From: Antedon mediterranea
Lineage: Eukaryota; Animalia; Echinodermata
Length of the DNA stretch: 64,000 bases
Direction of reading: 5' to 3'
NCBI RefSeq assembly: GCF_964355755.1
Contig: NC_092674.1
Coordinates: 21,514,001 to 21,578,000 of the forward strand
The notes beneath the pieces were generated by a model. The model was not told the DNA's origin and searched no databases. It saw only the letters and a list, made by a program, of their open reading frames with translations. The first letter of the stretch is position 1; each line of letters opens with the position of its first letter. Below, one piece after another: positions 1 to 64,000 of the stretch. The translations under genes and the position numbers were made by a program.

Positions 1-695
1 TGGGCATTGCAGTACGACAATATTAAAACAACAATATTAAAGGAATTTTTGTTATTCCTGACAGTCAAATAAAAATCACCCAGTTTGCTGATGATACCAC
101 TCTAATTTTTTATGGAACTGAAGCATCCATAACTTATGCAATTAAACTTATAGAATACTTTGGTGATATTTCCGGGTTGACATTAAATAAAGCAAAATCA
201 AGCTTTTTAAATATTGGTAGGCTGAAAAATATAATTAAGAACTTCGCTCCTGATTATAAATTGACCAAAGGACCTGTTAAATTTCTGGGAAAAAACATCT
301 CTTTGGATGAAAGCAATTTGAATTATGAGGCTCAATTTGAAAAACTAAAGACGATTCTGAATATTTGGTCGCGAAGAGATTTAACACAAATAGGAAATAT
401 TGCAATTATTAAATCACTGGCACTTTCTCAATTAACATATTTATTCTCTGTCCTCCCTTCTCCTTCCAATAAATTTATGAAAAAATTGGAGCCAACTCTA
501 TTTAAATTTATTTGGGACGGGAGGCCTGAAAAAGTATGTTGAGAGTCTATGTATAACGATAAGGATAATGGAGGTTTAAAAATGACAAATATTAAAAAAA
601 TTTATGAAGCTTTAAAAATAACCTAGGTTAAAAGATTCCTTGACACAACATCTAATGGAAAATGGAATAAAGTAATTAGAAAACAAATTTTGAGC
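1..695 (+). mobile_element. L1/Tx1-clade LINE ORF2 (RT) fragment, decayed
   Basis: QFADDTTL RT motif near 80-105; ORF 177-542 with 'W.RR.LT..G....IKSLA.SQL.Y' and 'FKFIW.G'; stop codons; truncated at a (TA)n tract. Confidence 0.85.
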
Positions 696-706
696 ATATA
701 TATATA

Positions 707-1170
707 ACAATACCATGAAAGCCTCAGTGGTCTAATGGTTAGGGCAACTGCATATCAAGCAGACGGTCCGAGTTCGAGTCTCGGTTGGGGCGACTTTTTC
801 TCATTCTCCCAGATTTCCTCATCTTTATCGTTTCAAAAATTAATTAAATAATTTTCAGTGTATCACCGGGCGGTTTGGAATTTATTTCTATGCCTGTTGT
901 GTTTATATATATATCGGTTGGGGGCGACTTTTTCTCATTCTCACAGATTTCCTCATCTTTATCGTTTCAAAAATTAATTAAATAATTTTCAGTGTATCAC
1001 CGGGCGGTTTGGAATTTATTTCTATGCCTGTTGTGTTTATATATATATCGGTTGGGGGCGACTTTTTCTCATTCTCACAGATTTCCTCATCTTTATCGTT
1101 TCAAATTAATTAATTAAATTTCAGTATATCACCGGGCGGTTTAGAATTAATGTTCTTTGCCTGATTTGTT
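707..1170 (+). mobile_element. Three 5'-truncated copies of the tRNA-containing (TA)n-associated element (707-902, 914-1036, 1048-1170)
   Basis: Match the 3' part of the full ~360-bp unit; each ends in TGCCT..GTT(TA)n. Confidence 0.85.
721..792 (+). tRNA. tRNA-like cloverleaf, Asp/Glu-type body, anticodon ATC (element-borne)
   Basis: GCCTCAG/TTGGGGC acceptor stem, A box TGGTCTAATGG, CTGC-ATATCAA-GCAG anticodon arm, CCGAG-TTCGAGT-CTCGG T arm, G discriminator, followed by TTTTT. Confidence 0.7.
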
Positions 1171-1191
1171 TATATATATATATATAATATA

Positions 1192-1372
1192 TAAATCCAA
1201 AGGCAAATTACTGAAAAAAATGACAATGCTGTGGGTATCAGTGGCTGGATCTCAATGGAGATACAAAAATAAAAAGCGAAAAGCTAAATCAAAACGATAA
1301 AGTAAACAGCCAGAAAAGTTAGCAGAGCTTTCGGGCAACACTAGCCCTTCATCAGTGCAAGTGAAGGAATTT
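1192..1372 (-). mobile_element. Solo pseudo-LTR of a Neptune-type PLE (continues at 2892-2910 after hAT insertion)
   Basis: Near-identical to the 3' end of the PLE at 56095-56290. Confidence 0.85.
1322..1358 (-). ncRNA. Minimal type I hammerhead ribozyme
   Basis: GCA-CTGATGA-A-GGGC-tagtgtt-GCCC-GAAA-GC-TC-TGC: core CUGAUGA/GAAA/UH, stem I GCA/TGC, palindromic minimal stem III typical of PLEs. Confidence 0.85.
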
Positions 1373-2891
1373 CAGACCTCCCAACTCTCCCGAAAATCGC
1401 GGGAGTCTCCCGATTTTTTTGGTTCTCTCCCGCGAAACCCAAATTTCCCCCGATTTTTTCATTTTTGGATAAAAATTTCCCGATTTTAAATAAGGAACAT
1501 ATACAATATGGCCAAGCCAAGTAATCACATTTTTAACGTTGGATTTTGTTGAATTGACAGGGCGTTGTGAAGTTGGTTGTTTAGTTAAAAGCAAAACAAA
1601 AGCCACACGCAAATACCATTGTTCGTAAAAAGATAAATAAAACAAAGCATACTCGAATAAAACAAAGAGTACTACTTCCCTTCTTTGTTGACTAATTAAA
1701 TACGCCTAGGTGGGTCGCCTAAACAACATGGCATGGTAGGTGTGGGCTGGCAGATAGAATTGCATTCAGCAAGATTTTTGTGAATAAACGACCAATCAAA
1801 TCAATCCCTTGAAAAACCACTTATTGACCACGTATAATTAAAAAAAAAGATGCATTTTTTAATTACTTATCAACTGATCGCCATTCAACTAGTTAAAATA
1901 ATATTACAATTTCAAATAAATAATTTACGATGTCAGCTCGGCCGCCGAAGAAAAAAATTAAGTATGCAGCAAAGTTCAAACCAGAGTTCACAGAAGATCG
2001 ATTATCCATGCATTATTTCGGTCAGAGGTGAACCTAGTTCAGCTAGATGCGCGCACGCTGTGAAATTTGACATTTAATATAAGTCATGGCGGTAGAAATG
2101 ACGTTCAGAAACATGTTTCGGTAAGTTTATTTTATTTTTCATATGTTATGTGCTTTTTTAATGTATAATTAAATAAACTACAAAAGGCCAGAAAATGTTA
2201 GACGCAAGGCTGCAACCGGAAGCTAGGCTAGTAGTGTTCACTTGACTTTGTAGGCCTAGCCTAGGCCTCAACAGTGCCTTTAGGTTACTAAACGGCGTCG
2301 TTCAGTCATTCCAGGCCTAGGGATTGGTGAACCTTAGATAGGCTAGGCGCTGTAGTTGGCCTGTCGATTCGGCTACTAGGCCTGGTGGTGGTCATACGTA
2401 CGTCTAGGTACAAAACTGTATGTTATCTAGGCCTATCTATGTTTTTAAAAATATAATATTTAGCCTAAAAAAAAAATATTTAGCCTAGATCTGTAATTAT
2501 TTATTGAAATTGATATTTTTTACAGACAAAGAAGCATGAAAAAGTTGCAAGAGCTGTGAACCAATGCCAGACTTTGTTGTTCAATATAAACAGAGATCCA
2601 ATAGCAGAAAAGGTTATAAACGCGGAGGTGCTTTCGTATATTGTAGAACACAATCTTCCATTCACCATTACGCAGCACGCAAACCACCTTTTTCCAACTA
2701 TGTTCCCGGACTCAAATGCACTAAATGTGTTATGTTAATAATGTACATAAGATGAAAATAAAATATTGTATTGTAGCATTTATTTTTGTATATCTTTGTT
2801 GTGTAACGCGCGTCGCATAATGCGTCGTAATAATATATTTTTTTACCGAAAAAATCCCCCTATTTTTTGTCAATCCAAGTTGGGAGGTCTG
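1373..2891 (+). mobile_element. Internally deleted hAT DNA transposon
   Basis: TIRs CAGACCTCCCAACT/AGTTGGGAGGTCTG; GAATTT duplicated on both sides; BED-finger-like 'C..C..DI.ISHGG.NDV.KH' exon, GT-AG intron, 'AEV..IVEHNLPF....H...LF..MFPDS'. Confidence 0.85.
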
Positions 2892-2910
2892 GAATTTGGA
2901 TAACGTCATA

Positions 2911-2957
<47 letters not shown>

Positions 2958-2962
<5 letters not shown>

Positions 2963-3681
2963 ACAGGCATAGAAATAAATTCCAAACCGGCCGGTGATAC
3001 ACTGAACATTATTTAATTAATTTTTGAAACGATAAAGATGAGGAAATCTGGGAGAATGAGAAAAAGTCGCCCCAACCGAGACTCGAACTCGGACCGTCTG
3101 CTTGATATGCAGTTGCCCTAACCATTAGACCACTGGGGCTTTCATGGTATTGTTCTTTAACTCGATCGGATAACGACCCTTTAACATTCTCGGCGTGGTA
3201 CGGTTGGAACACAACTAGTCCTCAGTTGTACGCACGTGCACCAGAGATCAAATTGATACGCCCTCATCTATAATTCAGTATATTTATTCACTAAGCGGGA
3301 TCTCGAGAGATACTTTTATATAAACACAACAGGCATAGAAATAAATTCCAAACCGCCCGGTGATACACTGAAAATTATTTAATTAATTTTTGAAACGATA
3401 AAGATGAGGAAATCTGGGAGAATGAGAAAAAGTCGCCCCAACCGAGACTCGAACTCGGACCGTCTGCTTGATATGCAGTTGCCCTAACCATTAGACCACT
3501 GGGGCTTTCATGGTATTGTTCTTTAACTCGATCGGATAACGAACCTTTAACATTCTCGGCGTGGTACGGTTGGAACACAACTAGTCCTCAGTTGTACGCA
3601 CGTGCACCAGAGATCAAATTGATACGCCCTCATCTATAATTCAGTATATTTATTCACTAAGCGGGATCTCGAGAGATACTT
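2958..3681 (-). mobile_element. Tandem dimer of the full-length tRNA-containing element (tRNA cores 3068-3139 and 3434-3505)
   Basis: Two ~360-bp near-identical units separated by a short TA tract and bounded by (TA)n. Confidence 0.9.
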
Positions 3682-3704
3682 ATATATATATATATATATA
3701 TATA

Positions 3705-4252
3705 TGGTTCATGCCTCGCATCTGAAATTGTCTACTCCGCCGACGTCATAACCAATAACGAAACTAAGACATATATTGGTATGACGGGTGGGCAGTTTAA
3801 AACTAGGTTTAACAATCACAAGAAATCTTAAAAAAAAAAACCGTACAGTAAAGAATCCGAGCCCTCAAAGTACGTATGGTCTTTGAAAAGTAATGACGTA
3901 GGCCTAATGTTTACAATTAAATGGAAAGTAATTAAATATTCCTCCACTAAGAACGCCGCTTATGGGCGTTGTAGTTTTTGTTTAGATTAAAAGCTATGTA
4001 TTCTAAATGCAAACAAAACAAATTTGTTAAACAAAAGGTCTGAACTGATTTCAAAATGTCGTCATAGCAAGAAAATTTACATACCACCTGACTAAAGCCT
4101 TATAACACCTCGAGATACGGTATTGTTCAGTCTATCTGCTGAAGATCGTTTAATGTGAAACACCGTGTAATAGACGCCCGTTTTCTATCTAATTCATAAA
4201 TATATATTCGCTTTTGATTTCAATTGAGCACTTTTGCTGCCTCAACGCATCT
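3705..4252 (+). mobile_element. 3' fragment of a second PLE family (GIY-YIG endonuclease end + 3' repeat)
   Basis: YIGMTGGQFKTRFNNHKKS...LLNKRSELISKCRH; degenerate hammerhead 4130-4175 (GTCTAT..CTGAAGA..GAAA CAC/GTG TA ATAGAC); flanked by (TA)n. Confidence 0.8.
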
Positions 4253-4279
4253 ATATAATATATATATATATATATATAT

Positions 4280-4444
4280 GCACTGATAAAGGGCTAGTGT
4301 TGCCCGAAAGCTCTGCTAACTTTTCTGGCTGTTTACTTTATCGATTTGATTTAGCTTTTCGCTTTTTATTTTTGTATCTCCATTGAGATCCAGCCACTGA
4401 TACCCACAGCATTGTCATTTTTTTCAGTAATTTGCCTTTGGATT
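4280..4444 (+). mobile_element. Solo PLE pseudo-LTR; hammerhead at 4280-4316 has a core mutation (CTGATAA)
   Basis: Reverse complement of 1192-1358; lies in (TA)n. Confidence 0.85.
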
Positions 4445-4467
4445 AATATATATATATATCAATATAT

Positions 4468-5868
4468 GTATCAATTTGATCTCTGGTGCACGTGCGTACA
4501 ACTAAGGACTAGTTGTGTTCCAACCGTACCACGCCGAGAATGTTAAAGGGTCGTTATCCGATCGAGTTAAAGAACAATACCATGAAAGCCTCAGTGGTCT
4601 AATGGTTAGGGCAACTGCATATCAAGCAGACGGTCCGAGTTCGAGTCTCGGTTGGGGCGACTTTTTCTCATTCTCCCAGATTTCCTCATCTTTATCGTTT
4701 CAAAAATTAATTAAATAATTTTCAGTGTATCACCGGGCGGTTTGGAATTTAGTTTTATGCCTGTTGTGTTTATATATATATAAAAGTATCTCTCGAGATC
4801 CCGCTTAGTGAATAAATATACTGAATTATAGATGAGGGCGTATCAATTTGATCTCTGGTGCACGTGCGTACAACTGAGGACTAGTTGTGTTCCAACCGTA
4901 CCACGCCGAGAATGTTAAAGGGTCGTTATCCGATCGAGTTAAAGAACAATACCATGAAAGCCCCAGTGGTCTAATGGTTAGGGCAACTGCATATCAAGCA
5001 GACGGTCCGAGTTCGAGTCTCGGTTGGGGCGACTTTTTCTCATTCTCCCAGATTTCCTCATCTTTATCGTTTCAAAAATTAATTAAATAATTTTCAGTGT
5101 ATCACCGGGCGGTTTGGAATTTATTTCTGGTAATACAATGCAAAAAGATAAAATTAAACTTAATCGAATAGGAAATAGAGCAATTAGACTAGTAGGAGAA
5201 AAAAAGTAAAAAGTATCATTGATGATGAAACACATCCTCTTCACAAACAATTTGCTCTCATGAATTCTGGCATAAGACTACGTGCACTTAATACCAAAAC
5301 AAAACGGTTTAGGTGCTCGTTTGTACCTAATGCTATATACTTGTATAACTCCAGAGTACAAAGGTAAAATGTAACCGATAATTTTTATCTAATTTTAACA
5401 ATTTTTAGCCTCTTAACTTTTTGTGTGTGTTTTTGTAAATTGTATTTTATATTTTTGTATTTTGCCAGTTTTCAAATCACATTTCTGTTTTTTAAATGGA
5501 CAATAAAGTATATATGACTATGACTATGACTATGACTATGCCTGTTGTGTTTATATATATATAAAAGTATCTCTCGAGATCCCGCTTAGTGAATAAATAT
5601 ACTGAGTTATAGATGAGGGCGTATCAATTTGATCTCTGGTGCACGTGCGTACAACTGAGGACTAGTTGTGTTCCAACCGTACCACGCCGAGAATGTTAAA
5701 GGGTCGTTATCCGATCGAGTTAAAGAACAATACCATGAAAGCCTCAGTGGTCTAATGGTTAGGGCAACTGCATATCAAGCAGACGGTCCGAGTTCGAGTC
5801 TCGGTTGGGGCGACTTTTTCTCATTCTCCCAGATTTCCTCATCTTTATCGTTTCAAAAATTAATTAAA
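4468..5868 (+). mobile_element. Tandem array of three tRNA-containing elements (tRNA cores 4588-4659, 4960-5031, 5741-5812)
   Basis: Repeated ~360-bp unit separated by (TA)n; second copy interrupted by a LINE 3' end; third copy's 3' end replaced by a hAT fragment. Confidence 0.9.
5129..5540 (+). mobile_element. 5'-truncated Rex/Babar-like LINE 3' end
   Basis: 'IIDDETHPLHKQF....SG.RLR...TKTKRFR.SFVP.AI.LYN' C-terminus, AATAAA, (GACTAT)n tail. Confidence 0.75.
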
Positions 5869-5972
5869 TGAAAAAGTTGCAAGAGCTGTGAACCAATGCC
5901 AGACTTTGTTGTTCAATATAACCAGAGATCCAATAGCAGAAAGGTTATAAACGCGGAGGTGCTTTCGTATAG

Positions 5973-6010
<38 letters not shown>

Positions 6011-6339
6011 ACAACAGGCATAGAAATAAATTCCAAACCGCCCGGTGATACACTGAAAATTATCGTTTCAAAAATTAATTAAATGAAAAAGTTGCAAGAG
6101 CTGTGAACCAATGCCAGACTTTGTTGTTCAATATAACCAGAGATCCAATAGCAGAAAGGTTATAAACGCGGAGGTGCTTTCGTATAGATTTATATATATA
6201 TATATATAAACACAACAGGCATAGAAATAAATTCCAAACCGCCCGGTGATACACTGAAAATTATTTTATTACCGCCCGGGCGGTTTAGATTTAATGTTCT
6301 TTGCCTCTTGTGTTTATATATATATATATATATATATAT

Positions 6340-6532
6340 AAATCCAAAGGCAAATAACTGAAAAAATGACAATGCTGTGGGTATCAGTGGCTGGATATAT
6401 CTCAATGGAGATACTAAAAAAAGCGAAAAGCTAAATCAAAACGATAAAGTAAAACAGCCAGAAAAGTTAGCAGAGCTTTCGGGCAACACTAGCCCTTCAT
6501 CAGTGCAAGTGAAGAAATTTGGATAACGTCAT
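6340..6532 (-). mobile_element. Solo PLE pseudo-LTR with intact hammerhead (6470-6506)
   Basis: Same sequence as 56095-56290. Confidence 0.85.
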
Positions 6533-6533
6533 A

Positions 6534-9500
6534 TGTGATGGGTTTGTCACATGGAAGCCCTCTAGAGTAAAAGAGGAGAGGTGAATAAAGATGGACGACA
6601 ACTACAACGTGTTTTGTTATGTTCTTATTGTTGGTTTCAGCCTAACAAGCGAGCCCGTAATAAATTGGGGGGTCATCCGAGAACAAAGTACGGAATTGTA
6701 GTTGTAGATCGAACTGATGGTAATTTTAGTTACTTATTCTAAGCTGGTTTTAGGCTTAGAGGCGTTTTATAACGAACGAGGTTTGGCGGTCGTCGAGCCA
6801 ATACACTGTGTTGTTGTTTTAGGCTTGAGTAGGCTTGCCTGTGATACTAGAAGTCGGTTTGGTTTTGATTTTAGGGGTCTAGTTATTGAGACCACGGCAC
6901 ACGGTATGTTTAATACTGTGTGGGCTTGGCAGGTATTTCATTACTGGTGCCTTAATTATCGTCATATTGGTTATTATTTTAACCTGTGTTTTTGTTTGTT
7001 TGTTTGTTTCAAATAGAATTGTCAGAAATTGATTTTGACGAGGAATTTTTAGATAACATGTCCATTGAGGTGGCAGCTCAGCTATCAGAGGAACGTTTGC
7101 GACTCCTAGGTACTAGGGTTGGAGCATCTATAAATGATTCTATGAATAAGTCTGACTTGATAAATGTGATTGGAAGTCATGTTGGTTTAATTACTCATGA
7201 ATCCGTAAAAACTGCGGGGAATGAGGTCGAGTTGGCTAGAATCGAGTTGGAACGTGAAAAATTAATTTTTGAAAGAAGAAAAATAGAGATTCTAGAGATG
7301 CAAACTCAAAGAGAAATGGAAAAAGAAAAACATGAATTTGAGTTAAGGAAATTAGAATTAGCTAACCAAATGGCTCACCACACGGGTTTCTACACCTAAT
7401 GATTCAGAGATTACTCAGAATATTAAATGGGTTCCCAAGTTTAATGAGGACGAGGTAGAGACATATTTTTTAGCTTTTGAGAAAATTGCTAATAGAATAA
7501 AGTGGCCTGCTAGACACTGGACTGTGTTGTTACAAACTGCTCTTGTGGGTAAAGCCCAAGAGGTATTTTCTGCATTGGCTGATGATCAATGTGAAAGCTA
7601 TGATGCGGTTAAAACTGCTGTTTTTTTCAGCTTATGAGTTAGTTCCAGAGGCGTATCGTCAGAAATTTAGGAACTTAGGTAAACCTTATGATCCAACGTT
7701 TACAGAATTTGCACGTAAGAAGCAGATTCTTTTTGATAGATGGTGTAGTTCGGAAGGAGTAAACGGTGAATTTGGAAAGCTTCGTGAGCTTATGTTAGTT
7801 GAGGAGTTTAAATCTTGTTCCCATACTGAAGTTCGTACACATCTAGAGGAGCAGAAAGTGGATAATTTAATGAAAGCGGCTTCTGTTGCCGATAATTATG
7901 TGCTCACGCACAAGGTAGTGAATACCAAATCGGTTTCCAAATCTGTTGATGATTTTAAGGTCGAAAGTCAGAAAACTACAGTTAATAGTAGTAGTAAATT
8001 TGTCAGAACTTGTTTTTACTGCAAGTAAAAGGGTCATATAAAGGCAGATTGCTGGCTGTTTCAAAGCAAAGCTAAAGGGAATAATAAGAAACCCCAATCA
8101 CTTCCAAACACGTTAGTAAATACAGTCCCGTTGAAAGTGACAGAGAGTCATGACGTTGATGAAAGTGAGAAGTTGATCCAATCTTCAGGTCTGGAAAAAG
8201 TGCGAAAGCTATTTAAGCCTTTCCTCTCTACTGGTTCTGTAGCATTGATCAACGATGTGAATCTGAGTAAAGTTCGTGTCTTAAGAGACACAGGGGCGTC
8301 ACAACCCCTGATAATAGAATCGGTATTGTCATTTTCAAGCGAGTCTTCTGCTGGAGCAACAAGTGTGCTCATTCAAGGTGTTGAAGGGGGTTATAAGGAA
8401 GTCCCACTTCATGTAATTCGGATTGAAACAGATATTGTTAGCGGAGATTTTGTTGTCGGTGTCGTTCCGAGTCTTCCAGTATGGGGTGTCACACTCCTTT
8501 TTGGGGAATGATTTGGCCGGAGACAGAGTGACAGTAGAACCGGTTGTGTGCAAGAGTCCTGTTGAAGACGAAAGCATGGTGTGTTTAGAGAAAGAATTAT
8601 CACATGTGTTTCCATCATGTGCGGTGACGCGATCTATTGCAAATAAAACCATAGATGAGGATGAGAGTTATTGACTTATGTGATAGTTTTTACGGAGACA
8701 TTACGGATCGCGTTTCCCAAGAGGCTGTCTGCTCAGGTCCCGAGTCACACACTGCCCAGGCTGAACAACAGCACCCAAAAGTGTGTGATTTCGGTCCGAC
8801 AGTTCTCAATCGGTCTAGGTTAGTGGAAGAGCAGAGTAATGATCCTGATTTGGTGTCATTTGGTCAGCAAGCTCTTTCTGTAGAGGAAATGTCTATTGTT
8901 CCTGTTTGTTATTATATAAAGGATGGCATACTTATGCGTAAGTGGAGGCCACCAGATATTCCAAGTAGTGATGTTTGGAATGAGATTCACCAGATAGTTA
9001 TTCCTAGTGGATACCGTCAGGATATTATTGGTATTGCGCATGATGATCGTCTTTCAGGTCATTTAGGTGTCAATAAAACGGTGGACAGAATTCACAGGCA
9101 TTTCTTTTGGCCAAGTCTTAGAAAAGATGTGTCTAACTATTTTAAATCCTGTCATGCGTGTCAGGTAGTGGGGAAGCCTAATCAAAAGGTTCCAGTTGCC
9201 CCACTTAAGCTTATTCCTACATTCGGTGAACCATTTTCAAGGGTGATTGTGTGGGTCCATTACCACGTACTACAATGGAAATGAGTATCTATTAACAATA
9301 ATGTGTGCATCAAGTAGGTTTCAAGAAGCGATTCCTCTTAGGCGTATTACAGCTAAGAATGTTGTTAAAGCATTGGTAAAATTCTTTACATGGGTAGGAT
9401 TGCCTAAAGCTGTTCAGTCCGATCAAGGATCAAACTTCATGTCAAAGACATTTAAACAAGTCTTAGAGCAGTTAGGTGTTGCCCATATAAGTTCAAGTGC

Positions 9501-11873
9501 TTACCATCCACAGTCTCAAGGGGCACTTGAGAGATTTCATCAAACACTTAAGAATATGCTTAAAACCTATTTTTTTCAATGTGAAAAGGGATGAGGGAGT
9601 TCCCTTATTGTTATTCGCTGTTCGTGAAACAGTGCAAGAGTCCTTAGGGTTTAGCCCATTTGAGTTGGTGTATGGTCATTCGGTCCGAATGGTCAAATAG
9701 CCTAGTAAAAGGCTGTTATGGAATGCAGAAGAGTCTGTATCGATACTAGATTATGTGTCTGAATTTCGTGATCGATTAAATCGTGCTCGTGAGATGGCTA
9801 GAAAGAATCTTGTGAAGGCTCAGGGTAAAATGAAGAGATTGTTTGATAGGAAATCAGAAAAGAGAAGCTTTAATTCAGGTGATGAAGTGTTAGTTATGTT
9901 GCCTCTTCCCAGTCAACCATTATCTGCAAGATTTGCTGGTCCTTACAAAGTATTAGAAAGAGTAGGAGAAGTTGACTATGTGTTAGATACTACAGATAGG
10001 CGTGAAAAGAAGCGACTGTGTCATATAAACATGTTGAAACCAAACACAGCGAGAAATAATAGTGATACCTGTACGTCAACACCAGTTACGTGTGTTGTTG
10101 AAGAGAATTCTGAAGAGTTTGGGGATCCTGATACATGTGTTAAGTTCAGTAATTCAGATGTCCTTGCAAACATTGAAGAAAAAGTTGGTCATTTATCTCG
10201 TGATCGTAAGGTTGAAATTGTTAGTTTGATATTTGGAAATCTGCAGTTGTTTTCCGATGTTCCAGGTCGAACGAACTTAGTGGAGCATGACGTTAAGACA
10301 GCTGATTGTTCACCAATAAAACAAAATCCATATAGAGCAAATCCGTCCAAGATGAAGATATTAGAAAATGAGATTGATTACATGATTAAGAATGATATAA
10401 TCGAGCCTAGTTGTAGTTCTTGGAGTTCTCCATGTATATTAGTTCCGAAGCTAGATAAATCGTATCGTTTTGTACTGATTATCGGAAGGTTAATGCCAAA
10501 TCTACTACAGATTCATATCCCATACCGAGGATAGATGACTGCATTGATCGTGTGGGTAGTGCTAAGTTTGTCAGTAAATTTGATCTTCTAAAGGGTTACT
10601 GGCGAATTCCTTTAACCGAGCGAGCGAAAGAAGTGTCAGCTTTTGTAACTCCCATGGGTCTTTATCAGTATAAAGTCATGCTTTTCGGTTTAAAGAATGC
10701 ACCAGCCACGTTCCAGAGATTGGTTAATGGTATAATTTCAGGGTTGGAGGGCTGTGAAGCTTATATAGACGATTTGGTTGTTTATAGTGATACAAGGGAT
10801 GTTCATGTGCAGAGAATTAAGGCATTGTTTTGGAGATTATCAGCTGCAAAGTTGACAGTAAATTTTGTGAAAAGCGAGTTTTCCTGTGCAGAAATTGTGT
10901 TCTTAGGTCATAAAGATTAAGGCAGTCTGTGATTTCCCAGTTCCAAAGAGTAAGCAGGAGTTAATGCGGTTCCTGGGAATGGCTGGGTTTTATCGACGTT
11001 TTTGCAGAAGTTTCTCAATGCTTGTAGCTCTATTAAAGAATCTGCTGAAAAAGAATGCGAACTTTGTGTGGTTGGAGGAATGCAATAATGCGTTCATTAA
11101 AGTTAAAGCGATGTTATCAAACGAACCGGTGTTGATGGCTCCACAATTTGATAAACAGTTCTCGTTGATGATTAATGCCAGTGATGTTGGTCCTGGTGCT
11201 GTCTTGGCGCAAATGGTGTTGACAAGCCTGTGTGTTTCTACTCGAGAAAATTCAACCAGCATGAGAAACGTTATTCTACTGTTGAGAAGGAGACATTAAC
11301 TTTGATGTCAGCGTTAAAGCACTTTGAAGTGTATCCATGGATCTACTCCGTTTCCAATTGTAGTTTGGACTGACCACAACCCATTAACGTTCTTGGCAAG
11401 AATGAAGGACAAGAATCAACGCCTGTTGAGATGGAGTTTAGCAGTTCAAGAAATGAATCTGGAAATTCATCATATCAGAGGAAAAGACAATGTTGTAGCT
11501 GACGCTTTGTCAAGAGTTTAGATAAAACATGCATGAAATGATTCTTAAAAGTTTTGTTGATTTTAAAAGTGTTAATTATAATATGTTAGTTGTGATAGAG
11601 TGATGCATTAATGGCATACACGGATTTAAAGTAAAGTCATTAGAACTTGTGAAATTTTAAAGAAGCAGTTGAAGTAAATTCATATCAACGACCTGTTAAA
11701 ATAACTACTGTATAAGAAGTAATTTAAGATGTTATAGTAAAAAGTTATAAGTTTAATCATATCAAACTTTCTTTAAGGGGGGGGGGGGGGTGATGGGTTT
11801 GTCAAATGGAAGTGAGCCCGTGTTTTGTTATGTTCTTATTGTTGGTTTCAGCCTAACGAGCGAGCCCGTAACA
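6534..11873 (+). mobile_element. Gmr1-type Gypsy LTR retrotransposon, near full length, frameshifted
   Basis: Short LTRs 6534-6662 and ~11790-11873; PBS TGGGGGG..TCC resembling tRNA-Pro complement; G-rich PPT; gag (SCAN-like, CCHC), protease LRDTGA, integrase (GHLG..KT, SDQGSNF, ERFH) before RT (YIDD) and RNase H (TDH.PL, ADALSR). Confidence 0.92.
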
Positions 11874-12555
11874 CAGAATAAAATTCTTCTTAACTTCATT
11901 CACTTTAAAAGATGGGTATTTTTTACAGAATCTGTGGAGAATAATATTGCAAAAAAAATAGAAATGAGTATAATGTCCATATTAAAAAATGGGAACCATT
12001 ATTAGAAAGAGATAATGACAATTAAAATGAAATACACCCACAAGCGTCTGCAATATTCCTTTGTTTCGCCTTTAGTAAATTTGACAAATTTTTTTTTCTT
12101 TTATTGTTTTGTAACCTGGGTCAAAGATTTATTGACATGTCTAATGGATATGGGGGATGGGATTTGACTTTGTAAACCAAATCAAGGTATAGGAGTTGAT
12201 AAGGAAAAACTTGGTAATCCTTTTTTACAAGATGTTATAATAGCCTGGTTTTAAACTAAACAAGGCCAACAGCCTTCATTTCAACAGTCGCGTGCTAAAA
12301 CGCATAGTGATACCGGACCGACAGACAGACCGACAGACCGACCGACCGACCGACATAGTGAACTATAGAGTCGCGTCCACGCGACTAAAAAGGATTTAAC
12401 ATTTAAAATAAATAAGAAAAGAGAGAAAGACAATTGAGATAATGTGACCTTCTGAAACGTCTATGTTTTTTCTTTTTTTCTGTTTTTTTTTGTAAAGTTA
12501 TGTATTGTAATATATTTGACAAAATGAAAAAATAAAAGTTTTTGAGAAAAAAAAA
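11874..12555 (+). mobile_element. L1/Tx1 ORF2 C-terminal and 3' tail fragments
   Basis: 'E.NIA.K....VHIKKWEPL' ORF end, 'NPFLQDVIIAWF', AATAAA and poly-A near 12530-12555. Confidence 0.55.
12260..12390 (+). mobile_element. Short DINE/Helentron-like non-autonomous element
   Basis: ACAAGGCC start, (GACA/GACC)n microsatellite, terminal hairpin AGTCGCG-TCCA-CGCGACT then A-tract. Confidence 0.6.
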
Positions 12556-12618
12556 ATAAATAAATCAAAGTATTTTTTTAAAAACTCTACTTACTAAACA
12601 ATACTTATTATTAGGTTA

Positions 12619-13516
12619 ACAAGGCCAACAGCCATTAAGTCGCGTGCTACAATGCATAATGATACTTGACCGACAGACAGACCGACAGACAGACCGACCG
12701 ACATAGTGAACTATAGTCGCGTCCACGCGACTAAAAAGGCATAATTTTGACGAATTTTTTAACTTTTTCATCAAAAACGTGCGCAAATTATCCAATTCGA
12801 CGTGCTCGTATGACGTAATTTAAGTCGAAATTGTTTAAAAGATGGTAAAATTATTAGAAAAGGCTGCAAAAACATAAATCACGCGGAAAAAGTATGTATT
12901 TAACGCTACGTGCGTACCACGCGCGTAAAATTTGCGCGCGTTTGGGAATTTTTGACATGCTCAAAATGACAAGAAACGCGTAGAAAGTTGATTAAAAATG
13001 AATTTTGCGCATTTTAAAATTTTAAATGCGCGTGCGCGCGTAACTTTGTGGCTTTGTGACTCATGGCAATTTTGTAAACGCTTAAAATTGCCTGAAACGT
13101 ACTCTTATTTCATCAAAAATAAATTTTGAAAATTTTAAGCGCGCGTACGCATGCTTTACATGCGCTACGCACGTAATTGTATTGCCATATGATGATTTAT
13201 GCCCTGAAATTTATGAGTACCAAATTTTATTTAATTGTGATTCATGGTTGTGAAGATATGATTACAAACGTGATTTCGTTAAATCGTGCGTAGACCGCGT
13301 AATTTGTTATTGCGCACCTTGAAAACATAACCACATCGATTCCTGGCCATAAGGAATATACTGTGAAAAATTGACTTAGCTAGATTAAACTGATATCAAG
13401 AGAAGGTCATAAAGCGATAAAACGCATAGTGATACCGGACCGACAGACAGACCGACAGACCGACAGACCGACAGACCGACATAGTGAACTATAGAGTCGC
13501 TTCCACGCGACTAAAA
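12619..13516 (+). mobile_element. Two further DINE/Helentron-like copies (12619-12736 and a longer copy ending at 13516)
   Basis: Same (GACA)n + hairpin + AAAAA 3' module; CG-rich internal region. Confidence 0.6.
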
Positions 13517-13544
13517 ATTTGACTTAAGAATCAAATATATACAT

Positions 13545-13756
13545 CTATAAATCTACTTGAGTTCTGATTAAAATACAATAAAATATGAAATTGGCTGTAG
13601 ATAAGACATGAGTCTGGGTGTCAGCGCCCAGCCAAAGCAAAACGGGGAAATTGAGTTTTGACGCGCAGGACGTATGTTTAGTCTTAACTAAAACAAGAGG
13701 ATTAAACCACATCCGCCGCCGCTTATAAAGTCCCTCCAGCGATATGTTATGCATGA
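13545..13756 (-). CDS. Host secreted multidomain protein, putative last exon 17
   Basis: AG acceptor in phase 1 continuing the reading frame to a stop; weakest exon of the model. Confidence 0.45.
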
Positions 13757-13898
13757 CTTGGCAAATTAAAGCACCCTCTATCTGGTTCTATCGCTCAATT
13801 ACAATTATACTTGTCTGCTAAGTGACACAAAACTATTTTCCTATAAGCTTCGGAAAATTATCTTTGTGGGTACTAAGTAATGATATAAAATAACTCAC

Positions 13899-14102
13899 AC
13901 AACCAGTTGTCTTCACTAGTTCCAGCCGTCTTGAAATCCGGCAAACGTTTTGTTATCGAGTCCCACACGTCTTTACTGACAAACTCCCAATTTGCACCAT
14001 AATCCTTACTGCGCATGAAACTGCGCATGTCCATGTGAATACCATAGATAACTCCCGTGCGTTGGTCAGATCCAATGACATTGTGCAGGCTCATTGGTAG
14101 AG
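13899..14102 (-). CDS. Host gene exon 16 (Asp-box/BNR-like SKDYGANW)
   Basis: AG/GT boundaries, phase 1-1, open frame. Confidence 0.8.
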
Positions 14103-14554
14103 CTAATGAAGAATATTTATATGTTTATACATATTATTTATGTTTTTATGATAATAGTACTGGGACAGATTTTTCATTTTGACATAAGAAAAATATTAAT
14201 AAATGCAATGTTCTGTTTAGGTGCCTTTTTTAAATTGTAAAGTTATGAAAAGAAAAGGGCAAATTGTTGTGTTGATGCTAGGCATTGAAGGTATGACGTA
14301 TTGACAAAACAAAAAAAATGTAGGCCTAGGCCTAACCATTCACTGTTAATTGTCTGCAAATAAAAAAAATCTCCGGGAGAAAGTGCCGGTTTACTTATTG
14401 ATTTATTAAGTTAGAGATTTCTCTTCCTGTCTATATCGTTGAGTATGACCCGTGGAAGTTAAGCTCTAAAAATAGAAGTGTTTTGATATATCAGTCAGCC
14501 TAAGGTCAGTGAAGTTCTTTGAGGGACATTGTGAAAACAATCCTCTTGTTTTAC

Positions 14555-14707
14555 CTTTCCAGCGTCCGTCTGGTGGATTATCTTGTACATAGCAGGCCGG
14601 AACAACCTTGTCTGATAGACGTCCAACTGAAGGATTACAAGCAAAAATGACGTCATTATCCGGATCATCCAACTTCTTAGTTATGACAAAACCCCGGTCA
14701 TAATAAT
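14555..14707 (-). CDS. Host gene exon 15
   Basis: tttaacag|..|gtaaaa, phase 1-1, DYYDRGF...CY...W. Confidence 0.8.
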
Positions 14708-14845
14708 CTGTTAAAATAATACAACAAACCGATAAAAAATATCTATCATGAGTTGGTGACCATTAAATCCACCTATCCGCATAATATTTTAAACAAATAT
14801 GAAAATGAATGTAACAGAGTATTTAACTGGAATAATGTATGGTTA

Positions 14846-16062
14846 GGCCAAAAAAAAAAAATAGTTTGTTTGCTGTCATCCGCCGCCCCTAATTTCGCCA
14901 ACAATTTGGGGCCGGGCGGAGATAAAAAAAAGTTTTTTTTTTACGTTGAGGGCGCTTTAAAAAAAAAGTTTGTTTATGATTTTTTTTGGCCGAAATTGAG
15001 TGTGCGAGGATGAAACAATAAAAATAATAACGTAGCGTATATTTCGGTGTATAATCGCACTTTTGACACGCAAATTTAACCTCTAAATTAAGGGTGCATC
15101 TTATACACCGAACATAAATGCCTCAACACACAGATATCGCCACCTCGTTGGCTAGGCCTGGGCCTATTAGTATTACTAAAGTCTAAGGAGTAGGCCTAGT
15201 CTAGCTACAGTGTACTAGCGTAACGTAGCGTAACAGCAACCTGCTAGTTTTCAAGGCATTTTAGCGTGATTTTGTACTAAATATGACGACAAGATTTGTT
15301 CATTATGGAGCTGTTTTAGGCGCTCCGATAAAATTTCATTTGTAAACGTTTACGATTGGAATAGTATTATAGTTAAACGCGCGACCGTCGTACCCCCAGC
15401 GCGAACGAGCCCTTCTTGGCAACCACATTTGTGTACACAGTATTCGACTAGTATATTCTCCAGTTGATTATAGCATAGACCTAGCGTACACACTTCTAGG
15501 ATACATAAATACTAATCGAATACGATTGTCCGTGAAAACGTGCGCCTCTCGATAAAAGGATCGAGCGAGGTTAGCCCACACACACGTGTGGTCATGCACT
15601 CGATGTTACGGGTGCGAAACTCATGAATAACAAGTTAGAAAAAACTGACGGAATGGGGGACCTCCCTTCTTGTTGAGGCTGGGCGCGGCCGTCTTATACA
15701 TCGACGATATACAAAATACCGATATTTTACTTTCAGTTAAGGGGTGCGTTTTATACACAGGTGCGACTTATACACCGAAATATACGGTACACTAACTTCT
15801 AAAATATTTAATTAGGCCTGCTAACAATGACCTACTGTGTAGTAGGCCTAGGCTAGTTTAGACACGGGGCCTAACGCACCCAAAACAGAATTAAAGTGTG
15901 AAACAAATTATGAATAGATGTTTGAGCTCGTTGTTTTATTCAGTGTGTTTTGTTACTCTCAAATTCGCGTACAATTAAAAGAGAAATTAACATTAAAAAA
16001 AAAAAAAAAAAAAAAACTTTTTTCCACCCGTTTGACAGCAAACAAACAATTTTTTTTAGGCC
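14846..16062. mobile_element. MITE with GGCC termini and TTA target duplication (Zator or PIF/Harbinger-like)
   Basis: TIR GGCC-A(n)-..GTTTGTTTGCTGTCA / TGACAGCAAACAAAC..GGCC; TTA on both sides. Confidence 0.75.
15035..15787. mobile_element. Nested Tc1/pogo-like MITE
   Basis: TIR CGTATATTTCGGTGTATAA.TCGCAC / GTGCGACTTATACACCGAAATATACGG; TA flanks. Confidence 0.7.
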
Positions 16063-16239
16063 TTATTGAAACTTTACACAATTAAAGAAAGAAGTTGATG
16101 AATTTTATCTCTAACTTTATTTACAGATGTCAAACAATTTTGTTTAAATGGAATTCATCTAATACTGCCCTATGAAAAGTGTGTAGAATACAGAGAACAG
16201 AAATATATTGGTCCAAAAGTAAATTCGTTTTGTTGACAA

Positions 16240-17760
16240 GCTCTCAAACAATTAATTATAAATATAAAAAGTCATGAATACAAAAATACAAGATCTTATA
16301 CAAAATACGAATAAAATCGAACATAGACAAAATATAACATACTAGGCCTATATCGTAAATATCTATACAAATATATAACAAATATATATATTAGCAGTAT
16401 TATATACAGTTAAAATTGTTCAATCTATCTTTTAATAGTTGCGTTATATAAATAGCAAGAATTTGGAACAAATGACTTTCGATGATCTCATCTTAGTGGA
16501 CGTAGCCTGAAACCCGATCTGTTTAAAACGTAGTACTTATTTAGTGGGTGTGTGTGGTCATTCATAATCATGTTAACTTAATGCAATACTTTTTCTTCAT
16601 ATGTTTGTTGAATAGTTGGTAGGTCAGAGCCAATAATTTTGCCAGCACGCTTCCTAACTCGTTCTAATTTTTCTTTTTTTCTCATTTTTAAGACCAATAA
16701 ACAGCGATATTGGACTAATGGTTAAAACACTTCGTACTTTAGCCCTATAGAACATCGTTAATATAGTATTATCAATTTTATATAGTTTTAGTTTTCTTAA
16801 GAAATATAGCCTTTGATTTGCTTTTTTAAACACGGTATTTATTTGAGTATTACATTTGAGACCGGAGATTACAGTATCATCCGCGTATTTTATCATTGAG
16901 GTTGTACTGCCTAACGTTTCATAGTCGAAAGTATAATTATAGCTAAAACAAAAACGGCGAAAAGACGCATCCCGTATTGCAAAGCGTATGCGAACGTATT
17001 GAGGTCTCTGTTGCACAAAGTCTATGGTCAGAATTGAGAGATGGGAATTTCTGAAGTTTACCAGAGCTTGGGAATTTTTCCACGTTCCATGGATTTATTA
17101 CAAATTTCGCAGAAAACTCCCGACAGTTGATCACAGCATGACTTTAGAACCCGATTTGGAACCATATTCTGGCCCTGTCGCCTTGTTGATTTTAACTTTC
17201 TTAAAACACGATCGAACCTCTCCTTCATTTATTTCGATTTTTCCACTCACCTCACCTTTCTTTATTTAATTGTTCCTTAAAATCATCTATCTCTTTTGAA
17301 AAATCATGTTGATCAAAACGGCAGAACAATGTGTTAAGATCATCTATAGTATTCGACTCATTTTTTGGCTGTGACGAATTTCTTTTATTTTGACTACCAT
17401 AGCCAGTGATATCCTGCATGGTTTGCTAAGCCGCTTTGACATCGTTCTAACTTTCTTTTATACTTTGCCAAATTCTTTTAAATTTCTAACGCAATCTGTT
17501 TTTGCTTTTCTTTCACTATATCAGTATGTCCCTTTGAGAAAGTGCTTTAAGTTCTTTCGTAAACCATTTTTGTATTATTTGGGTAAATCACTTTCGATTT
17601 CTTGGAATAATAGAGTCTGTAGGCCTACAGAACTTGATATATCCACTGATAGCTTCCACAGTTTCATTTATATCGCAGCGGTCATTTTCAAACACTGACC
17701 AACGTAACATAAGGAAGATGATTATAATCATATGTTTGTTTCATGTAGGGTGGTAGTTAG
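16240..17760 (-). mobile_element. Decayed, internally deleted Rex/Babar-like LINE
   Basis: KYADDT, 'KKANQRLYFLRKL....IL..FY', 'KATGP', 'YIKFC..DSIIP..PWF'. Confidence 0.75.
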
Positions 17761-17837
17761 TTTCTGGAGAAAATTTAGTTTGTTTTTACGCAAGTTAAAA
17801 CTGCCAGATATTGAGGATTAGGTGTATTTTTTAATAC

Positions 17838-18070
17838 GGCCGCCAGATAATTAAGTGGCGGCCGCCAGATAATTAAGTGGCGGCCGCCAGATAATTAAGT
17901 GGCGGCCGCCAGATAATTAAGTGGCGGCCGCCAGATAATTAAGTGGCGGCCGCCAGATAATTAAGTGGCGGCCGCCAGATAATTAAGTGGCGGCCGCCAG
18001 ATAATTAAGTGGCGGCCGCCAGATAATTAAGTGGCGGCCGCCAGATAATTAAGTGGCGGCCGCCAGATAA
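17838..18070. repeat. Perfect 22-bp tandem repeat (~10.5 copies) GCCGCCAGATAATTAAGTGGCG
   Basis: Read directly; no spacers. Confidence 0.95.
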
Positions 18071-18439
18071 CAGCTTTTAAAATATAGTTAACTTGTGGTC
18101 CGAACGGGCTTCCGTAGTTACTAGCTAAAATGTTGTTTAATTAGAAAAAAAAAGTAAAAAATGAATATATTTTATATACTGTCTAGGTATGTTTTAAATT
18201 GTTAATAATAATAATAATAACACTAATAACAATAACAATAACACTAATAATAATAATAATAATAACATTATAACATACTACATACTCATATATAGCATCT
18301 GTAACAGAAGTAAAAAATATAGTATCTGTAATGTTTAATTATTTATGAAATGAGAATAACAAGGGTGGATTGGATTCATACAAAGGAAACAAAAATGATG
18401 GCATTTTTGACGTGACAATGATGAATACGAATACATAAA

Positions 18440-18700
18440 TAAATGTTAAGAAATAAATATGCCAAAAAAAGTATGCTAAAAAATGAATATGCTAAGTTAT
18501 AATTATGTTAAGAAATGAATGCTAAAATATTAATATGCTAAAATAAAGAAATTTGTTAAGAAATATATATTATGCTAAAATGATTATGTTACGAAACAAA
18601 TATACTAGAAATATAAATTGTGTTAAGAAATGTATATGCTAAAATTATTATGTTAAGAAATGAATATGCTAAAATATGAATTGTGTTATAAAATGTATAT
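18440..18700. repeat. AT-rich minisatellite (ATATGCTAAAATGATTATGTTAAGAAATGA-like); resumes at 32210-32480
   Basis: Same degenerate unit on both sides of the second Gypsy element. Confidence 0.75.
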
Positions 18701-20470
18701 TCAATAGGTTTATAGTTTTATATCTGGTTAAATTTCTATTATTTTTAAACATTCGTTTGTGAAATTGGTAACTGTTACAATGGTCTTTGAACCAGAAACG
18801 TTTTTTGCCGACCCTACCCAAGAGGTATTTAATAGTTTAAAAAAAGATGATTTGCTTAAACTAGCTACGCATCTAGGTCTAAAGGACATTGATTCCTCTA
18901 TGCGAAAGAATGACATTTAGTGTCGTTTATTAACTTAATTGGTTGACGAAGACATTTTTTATAGTAGTGTTATGTCTTCCCAAGTTGATTCAAGCATTGA
19001 TGCTAAATTAAGAGAAATTGAATTACAAAATATGAAAGAAATTGAAATTCGAAGAATTAGAGGAAAGAGATTTTAGATTAAAATTACGCGAATTAGAGCT
19101 AGCTAGTGGAATTAGTCAACCTACTTCCAATCCAAAATTTGATGTAACTAAACATATTAGACTAGTGCCACCTTTGCACGAAAAGGAAGTAGATAAATTC
19201 TGTTTACATTTCGAGAAAATTGCCGAAAATTTTAAATGGCCTAAAGAACACAGGACTTTGCTTTTACAAAGTGTACTAACTGGTAAAGCTAGAGAAATTT
19301 ATACTGATTTATCAATTGAGCAAAGCTCATCATATGATGTAGTTAAAGAACTCATCTTAAAGGGGTATGAATTAGTCCCAGAGGCCTACAGTATAGGCAA
19401 CAATTCCGACAAAAACAACGGCAAACTAACCAAACACATCTTGCATTTGCACAAACCAAAGAACGGTTATTTGATCGTTGGTGTGCATCTAAACAAACAA
19501 ATAAAGATTATGATAGGCTTAGACAACTAATTTTAATAAAAGAGTTTAAATCATGTATTACTCTTGATGTGAGGACATATCTAGATGAGCAAAAAGCTGA
19601 GACCCTAAGTCAAGCTGCTTGACTGGCTGATGACTATGCCTTAACGCATTAACAAGCATTTATTCAAAAGCCCCAGTCACAGTCAGTCATGTCTTCTGGA
19701 AACAAAGTCCAGCCTAATGCTAGTTCTCAAAGTGATACTTCTTCTACTTCGCCTAAACCAACCCGCACTTCTAACAAATTTCCATCTCCTATTATTACTT
19801 GCAATTATTGCAAAAAGACAAGGCACATTATGTCCGAATGTTTTGCCTTAAAACGAAATGAAGGAAAAAGTAAACCTTCTGGGTTGGTCTTGGTCAAGAA
19901 AAAGTAAATTTAATATTTAAAAAATTTGATATCGGACTCTGTTCTTGATGGGTACTTTCCTTTCATGTCCGATTGTTTTTTTGTCTCTAATAGGAGATGA
20001 TTTAAACCTCAAGCCAGTTAGGATCATTAGGGACACAGGTGCTTCTCAATCCTTGCTTTCCCAAGGTATTTTGCCATTTACTGATAGGTCCTACTGGGGA
20101 GGATGTCTAGTTGCAAGATATTGAATTAGGGAACTTTAACGTATCATTGCACAATATTGTTATTAAATTCGATTTTATAAACGGACCTGTAGTAGTTGGG
20201 ATTGTAAAGGAACTTCCATTTATGGGCGTCACCTTTCTTTTAGGGAATGATTTAGCTGGGGCTATGGTAAAGGACGAAAAAAAAATGGACGGAACCACAC
20301 CCGATCCTAGTATGTTCCCTGTGTTCGCTATTCGCAAATTGATGAGGTTATTTTAGGGGATACATTCCTTGCCTCTGAGTTTAATTCTCCCTCTGGTGAT
20401 ACTTTGTTTACTGGCATTATGCCTCGTGTATCTTTGACTAAGGAGATATTGATTGCTGAGCAGGTTGGCT
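18700..20470 (+). mobile_element. Second Gmr1-type Gypsy, 5' part (gag, protease), decayed
   Basis: 'FEKIA....WP.....LLLQSVL.GKA', YELVPEAY, CNYCKK..H....C, IRDTGASQ; homologous to 6534-11873. Confidence 0.85.
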
Positions 20471-20661
20471 ATTCTAACATTTATAAAAATTCATTTATTT
20501 TCCAGAAGACATAATACATATAATACAATTAAAAATACAAACACAAGAAATTGTAGAAAAGTTACGAAATCACTATGTGAGTACTCTCCTTCTGGTGCAA
20601 ACTAAAACAACATCAAAAATATAACTTGACTTCTGCTATATGCACTATTTCTGAAGATAAC

Positions 20662-21816
20662 TTTCATTTCATTTATTTTGTCTCATAAAATACAATATAA
20701 AAAAACATAGACATGAACAAGAAAACATCACACAAAACCAGGCAGAGACAGGATTCCTAAAAAGCGAACTTAATCACTATCTAGTAGGTCTCCTATTGCA
20801 CTGATTGTATAAAAAACATTTAGAATAAAATTTGTAAAAACATTAAAAATGCATATATAACTATATCAAAATAAATTAAAATATAATATTACAATATCAT
20901 TAAAAATCGCAAAATCTTACTTAAACTATATTTTAAGCTTATTTATAAAAGTCTTAATACCTGTATTTAAAATTAAAGAATCCCTTATTTCTACCGGTAG
21001 TTCCTCCCATGCACGGGGAAATAATTGTGGAAAATTGAGTATTTTAAAGAATTTGTCCTGGTGAAAGGGTGTACAAATATGAGATGATCACCGTGACGAG
21101 GGTTGATTGAAATATGGTTTAAAATATCCACAGTATATGCCATAAAGACATTTGACAATAAATGACATGGATAAGAGTTGGAAAAGTTTTTCAAGTGAAC
21201 TTAATCCTAAAACATTAAGACGTCGTTCATAGGAAATATCGTCCTCATAGAAACACAATTTAGTCATTCGGCGTTGGACTTGTTCCAATTAGTAGAGAGG
21301 TAACCAAGCAGGTATACCATATTCAATAATCGGACGTACAATAGCACAGAATAATTTTGGAATTACAATAGTGTCTCTGCAACGAACAATGCGCTTAATA
21401 AAACCCATTAATTTCGAAGCTTTTGATATTGTCAGAGACACATGTAATCCCCAAACTAATTTCCAAAAGTTACCCCAATGTATGTATGTATGAGGTAACC
21501 TGGCTCAAGGTGTCAACCCCTATTTTATAATTATTACCAAGTTTACTTAACCCAGATGACCTTGTTATGCGCATACATTTACATTTTGTTGAATTCAGAA
21601 GCATTTTATTGGTTATGCTCCATTGAAGAATACAGGTTAAATCATTCTGAAGTGACTGATGGTCTTCAGGAGATCTACTGTAATAGCTCTATATATAACT
21701 GTATCGTCTGCATATTGCAATATATGAGATGAGATAACAGCTGGCATATCAAAAACAAAGATATTAAATAACATGGGACCTAAAACTGATCCCTGAGGAA
21801 CGCCAGACTGAACATT
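20662..21816 (-). mobile_element. CR1-group LINE 3' part (continues at 27937-30510)
   Basis: [16 protein letters not shown], 'LEQVQRR.TK', TTCAT-repeat tail on the + strand at 20662. Confidence 0.85.
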
Positions 21817-21819
21817 ACA

Positions 21820-24800
21820 TAGTCCAGTAAAATATCACCTTCACCATTACATAACGTTAGTAGTCAACGAGATTCTCACCGTAGGTTCTAAACATTGTGT
21901 AAAGATCATTTATTGATGTTGCGTCGCGTAAAAGTTGGGATTTGTGGAGAAAATGAAGTTTTTATACGCAGTTTTTGCTTCCTTTCGTCGTCGTTTGTTT
22001 TCATCGAAAAATGACGTCATGAGGCAAAAGTGAATGACACGCCATTGTCGACATTTGCGTTCGTATTAAAAAGTGAATTTTAAATGTACGAATATCGTAT
22101 TAATTATCTGTATTACATTGTATTATTATGTATCACATATATAACAAGTCATTTTGATAAAAAATAAGTCAAATAAATATGAAAAACAAAAGAAAATTGT
22201 GATTTTTGCATTTCATCTGAAATGACCTTCCATACAATGTGATAGCGCCCTCTATAAGTATTGATACACTCGCACTTCAAACTGCAAGCTTTTTGTTGTT
22301 ATATTCATTCATTCAGAAATACAATTTAAGGAAGAATTGAATGTGTTGTACATCAAAGGGCATTGTTACTTGTTTACTATTATATTTATGATGTTTTCCC
22401 CAAAAATAATTACTAGTATGTACATTGTAACGTGGACGGATACAGACGTGCTCAACACGAGCTATTTTTCGAGCGACGCGATATTTTTGCTGGACAGATA
22501 CGGCATACAGGTAACCTTCCAATATGACTTTTAGTATGGCTTCCTTTATTATCCATGCATCAGTGCTTGTTCTTTTGATTAACAATGTGAAACATTTTCA
22601 ACTTGTTGACCAATTTTTTAACGCAACCGCCGAAGAGAGATACGACATATCAGCCATTTTTACCAGGTGCAAACATTCCAACGCTAACTTTGCGGTCACT
22701 GCAACAAGTGTCATTTTTGTATCGCCTGCCTATATTTACAGTTCCGGAAATTATCAAACAAGGAAGAATACGTCCCACATACACCGGACTCTTGATCTTA
22801 GAGGGAAAGGCTTACTCTTTGCTATCTTGCTTAAATGTGGTGATATTTCTCCAAACCCGGGACCCGGAATCCATCTCAATATGGAGGAAGACTTCAATGT
22901 TTTTAAAGAAAAGGGCCTTCACTTCATTCATCTTAACGTAAGGTCAATACTACCAAAGATGTCTGAACTCCGCCTTCTCGCAATAAAAACCAATGCAGCC
23001 GTTATCTCTATATGTGAAACTATGTTGGATAATACTGTTCCTGATGCGGAGCTCAACATTGAAGGATACAACGTTTTCCGTCGAGATCGAAATCGGTCTG
23101 GAGGAGGTGTTTGTTTTTTTGTTAAGGAAAGACTATCTATACGCGAACGCCGAGACCTGGATTCTGAAAGTATTGAATCAATTTGGATGGAAATTTTGCT
23201 TCCGAGGACGCGTCCTATTGTTTTTGGATCAATTTATCGTCCACCAAGTCAATCATATAAGCTATTTATTGACTCGTTTGAAAATATATTGGCTGCTATT
23301 CGACCAGATGTCGAAGTTATTGTCCTTGGTGACTTCAATATTAATTTGAAAAATGAATCTGCATCAATATACAAAATGTTAGAAACAACTCTTGAAACTT
23401 TTAGCTTTACCCATCTGATAAAGGAACCAACTCGAATTACTAAGTATACATCAACAGTTTTAGATATTATCATATGTAACCATTCGCAAAAAATGTTGCA
23501 ATCGGGTGTCATCCATGTAGGCATTAGTGACCACAGCCTAACGTTTTGTACTCGTAAATCTTTAAAATATAAATTTAACCAACATAAAACTATCAAAATT
23601 CGTTCACTTAAGAACTACGATGTTAATATTTTTAATGAGCAATTAACACAATCTGATTGGTCGCCTGTTCTCGATTCATCAGATGTGGACTTTGCCTGGT
23701 GCTCTTTTAAAAAAATATTTTTGTCTCTTATAAACAGAATGGCTCCTCTCAAACAGGTGCGCCTAAAACAAAAATCTGAAGAGTGGATGACACCGGAAAT
23801 ATTAAGTGCCATAAAAGAAAGAGACTCACTATTAAATAAGTTCAAGAATAACCCAAATAGGCCAGACCTTTACGATGCATTTCGTAAGTTGCGTAATCGC
23901 ATACAAAAGGACATAAAGAAAGCAAAATCTCAATGTTTTTTAAATAAGGTAGAAGTTAACAAAAATAATCCCAATAAACTCTGGAAATGCCTTAAAGATT
24001 TGGGATATAAAAATAAGCCACAAAAGGGTAGCACTATTTCGTTAGATGTTAATGGGAATCTTTGCCATAATGAAAGCGAAGTTTCAAATTATTTCAATAA
24101 ATACTTCGCAAATATTGTTTCCGATTTAATGAAGAAATTGCCTTCTCCCAGTAACCTTTTTAGTGTGGGTTCGAATGCCTTTAAAAATTACTATAATAGC
24201 AAAATCAAACATGTTTCTGGTTTTTCTCTCGAAAAAATTGACGAGAGCCTTATTGAAGAGGAATTGAGAAATCTCAACCCATCTAAAAGTGTAGGCCTTG
24301 ATCAGATTCCTGCAAAATTTCTTAGAGACGGAGCTCCTAATATTAAAATACCAATAACACATATAATTAACCTCTCCATTAAATACGAACGTATTCCCTC
24401 GGATTTTAAACTCGCAAAAGTCACGCCCCTTCATAAAAAGAATTCCAGAACTGAGGCTAACAATTACAGACCTATAAGCATTCTCTCCTCAGTTTCGAAA
24501 ATTCTGGAGAAGGTGGTATATATACAAGTTTCCGATTACCTTGAAAGGAATCAACTTATCTATGATCATCAATCCGGTTTTCATAGATCATTTTCTACCG
24601 ACGCATGTCTTATCCATCTTAGAGATCACCTTAGAGTTCAAATGTCAAATGGTTTATTTACGGGTATGGTTTTACTCGATGTCCAAAAGGCCTTTGACTC
24701 GGTCAATCATGATATTTTGTGTAAAAAACTTAAGTATCTAGGATGCCGGTCTATCGGTTGGTTTCAAGCGTACCTGTCTGGTCGAAATCAGATTGTCGAT

Positions 24801-27800
24801 ATTAAATGTACCAAATCGGACTCTATTGAGATTGGATGTGGAGTCCCCCAGGGTAGCCTTTTGGGTCCTCTCTTGTTTCTTATTTACGTGAATGACCTAC
24901 CATCTAGTATCGAAAGTGATTGTAAAGTTGTTTTGTACGCTGACGATTGTGCAATTTTTTACTCCCATAAAAATCCAATCGCAATCTAATCTAAACTCCA
25001 AAACAATCTCGTATCATGCAATAATTGGCTGATCGACAATCAACTTTCGCTTCATATGGGTAAGACCGAATGCATCCTGTTTGGTTCTAAACGTAGATTA
25101 AGCAAAGTAAACGAATTCTATATTGATTGCTTTGGAACTTTTCTTAATTCACGTTGTCGCAAAATTCTTAGTTTTGCTTTAATCCAACCGATGTTCGATT
25201 ATTCGGTTTGCTCATGGTCTTCTACGGTAAATAAAAATTTAAAATCAAAATTACAAACGACTCAAAACAAAATGGTTCGTTTTATAAAAAAGTTAGGTCC
25301 CCGATCTCATGTTGGTCAATCTCAGCTAAACGACGTTGGTATGTTAAAAGTCCAAGACCGTGTCGAATTTCTTAGAGTCTGTCATGTTTTTAAAATATAT
25401 AATCATTGTTGTCCACCTTATTTATGCAATCGTTTTATTAGAATTTCAGACAGTCATAATTACAATACTAGGGGATGCAATTTTAATTTTAGAATCCCAA
25501 CTATCAAGCCAATGGCACATGTGACCTTTTTTCACAATGCTATTAAAGAATGGAATAATTTACCAATTAACATTAAGGAATCACAAACTGTTTGTTGTTT
25601 TAAAAGTAAAGTTAAAAAGTATCTACAGGAACGTTCACTAGCTCTAGAAACTATTTAATTAGCGCTTCTTCTTTTTTCGATTGTCCTTTTTGCTGTTTTT
25701 TGTAATTTTTTTTATGTTGCTTTGTTTGTCTTTTTGCTGTTCTTTCAAAGGACCTCATTGGAAACAAGTTCGTAGAGGACTTTTATGAGTTATCCTTGGC
25801 ATCCTTGTTTTATTCTGGTATTTTCATATTTGCCAATTTTAATTGTATGTCTGTGATATTTTATGTACTGATGCCGAAATAAATTAAATCAAATCAAAAC
25901 ATTTTGCGAATTGTAGCTGTACCGGTATGAAATTTTAAAAAGCTGTTATACGCGGTCTGTAGCCTAACGATATAATAATAATTATATATATATAATTATT
26001 GTTACTTTTTTCTGATAAATCAGTATGAATATGTTTACTTAGCGCTGCTTTAAGCACCCTATTAAAAAAGAAAAGAAACAAATTGATTTAAGCTAACTTT
26101 TTGTCACGTTTTCGGTAATTTATAAATTGTCTTCTTCGCTCTCACTATCTGATTCGTCACTGTTCTCATCATCCGATTCTGTTGGAAGAATCTCGCTTTC
26201 ACACCACAAAGGCCCCAGCAAATCGTTATCGCCAACGCACCATTCGTTATTGTCTTTTCGGCAACTCGTTAATCGGTGTTAGTGCGAGCTTCCAGATCCT
26301 TACTCGATAGTTCGATCGTGCGTTGCATATGTTGATGCAAGCAAGTGGAAAGTTAGCTAAATCAATGTTTTTTTTAACACTGATTATTCCGTCTTTTTCC
26401 TTGCATTTTCTGCGAAGAAAGTCAAATCTAAGTTCTTCGGTACTCCTTGCTTTCGATCGGAATCCATATAAGACAGCGATGTTTTTTTTATATTGTTACA
26501 TTTTGTTTCGTCCATTAATGCAAAAGTCCTATTCGATACAGGCAGTGGCAGGAATCGACGAATAACCAATCTCACCAGTTTAGCCACTGAAATCACCCCA
26601 AGTCGATGTAATCCCATTCTAGGGCTGCATGCGTTGACAAAGTGCGACACGACCAGCGCGTTCAAGCGAAAAGGAAAATTAAAGGCCATTAAACTTGTCG
26701 AAAAATATCCAAAATTTGAAGAGGTTTTCAAGAAAGTAGGAGAAAGTTGGAAAGTAGAAGAAGAGTTAATGTTGGAACTGGAAGAGTTCACGTGCCTTAG
26801 ATTTTACTTTTTTCGCAGGAAATGCAAGGAAAAAGACGGAATAATCAATGTTAAAAAAAACATTGATTTAGCTAACTTTCCATCGTCGCGTAGATGCTTG
26901 CATCAACATATACGACGCACGATCGAACTATCGAGTCAGGATCTACTCGCACTAACACCGATTTACGAGTTGCCGAAACCCCAAGACAATAACGGATGGT
27001 GCGTTGGTGATAACGATTTGCTAGGGCCTTTGTGGTGTGAAAGCGAGATTCTTCCAACAGAATTGATCGAGCGATTGCTGAGAACGACTCCTTTAACTCG
27101 GATGATGAGAACAGTGACGAATCAGATAGTGAGAGCGAAGAAGACAATTAATTACCAAAAACGTGACAAAAAATAGGCTTACATCAATTTGTTTCTTTTC
27201 TTTTTTTAATAGGGTGCTTACAGCAGGGCTAGGTAAATATAATTATTATTATTATTACTATATCGTTAGGCTACAGACCGCGCAAACAGCTTTTTAAAAT
27301 TTCATACCGGTATATCTACAATTCGCAAAATGTACATACTAGTAATTATTTTTGGGGAAAACATCATAAATATATAGTAAACAAGTAACAATGCCCTTTG
27401 ATGTACAACACATTCGATTCCTTCCTTAAATTGTATTTCTGAATGAATGAATATAACAACAAAAAGCTTGCAGTTTGAAGTGCGAGTGTATCAATACTTA
27501 TAGAGGGCGCTATCACATTGTATGGAAGGTCATTTCAGATGACATGCAAAAATCACAATTTTCTTTTGTTTTTCATATTTATTTGACTTATATTTTATCA
27601 AAATGACTTTTTATATATGTGATACAATACAATGTAATACAGATAATTAATACGATATTCGTACATTTAAAATTCACTTTTTAATACGAACGCAAATGTC
27701 GACAATGGCGTGTCATTCACTTTTGCCTCATGACGTCATTTTTCGATGAAAACAAACGACGACGAAAGGAAGCAAAAACTGCGTATAAATACTTCATTTT

Positions 27801-27933
27801 CTCCGCAAATCCCAACTTTTACGCGACGCAACATCAATAAATGATGATCTTTACATAATGTTTAGAACCTACGGTGAGAATCTCGTTGACTACTAACGTT
27901 ATGCAATGGTGAAGGTGATATTTTACTGGACTA
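21820..27933 (+). mobile_element. Academ DNA transposon derivative with ~1.1-kb inverted arms
   Basis: TAG...CTA termini, ACA 3-bp target duplication, long TIRs; ORF 26493-27176 'LHALT.CDTTSAF..KGK' (XPG-like domain of Academ transposases). Confidence 0.85.
22427..25898 (+). mobile_element. Near full-length single-ORF CR1/L2-group LINE (APE + RT) inserted in the Academ left arm
   Basis: ORF 22524-24989 with APE (GDFN, SDH) and RT (PQGS.LGP, YADD), continuation 25056-25658; (AAATC)n tail; ACATT duplication. Confidence 0.92.
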
Positions 27934-27936
27934 ACA

Positions 27937-30510
27937 GGTATTGGAAGCAGTTCCTCGAAATAATACTTGCTGCGATCTACCCTTCAAAAACAAACCATTG
28001 TAACACTGAACCTCGTAATCCATAGTCATGTAGCTTTTTAAGTAAAATAGGATGACTTATGCGATGGAAAGCTTTGTTCCAATAAAAAAAAATTACATCA
28101 GTTGGAGGAGGGGTTCTCTCATCTAAAACCTTAGCCCTGTAATAGTAAGTGGTGCTAAGTATCGTTTGACTAGACCTTCCAGCTACAAAACCATGTTGAC
28201 AGGTTGAAAATAGTTTGTGAGAACTTAAATGATCGAACAAGTGTCTACTGACCACTCTTTCTAATAACTTGCCAACTGTTGAACAAAGGGAAACCGGTCT
28301 ATAATTGGTGATATCATTGGTTGCACCAGCCTTGTAAATAGGAATTACATTTGCCATTTTCCATTCGGAGGGAAAAACACCTGTGGAGAGTGACACATTA
28401 AATATTTTGGCCTTGGGTTCACAGATGTATGCTAACTTAAGCATTTTAGATGTGATGCCATCTGGGCCAGGTGCTTTACCTTTTTGTAATTTGTTAATAA
28501 GTCTAAGAATTTCAGCTGGTGTCGTTTGAATATTAGAAAGAGGACGTAGGCCATTGAGATTACTACAATCAATAATATCAACATCAATAAGGTTACACAG
28601 TCTTGGGTAAAATTTGTTTCAAAATAATCACTAAATGATTGAGAGATTAAAACAGGATTCCTAACTAATACATTATTTATTTTAAAGTTTTGAGCACTTA
28701 GTTTTGCTCTTGATTTGCGTACAAATGACCAAAAAGCCTTACCGCTATTATCAGATTTCAGAGCCAAGTTTCTAACATAATAGTGGTAGGATTTATTTAT
28801 ACATGACTTTAAATTGTTTCGACAACGTTTATAAAGTGACTAGTTATGTGGATCATGCAAAGATTTTGCTTTTTTATACAGACGGTTCTTCTTTCTAGAA
28901 AGTTTGATTATTTCCTCAGTAATCCATGGTTGTTTAGGCTTTCTCTTAGCTTTGCCCTTAGGAACAAGCGAATAGATCGTTTGGAGAAACTGACATTTAA
29001 ACTTTTCCCATGTTAAATTTTTATCATCAGAAAGGCAACAAAGTTCCCAGTTGATTTCCGAAAACGTTTTTATAAAATTTGCCACATCTATCTAGGAATA
29101 CTGAAGGAAATGACCAGCAGGAAGAGCATTATTTGGAAATTTAAAGTTAAAATTAATAAATATACCATCATGGTCACTACCCGCAATACCTGGGTGAGGT
29201 GATATTGAGTCAATGATATCAGATTCGTTAACATATACATGATCAATTATGGTACCATCATTACTTGTTTCATTATGTCCTCTGGTTATAAAAGGGACAA
29301 CTTGAGTAAAATTAAAAATATCAAAAATTGAAGTAAGTTTCTTAAGTAAATTACATGAGTTAAAATAATTGTTTGTATATTTGATATTAAAATCACCAAC
29401 AACTATTACGCTGTAATGCAGATGCACATCAGCAAGTACAGCATCCATACACTTTTCGAGTTTATCAAAAAATGTCTTGTCAGAGCTTGGGGGTCCGTAT
29501 AAGCAGCCTGTTAAAATCTTGCCTTTTTTTTTGTATATACGATTGACCATACTACATCAATTCCATTAATATTGTATTGATGTGCTGGAACTGGATGCAG
29601 ATAGTTGTGAGCGGCGATAAGAACTCCACCTCCATGACGATTTCTATTACTGCGAAATATAGCATATTGAACTGGTACCGGTTCAGAATCCAAAATAGTG
29701 CTGTCTAGCCAAGTTTCGGTTATAAACATTAAGCTAGGAGCTTCATTGGCTATTGTAACTTGAAGTTTGCTTAGTTTATTTACAACACTACGGGCGTTAA
29801 AATTTAACATGCTGGATCTCAATCCAATTTTGCTATTGTCACCGTTTAAAACAGGACCGGGATTAGGGTGAACATTCCCAGACATTTCTATATTATCAAA
29901 TGTAGCGGTATGGTTTCTGTAATATAATGTTGGAGCCGAGGATTTAAAATATTCCTTCCTGTTTAGACATCTACGTTGGCCTAGCCTGGAAATATTAAAA
30001 GTCAACTGCTTACCGTGGTCATCTTGCATGTCATTATCATCGCCATACTTGTAGTAGTATACACATACCAACCATAGCAGCCATAGCGTACACAAGAAGT
30101 TATTGAAACCAAACATCGTTGTATATTGCAACAAATAACAGATCAGTAAGAGCACATAACCTCAAACTGACAGATTTATCCAAATCGAAAGTACAATAAG
30201 GTTAAAAGTACAGCAAAAAGTTAAAAACGGTTAAAAACAGCAAACTACAGGTACAACAGCAAAATATAGTTAGAATCTGCAAGCACTTGTATATGCAATG
30301 TGTTAAACTCTGTATTAAAAACTGTGGTATATAATCTAAATCAAACGTAAAACAAATCCAACTAATTGTTAGGCTCAAGGTGTGCCCGTGAGAGACATGC
30401 ACTAAAGCTAGTCAAACCCCTTTAGACCGGGGTGGCGTGTCAAATGCTCTATTTGAAAAGGCCGGGCTAGCGGGCATCAATGTAACCCGTCCTCACTTCA
30501 CCAAGGCAGA
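27937..30510 (-). mobile_element. CR1-group LINE 5' part (hydrophobic leader, NPGP, APE, RT start), frameshifted
   Basis: ORFs 29511-30155, 29092-29550, 28840-29085, 27977-28444 with NARS, TETWL, GDFN, SDH, NYRPVSL. Confidence 0.85.
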
Positions 30511-30579
30511 TATCAAGAACTTGACTTGTTCTATGCGCAAATTCTGAAGATAACTTGACTTCTGTTCTAAGCGCTACTA

Positions 30580-32200
30580 ACTCATTTCTATCACCCCTGC
30601 CACTAAGGTAGAGAGTGACTTAAACTTATATGTATAATATAATAATGGTGGAAACCATGATGATCTTAGTACTGAGAGTTGTTTAAGACTTCAACATTCT
30701 GAGGTCCTTGCTAATTTGGATGCTAAGTTCGTTCATTTAACAGATGCTGAAAGGACAGAACTAATTGGTGCTTCTTGAACATGACAGTTCATTTCCTGAT
30801 TTACCTGTACAAATCAATGATATTGACGATGCTAAGCTGCTTAAAAACATCCTTAACACCTCAATCTAATACAGCATAACTATCTAAAACAAGAGATTGA
30901 GTTATGCTCCAAAACGATGTTATTGAAGTTCTAGTCAGTGGAGTTCACTATGTGTGCTGGTTCTAAAGCCTGATGGTTTTTATCGACTATGTACTTTCGT
31001 AAGGTGAATGCAGTTACAAAGGCGGATTCATACCCATTGCCACGCATTGATGATTGTCTCGACAAATTGGGCAAAGCTCAATGTGTAAGCAAATTTGATC
31101 TGCTCAAAGGATATTGGCAAGTTCCTCTCATCGAACGTGTGAAGGAGATATCAGTCTTTGTCACCAATGACGGACTCCACCAATACAAGTGAGTGCCGTT
31201 TGGAATGCGGAATGCACCAGCCACATTTCAACGACTCCTGCATAGTGTGATTGCAGACATCAATGGCTGCGAGGGCTACATAGACAATGTTATTGTCTAC
31301 AGTGATACTTGGCAAGACCATGTTGAGACCAATTTTCAAGAAACATTAAAAAACAAACAATTTACAAATGTGAATTCAGCAAAGGAACTGTGAACTTGAT
31401 ATTATAACGTTGTACGCATGTGTTTTTGAAGAATGAAATATATTTCTGAGATTTTAAATACAATTTTTACATTTTAATGTATATAAACAGTTTGTATGCA
31501 AACTTTTCTTTAAGGAGGGGTGTGTTAGGAGATACATTTATACTATTATATCTTTATTATCACTTTACCATAGTATTATACTATGTTATGTATATATATT
31601 ATATTAGATGTAGACTAAACTATAGTTCGGTAACCAGGTTGTTAGTAATTGTACCTAGGAGACTGCTCATAACTCAAGTTGTCCCAGATACTTGTTTGAT
31701 ATTCCATATAAGGAAATTGTTACAACAATTTCATTCTAAAGATGATGATGTCATTTGAATTTCAGCTTATACCCAATTTCATCATCTTTAAGTTATTTGA
31801 TGAGATCATTATAATCACCCCATATATTCTGCATAAGAATATAAATAGTGGTAGATTAACCATATAATCAGTTCTAATACGAATACTGACATAGCTAAAC
31901 TAAATGCTGTTAAAGTCTATTGGAAGTATTTAGAAGTCTGTTTGACTGTTTTGAACAACTGAAGTAAAGCTTTATATTAGCCTTGGGCTCAGCTATATTT
32001 GTAAGTCTTGAATTGCTTTATGTATTTTGATTGTGTGTTACCACCATCTTATACTTTGATAATTATTTTATATTATTAATTAATCTTTATCTTTATAATC
32101 ATTTTAATTGATTTTGTTATATTTTGCTTTTCTGTTTGAAGAATAAAACGTAGATTAGGTTATATAACTTATACTTTGTATTGCCTATCTTCTGTTTGTG
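30580..32200 (+). mobile_element. Second Gmr1-type Gypsy, 3' part (RT fragment, PPT, 3' LTR from ~31523)
   Basis: 'DSYPLPRIDD..SKFDLLKGYWQVPL..MPFGMRNAPATFQRL'; AAGGAGGGGTG then TGTTAGG. Confidence 0.8.
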
Positions 32201-32704
32201 CCTTGCATGTAAAATATGCTAAAATGATTATGTTAAAAATGATGCTAAAATATGAATTGTGTTAAGAAATGAATATGCTAGAATATGAAGTGTTAAGAAA
32301 TGTATAGTAAATGATTATGTTTATGAAATGAATGTGCTAGAATAATGATTATGTTAAGAAATGAATAATATACCAAAATATGAATTGTGTATGCTAAAAG
32401 GATTATGTTAAGAAATTAATATGTTTAAGGAAATTAATAGGCTAAGAAATGAATAGGCTAAGTGAATATGTTAAGAACTTAATAATAATAAGATTAAAAA
32501 AAAAATAAATAAAAATAAGAACGAGAAGTGCTCGTGGAGTGCTCATGAAGTACTCGGGGAATGTTGGAAAAGATGCGAAGTTTTGATTTTTTTAAGGGCT
32601 ATTAGTTTAGACTAAATATAACCCAAAAATGTATTGTAGATGAAGTATTCAATATATTTAAGAAAAATAAAAGAAATTGAATTGATAGATATTTAGTTAG
32701 TATT

Positions 32705-32960
32705 TTCACGGAAGTTAGGCAACATTGTGGCCGGTTAGAGCTTGGTTGGGAGACCATCTGGGAATACAAGGTGCTGTTTATAGAGCTGGGGTGCCATTAG
32801 GCATTTGAAATCGGCACTGCTGACTCTCATGGCAGCCCTTGAATAGTATCTGCCTCAGACGTATTGGCTTATGCTTCTCCTCTGGCTAATGTGGGCACTG
32901 GACGAGAGAAGCCCTTGGTCAATGTTGGGACCAGACAAAGGGGGTTTAAACAGTCCGGGC
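32705..32960 (+). mobile_element. 5S rRNA-derived SINE (SINE3-like), 5'-truncated
   Basis: GAAGTTAGGCAA..GGCCGGTTAGAGCTTGGTTGGGAGACCATCTGGGAATAC..GGTGCTGT resembles the 3' half of eukaryotic 5S rRNA, followed by a non-5S body. Confidence 0.7.
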
Positions 32961-33067
32961 TTAGTTATAATTCAGATGAATGTAAGACAGACTAGGAGGT
33001 ATTGTCTCCTTTTCATATAGGTTACGTGTCACTGTTGACAAAGTAATGTGATGTATTCCAAATTTAC

Positions 33068-33253
33068 CTGCAACTGGGCATTTACTAGGATCACTGACAC
33101 ACACAGTATGTTTTCCGTTTTCACACTTATGAGCACCAGCTACGCAAGCATCGCACTGGCTAGTTTCCCCATCATAATGACAGACGCCTGTCTGAGATTC
33201 GGTCCATTTGCTGTACCTCATCACAGCTTCTTTTGCATATCTTAATACTGTTT
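33068..33253 (-). CDS. Host gene exon 14 (six-Cys module)
   Basis: AG/GT, phase 1-1, open. Confidence 0.8.
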
Positions 33254-33506
33254 CTGAAGAAAAGAAGTACTATAATAATGAACAGCCTTACTTATTTAGC
33301 TAAAACCCTTTTTATAATAGAAAATACAAATTATTTGTGTGCTTCTTCATTACCAAATTACAGTTACAAATTATTATCGGTTAATTTTTCTGGCGCGCGG
33401 AATCAGTTAAACTTGTTTTCACATGAACTTTATCGGTTAATTATTGGTTAATTTATATCGGTTATTTTTTTGGCTGCGGAAAAATGGTCTTGTGGATTCA
33501 GCGTAC

Positions 33507-33729
33507 CGTATTCAAAATCTAACATGTGATACTCGCAGATAGCTGGCAGGATAGCGGTGCAGTCCATTATGTCCCAGTCACCAAGATCAGTACTGACATC
33601 CCTGGTATCATAGACATCTACAAAAGATGCAGCTCCGCAGTCTTCAGTTGCACTTGTTCCAGGTCTGTTTGGTAGCCATTTTGTAAAAGACGCTGATGAC
33701 CCGTTTGTCCACTTGAAAATATCAGTACC
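33507..33729 (-). CDS. Host gene exon 13 (C-type lectin C-half)
   Basis: FKWTNGS...W.PNRP....EDC....W...DC.....ICE. Confidence 0.9.
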
Positions 33730-33896
33730 CTAGAACATATACATTGTCATAATTGAAAATTCTTAATAAACGACATGTCATTTGATTAATTATAGACTTG
33801 CCATATCGAAGTTAACTCCTCTTTCTCGTGTAGTTAGCATGGTTAATTCATTACGGGGGATTTACGAGTGACGTTGGATCTCAGAGCCATACTAAC

Positions 33897-34108
33897 CTCA
33901 ACGTCTTTTAGCCCAATCCAGTATTTGTATGGCGACAGTGCTGGAACGAGGCCTCTTAGAAATTGCTGTTCAAACGTATCTTTGATCTTGACTAACTGTG
34001 CGTTGTCTGCTTCACAGGCCGCCTTTGCTGCATCCCAAGTTTCTAGCGTGTTGTTGAACACTCGGTAACATGTTTCTTTGTAAGGTGTGTAACCAGACCG
34101 ACATAAAT
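33897..34108 (-). CDS. Host gene exon 12 (C-type lectin N-half)
   Basis: C.SGY..Y..TCY...TWDAA..AC....A.LV.I....EQ.FL...YWIGL. Confidence 0.9.
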
Positions 34109-34475
34109 CTACAAGTACAGTGTAAGAGTTATAGAGTAATTACAATCAGCCGATCATGTTTGTAAGAATCATAGAGACAGTCTTTATTAGGTAAGGTAAT
34201 ATATCAGTAAAGTTGGTTTTGTTGAAGAAGTCATCGTTATATTACAATCATAATAAACAAAACAGACTTCAGATTTGATAAGAATGGTTTAATGTAGTGA
34301 AAAACACATTGTCAATTTTTTGGTCGCCTTGTGGACAAAAACATCAGGTAAAATACCACACATGTAATCCCCAAACCTGGCGAGATGGACCTATATTTAT
34401 TTCAAAATGATTCGAATTAGGAAAACCATGTATGTCTTCTTAAAAAATTAAACTAACCCACTAACGTACACTTAC

Positions 34476-34677
34476 CACCACCAACAACTGGTCTGTCCGA
34501 ATACTTAAATTGAAAATATTTTGTGGAACCAAGAACTTTAGCGCTATTAACATTCGAGAACCACAGCAAATCAGCCACGCCAACAAAGCGATGAGTACCC
34601 GGAGCACTTTTTCCGTTTTTGTCGATTCCTAGGCGTACACGAAAAGTTGGTTTTGCAGCAATCTGAATGGTTCCAAG
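34476..34677 (-). CDS. Host gene exon 11
   Basis: ttttacag|..|gtaagt, phase 0-1. Confidence 0.8.
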
Positions 34678-34959
34678 CTGTAAAATACATAAACAAACCT
34701 AAAATGTTGTCCTTTACGCCTGTCTTTGACTTCATTTAGAAAACCTCTTTCCACTTATATCATACTGTAAGTCAATTAAAACTTTACCAGACAAAGACAA
34801 TGCACCACCCAGTGAAATAAGTAATACTTGTAAACCGTTTCAATGTAACAAATCTGCACTCAGCCACCAAGATCGAATTTTTCATCCTGATGCAGATAGA
34901 CGCTACACTCGACCAATACGTATGAATTTATTCGAACATTTTACTGAATGTAACTACAC

Positions 34960-35206
34960 CGACCATTCACTTATTTCATAATCTTTCAAATGTATCAGCG
35001 ATGTTGGTAAACTTACATTAAATCGAACAGGGGTTGGTCCAGACATGCTGGGGTTTACCGCTGGTGGCTGGAACAGCTCTGTGTATTCTAATTCAAGGCT
35101 TATATATCGCACATTTTTTGACGTCATTATTGTGAAAGTTACATCTACTGCTTTTCCCGTTGAATCGTCATCGTGCCAAATAGTAATCAGTAGTATTACA
35201 TCATCA
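34960..35206 (-). CDS. Host gene exon 10
   Basis: AG/GT, phase 2-0, beta-rich. Confidence 0.75.
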
Positions 35207-35681
35207 CTAAAAAAAACAACCAAAATATACTAAAATAATACGAAATGGAATTAGAGTGGTACCACAATCACTATATCCCAATACTTATAGGACGTCAAAG
35301 AGTGCTTATGTGAACATAATGTCGCGACCCAAATGTCAAATGCCGCGACCAAATTTCAAATGCCGCAACCCAAATGTCAAATGCTTATGTACAAATTGGT
35401 TACATTTAAAAAATCCCCAAACATGAACAATGATTGACAACGATCAAATACGACGAATGCAATTGTTTGTCAATTAAAAAATGCACATCACAATGGTAAA
35501 GAACTCATAAGCAAAATGTATTACAACCGTTAATTAAAGTACCGTGGTATTAATAAGAGGTATATCATTTCTGATTGTGTTGCCAGTGTCAGCCTGAATC
35601 ATTTATCTTATTTTATTGTTACAATTCTACAATAATAAGAACAATTAATTTTACATTGCTTGTATCCGATACCAAACTTAC

Positions 35682-36357
35682 CCTTTATAAAAGGAATTAG
35701 TTTCGTATGATATCTTGAACGACATCTTAGGCTTCGAGACCTCATTAATGAGCGTATATACCGGTACTTCTCCAACCCACATGTGAGCTCCGTCGCCAAT
35801 CTGCATTCCAACTCTTAACCAGTGCTCTGATCCATTGACAACCGCGTCTGTATCGTCTAGGACAACTTCAACTTCTAACGCTAAGATGTTATTGGAAGCA
35901 TATGGGTCGTTCACTTCAATAAATCCGTCAAAATGTGTCACCGACCAGTCTTTAAGAATGCCAAAGTTATCATCGTTAGTAATGTACTGCGTCTGAGGAG
36001 CGTAGTAGCAGAACTCTGTCGAATATGTACAGGATAAACTGTCACTGACATACGAAACGGACACTTTGTTGATACTCCACTGCTCGCTTGTCTTGTTAGT
36101 CGTGAAGTTGTATGGTAGTATGACTTCAATTTTAGGATCAGCGGTACCTTTTGGAAACTCAACAATAATGTTCATATGCACCCTTTGACCAACTTTAGCA
36201 TATACATTACCATCTGTAGACTGCTCAGTGATGTTCATGATGAAATGCGGTAGTTTACTGAAGACTGCGTCGGTAGCTCCCTCTGCCGTGATTAAACCAG
36301 CGTCATCGATTTCGGCATAAATAGTTACAAGTAAAATAGCTCCAGGTTTTATATTGG
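35682..36357 (-). CDS. Host gene exon 9 (beta-sandwich-like repeats)
   Basis: 676-nt open exon, phase 1-2. Confidence 0.85.
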
Positions 36358-36592
36358 CTACAATAAATTGATTTAAAACAAAATAGTTGGTTATTTTTTC
36401 TAAATATTAATGCAAATTATTGTAATAAGGGCAAGTTTAAATAAAACTGAGTGCAATATAGTTCGTTGCTAACGCAAATTTTTCTGAAAAAAGGCTATAT
36501 CAACTACATGATACGGTAATATCTGCACTTATAATTTAGCGACTCGAAATTTTATTTTGGTTTATTTAAGTAAAAAACGATTTCAATAATAC

Positions 36593-36710
36593 CATTAACA
36601 GTAGAATTGATGGTCCCTTCAAATTTAATGTCAGATGAAAAGTAAACATTATTACTAAAAGACAAATGAATTTCTGCTGCAGGTGAGACCAGGGTGACCG
36701 TGAAGTCGCT
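36593..36710 (-). CDS. Host gene exon 8
   Basis: ttttcag|..|gt, phase 0-1. Confidence 0.7.
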
Positions 36711-36874
36711 CTGAAAAATACAATGAATCCGTTGCAACATCTGATAGCAAATCTGACTTAAAAATAAAACAACAACAATTAAGTCACTGCTAAAGTCACA
36801 CTAATTGTATTATGATCACACATTGCCCCATTAACCAATACTGTATATTGAGAAAATACAAGACAGAACTATAC

Positions 36875-36943
36875 CGTCATGGTTGATTTGGTATCTCCGT
36901 TTCCTGTTAAAGTCCATATAAAAGAATCTGCAGAAATGTCTAA
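36875..36943 (-). CDS. Host gene exon 7
   Basis: poly-T tag|..|gtatag, phase 0-0. Confidence 0.7.
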
Positions 36944-37149
36944 CTAAAAAAAAAAAGATTTACTATTACATTATTTAATCATTTAACGAACGTATTCGTG
37001 TCGAAGCTCAACGGATATATTTGAATGTGTATTTTTTTTCAATTTGGCAGTTGCAAGTTTAGGTACGTCTGTAAACAGGCTTGGGTGGATGGAGTGGACT
37101 TGTGGCTTGGTGGTTGTGATGCTTGGCTAGCATAAGGAATTTTTGTTCT

Positions 37150-40050
37150 AATGACAATTTACAATGCCACTCCCAACTATAATGGCACTAGATCGTTAAG
37201 ATTGTTTCGATAAAATCGTTTCACTCATAAAATCATACAAACATCCATCTACAAACTTATCAGCAAAAGAAAAAACAGGGCTAAAATAACTTAAAGAAGA
37301 CCACAAGATTACAATTTTTCGTGCTGACAAAGGCTGTGCTACTATTTTAGTAAACACAACAGATTATAAAGCCAAGGTAAATGAGATGTTATCCGACGAC
37401 CAAGTATATGAACAACTCAAATCGAACCTCACTCCTAAATATAAACGTGCTTTGATGAATATCCCTAAATAGATTGCTTAATGAAAAGAAAATCACATAT
37501 GGGGAAAAATGTAAATTATTCCCGACAGCAGAAAAAACACCGAGGCTATATTGCACATCTCAAATTTATAAACGAAACTGGCCCTTGAGGCCAATCGTAG
37601 ACGGTATAGACTCCATTTACTATAAGGTGTTCAAATTTCTAATAGATATTCTAAAACCAATGGTTGCATGGCAACTCCACACACTCAATAAACAACTCTA
37701 AACAAACTAAACAGACTAGCAACCGAACTTAAAGACCTTCATGTGTCACATTTTTGTTTCATTTGATGTAGTTGTAGATTAATGCGCATGTCTGGCGTCG
37801 TAAGGACGTATTTGATTTTTGCTCCAGGTTTTGAATGCAAATATGCTACAAAATTAGCCAATCTAAGAAAATCATCATCTTAACTGGTAATATTTATAGT
37901 TATTGTGCTCGTGAAGGTGACAAATTGGTTCTATGATCAACTTATGTTGATCTAATCCTTGTTTGTGTATGTACATGGCGCTAGGCCTGTGGCGGGAATT
38001 TCGATCGAGCTAGTCATTGTTTATGATCACCGTGGTGACAGCTGTTTTGGTATGTCAAATCCAACCATTCAGAAGGGACGTAACGAAAGTGACAACACTA
38101 GGTCCCGGGTAACAAGGGACCTAAATGGTGATACTACCCCCGATGGTGCTGTAAACTATGAAAATGATGAGAATAATTCTATATATGAAGCAAGTCCTGT
38201 GATAAACGAACTTCTATGCTTGTTGTGAACAACCTGGGTTCAATGACGTTCGATCACTTACATAGTATAGTATTGAAAGCTATAGCGTTGATGATATAAA
38301 GAAAGCTAAAGATACACTATCGCAATATTTATTGGATCCTGAGAGTAATCTAAAGAAGAGGATACGTAAGCACGGAATTATGATGACCGACATTCTGACA
38401 TACCTCGTCAATTGCGATATGCGGAATATACCGGTTTTTGTTGCAGCCAACCTCAGAAAAATTCATTTTGTACCGATAGATAGGTTTGACGGTTCTATGA
38501 TACTTAGAGAAATACAACAATTAAAAACTGAGATCAAAGTTAGTTTAAAAGTTTACTTTCTATAGACCAGAGTTTCCAAAACAAAAGATTGAATGAATGA
38601 ATGAATGTAGTGTCTTTGTTTATAAAGACCCCTACGGAAAAATCACTGGAAATAATACATGAATGCTTGAGGGCTAACCAAACACTACAAGATCGTACAA
38701 AACTAAAAGTAGAAGACGTTATGGAACTGTTGTTTCTGGTCGTGAACACCACATACTTTAGTTTTAAAAACATCATATACAGGCATAAATCCGGCATTGC
38801 TATGGGAAGTCCAATTAGTCCAATCGTTGCAAACCTGTTTTTAGAATGGTTTGGATACTGAGGCCTTAAGCAGAGCAAATGACAACATCAGACCTACTTA
38901 TTGGCGAAGGTATGTAGACGATGTTTTAGCTGTGGTTAAAAAAGAATCCATAGAAGATCTTAACAAACATCTTAACACCATAGACCCTACTAAAAGTATC
39001 AAGTTTACTACAGAAAGAGTGACCGATAACATTTCTGGACTGCCTTATCACCCTAAAAACTGACGGTACAATAAAAACTTCCATTTACAGGAAACCCACA
39101 CATACTGACCAAATTGATACTTAAACTTCAAATCAAATCATCCTCTTGAGCACAAGCTGAGCGTCGTTAACACACAGATGCCAAAACATCGTAACACCAC
39201 AGCAGAGCAAAAGAGAAAAGATGAATCACATAATAAAAGTATTTAATATATGTGAATACCCAAATTGGACCATCGATAGACTGATACACAACACAAAAGA
39301 AAAGAATAGTCAGAAAAAAAGGAGAAAACAAGCAAGACAGATAGCTTTACCCTATGTGAGAGGGCTATCGGAAAACATACATAGAACGCTCACTAGCCAT
39401 AAAATTAACTCTTACTTTGTACCCAAAAACAAATTAAGATCACATCTAGTACACCCAAAAGATAAAATTAAGCCGGAGGACACAAGTGGAGTAGTGTATG
39501 AATGAATTGTATGAATTGTAACATGCTATACATAGGAGAAACCGGCAGAAAACTGGGAAACATAATAAAAGAACATAAAAAAGATGTAGAAGATCACATG
39601 AAAAGAGTTATGACAAGGTCAAGCAGAATGTCACAATCAAACATTACACATAAATCTGTAATTACAGACCATGCTATAAAGGAAAACCACTCACCTAATT
39701 GGAAGGCAAAAGTGTTAAAAAAGAGGGAAACATCAACAAGAGAGGATGATTAGAAGCAATTATAATTTAAAAAACTAAAAACAACATGAACAGAGACCAA
39801 GGAGGAAAGTGGCTGCCACACATATATGATGACTTGCTAGAAGTGAGACGGCTTGCCGGGGCGGATCCCTCTGGGATTCATTCAGAGGTATTCAAGTAAA
39901 AACTCAGAGAGGGCGCATGTCACAACAACATCACGTGACTATGCCATGATCAGTGTCGGCAAATCAAGCTGACACCACTACCTTGAAAAGGCACAAAACG
40001 TTGGTAAGTTCAACGTTAATTTGTCCTTCACTAGAAACGAAAATTTGATT
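37150..40050 (+). mobile_element. Decayed Penelope-like element (RT + GIY-YIG)
   Basis: ADKG, PLRPIV, FDVVSLF, AMGSP.SP..ANLF, RYVDD, YRKPTHTD, YIGETGR. Confidence 0.88.
37773..38604 (+). mobile_element. Internally deleted LINE derivative (5' UTR + ORF1 part + (GAAT)n tail)
   Basis: ATGTAGT duplication splitting the PLE FDVVSLF motif; ORF1-like 'NELLC...IKKAK..L...DI......P.FVA.NL'. Confidence 0.7.
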
Positions 40051-40088
40051 CTAAAAATACAATGTATATGTTGTTTTTACTTCCCTAC

Positions 40089-40237
40089 CTCCATATTTTT
40101 AGATGTAAGGGTAACTCTAAAATCCTTTCCGGATGTCAATCCAGTAGTGCTAACCAAGAAGTTCGTCTTCACATTATCTCCAATTTCGTAGTTGGTTCTC
40201 GAATACTCAACGTTTGCGCTCGCATCCATAATGGGAG
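40089..40237 (-). CDS. Host gene exon 6
   Basis: ctttcag|..|gtaggg, phase 1-0. Confidence 0.75.
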
Positions 40238-40364
40238 CTGAAAGTATACGTTGCCGGTATATCTATATAAATTATGGTTAATTTTGACATAGAGGCGAGC
40301 ACAATGGAAAAACTTCGGGACAAATCTTTACCTTTGATACCTACTTGATCTATCTCAGATGTAC

Positions 40365-40632
40365 CGCGAAATATAGCGCCCTTTTCATGAGTAATCATGC
40401 TCAAAGGCGCTTTACAAGCATTATTACCCCAGTATTTTTTGGGATCAAACACGTATGGAAACATACTCCCATAATGCAGCCGGTAACCAGCGCAAAGTTG
40501 TGTCTAGATCTAACTGGGTACCCATTTATGCACCTGGGTGGAGAGAGGCAACGTAATGCGGCAAGAGTTGGATTTGAACCTAGGTCTGACGATCGGTAGT
40601 CCAACGTCCAACACACTGCGCCACACGCCCTT
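40365..40632 (-). mobile_element. tRNA-derived SINE
   Basis: A box TGGCGCAGTG, B box GGTTCAAATCC, central CTCCACCCAGGTG.ATAAATGGGTACC, L2-like AAAGCGCCTTTGAGCA..GGCGCTATA end. Confidence 0.8.
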
Positions 40633-40801
40633 ACATGGAATGAAATAAATGAATAAATAAATAGCACACCCTCTATATTCTGTTCAATTCATCTGAAGGA
40701 TATTGATTTCTTTTGTAAAATAACTTTCGTAATTATTTTGAATTTCGAATTGAATTCAAGAAATAAACGATTATAAATACATAATTATATAGAATATTTA
40801 C

Positions 40802-41050
40802 TTTTCGAAATATATATTCCTCTTGGATTATCTAGTCGACTGTCGTTACTTTGCTTTGAAGATAGGCCAGTTTTTCTGTCAACTCGATTTATGCCACCTG
40901 TTAAATCTGTCCAATACAGATAGTTTCGATAAATGTCCATAAAAAGCGGAAACATTTCCACAAGTGTTATAATCGTTCTTCTATTAGTTCCATCAAGGTT
41001 AGCTTCCTCAATTACATCACTTCCTGCATCGCACCAATACATCTTTCCAT
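40802..41050 (-). CDS. Host gene exon 5 (YWTD repeats)
   Basis: MYWCD..IE.ANLDGTNR, LYWTD. Confidence 0.9.
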
Positions 41051-41418
41051 CTTGCAAAATAATAGTGAAACTCAATGAGAGAGTTTAACTTTTAATAACG
41101 GGTATGGTAATATCAAGGCAACAATTTAATAACAGGACTCTGCTGTGATTAATACAATATACAATTTAATCGTATTTTGGAACTTTAAAAGGTCCTATGT
41201 GTCTGTTTTTTTTACGAATATGAAGTTTAAATAGCCATCTAAAGAAGTAGACATAATTCATCGCACCTCTTGCTTCAATATCAGTTTTAATGTAGTCTCA
41301 TCGCGTCCAGAATACTTGCTTGACTGTACGGATATGTTTTAATACAGGAATTGTTAGGGAGCACCAGATCAGTACCATTTTTTCATTATATATTTTTACA
41401 TAATATATCTTAACTAAC

Positions 41419-41543
41419 CGGGAACTGCCAAAACAAGTCCGTATGCCTGGTAGAGTCCAGTTGTTACTAAAGCGGTTCTTCTCAGATCATCTAACCTTGC
41501 CCTTTCTATCACATCGGTTCCAACATCAGTCCAGTACAGGTAT
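41419..41543 (-). CDS. Host gene exon 4 (YWTD repeat; absent from the ORF track)
   Basis: RYLYWTDVGTDVIERARLD; phase 2-1 bridges exons 3 and 5. Confidence 0.9.
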
Positions 41544-41907
41544 CTATTTAAGTATAATGTATTTTATTATTAAAGTTTTGTTCTACTATTTTAGCTTCCA
41601 TCTACATATATTTCCTAAACAATGCCATATACATGGCTGCAGTTTTGTGCTCAAGTTAGTGTTTAGCGACCAACCGATCGACATAGTGAGCTGTAAAATC
41701 ACTTTGCACACGACTAACAAACCTATAAAATAAAAGAGCAAACTGACTACCTAATTCAAATACTGAATATGTGATGGAAAGTTTGATGATTTCTCTAAAA
41801 CTCTGTCTACATTATCAAACTAGTTTGAAAAAAAAATTGTGGTGTGCCCAAATATGGTAGTAATATTCCTAAATATGGTATTGATATGACATCATCATGT
41901 CCACATC

Positions 41908-44900
41908 TATTCAATTCATCGACATTTTTATTCCATAATCAAAATAAAAACATATACAAATACAATACAAATACTAAGATAATGGAATGGGATCTATATT
42001 ATAAGTGAGAGAGTTTGTCTGTCTGTTTGTTTGTCTGTGTGTTTGTTCGTTATACAAAATGTTGTTACTGCACGTAATCTTACATATGGGGTATCAAAAT
42101 GACCGCAATTGTACCGGGAATGTTCTAAGCTATATTTCAATATCATCCGCCACCTAGGATCCAAGTTAGGGACCAAAATGTATTCAAAACCCGCACTTTC
42201 AATGTTTGTTCGTTATACAAATTTCTGTTTCTGCACGTAACCATACGTATGGGGTATCAAAATGATGGCAATTGTACCCGGAAGGTTTTAAACTACATTA
42301 AAAAAAATTCCCCCGGCTCCTGGGGTTTTTGTGGGAGGGGTTGGGGGGGGGGTGGTTTGTGATGTCATTTTTGCTAGGGCTCGGGGTTGTAGGCTATCGA
42401 ATTGTAAAATTATACTACAAAAGTTTTACAGTATTTTAATTATCCTCAGCAATGTGTTTGGGGAAATATATATATAGATATACATATTTTATTCATTAAC
42501 CAATATGACACCTATTCAATTACACATTTAGCAAAGTACTTTAACCATATCCAGCTATGTATCGGTCTCTTGGATTGTCTCATTACAGACATCCATTTCC
42601 TGTGTAAGCTTATCACCATGTCCGAAACTGTATTGGGAATGTTTTAAACTGCTTTTGAAAACTGCTTCTGGGGGATTGGGAGTGCTGGCTAACATAATTT
42701 GTACTGGAATCGTCTCTCCACATCACCCAGTATCTGGGAAGTGTTTGGAGGGGAGGAGAAGGAGCGAAAATATTGGCATAATGAAGTAGTATGATTGGAA
42801 TTGTAATAGGAAAAGTTACTACATTTGAACTGTCCAGGGGAGGCGTTAAAGTTTGTTGATTGTGGTTGGGATGGTGAGAGGAGAAAGAAGGCTGGGGGGG
42901 GGGACGCAGTATCAAAATTAGATATTTTAATTATCAGCCAATATGACACCTATTCATTTATACAGTTTACAACGTACTTAAAACATACACCTATCATAGC
43001 TATGTACACCCCTACCCCTAAAGTTGAATTGAAATTTGTCCTGGGAAGTGTTTGTTTTTAAAAAAGAGTGTGAGGTGTTATTGAAGAGGGCTGGAGGATG
43101 GTGAGTATAGGGAGACACTGGGGTCGGGTGTTATGTACTGAGAAAGCTTTAAACTAATTTTGAAACCCGCCCTTGGGCGGGTATACTTGCTAGTACAAAA
43201 TAAGCACAAGTGCTTTAAGCATGTAACCCTAACAACAAAGATCAAACAATTAATACAAACAAAAAAGAACAAACCAAAATAACATAATGTGATTTACTTA
43301 ACTTAAATATTTCTATTGTTATAATATTGCTTTAATCTCTGTTTAAAAAAACTTAAAGTGGGGGATTGTTTTTTATAGTCTGTTAAATTATTCCAAATAT
43401 GTGTTCCTTGGTAGGAAATACATTGCTGTCCGACTTTGGTGCGTTTTAGTTGTGGACAGTAGTTTGAACTGTTTCTAGTTGAGTAATTATGGAATGAGGC
43501 AGATGTACTAAATAAGTTATTAAATGATTTAGGTAATAGATTATGTTTATATTGATACATAAATATAGCAGTGTGTTTTGTATAAAGTTCAAAAATATTT
43601 AATGTTTGGGTCGAAATAAAAAGTGGATGAAAAGGATGCATAAAATGAACATGACAAATATTTTTAAGTGCTTTTTCATGAGAATATGTATACGGTTTAA
43701 ATTTGTAGCAGAAGTAGCACCCCATACTGTAATAGCATACGTTATAATATAAGTGCATTGTATACCGTTAACAAGATTTTACTTGATAACATAGACTTCA
43801 CTTTGTTTAAGACACCAATTATTCTAGAAATACTGTTTGCTACATAATTACATGAAAATTAAACGATAAAGTTTCATCCAGAAATAAGCCTAGAAATTTA
43901 ACTTCAGTAGCTTTTACAATACATTCATTTCCCATCCTCAATTCTAGTGAGGTAATGTCAGCTGACTTATTTCTAGTCTTAATTATAACATATTTTGATT
44001 TGTTTACATTTAGCGTTAATTTGTTAGCAATAAAACAGTCCGAAAGTATAGATAACTCCTGGTTCATTGTATCAAAAGCTTGAATAATATCATTGTGACT
44101 ATAAAACACATTTGTGTCACCTGCATACATAATCATGTCTACATGGTTACATGCTAGACTAATATCATTAATGAATATAAGAAATAATAATGGACCCAAT
44201 ATGGATCCCTGAGGAACTCCAGTGTTTACTGTCATTTTACTAGATGCAGTATTAACAATAAATGTGTATTGTGGTCTTTTTTTAAGATAGTTTGAGAACC
44301 AGTTTACCGGAACTCCTCTTATACCATAACATCTTAACTTATGTAATAATATATCATGATCGATTGTATCAAACGCTTTTGATAAATCAAGGAAAACTCT
44401 TGTGTGAACTCTTTATTCTCAATAGCGTTTGTGATTTTTTCAATCGATTATATTAAAGCATGACTAGTTGAATGGTGTTGTCTAAACCCATACTGTGTTT
44501 TACTCAGTACGTTATATTTTGAGAGGTAACAAATCGTTTGATCATACACAATCCTCTCAAATATTTTGGAAAAAAAAGGGTAAAATGGAAATAGGCCGAT
44601 AATTATTTATATCTGAGATGTCACCATTCTTAAATACCGGGATAACTTTAGCAATTTTTATATCAGCCGGGAGACAGCCCGATGATAATGACGTATTAAT
44701 AATATGCAATAAAGGTTTTAAAATAAACGGGGAAGCAGATTTTATGAGTTGGGCACTTACACCATCATGGCCAGGAGAAGTATTCTTTGTGTTTTTAATA
44801 TAGTGGTTAAGTTCATGTTCAGTAACAGGTTTAAAAAACATTGAAGAGGTAAAATTTCCCTTTAATAAAGTTCTGTGGGTGATTTGATCATTTTGACATT

Positions 44901-47900
44901 CATGCCTAAATTTATTATTTTTAGTCTTTCTCCAATATTAATAAAAAAAAGAGTTGATTGGATCAGCTTTCTCATCATTATCAGAGAAAGTCTCAGTACC
45001 CAATTTTATTTTTGTAGGCAAATTGGTAGTCTTTTTCCTACCCATTATATCATTTAGGATTGTCCACGTTTTTTTAATATCTTGTTTATTTTGTTCAAAC
45101 TGGACCATATAATATTCTTTTTTTCAGATTTCTAATAGTAGTGGTTAACTTGTTTCTAAAATGTATGTACGTGCTTTTATTAGTAGTGGTGTTATTTTGT
45201 TTGTACTTTTGATATAATTTATGTTTTTGAGAGATAGCGTTGGCAATTTCAGCTGTGATCCAAGGAGATTTCCACTTGTTCGCCTTATTTCTATTTCGTT
45301 TTAAAGGGAAACAATTATCAATTGCTTTATTTAAAGTGTTTGTAAAATTTTGATAAGCAACATTCGCATTATTTGAGGATAGCACATCATTCCACTGATT
45401 GCTTTGTAATTTTGCAAAAAATACTCCGTTTGTTGAGGAGAGTATTGTCGTTTATATACAAATCGGGGATATTGCTTATTATGTTTTTCCAAAGTATCTA
45501 CACAGAATATTGGGAAGTGATCAGAAATATCAGTAATAAGTATTCCACTTTTAAGGGTCGTAGTAAAAGAATTGATGTTGCAATAAATGTTATCAATCTA
45601 AGCACAATTATCGGATATTCTAGTAGGACTTTTTATGATTGGCTGAAATGACTGAGAAAATATTGTGTCTAAGTGTGATTGGATAGTGTTGTCGGTAGAT
45701 TGTTGGAGTAAGTTTATGTTATAGTCTCCCACAAGGTAAGCTTTCTTTTTTTCTAGATTAATCATTTGCATTAAACATGTTAATTCATCATCAAACTTTT
45801 GCAAGGAACGTGATGGTGGTCTATAAACTATACCACAAATAACATTATTTCCTGATTCTAACTCAATCTCAATAAAAATAGTCTCTGCTTCAGTCATACA
45901 AGATGACAGATCATTTCTATTAATATATGTTAGTTTGTTGGTAACATAGAACGCTACCCCACCACCTCTCTTATCCTTCCTATCATTGTGAATCAAACTG
46001 TAGCCTGGTAACTGGTATAGATTAATAATATCTTTTTCGGTTAACCGGGTTTCACTGAAGGCAATGATGGAGAAGGCATGTACGAGTGAGTCTAAATAGT
46101 TTGAGATTAAGTCAAACTTATTAACAACACTACGACAGTTTAGTCCAAATATAGAAAAGTTTGATGATAAATTAGAATGTTCAAGTGAAGGAATTAAGTT
46201 ATCTTCGTTAAAATATTCTGTGCTCACATTTACATTATCACAAAGGTCCCATTCAAACATTTAAATTAGACAGAAATGACAAATAAATAAAACTGAGCAA
46301 GCTGCTTACAGCAGAGAATGGTTTCTGAACCGAATACGGTGATTTTAGGACAATTGAGTTATATATCCTATCCTTAGCTATATAGCCTAAGTTAACAAGT
46401 ATGTACAATAAATTACAATATATACAATGTAATATGAATTGTTTTATCATGACATACCAACAACAACTAAACGACAGGCAGTGAAAATATAATGATGATC
46501 ATGAACGCCAATTAAGTATTTGGTTAACTTAAACAATTTTGATCAATCTAACTCACCGATGTCCAGAATGTATTATTATGGCAAGTTATCGTTAGTCACT
46601 GGTATGTCAAAGCATCACCGGTAGACAGCTACGTTGAAACGGTCTAGATCATGATGTCTCAATAACGGCGCTCACTTATTAATCACATCAGCCACTAAAT
46701 GTTGTTATTATTTGTCATTATACATCACTAGTAAAGTACGGATAGTATAACTTAAATACATTTAGTTGTGTTGTGTTTCATTAAAATGATGTGTTTAACG
46801 TTTACGAGTTTGATCAACCCAGTAACTCATCGATGAATTACCGGTAAACAACTACGTTGAAACTTACATCATCAACAGCCACTTAATTGTTGTTGGTATT
46901 TCTCATTATGTAACACTATCGTCGCACACCTGTCGTGGGTCACCTGAAGCATGAATGGACAGAGATATCTAGAACATAACAGCCAGGTGCGCGACATAAA
47001 CAAACAAACTTCGTTTATTTACAATTTATAACGGTAGAAATACTACTATCTACAATCACATAGGCTAATTAGTCTACGTTCTACAAGACAATGATAGACT
47101 GCGGTAATGTAGGTATGAAATATAATTCATAAACATTAATTAATTGTGTTTAATTGAACATTAATTAATTTGGCTTAATGACTTAATTATAGTTATTTTA
47201 GTGGTTTGTATGGCTTACCGTCGATAAACAGTTGTCCATTTCTGAATACGGGCTTACGTTTTTCGGCATATGCCTGCGCCATAATTATAGATAATTCTCT
47301 CCTTTTCTTCATGTCCGCATCAGGTAAATCTTCAGTAATAAATACGTTTTGTGATTTACTTTTTAATTTTACTTTTCCTAGTTTTAGAACTTGGTTTCTT
47401 TGTGGACGGTATAGAAATTTAGCTACTATATGCCTCGGTTTGTTATCTAAACGGCGTTTCCCGGTGCGATGGCAATTTTCAATTTCGATGTCCTCGAGTC
47501 CGAGTTCTTCGTGTAGTTTTGTAATAAGTCCTGGGTGTTTTCTATAGCATTTTCTATAACTCCTCCAAACCTTAGATTAAAACTCCTACTGTATCTTTCT
47601 TGTTTTAGGATTGAATTTTCCATGCCCGCCATTTTATCCTGATAAGCCGCCAGTTTGTTTTCATACTCCTTCATTTTCTTGATTTAATTTCCAATTTTTA
47701 ATATTTCATCCTTCGTTTTGTTAGTTGAATCATGCGCATATTCCACACTTTTTTCTAGATCTTTGATAGTTGTTTCCAGTTTGGTAAGCCTTTTGTTGTA
47801 GTTTTTTTTTATTTTCTAGGACTTTATCTAGTTTACCATTAAGTTGTTCTGATAGCCTACCTAGTTGATCGGCAAGCGTTTGAGTTTCCCCCTCTCGATC

Positions 47901-48150
47901 GCCGGAGGCTTCGATTGGATCATCTGCTTCTGAACTTTCGGAGGGTCTAGCTTTTCTTGTTAAGTCAATTGATTTAGTATTTGCCCTAGTAGGCCTATTA
48001 GTCGCCATAATGCAGTCTTCTTTTAGTTAGGGTATACAACTTTTAAAAAAATAGTAGAGTTTGTTGGCTATATATTACTTTTAGTCTGAATTTAAGATCT
48101 TTTTCCCCTGCGTGTAAAATGTAGGTGTTGTCTTTACTCGCGCATGCTCA
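41908..48150 (-). mobile_element. Full-length two-ORF L2/Crack-like LINE, decayed
   Basis: ORF1 47150-48008 (coiled coil, 'ERYSRSFNLR..G', 'ITEDL'); ORF2 APE 45598-46260 and RT (GVPQGSILGP); TGAAT-type tail. Confidence 0.88.
41993..43193 (+). mobile_element. Non-autonomous Helitron in the LINE 3' UTR
   Basis: 5' TC, 3' hairpin CCCGCCC-TT-GGGCGGG then CTAG, inserted between A and T. Confidence 0.85.
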
Positions 48151-48263
48151 TTATTTCATATGGGCACATCACATTATTTTTCACATAAAGTTTGATAGTG
48201 TGGACAGAGCTTTAGGTTAGTGAAACAAGATTATTATTTTACAGTGATAAAAAAGTGCCGTAC

Positions 48264-48426
48264 CTGTTGGTTTTGTCTAATCTAATTGTACGTGGAACCA
48301 TTAACGATGTGTTAAACAGAATTGTCCTGTTCGTTCCATCCAAATTTATTACTTCAATTCTCTTTGCATAACGACTTGTCCAATAAAGCTTACTTCCAGT
48401 TCCATCAACGGCTAAACCATACACAT
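48264..48426 (-). CDS. Host gene exon 3 (YWTD repeat)
   Basis: GLAVD....LYWTS....IEV.NLDGTNR. Confidence 0.9.
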
Positions 48427-49274
48427 CTTTAATAATTACAAAATTAAACACTTGTGCTGTAATCACAAATTATATACGACATCTTACTCAGCTACAATTA
48501 TAAAGACTAAAACTGTACTGTATTTTAATCAAAATGTTCAACTCCTTAAACCACATAAAATGTGTATACACATTTAATATAGAACAAACATTCAAAATGT
48601 AATAATTTTAACTATAAACTAATTTGAAAGAAACCTTTAACAAATATTAGTACATATTTTAGGGAAAGAAAAATTAGTATCGGTATCAGGTAGATTATGA
48701 TGTAGCTCTGTGCGTGCATTCTATCATGTTAGACTTTATTCCCACTATGTGATGATAATAATCTATTATTACACAAGGGCAAAATTCGGTAAATCGCGAA
48801 TGAAGCGAGCGTACTATCATCTAGTTATTATAATATTAGTCTAATCCACCTATGTTGGTTGTATTGTCGAGTATTATCGTTTTGTGATCTTACTTAATAC
48901 TCAAAATGCGAGGGAAACGGTAAAAGAAAGACCGTTTTGCGAAGGGAGGGAAGTCAGCTAGGTAATTATAAACATGTCGTAAAACAGATCTAAAGTGTTG
49001 TTGTGAAAGGAGACACCTTTGAAATATTTCAGTCTATCCCGCTTCAAATCTAGTGTTACCACCCGTTCCTGCTATCTACTAAATTTGATCAATTGACAAT
49101 AAGATGTCTTATCTCTATCTAACCCAAAGTGTATTATAATTATTTAATAGTTTATGTTGTGGAAACAATTATGAAAAGTAATGACAATTTTGACTATGCA
49201 ATTCAAAACAACAAAGCTAATTCTTCTAATAATAAATTAATTAGTAAAATAAGCAAATGAATAGTTGTTATTAC

Positions 49275-49523
49275 ATTCTGATTCAAACGAAACAAAAACT
49301 TCATGTTGATTAGTGACAAGTGAATACCGTTCAATACTATTCCTACCGCCGCCGTCATACCAGTATAGTGTCGAGGTGTATGAATCGTAATCAAGGACGT
49401 AGAGACGGTCTGATTTAACATTATGAATGGCCATCGTAAAAGTTAAATGTGTTCTGTTGTTGGAACCTATATTTGCCATGTAAACTCCTGGTGGGCTATT
49501 GTTGGCTACGAAAATAATGTCAC
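49275..49523 (-). CDS. Host gene exon 2 (first propeller blades)
   Basis: IIFVAN...LDYD....LYWYD...IER; phase 1-1. Confidence 0.85.
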
Positions 49524-49629
49524 CTGTAAAATAATAATTTTTAATTTAATTCAATACCTAAATTACACAATAATATTGTTTACCTTTATAAAAAAATTAA
49601 ATGCTACGGTATTGAAATACAATACTTAC

Positions 49630-49702
49630 TTAGACTCATACGCAAGTAAACTGAAAGTAAAACCAAGACCAGTGTCCAGGCCATTATCAAAAAACGAAAC
49701 AT
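49630..49702 (-). CDS. Host gene exon 1 (signal peptide MFRFLIMAWTLVLVLLSVYLRMSL)
   Basis: ATG, hydrophobic core, gtaagt donor in phase 1. Confidence 0.85.
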
Positions 49703-50333
49703 TCTACATCCACAGTAATCAACAGATTAAAATCCGTCCATCGGAAACGAACTCTGTGTAAGAATTGCTTATTCCCAATGAAACATTGGAGATTAGGATC
49801 TGAGTTTTGTTTTTATAGAATATAATATAATATTACCGTCAGCTAGTTTGTGAACGATGATCAAAAGCAATTCATTTTTAATAAAGAGTCCTAAAATATC
49901 AATATTGTTATTATACTCTCTTCGTGTAAAACGTGCTTTAGATAATGCATTGATGATTTTAATTAAATGCGAACACACACTATAGGCCTACTAGCCTGTT
50001 TTTAAGAGTATAACGCATGTTAGGTAGTCACGCTATCGTGAAAAGTTTAACGACGATTGTTGGAAAACAATAAAGTTGAAAGAAATATTGATAGCCTGAA
50101 AATTAATTTTCTAGCGTTGAATGTAATTTGTTTATTATTATTATTATAATTTTTGTTTTAATGTTAGAATTGAGACTTTTATAGAACATGAACCCAGTGG
50201 AATGAATTTTTGACCTTTGGTCCTAAGCTTTCAACGCCTGAGCCTCCGTCCGATCATTGTAGCGTTGTATAGCCAGTTCTTCTGTTATTCCAATTGATCG
50301 AAGTATATAAACCACAATACATTACATGATAAA

Positions 50334-51395
50334 CTTCAGTAATAAGCCTGTGTCTGTTGGCTTTCTATAAACCCGTGTGTGCAATTTTTCCAAATCTTTG
50401 GTTATCAGCATTCCTAGGAAAGGGATTGAATTGTTCACGACAGTTTCCATTGTGAACGCTATCGCAGGATGGGTTGTGTTAAGTAAAGCTAAAAATGCAT
50501 TGGCTGCTTCTAGATTTGGCATGAATTGTGTCATTGCTACACTACAATAGTCACGTTGACAACAAGTATAAAAGGTCACTTATTATAACTATGTTAAATC
50601 GGGCTTACAAACTATCGTCGACCCACCAGCTTTTTAATGATGAATGTGAAATTCTAAGGAAGATTTTTAAGCGTCTGAAATATCCAGATGAACTAATAAC
50701 AACAACCAAACAGAACTTTAAACCAGCAGAGAGCAATAACAACACTGCAGAAGGTAAAACAGATTTATCCGAAATACCAGTGCGAATCATCCTGCCATTC
50801 AAAGACCAGAAATCTGCGAACTCCGTCAAGCGACAACTATGCCAACTAAGTCACAAGATAAACAAAAACATTGTCCCTGTATTCATAAGTAAAAAAGTTA
50901 AAGATAACATTAGGAAAGTCGAAAAGAAACCTACTATTATAAGTCAACAATGTGTTGTGTATAAATTTAAATGTGACTTGTGCGATGCAAGTTATGTGGG
51001 ATATACATGCCGACACCTCTACCAACGCATTGTTGAACATAGTAGGTGCTTAATAGGACATCATTTGAAGGATCATAATGTGATTGTTAATCCAAGTAAA
51101 ATTAATTCATGTTTTAGTATACTTAGGAAATGCAAAAACAAATTTGACTGTCTTATCTATGAAATGTTGTATATCAGACAATTAAAACCTAGTCTGAATA
51201 AACAAAGTGACTCTGTAAAAGCTAAGCTTTTCATTTGACAGGATGTTAGACAATAGGTCTTTTGTTATTTAAACTTTGACCCTTGGCTTGTGCTACTTAA
51301 TTAGTTGTTGTTTTATATTTTATTCATTGGACTTGATAATGACCCCATGATGGAGTCGAAACGTCGTTCTCTTTTAAGCGTTATTTTTATATTAT
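50334..51395 (+). mobile_element. 5'-truncated PLE with 5' inversion and hammerhead-like motif (51330-51368)
   Basis: ORF 50528-51238 with GIY-YIG (CVVY.F.C..C...YVGYT); upstream RT segment 50334-50527 on the opposite strand; GAC-TTGATAA-TGAC..GTC-GAAA-CG-TC-GTT. Confidence 0.88.
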
Positions 51396-51583
51396 GTATT
51401 TACAATATTCGTAATATGAATGTTATAGTTATTAATAGCATTGGATAATGACACTCCGTCGACAAATGTACCAAGGTATGAATTTCGAAAGCCGATACCA
51501 CGCAATAAACAAAATCAAGTCTACAAATAAGAAAATACACATACAATGTCTGGTTTTTAAAAACTTTCTTTGAGAGTTACATT

Positions 51584-52596
51584 TCAATTAACATAATGCT
51601 GAAATAAACATTTTTGGTTAACTACGTCGTGATCATCGTCCGATTCATCGCTGCTATCATCGTCCAACATTTCTTGAATCGATTCCACTGCAGTCTTGTA
51701 TCCAAGTTGTCTGTTTTTAACGTTTGCTGAAAGTGAACATAGACCTACCATCTTATTGTAATTCATGCTCTTTTCTGATTTTGTGAGAGAGTTATCTTCC
51801 TCCTTGAGTCAATCGTAATGCAATCTGTCAAACGTTCTTAATTCAGAAAAAAGGTGAATCCTTCTCCAACTTTAGCATGGCGTTTTGAGACGAGGATAAA
51901 AGTCGTGAATAATTAACGTTTCGTTTGATCAACGATGACAGCATTTTCTCACCATTTCGAGTCTTCAAAGCCTGATTGTATACTTTCTGCATTTGCCTCG
52001 TCTTTTCTTCGAATTTGTGTTGCATGACGGCAATGTTACGCATGGATTCTACTAGTTCGCGCCTCACATTGAGCGAATTTATCGATAGCATACCGTATCG
52101 TACGGTATCCAGGCAACGCAAGGCGTTCGTAAGTGAAATTCAGTACACTATCACAATGTTTAACAAAACGCCTGTCATCGTATAGAAAACAAAGTCCGTC
52201 TGCGCTTGGAATTACGTCAAGATCACATCGATGAATTGTTAACGGGCCTCCTTCCGATACGAGCATGTACGAGAACATGTGCCAAATTAATATACATTTT
52301 TACATGCTTGTAACTTGATCGTCTTTATTAAAGTTTGTTCTCGGTGTCACCTTACTTAATTCTTTCACGTAATTACAGACACTTTCTACGTCCACATCGC
52401 ACGCCTCCATAAATTTTCTGAACGCCATTTTGTGTCCAATGATCGACGGATCGACTTCCGTGCTCGGTTCGACAACAAGACGAAACAAATTTGCACGTTC
52501 TATATATTGAATGTCTTTGTCTATCTCAATTCTAAGTGCGATCATCAATGCGTTTGTTAAAACCAAACTCATCGTAATTGTCTTTTAATGATGATA

Positions 52597-52639
<43 letters not shown>

Positions 52640-53860
52640 CGATGATGATAGACATGGAAATGCAAAGAGCGGTCGGTTTTTATTCGTTCCGTTTCACTCA
52701 ATACCGTAGTGACCAGATGGCGACACTCGTATCGACGGTTTTCATCTTTTATGCATCAACAATATTTGTAGCCAACGACCGTGACGCCATCCGATCGCCC
52801 TTACAATCACACATCTCTAAATTGTTGATAATCGTTCGAGAATCTTGAATGAATGTACATTTGTTCAAGCAAACAGCACATCTCGTCACAATTTAATTTC
52901 AATGTCAGTCATTGTACAACACTTGGTGTCTGTGTCGTACAAAAGACGTTCGATGAGCGCAATGCAACGTGCGTAATAATATATCCTTTTTGGTAATGGA
53001 TTGTCTAAATTTCGTTTGAATTCTTCTATCATTGTCTTCAAGGAATCTTCATCGTCGTCGTGAGAGACCCCTCTATCCACCTACGTTCAACGCGTAACTT
53101 TTCCATAGTTCAAACGACATACTAAAATATGGAGGTAATCAATTGTCTTTCCTCTTCCTCTTTGTTGTCGTCCTTATGCCGACGGGTATTCGCTATTATA
53201 TTGCTCAAAAGAAGATTGATTAAGATTAAAAAGTTATCGGAGCTGGTAACCGGATTGGATCGACCATGGTGCTGCAGTGATTACCGTTGGATTATGTCTT
53301 TTATTGTTTTCAAAAATGCGTCCGGCCAATTGTACAAACCAATCTTACTTCTTCAAATCTATACGCATATTTTTGCCGAAAATGACAAAGCGTGTGTCGC
53401 CTCTATGACGATACTTGCCCGAATTGTCTGAAGTAAGAAAACAAATGGGGACTCTACTTTGGCTTGGTTTCAATAGTGTCTCAGCTAGTATAAGTAACAC
53501 AAACACAATCATTTTCAGTACAGTCCTATAGCCTTCGGTTTCCAAATAACTCATGATTAGGACGTATTACTAGGCCTATGATCGACAAAAAGTGTATTTT
53601 GTACTCGTCGTCGTCATCATCATCAACAACAATAACATCGCCATAATACGTCGCGTGATTATAACAGTTATTGTACTTATCACTGAAATGTTCAGTCACT
53701 GCCCATTCCAAAGACAACAATTTGAGACAACCTGAGTGTAAGTGGTAATTCTCCGATAACCCGCATTTTTTCCTTTCTGTCTTTGATAAAGTAAGTAAGT
53801 AAAGTAACACAAACGATAAAGCTGATATGGGTTCTTCACCTACTAATTCATGGATGACCT
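51584..53860 (-). pseudogene. Cluster of decayed intronless ORFs of unknown origin (virus- or Polinton-like?)
   Basis: Closely packed minus-strand ORF pieces 52300-52572, 52036-52278, 51843-52121, 51584-51766, 52886-53080, 53526-53810; CpG-rich; poly-Asp tracts; no recognised motif. Confidence 0.45.
52588..52650. repeat. (ATG)n microsatellite
   Basis: Read directly. Confidence 0.95.
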
Positions 53861-53991
53861 GTTTATATTCGTGACAAATTAGTTACAGATTTTAAACATT
53901 GTTTCAATAGTCTTAAATATTCATATGCAAGTCATCAAATATAAATTTGGCTTTTTATTCCTAAATTGTTTTGTTTATATATATATATATT

Positions 53992-55635
53992 TACCTTCGT
54001 GATATATTAGTCAGATCCAAATTTAAGAGTGAAATTAACTCTCATGACAGCCAAAATTTGGGCAGTCACCTTTGCGGCAAATCTTGCAAAACTTGTTCAT
54101 TGGTTGATTCTACTGAAAAATTTGAGAGTAACCAAACTGGCCGCATTTTTCGGATAAGACAATCAATTAATTGTCTAACCAAAAACGTCATGAATGAACA
54201 AGTTTTGCAAGATTTGCCGCAAAGGTGACTGCCCAAATTTTGGCTGTCATGAGAGTTAATTTCACTCTTAAATTTGGATCTGACTAATATATCACGAAGG
54301 TTGGGAGGTCTACGAAATGCAATAATGGGTGGTTCCGGAAAAACAGTTCCTGAGACGTTCTGTGGACTGTAGAATGGGCATATGTTTCTCAATAATAGCC
54401 CGTAATGGAGGCAACCTAGGTGGTAGGTTGTGACCAATGGCACTCTGGTCAAATTTTTTGGCTGACGTGGTTTGTACGTCAGTGTTTGACATTGAGGAAT
54501 ATCTTTTGCTTTCTTTATAGCAGTTTCGATGTATTCCTTCTTGTAATTTCTATTCCGGAGATGTCCGGTTAGTTCTTCGGTACGATTCTGAAAATCTAAA
54601 TCTGAAAAACAGATACGTCCGATACGTAATGCTTGACTGTACGGTATGTTTTTAGTACAGTGTCGGGGGTGACAATTGCTAGGGAGCAGGTACATATTTT
54701 TATCCGGCCGTGGGTTTACGGAATAGGTCAGTTTTGAGTGTACCATTTTCTATGGTCACTATAGTGTCCAAAAAACCAACGCTACTAGTGGATTTGGTAG
54801 CTGTAAATTTGATAGTTGGGTGGGCTGAATTAATATTGAGAAGAAAAGATTCCAAATTATCTTCACCATGAGTCCAGATCATGAAGATGTCGTCAATGTA
54901 TCTAAACCAAACAAGTGGTTTATTTGGTTGGAGGGACAGAAAATTGGCCTCAAATTGTCCCATAAATAAATTTGCAAAAGATGGCGCCATTTTTGTGCCC
55001 ATCGCTGTGCCATGAATTTGAAGGTAATGGTCATTTCCAAAAATAAAATTGTTGTTGGTTAAAATCAACATGACCAGTTCTCGTAAATGAGCTTTAGTAG
55101 GCGTTTTGCCTGGAATTTGTATGTAATTTAAAATACATGCGTCGGCTCCTTCTTCGTGAGGGATATTAGTATACAATGATGAAACATCTAATGTAGCCAG
55201 AACAGAATTATTAGGTAAATTTTGAATTTAGTTAATTTTGCGGATAAAGTCCGTGGAGTCCTGAATGTATGAAGGGAGATCAGTCACATGTGGTCTTAGT
55301 AAATCATCCACATATTCAGAAATTTTCTCTGTAGCAGTACCATTGCCCGAAATAATGGGTCTACCAGGATTGCCTGCTTTGTGGATTTTAGGTAGAAAAT
55401 AAAATCTGCCTGGAACTGGATTGACCTGTGCCAAATGAGGTCCAATCTTAGGATCGATGGAGTGTTTTTTTACCATCACAGAAACAGATTTGGCCACCTT
55501 ATCAGCAATTTCCGGGGTGGGATCCGTTGTAAGTTTACGATAATGAAGAGGATTGTTTAGCTGTCTTAAGGACTCCTCTTCATAAAATTTGATATCCATG
55601 GCAACAGTGGCAGAACCTTTATCAGCGGGTTTAAT
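53992..55635 (-). mobile_element. Neptune-type PLE copy 1 (RT), ending in an inverted duplication at 53992-54190; bounded by (TA)n
   Basis: ADKG, PKIHK..PGRPII, LDVSSLYTNIP, GTAMGT..APS.ANLFM, RYIDD, C..SC.TC linker. Confidence 0.9.
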
Positions 55636-55651
55636 GATATATATATATATA

Positions 55652-55968
55652 AAAATACTGAAAGATGAGGGCGTATCAATTTGATCTCTGATGCGCGTGC
55701 GTACAACTGAGGACTAGTGCTGTTCCGCCGTACCACGCCGAGAATGTTAAAGAGTCGTTATCCAATCGAGTTCGAACAATACCATGAAAGCCCCAGTGGT
55801 CTAATGGTTAGGACATCTGCATATCAAGCAGGCGGTCCGAGTTTGAGTCTCGGTTGGGGCGACTTTTTCTCATTCTCACATATTTCCTCATCTTTATCGT
55901 TTCAAATTAATTAATTCAATTTCAGTATATCACCGGGCGGTTTAGAATTAATGTTCTTTGCCTCTTGT

Positions 55969-55971
<3 letters not shown>
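55652..55971 (+). mobile_element. tRNA-containing element, subfamily B (tRNA core 55790-55861)
   Basis: Homologous to the units at 3-6 kb; lies in (TA)n. Confidence 0.88.
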
Positions 55972-56054
<83 letters not shown>

Positions 56055-56094
56055 CATGTAGCTGGCCGCACTCCTCAGGTGAAATATAAAACAT

Positions 56095-57574
56095 ATATAA
56101 ATCCAAAGGCAAATTACTGAAAAAAATGACAATGCTGTGGGTATCAATGGCTGGATCTCAATGGAGATACAAAAATAAAAAGCGAAAAGCTAAATCAAAA
56201 CGATAAAGTAAACAGCCAGAAAAGTTAGCAGAGCTTTCGGGCAACACTAGCCCTTCATCAGTGCAAGTGAAGGAATTTGGATAACGTCATAGTATAAAGC
56301 TGGCAAGTGCTGCCTGGGTGGACAGGAATAAAAGAAATATAACAAAGGGAGCCAGGGTGAAGTCTGAATAAGAGTAGAAAACAAAGAAGGTAGCGTGGTA
56401 GAGATATAAACAATTTTGGAATGAGACTAAAAAACAGCTTAAATGGTTTGTTAATATTGAAACTTAAATTTTGGTAGTCAATGGAATAATTTTACCGATC
56501 TGGGAGTATGTTCCTAATGTTAAGTCCAAAAGGTTTTGTGGTTTTAAGTAGTAATTCCCAGTGGTTTTTTTTGTCTTTGCGAGTTTTGTCGTTCCATTGG
56601 ACATCGTGGTCTATTGCAATAACTCTGAAATTTGCAATCGAGTGACCAGCTGAATTAAAATGTTCGGCTACAGGTTGATCACGCTTAAATGTTTTGATAG
56701 CTGATCTATGTTGTGTCATTCTCATACGGAGAGTGTTTTTTGTTTCTCCGACGTACTGTTTGCCACAAATATTACAGTATATGAGATAAATGACGTTTTT
56801 GGTTAGACAATTAATTGATTGTCTTATCCGAAAAATGTGGCCAGTTTGGTTACTCTCAAATTTTTCAGTAGAATCAACCAATGAACAAGTTTTGCAAGAT
56901 TTGCCGCAAAGGTGACTGCCCAAATTTAGGCTGTCATGAGAGTTAATTTCACTCTTAAATTTGGATCTGACTAATATATCACGAAGGTTGGGAGGTCTAC
57001 GAAATGCAATAATGGGTGGTTCCGGAAAAACAGTCCTGAGACGTTCTGTGGACTGTAGAATGGGCATATGTTTCTCAATAATAGCCCGTAATGGAGGCAA
57101 CCTAGGGTGGTAGGTTGTGACCAATGGCACTCTGGTCGATTTTTTTGGCTGACGTGGTTTGTACGTCAGTGTTTGACATCGAGGAATATATTTTGCTTTC
57201 TTTATAGCAGTTTCGATGTATTCCTTCTTGTAATTTCTGTTCCGGAGATGTCCGGTTAGTTCTTCGGTACGATTCTGAAAATCTAAATCTGAAGAACAGA
57301 TACGTCCGATACGTAATGCTTGACTGTACGGTATGTTTTTAGTACAGTGTCGGGGGTGACAACTGCTAGGGAGCAGGTACATATTTTTATCCGTGGGTTT
57401 ACGGAATAGGTCAGTTTTGAGTGTACCATTTTCTATGGTCACTATAGTGTCCAAAAAATCAACGCTACTAGTGGATTTGGTAGCTGTAAATTTGATAGTT
57501 GGGTGAGCTGAATTAATATTGAGAAGAAAAAATTCCAAATTATCTTCACCATGGGTCCAGATCATGAAGATGTC

Positions 57575-57577
<3 letters not shown>
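56095..57577 (-). mobile_element. Neptune-type PLE copy 2, 5'-truncated, with intact GIY-YIG and 3' pseudo-LTR
   Basis: ORF to 56492 (VIYLIYC..C...YVGET...R..QH); pLTR 56095-56290. Confidence 0.92.
56228..56264 (-). ncRNA. Minimal type I hammerhead ribozyme in the PLE pLTR
   Basis: Same intact core as 1322-1358. Confidence 0.85.
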
Positions 57578-57616
<39 letters not shown>

Positions 57617-57620
<4 letters not shown>

Positions 57621-57971
57621 AAATCAGGCAAAGAACATTAATTCTAAACCGCCCGGTGATATACTGAAATTTAATTGATTAATTTGAAACGATAAAGATG
57701 AGGAAATCTGTGAGAATGAGAAAAAGTCGCCCCAACCGAGACTCGAACTCGGACCGCCTGCTTGATATGCAGATGTCCTAACCATTAGACCACTGGGGCT
57801 TTCATGGTATTGTTCGAACTCGATTGGATAGCGACTCTTTAACATTCTCGGCGTGATACGGTGGAACAGCACTAGTCCTCAGTTGTACGCACGCGCACCA
57901 GAGATCAAATTGATACGCCCTCATCTTACAGTATTTTTATTCACGAGGAGGGATCTCCGAAGAGATACTTT
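57617..57971 (-). mobile_element. Full-length tRNA-containing element, subfamily B (tRNA core 57728-57799)
   Basis: Fully paired D stem GTCT/GGAC, TCTGC/GCAGG anticodon stem, intact T arm; flanked by (TA)n. Confidence 0.9.
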
Positions 57972-59539
57972 TATATATATATATAAACAAATCAGGCAAA
58001 GAACATTAAATATATATAAACTTTTTTTTATTGGTTTTCATTTGTTTAACTGTATCATCTGCCTTTTCCAGATTCGATTTGGTGAATCAAAATTCCAAAT
58101 GCCAATCAGTCTTTCTGACCTAGCTCACCAATTAGGCCACTCATCCTGAGTTCTAGAAACTACGTTGTCGGCTTTACATTTGCAACCTCCCTAAAGCTCT
58201 GTAGTATAGTTGTTCTATGGGCTGCCGTCATGTCCTGTAGCTTTTTTCATATTCCTCATGTAAACTAATATTTACGTGTCATTATCAGAACCATTATCAA
58301 TCGGGTTGACGTCATATTTCTTGAGTCTTCCGCCATCTATTCCTCCGGGAAGTGTCTCCAAAATGTTGTCCCTGGTTAGTGAGTTAAGAGGTCTAAAAAT
58401 AGTACACAGTAAATGATGACAAGGATTTTATACAAAGATGTTACATTCATATAAGTGGCAAATTTTTAATAACCTTCTCATCATAACATTTGCTTAAAAC
58501 TAGTTCTGCTACTGCATTTCATTAAACTCTAAACTAAAAATAGTAAATAAAATAAGGTCGCTTTCAATAAATAATGGACCTGTAATAAACCTCAATATAA
58601 ATAATACATGGTGGTTTGTACCTGTGTCTATATGGGCGCGTTTATACAACACGCTATTACACGCATATTCAACAGGCCTACAAGAAGTGTGTTGTAACAT
58701 CGAAGAGATTCCGTGTAATGAGATTTTAATTTTCAAAAAAGACTACTTGGTTGAATACAAACATTTTGTGGATTCCCGGTTGCTGTTGGCGTGTTGGAAG
58801 TGTCCTCATGGTATTGTTTTGACCTTTTGTTAAATAAAAGTATGTGTTATGAAAATGTTGACTATATATCTAGTAGATAATTGTGCTTTTTTTTGCATAT
58901 TTTAACCGATTTGGGAACTTAACCTTAACGCTAATCAAATGTTAGCATAATTTGGCAAAATGTAGCATAGTGTTATCCTAATTCTAAGTATTTTTTTTTT
59001 CTAATTTCAAAGGCAGATTTTAAAAATCAATAACTGAATAAGCTAAATTTTAAACGAAATCATCCTTTTTATTAAAATTTTTAATAAACTCATATTATTC
59101 ATAATGCATGCGAGTATATATACAACTTAGGATTATGAGCTATGGTATAACACGGTATTACGATTTAATGTATAACTGCAAGTTTTTTGTGGGGTTGGCC
59201 TTGGCCCGCGCTAAAAATTAAAGACGTGTTCAAATTTGGTCACTATTTTTTTATACCTATACAAAAACGCAGTGATATATACGCCAACAAGAAGTTAACA
59301 CCAAAGAGATTCCGTGTAACGAGATTTTAATTGCGAAAATACCTATTCCTAAAATGTTGTGGATTCCTGGTTGCTGCTGTCGTGTTGGAAATATCGCCAT
59401 GGTTTTGTTTTGACCTCTCGTTAAATAAAGTATGTGCTGTGAACATTTTGACCAAATCTAGTAAATAGTAAATTGTGCTTTTTTGTTAACATCGCAAAAA
59501 TTAAATACCTTAATAATTATATTGTATAAAGACAACCTT

Positions 59540-60130
59540 AGGGTATGTTCAGACGGCGTTAGGGTTAAGGTAGCGTTAGGTGTCTGAACAAGGCCACGGA
59601 TTAGCGTTAGGGAGCTGTTAATAACCATAGCAAGAGAGGGTAGATTTAATAACGCTAATCAAGTGATGCATCAGTGATTTACCAATGAAAATACGAGACA
59701 CGACCACGGTTAGCAGGCCAACAGCATACCTGTAAAGCGAGATATCTAAACGTCAAACTATCAGGTTTTCAATTTTAAAGAACAGTTGGCGTCAGTGATA
59801 TGATAATTTCATAAATTAAATAAAATAATCAGATAATTGTCTGTGTACTAATTATGTTTGAAATTATTTTGAATTAGAATGCAATTCTGCAAGTAGTAAG
59901 AACAAATCAGTATATTTTGAAGGTAACATTATACAAATAAAAAAAAACAACTTTACAATGTAAACTGTAATGCGTTTGTCATGAATGTATACATAGGTCT
60001 GCTTAGACCTAATGATGAGTGTTTTACAGTAAACGTAAATAATTGGACTGCTCATTGTTGTGTCTGAACACATTAACATTAACGCCGTACGCCTTGCGTT
60101 ATATAACAAACCTAACGTGAATCTAAACAT
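59540..60130. mobile_element. PIF/Harbinger-like MITE remnant
   Basis: GGGTATGTTCAGAC start with inverted GTCTGAAC motifs. Confidence 0.4.
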
Positions 60131-60554
60131 CTCAGTTGTCCTAGTAACCAGGCTGAATCCGTGGCTGTTAAACTAGCTTCAAGTAAGCCTCAAGTAATAT
60201 AGGCTTCAACCCTCTCTGTGTACAGAATATATTTATCCTATCGGTAATCATATCTACCACTCTGAACAACAGTTTAATTTTCCTAGAATTCTTAACTAAT
60301 CAAAGAAAACATAATCGATAATGAACTATTAACAACGTAATAGTACGAAACAAAACATCATGAAAATAGAATTAGATATTACTTGACATACCTAAAAACA
60401 GTACACAGTAAATTATGACAATGATTTTATACAAAAACCATTCATAAGTGGCAAATCTTTAATAACCTTAGGCCACCTATAAACGTTGTCGAAGTGTATT
60501 TGGACTATTCAAAATTGGGCCAGGGTTGGCGTACTATATAGTATAGTATCCATT

Positions 60555-61265
60555 TCACATTGGGCTATATTTTGTACCATGCCCCTCAGCCCAGTAAATA
60601 TTTGTATAATATTTCAACGCACCTCGGTAAATATTAGATTTTAGTTGATTAAGAAAAAATACTGTATAACTAGATTGTATTTATTAAAATGATCAATATA
60701 GTAAAATAAATTGAAAAAAATTGACTATACTTATTTCCTTTTAATTAACAGTAAACTAATAAAAAACATGCCGACTGCTGCCTTAATTAACAATTTTATT
60801 CATGCATATGAACTGGGCAGTTGTATTGTAGGTATGGTAAACTGCTCGCTATGTATTATTTTGTTACGGTTATAACACAATTATTTACTGGCCTTTCATT
60901 GGTGCATGGTACAAAAAATAACCCTCTGTGAGACGTACTATATCCCGATACGAAGTCTCGGGATATAGTATACAGTAGTATCCAGATCACATTGGGCTAT
61001 ATTTTGTACCATGCCCCTCAGCCCAGTAGATATTTGTATACTATTTCATCTCACCTTGGTAAATATTAGATTTTAGTTGACAAATCTAGTATAAATTCTA
61101 TGATATTTAAAAGAAAAAATACTGTATAACTAGATTGTATTTATTAAAATTATTAATATAGTAAAATAAATTGAAAATGTTGACTATACCTATTTTCTTT
61201 TAATTAACAGTAAACTAATAAAAAAAATGCCAACTGCTGCCTTAAATAACAATTTTATTCATGCA
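60555..61265. repeat. Local ~260-bp duplication (60555-60810 / 60987-61265) including a small inverted-repeat (Crypton-like?) element at ~60870-61045
   Basis: Repeated CACATTGGGCTATATTTTGTACCATGCCCCTCAGCCCAGTA block; inverted TATTTACTGG..CATGGTACAAAA. Confidence 0.6.
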
Positions 61266-62717
61266 TAAGATCATCATCATTTTCATCTTCACGAGCTTGA
61301 ATTGGTGGCCTCTCATGGTTGACACGAGTATGTGGACGGTTTTGCCGGTTGTCTCGATTCAGGTTAACGCGAATTCCAACAAAGATAATAAAGGCAATAC
61401 AAGCCAATCCGATATAAAGGCAAGTTTCATATAGTTTGGCAGACGTACTGAAATAAAAAATAGGAGTCATGGGATATCATAACTGCTTTAAAGTATTGAT
61501 ATTGAAAACACAGGTTAAAAATGTTTACAATAATATTATTAGAATATAATATCGATAATAGAGACAAAATAAAACATACAGCATTGTATGTTAATATTAA
61601 CATTACAATTTCGTCCTAATATAAATAGTATAAAAAAGTAAGATTTTATTATGACTGACAATTTATCATATTATTTCTATAAGCAACATCAACCAATGAC
61701 CGATTATACTTTGGCACCAGTAAACTATTAAAATTAACAGTTTGCGAGTTTGAAAAAATAAATCATTAAGGAGGCACGAATCAGTAACTTGTTTGCATGT
61801 TGTTTGATTTGCCTAATTTCTAACAATAATATTAACAAATTATACCAAGTCATTAGGTAGCGACTTCCATTTTTGTTCGTCTTCTCTCACATCACCCTTT
61901 GTTACTGCGTAATGGAATTTTACAATTCCATTTACGTTATGAATTGCTGATGGAGAACGCCCTTCTGTTGAAGCGTCTGAATCGCAAGCCAACTCAATGA
62001 CGTTATCAATCTTGATGACAGCGAGTAGCATACCTTTTTCAACGTGTAGTTTGTTATGAAATTGTGGTTTAATCTTAAAATCAATGGTATATATTTTTTT
62101 ACTGAACAATTTTAAAACGTCAGTCAGTTAATGACATTGACAACTGTGTTGTTATTGTCTTCCCCATTCACTAAAACGTTATATTTGGCAAACTTATTTC
62201 AATACATTCACAAATGTTGTACTGTAACGTATTTTTCAATGTTTAAAATATTCGATAAATCCTCTGTATATAAAAATAGTTAACATACGTGTTTATTATT
62301 TTTTTGTTGGCCTACTTCTGAATTTTTTCCGTACTTTACTACTTTGTCCGTCATTGTGACATCAATAAAACTGTCATCTGATAATGATATTTCACTCTGG
62401 TTATCAAAAATAAAGCAACGTCTTTCTTTTTTAATGTTATCAGCAGTATCAGTACCAGTCAAAACTACACAGTATACACCTGATAAGAGAGAGAGAATCA
62501 TAATGATGATGTTGATGAGCCTGATTAACATCATCTTCATCATCAACATTTTTTTAGGAGTAATAATTTGCCTTTGCATAATTTACAAAGACATACAATT
62601 TATAGTTGTTTTCAATATAGATAATTGTGGATGTGCCAAATACGATCCAAGAAACAGAAATATAATAGTAAAACTTACGTACTCATGTAAACAGTTTTTA
62701 TTTCACTGTACGTATTA

Positions 62718-62905
62718 AATATCCAAAGGCAAATTACTGGAAAAATGACAATGTCTATTGAAATAACTCTGAAATTTCCAATCGAGTGACCAGCTAATTA
62801 AAAATATTCCGCTGATAATTAAGCTTTAATGTTTTGATAGCCGATCTATGTGTTGTGTCATTCTCCTACAGAGGGTATATTAGTTGCTCCGGTGTAGGCC
62901 TTGTT
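62718..62905 (-). mobile_element. Degenerate fragment of the Neptune-type PLE (EN + pLTR end)
   Basis: Similar to 56620-56760 and 56100-56135. Confidence 0.7.
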
Positions 62906-62916
62906 GAACCAACAGA

Positions 62917-63060
62917 AATGTGAAAACGCCCACACATGTGAAAAAAAAAAAATGTAAAAACGCAATACTCACTAATGTGAAAACGATCACAAAATTAATG
63001 TGAAAACGCATCAGCCACAAATGAAAACAACCACAAATGTGAAAACACCCACAAATGTGG
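62917..63060. repeat. AAATGTGAAAAC-based minisatellite
   Basis: Read directly. Confidence 0.7.
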
Positions 63061-63659
63061 TTCAATAATGTGTTTACTAATATTAACAATGCTCCTGCCT
63101 CCACTTACACATGTACATGTTGATAAACTAAACTTATACCTAATATCAACCTGCCATCTAACCAATAATACGAATCACTTTGTATAGAACCTGATACATT
63201 TTTTACGCCTTATTTTAATTCATTCATTTAACAACAACCTGTCTACTTCAATCGATGCTATATTTTGGAGATCTTAACTACTAGTTATTTTCTAAAGACA
63301 ATGTACGATGCCTTTCTCTATCCTCTTTTTGACAAACCTACAGCGGAATCATGACCAAATTCTAAAGGGAACTACTACTCAAGTTCATTTTTATTGGATT
63401 TTTTTTGCTTACGACTCCAAACCTTTTCTCTCTCATCCAGACCTCAGTAAACTAAATTCAACTTTTAATTTCGAAATTCACCACGTCTTAAACTAGTTCA
63501 AAATGAACAAACTCTCATTAAATATTGATTAAAGTAACTTTATTAACCCATTTAAAGAAATCTCTATGGACATTTTTATAGACGATGTTTAATTAAGCAA
63601 GATGATCATATTCAGTTTCTTGGAGTGACTACTATTGAAAACAAATTGACCTGGAAGCG

Positions 63660-63967
63660 TCACAGTTGTCATCCCCGACACTGTACTAAAAACATACCGT
63701 ACAGTCAGGCATTACGTATCAGACGTTTTTGTTCTTCAGATTTAGATTTTCAAAATCGTACAGAAAAACTAATCGTTATCTTCGGAAAAGAAAGCAAAAG
63801 ATATTCCTAGCTGTCGTCAGACACTGAAGTGCAAACCACGTCAGCCGAATTCGACCAGAGAGCCATTGGTCACAACCTTATTATATTCGTGATATATAGT
63901 AAGATCTAATTTTAAGATTTTGTTTACTCTCACGACAGCCAATAGTTGGGCAGTCACCTTTGCGGCA
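63660..63967 (+). mobile_element. Degenerate fragment of the Neptune-type PLE
   Basis: SCHPRHCTKNIPYSQALRI. Confidence 0.8.
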
Positions 63968-64000
63968 CTTTTTTATTGGTCGCCTCTACTAACCAATTTG

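Follow-up and report, generated by a model that had tools for sequence, protein, structure and literature searches.

How a repeat that carries a complete tRNA in its middle spreads through (TA)n microsatellites is the question raised by this locus. The window (the whole 64-kb stretch of DNA analyzed here) contains eight tRNAs scoring 50–58 bits (eight each by ARAGORN and Rfam), and every one lies within a copy of one repeat.

The unit and its internal tRNA

The repeat unit is 355–360 bp long and protein-free, and 14 pieces of it are present in the window, eight of which hold a complete tRNA fold. From 5′ to 3′, it consists of a 173–177-nt 5′ module, a 72-nt cloverleaf, one base, a TTTTT run (T5), and a 110–111-nt 3′ module. 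A sequence-only reading of this DNA had proposed an element of about 360 bp with a complete tRNA in mid-unit, the same order of parts, and copies in both orientations and in tandem; all of these features were recovered. The copies fall into two subfamilies (A and B) that are about 90% identical to each other, and tandem copies form runs of two to three units with a period of 366 bp. The unit is present in 10,369 and 7,549 contigs of public runs from two organisms and is thus not one segmental duplication; confinement to such a duplication had been named by the sequence-only reading as fatal to its own claim. No description of the 355–360-bp unit was found in print.

Four pieces are full-length, one has an intact 5′ end but lost its 3′ end, and nine are 5′-truncated. 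The full A units at 2958–3316 (minus strand, tRNA 3068–3139) and 3323–3681 (minus, tRNA 3434–3505, T5 3427–3431) are joined head-to-tail, the former behind the latter. A run of three head-to-tail A copies begins with a 5′-truncated copy at 4468–4770 (plus, tRNA 4588–4659), continues with a full unit at 4783–5551 (plus, tRNA 4960–5031), which is interrupted by a LINE 3′ fragment at 5129–5535, and ends with the copy that lost its 3′ end (5564–5869, plus, tRNA 5741–5812). The piece at 5536–5551 was considered as a separate tip and rejected, being the remainder of the 4783 copy. The full B unit lies at 57618–57971 (minus, tRNA 57728–57799, T5 57721–57725), and upstream of it is a 3′ tip (57986–58010, minus) identical to its 3′ end at 24 of 24 positions. 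The other truncated pieces are an A copy at 706–903 (plus), which begins 15 nt before its tRNA (721–792); a chimera with a B-type start and an A-type end at 914–1037 (plus), which shares its breakpoint with the B copy at 1048–1171 (plus); a B copy at 55651–55971 (plus, tRNA 55790–55861); and 3′ tips at 6008–6063 (A, minus), 6209–6271 (A, minus) and 6276–6314 (B, plus). The last two are inverted, back-to-back partners, the one such case of the unit with itself. A 219-bp duplication at 5845–6264 is a DNA-level rearrangement, and a small hairpin sits at the variable end of the unit.

The cloverleaf is complete in all eight tRNAs (Rfam positions 1–71 of 71). The Rfam alignment flagged no non-standard pair in the two B copies, whereas two marks appear in the pair of A copies displayed. 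Both subfamilies have a single A box and a single B box (tRNA positions 8 and 52), which match the commonly known consensus exactly. Translating tRNA-Asp has a pyrimidine at position 32 and a GUC anticodon. All eight tRNAs here have A32 and the anticodon ATC, and lack the canonical tRNA-Asp anticodon loop; a translating tRNA-Asp gene was therefore rejected despite the complete cloverleaf, and automated annotation would turn copies of the unit into many false tRNA-Asp(ATC) genes. Because the tRNA lies 173–177 nt inside the full units, the element is not a conventional SINE, as had been recognized earlier. The tRNA had also been regarded as cargo or as a processing or structural module. Since exact A and B boxes are kept, we consider it more likely, as judged from sequence, that the tRNA is still a Pol III promoter, which would act on the next unit. 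With a T5 directly behind a tRNA, however, most Pol III transcription is expected to terminate there.

Ends, junctions and Penelope-like neighbors

Truncation is polar, with a 5′ to 3′ ratio of 9:1 (one-sided p = 0.011), or 7:1 when two duplicated pairs are merged (p = 0.035). The 3′ ends of 13 of the 14 pieces abut (TA)n, and 16 of the 21 arrays of at least five TA repeats touch the unit, although such arrays make up only 0.7% of the window. These features agree with the proposal of a retro-type, (TA)n-associated element whose truncated copies lose the 5′ side and keep the 3′ end. The statement that all copies lie in (TA)n holds for the 3′ ends but not for the 5′ sides of the 6008, 6209 and 6276 tips, where no TA is present.

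At four of the five intact 5′ ends, a short TA spacer separates the copy from a preceding 3′ end of the same direction. This head-to-tail joint was seen in contigs of four public runs: as 3681>3320 with a TA spacer of 10 bases in X5, as 58003>57641 in X5 and X7, and in record 13 of X10; five contigs of X1 continue past the 5′ end of the unit as TA plus a 3′ tip. A joint with a spacer 4 bases shorter occurs in 27 (X1), 7 (X5) and 15 (X7) contigs. The shared, exact 5′ end, which had been taken as the start of the RNA, is therefore no sign of transcription initiation; it is usually a joint between units, as expected if the template was tandem or end-joined.

Helitrons end in TC...CTRR. Neither such ends (commonly known consensus, either direction) nor terminal inverted repeats (termini compared in both directions) were found at the unit termini, which speaks against a cut-and-paste transposon or Helitron. 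The earlier statement on terminal inverted repeats is thus correct for the termini, but it overlooked a long internal inverted complementarity (discussed below).

The (TA)n arrays of the window also contain 5′-truncated Neptune-type Penelope-like elements. One ORF (56492–57577, minus) comprises the end of the reverse transcriptase (RT), a CX3CxxC linker and a GIY-YIG domain, and is a candidate source of the enzyme. Its pseudo-LTR (56100–56290, minus) has a minimal hammerhead core and ends in (TA)n; other copies lie at 1194–2909 (split), 4280–4445 and 6341–6532, and the solo copies have a common start (2909, 6532, 56290). A second 5′-truncated ORF, which is frameshifted, starts at (TA)n (54066–55636, minus), and the 55651 copy of the unit stands head-to-head with a 5′-truncated Penelope-like ORF across (TA)7. 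Of the 16 arrays that touch the unit, eight likewise border a Penelope-like piece, one of these eight lying within 45 bp of it rather than in contact. The common microsatellite can reflect a common sink instead of a common enzyme. In global alignments of the 3′ module with the three Penelope-like 3′ ends of the window, 93, 503 and 358 of 1000 shuffles scored as high. The 3′ module and the neighboring pseudo-LTR have short words in common (the exact-word chain was matched by 37, 4 and 1 of 500 shuffles) and their local alignment is not significant, so that sequence does not identify the partner. Rfam gave no hammerhead match in the unit, and a type I hammerhead descriptor in all strand orders matched none of the full A or B units; the 55651 copy gave only loose descriptor matches (2-base insertion, 2–3-bp stem III).

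An antisense arm against the tRNA

The 5′ module carries a 38–40-base antisense copy of the 3′ third of the tRNA and the T5 terminator. In subfamily A, the arm at 3518–3557 (minus) is complementary to the T-loop, the 3′ strand of the acceptor, T5 and about 10 nt beyond, and the 4783 copy has its arm at 4908–4947 (plus). The B arms lie at 55740–55777 (plus, 55651 copy) and 57812–57849 (minus), the latter against the tRNA 3′ third and T5. The predicted duplex energies of the four copies are −29.7 to −44.5 kcal/mol; none of 1000 block shuffles reached them in any copy, and search-corrected shuffles did so in 0, 2, 0 and 0 of 100. When only identity is scored, the arm reaches significance in B57614 (0/2000); it is borderline in B55649 (30/2000 shuffles, 99/2000 window controls), and the A copies do not reach significance (395–624/2000). 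The duplex of the opposite strand is 11–17 kcal/mol weaker, and all six distinct transitions in the arm yield G-U (p = 0.016). This strand bias through G-U pairs points to RNA. Within the 5′ module, none of 30 pairs was changed on both sides (five sequences). Patches of the 5′ module can be read, in nested order, as the tRNA end and the 3′ module copied in inverted orientation.

Forcing the acceptor stem in the predicted fold costs 11–21 kcal/mol, and the arm is predicted to mask the cloverleaf by folding the tRNA away. When the free tRNA plus 3′ module was modeled, the acceptor probability was 0.01–0.15 in three of four copies (a poor cloverleaf) and 0.96 in one, so that the masking is a thermodynamic prediction. 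The arm offers a testable answer to how a perfect tRNA promoter could persist without the RNA being cut as a pre-tRNA.

Proposed mobilization and relation to known systems

We consider it fairly probable that the repeat is non-autonomous and of Penelope type, with a tRNA that likely still serves as the Pol III promoter for the next tandem copy. The unit likely moves as a passenger of (TA)n-targeting Neptune-type Penelope-like retrotransposons, without a self-cutting ribozyme. The unit itself, comprising the antisense-arm module, tRNA, T5 and 3′ module, is fixed at (TA)n by its 3′ end. Pol III would start at the tRNA of one copy and sometimes continue past T5 and the 3′ module, crossing the UA spacer to enter the following copy; the RNA would then be permuted or longer than one unit. 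The arm is predicted to pair with the tRNA 3′ third and U5, and the resulting long rod would escape recognition as pre-tRNA by RNase P/Z. A Penelope-like RT/GIY-YIG protein would then nick (TA)n and prime within the RNA, where the 3′ module ends; because the template would be tandem or end-joined, reverse transcription would continue beyond the unit boundary. The expected products are copies truncated at the 5′ end, partial tandems composed of a tip, TA and a full unit, and tips in inverted orientation. Some tandems are altered by DNA recombination, as shown once by the 914 chimera. Internal initiation on multi-copy RNA was shown in vitro for another Penelope-like element (PMC11167929), and the (TA)n preference of these elements has been tied to the CX2-5CxxC linker in the accessible part of PMC8557442.

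Several other origins were weighed. A composite tRNA SINE with a (TA)n tail, which was moved by an ordinary LINE, gained an inverted self-copy upstream and inserts into its own tails by microhomology, would explain the nested inverted patches of the 5′ module and, in one case, the Pol III-like start of the 706 copy 15 nt before the tRNA; A and B boxes with 5′ truncation suit any target-primed element, and the window is rich in LINE fragments. However, BLAST (word size 7, E up to 1) revealed the 3′ module in no LINE piece of the window, an RNA that begins with the tRNA would need a tandem donor to include the 173–177 nt upstream of it, and the tip-TA-full-unit joint in four runs is not predicted by LINE-type insertion, which makes this origin unlikely. 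Alternatively, an autonomous Penelope-like family absent from the window might have the unit, or only the tRNA and 3′ module, as its pseudo-LTR, and the copies would then be solo or tandem pseudo-LTRs; we regard this as improbable. The truncation, tandem and (TA)n structures are equally expected there, and the hammerhead pseudo-LTR of the neighboring family does have solo copies with a common start. Nevertheless, none of the five intact 5′ ends runs into an ORF as one element, four run into the 3′ end of the unit itself, and among the loose ends listed at the 5′ end in public contigs the reading is TA plus tip.

Origins at the DNA level fare worse. A rolling-circle or fold-back element with a captured tRNA gene, in which copying would begin at the fixed end and the hairpin opposite would be the stop signal, could yield one invariant end, head-to-tail joints, the small variable-end hairpin and the long internal inverted complementarity. 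We consider it quite improbable, given the lack of terminal inverted repeats and TC...CTRR ends, the strand bias of the complementarity, the back-to-back tips and the Penelope-like neighbors of the same polarity. That a tRNA-pseudogene satellite spread through nothing but unequal recombination and gene conversion among TA arrays is very improbable: the 914 chimera and the 219-bp duplication do show rearrangement of the DNA, but truncation is polar, copies lie in both orientations, in short arrays of two to three units and at dispersed sites separated by 50 kb, and the unit occurs in thousands of contigs from two organisms.

A broader extension of the Penelope-type reading is tentative. Units with a tRNA in place of a hammerhead might form a widespread and so far undescribed class of Pol III retroelements that Penelope-like enzymes drive, and their cloverleaf and arm would act as a two-state switch. 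RNase P would cut some tandem tRNAs to give unit-length permuted RNAs, the rod fold would bring their ends together for joining, and the masked state would protect the template during reverse transcription. SINE-like elements customarily have LINEs as partners, and TRIMs that bear a tRNA have LTR elements; if true, the combination of a Pol III unit with Penelope-like enzymes would be the missing third pairing. It would provide a 360-nt natural substrate for testing recognition by these telomerase-related enzymes, and would let hammerhead dispensability and (TA)n targeting be probed.

Like the non-autonomous Penelope-like element MRC1 of Chlamydomonas and Neptune/Naiad insertions, as described in the available text of PMC8557442, the unit shows 5′ truncation, (TA)n preference, partial tandems (a truncated before a full copy), inverted truncated neighbors and head-to-tail multicopy insertions. 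Measured against the Penelope-like pattern, 5′ truncation with partial tandems, an inverted adjacent copy (one case) and microsatellite bias are all present. That pattern further comprises an optional tail of 30–40 bp, mobilization by the Penelope-like protein and 3′ similarity to an autonomous family; for the last of these, the comparison with the Penelope-like 3′ ends of the window gave short shared words. Unlike MRC1 and Neptune/Naiad, the unit has a full tRNA-like gene, Pol III boxes and an antisense arm; the same text mentions tRNA once, for selenocysteine. The schistosome SINE-like hammerhead tandems (S. mansoni elements and Sj-alpha) resemble it in their short tandem unit and in a Pol III promoter away from the 5′ end of the mobilized RNA, and the portion of PMC6765202 that treats them describes a tandem upstream-promoter scheme, in which an upstream copy would drive the next. 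The present unit differs from them in having no hammerhead, a whole cloverleaf with an antisense mask, and a 3′ end fixed in (TA)n. Animal non-LTR retrozymes are also protein-free tandem units of a few hundred bases with structured RNA and proposed Penelope-like enzymes, according to the accessible sections of bioRxiv 10.64898/2026.07.22.740005 and PMC7761336; the unit lacks their defining type I hammerhead, and its pseudo-LTR homology is not significant. Retrozymes also form circular RNA in vivo, and the unit is known here from DNA.

Helenus TRIMs, in the available portion of PMC10886601, are non-autonomous retroelements that likewise have a tRNA-like sequence inside a repeat, where it probably acts as a Pol III promoter for the downstream part. 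They are defined by two LTRs with a PBS and a PPT between them and a 4–5-bp TSD, whereas the unit has no such LTR pair, no TG...CA ends and no internal segment, its copies being joined by TA only; it is likely Penelope-type, and Helenus TRIMs are Gypsy/Copia-dependent. With tRNA-derived SINEs (SINE2, by their generally known features), the unit shares A and B boxes, 5′ truncation, a simple-repeat 3′ end and high copy number. Unlike in SINE2, no LINE-type tail was found for it among the LINE pieces of the window, and its tRNA is central, with a complete cloverleaf and T5 right behind.

Composition, copies and spread of the unit

ARAGORN and Rfam each call eight tRNAs in the 64-kb window (50–58 bits, full model length), all eight labelled Asp(ATC), and a single repeat accounts for all of them. 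This unit (355–360 bp) consists of a 173–177-nt 5′ module, a 72-nt cloverleaf, a TTTTT run (T5) and a 110–111-nt 3′ module. Its two subfamilies, A and B, are separated by 14 differences over 170 aligned bases in the 5′ module, 3 over 72 in the tRNA and 10 over 109 in the 3′ module. Fourteen pieces of the unit lie in the window: four are full, one is without its 3′ end and nine are without their 5′ side. The truncation polarity is thus 9:1 for 5′ over 3′ loss (one-sided p = 0.011; p = 0.035 with two duplicated pairs merged). The sequence-only reading had described a repeat with a complete internal tRNA that loses its 5′ side and keeps its 3′ end, and these counts bear out both claims; the unit is real.

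The 3′ end is adjoined by (TA)n in 13 of the 14 pieces. Arrays of at least five TA cover 0.7% of the window; by eye, 16 of the 21 arrays touch the unit, two touch Penelope-like pieces alone, and the remaining three touch neither. A 3′ LINE fragment (5129–5535), tailed by (TATGAC)n, splits the full copy at 4783 and is therefore younger than that copy. The copy at 914 is an A/B chimera whose breakpoint is identical to that of the copy at 1048, indicating that DNA recombination also shapes the arrays.

Several other elements lie in the window. A 1.5-kb DNA element (1373–2891), with a 14-bp terminal inverted repeat and a 6–7-bp duplication, is located inside a Penelope-like pseudo-LTR (pLTR), and a 105-bp piece of it (2536–2640) recurs at 5868–5971 and 6083–6186, joined to the tRNA unit. 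A broken Gypsy-like LTR retrotransposon occupies 6600–11870, with a 53-bp direct repeat at 6608 and 11819; its integrase-like frames appear by eye to precede the RT frames, a Gmr1-like order. A 242-codon open frame on the minus strand (35678–36406), with no Pfam match, is likely a host exon.

Eleven public sequencing runs, none recorded as RNA although X5 may be, contain the unit or part of it, and contigs were aligned for five of them. The B unit aligns to 10,369 contigs in X1 and 1,241 in X5 (both organism A), 7,549 in X7 (organism B) and 9 in X10, and the A unit to 4,383 in X1, 550 in X5, 3,097 in X7 and 1 in X9 (organism C), where contig counts per run are not copy numbers and X1 is possibly the source of the window itself. 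Organism C, with its single contig, was left out as a host. The thousands of contigs in X1, X5 and X7 rule out a single segmental duplication, which the sequence-only reading had set down as incompatible with its retro-like element. In X1 and X7, summed contig depth declines approximately three-fold in the 5′ direction without a step where the tRNA begins; in X5 it is greater over the 3′ module. Such depth cannot rank the parts of the unit. No relatives were found in viral contigs, by sequence search or protein scan, or in genome contigs. The sole metagenome match (L001) reads as a bacterial tRNA locus and was rejected as a chance match.

Intact 5′ ends and head-to-tail junctions

From the sequence alone, full copies had been noted to share an exact 5′ end, and the copied RNA had been taken to start well upstream of the tRNA. 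Four of the five intact 5′ ends in the window are in fact head-to-tail junctions, preceded by the 3′ end of a copy in the same direction across a TA spacer of about 5–14 bases; the fifth (3681) is preceded by a (TA)12 array. The short 3′-end piece, or tip, at 57986 matches the 3′ end of the neighbouring copy at 24 of 24 bases. The joint recurs in public contigs. Among the matches listed, X5 joins 3681 to 3320 over a 10-base TA spacer, and record 13 of X10 holds both sides of the joint. At least five X1 contigs read TA and a 3′ tip past the 5′ end, the spacer is 4 bases shorter in at least 27 X1, 7 X5 and 15 X7 contigs, and at least one contig each in X5 and X7 continues into an upstream unit. 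Therefore, the 5′ end indicates that copying reached or passed the unit boundary, and it is no mark of an RNA start.

The tRNA and the antisense arm

The A and B boxes of the tRNA are kept exact, and the tRNA probably serves as a Pol III promoter. It combines A32 with an ATC anticodon, which we take, as a rule, to speak against a translating tRNA; the unit tRNA is therefore unlikely to translate.

The 5′ module alone is no better folded than its shuffles (z = +0.56 and +0.92), and no two-sided changes were seen within it. The whole B unit with its tip has a folding z of −4.8. When the 5′ module alone was shuffled, 14–32 kcal/mol were lost, and none of 40 shuffles was as stable in each of four copies. 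The 5′ module contains an antisense arm, whose core is a 38–40-nt block ending 12 nt upstream of the tRNA, with complementarity to the T-loop, the 3′ strand of the acceptor stem, T5 and approximately 10 nt beyond. The arm–target duplex amounts to −35.9, −29.7, −44.5 and −40.4 kcal/mol in the four copies, energies reached by none of 1000 block shuffles per copy and by 0–2 of 1000 window controls; the search-corrected test gave 0, 2, 0 and 0 of 100. By identity, the arm is significant in one B copy only and borderline in the other. The opposite-strand duplex is 11–17 kcal/mol weaker, and all six distinct arm–target transitions result in G-U pairs and none in A-C (p = 0.016, from few and related sequences). 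The strand bias and the G-U transitions point to the sense RNA as the target of selection.

Further out, shorter patches of the 5′ module base-pair with the 3′ module in a nested arrangement, as though the 5′ module had originated as an inverted copy. In the predicted fold, the acceptor stem has a probability near 0 in both the full RNA and a permuted, tRNA-first RNA, and constraining the full unit to form it costs 11–21 kcal/mol; the folding model under-predicts the free cloverleaf too, in three of the four copies. The arm is predicted to conceal both the tRNA and U5 from the enzymes that would process them.

Penelope-like neighbours and the nature of the unit

Penelope-like elements occupy the very arrays in which the unit lies. 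Two Penelope-like ORFs, at 54066–55636 (RT domain) and 56492–57577 (GIY-YIG), have their 5′ sides cut and joined to (TA)n. Among named relatives, those in Holothuria and Apostichopus come out best for the neighbouring ORF (65–68% identity), pointing to a likely echinoderm host. Hammerhead-bearing pLTRs ending in (TA)n are located at four places in the window. Copies of approximately 190 bp with a common start base lie on the minus strand at 2909, 6532 and 56290, and the two that lack an ORF represent either solo pLTRs or a retrozyme-like unit. A 5′-truncated GIY-YIG-like fragment of another Penelope-like family (3705–4257, plus strand) lies between two (TA)n arrays and has a minimal hammerhead core at 4139; by eye, it resembles the Hydra clade. 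Near 51335, a hammerhead-like stretch comes after the end of a third Penelope-like ORF with GIY-YIG (50525–51380, plus strand). At 53993–54191, adjoining (TA)7, part of the Penelope-like ORF is repeated in inverted orientation.

The neighbouring ORF carries a CX3CxxC linker, the Neptune/Nematis motif, which PMC8557442 tentatively ties to (TA)n targeting. The same paper gives 5′ truncation, a truncated copy ahead of a full copy and a truncated neighbour in inverted orientation as typical Penelope-like structure, and reports non-autonomous head-to-tail families. The unit displays all the structural marks named there, the inverted form in one case (6209–6314). For a Penelope-like enzyme, PMC11167929 demonstrates in vitro nicking of both strands of AT-rich DNA and internal initiation of reverse transcription; it proposes a multi-copy RNA as template and finds that hammerhead cleavage can be dispensed with.

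Global alignment of the 3′ module with the neighbouring pLTR and two other 3′ ends in the window was not significant, nor was local alignment with the neighbouring pLTR. Only short words are common to the unit and these ends (chain scores matched by 37, 4 and 1 of 500 shuffles), and one word shared with the pLTR falls within the antisense arm. With alignments not significant and word chains borderline, the idea that the unit is the neighbouring hammerhead pLTR with a tRNA swapped in was dropped. The small hairpin at the 5′ end of the unit (UUCG loop in B) and one in the neighbouring pLTR, within 56126–56174, agree in their stem letters, a likeness that may be due to chance.

Structure and target, rather than homology, suggest a Penelope-type partner. 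We consider it reasonably probable that the unit is a Penelope-borne passenger with a tRNA Pol III promoter and a masking arm, copied from a tandem or end-joined template. That it is a LINE-borne composite SINE seems unlikely to us, and that it is a pLTR belonging to an autonomous family absent from the window marginally more so; a DNA-level element is improbable, and a satellite quite improbable. For the Penelope-borne passenger, read-through from the tRNA of one copy would yield an RNA including the 5′ module of the next, resembling the schistosome SINE-like tandems in which, according to PMC6765202, an upstream element transcribes the next one. One copy, at 706, starts 15 nt ahead of the tRNA, as the start of a read-through transcript would. 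A Penelope-like protein would then prime at (TA)n and copy the template. That template may be a long read-through RNA or a circle, or copying may involve a jump between ends.

With gathering and E-value thresholds, Rfam found only the tRNA and chance matches in the unit, and a hammerhead descriptor run in every strand order matched no full A or B unit. Loose hammerhead matches in the copy at 55651 (score reached by 1 of 300 shuffles) need a 2-base insertion and a 2–3-bp stem III, are absent from other copies and were rejected. An HDV descriptor gave one match, spanning the joined dimer of A only.

Our literature search turned up no published account of a Penelope-type unit that carries a tRNA; Repbase and Dfam were outside its scope, and the supplements of papers may list such families. 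The unit differs from a SINE in the tRNA-head test, where it does not come out as tRNA-headed, and from Helenus, as described in PMC10886601, in having no LTR-PBS-PPT. With non-autonomous Penelope-like elements it shares the structural marks, although its 3′ alignments with the window families are not significant. Retrozymes and schistosome-type tandem SINEs are defined by a hammerhead that the unit lacks, but it resembles both in the way it works.
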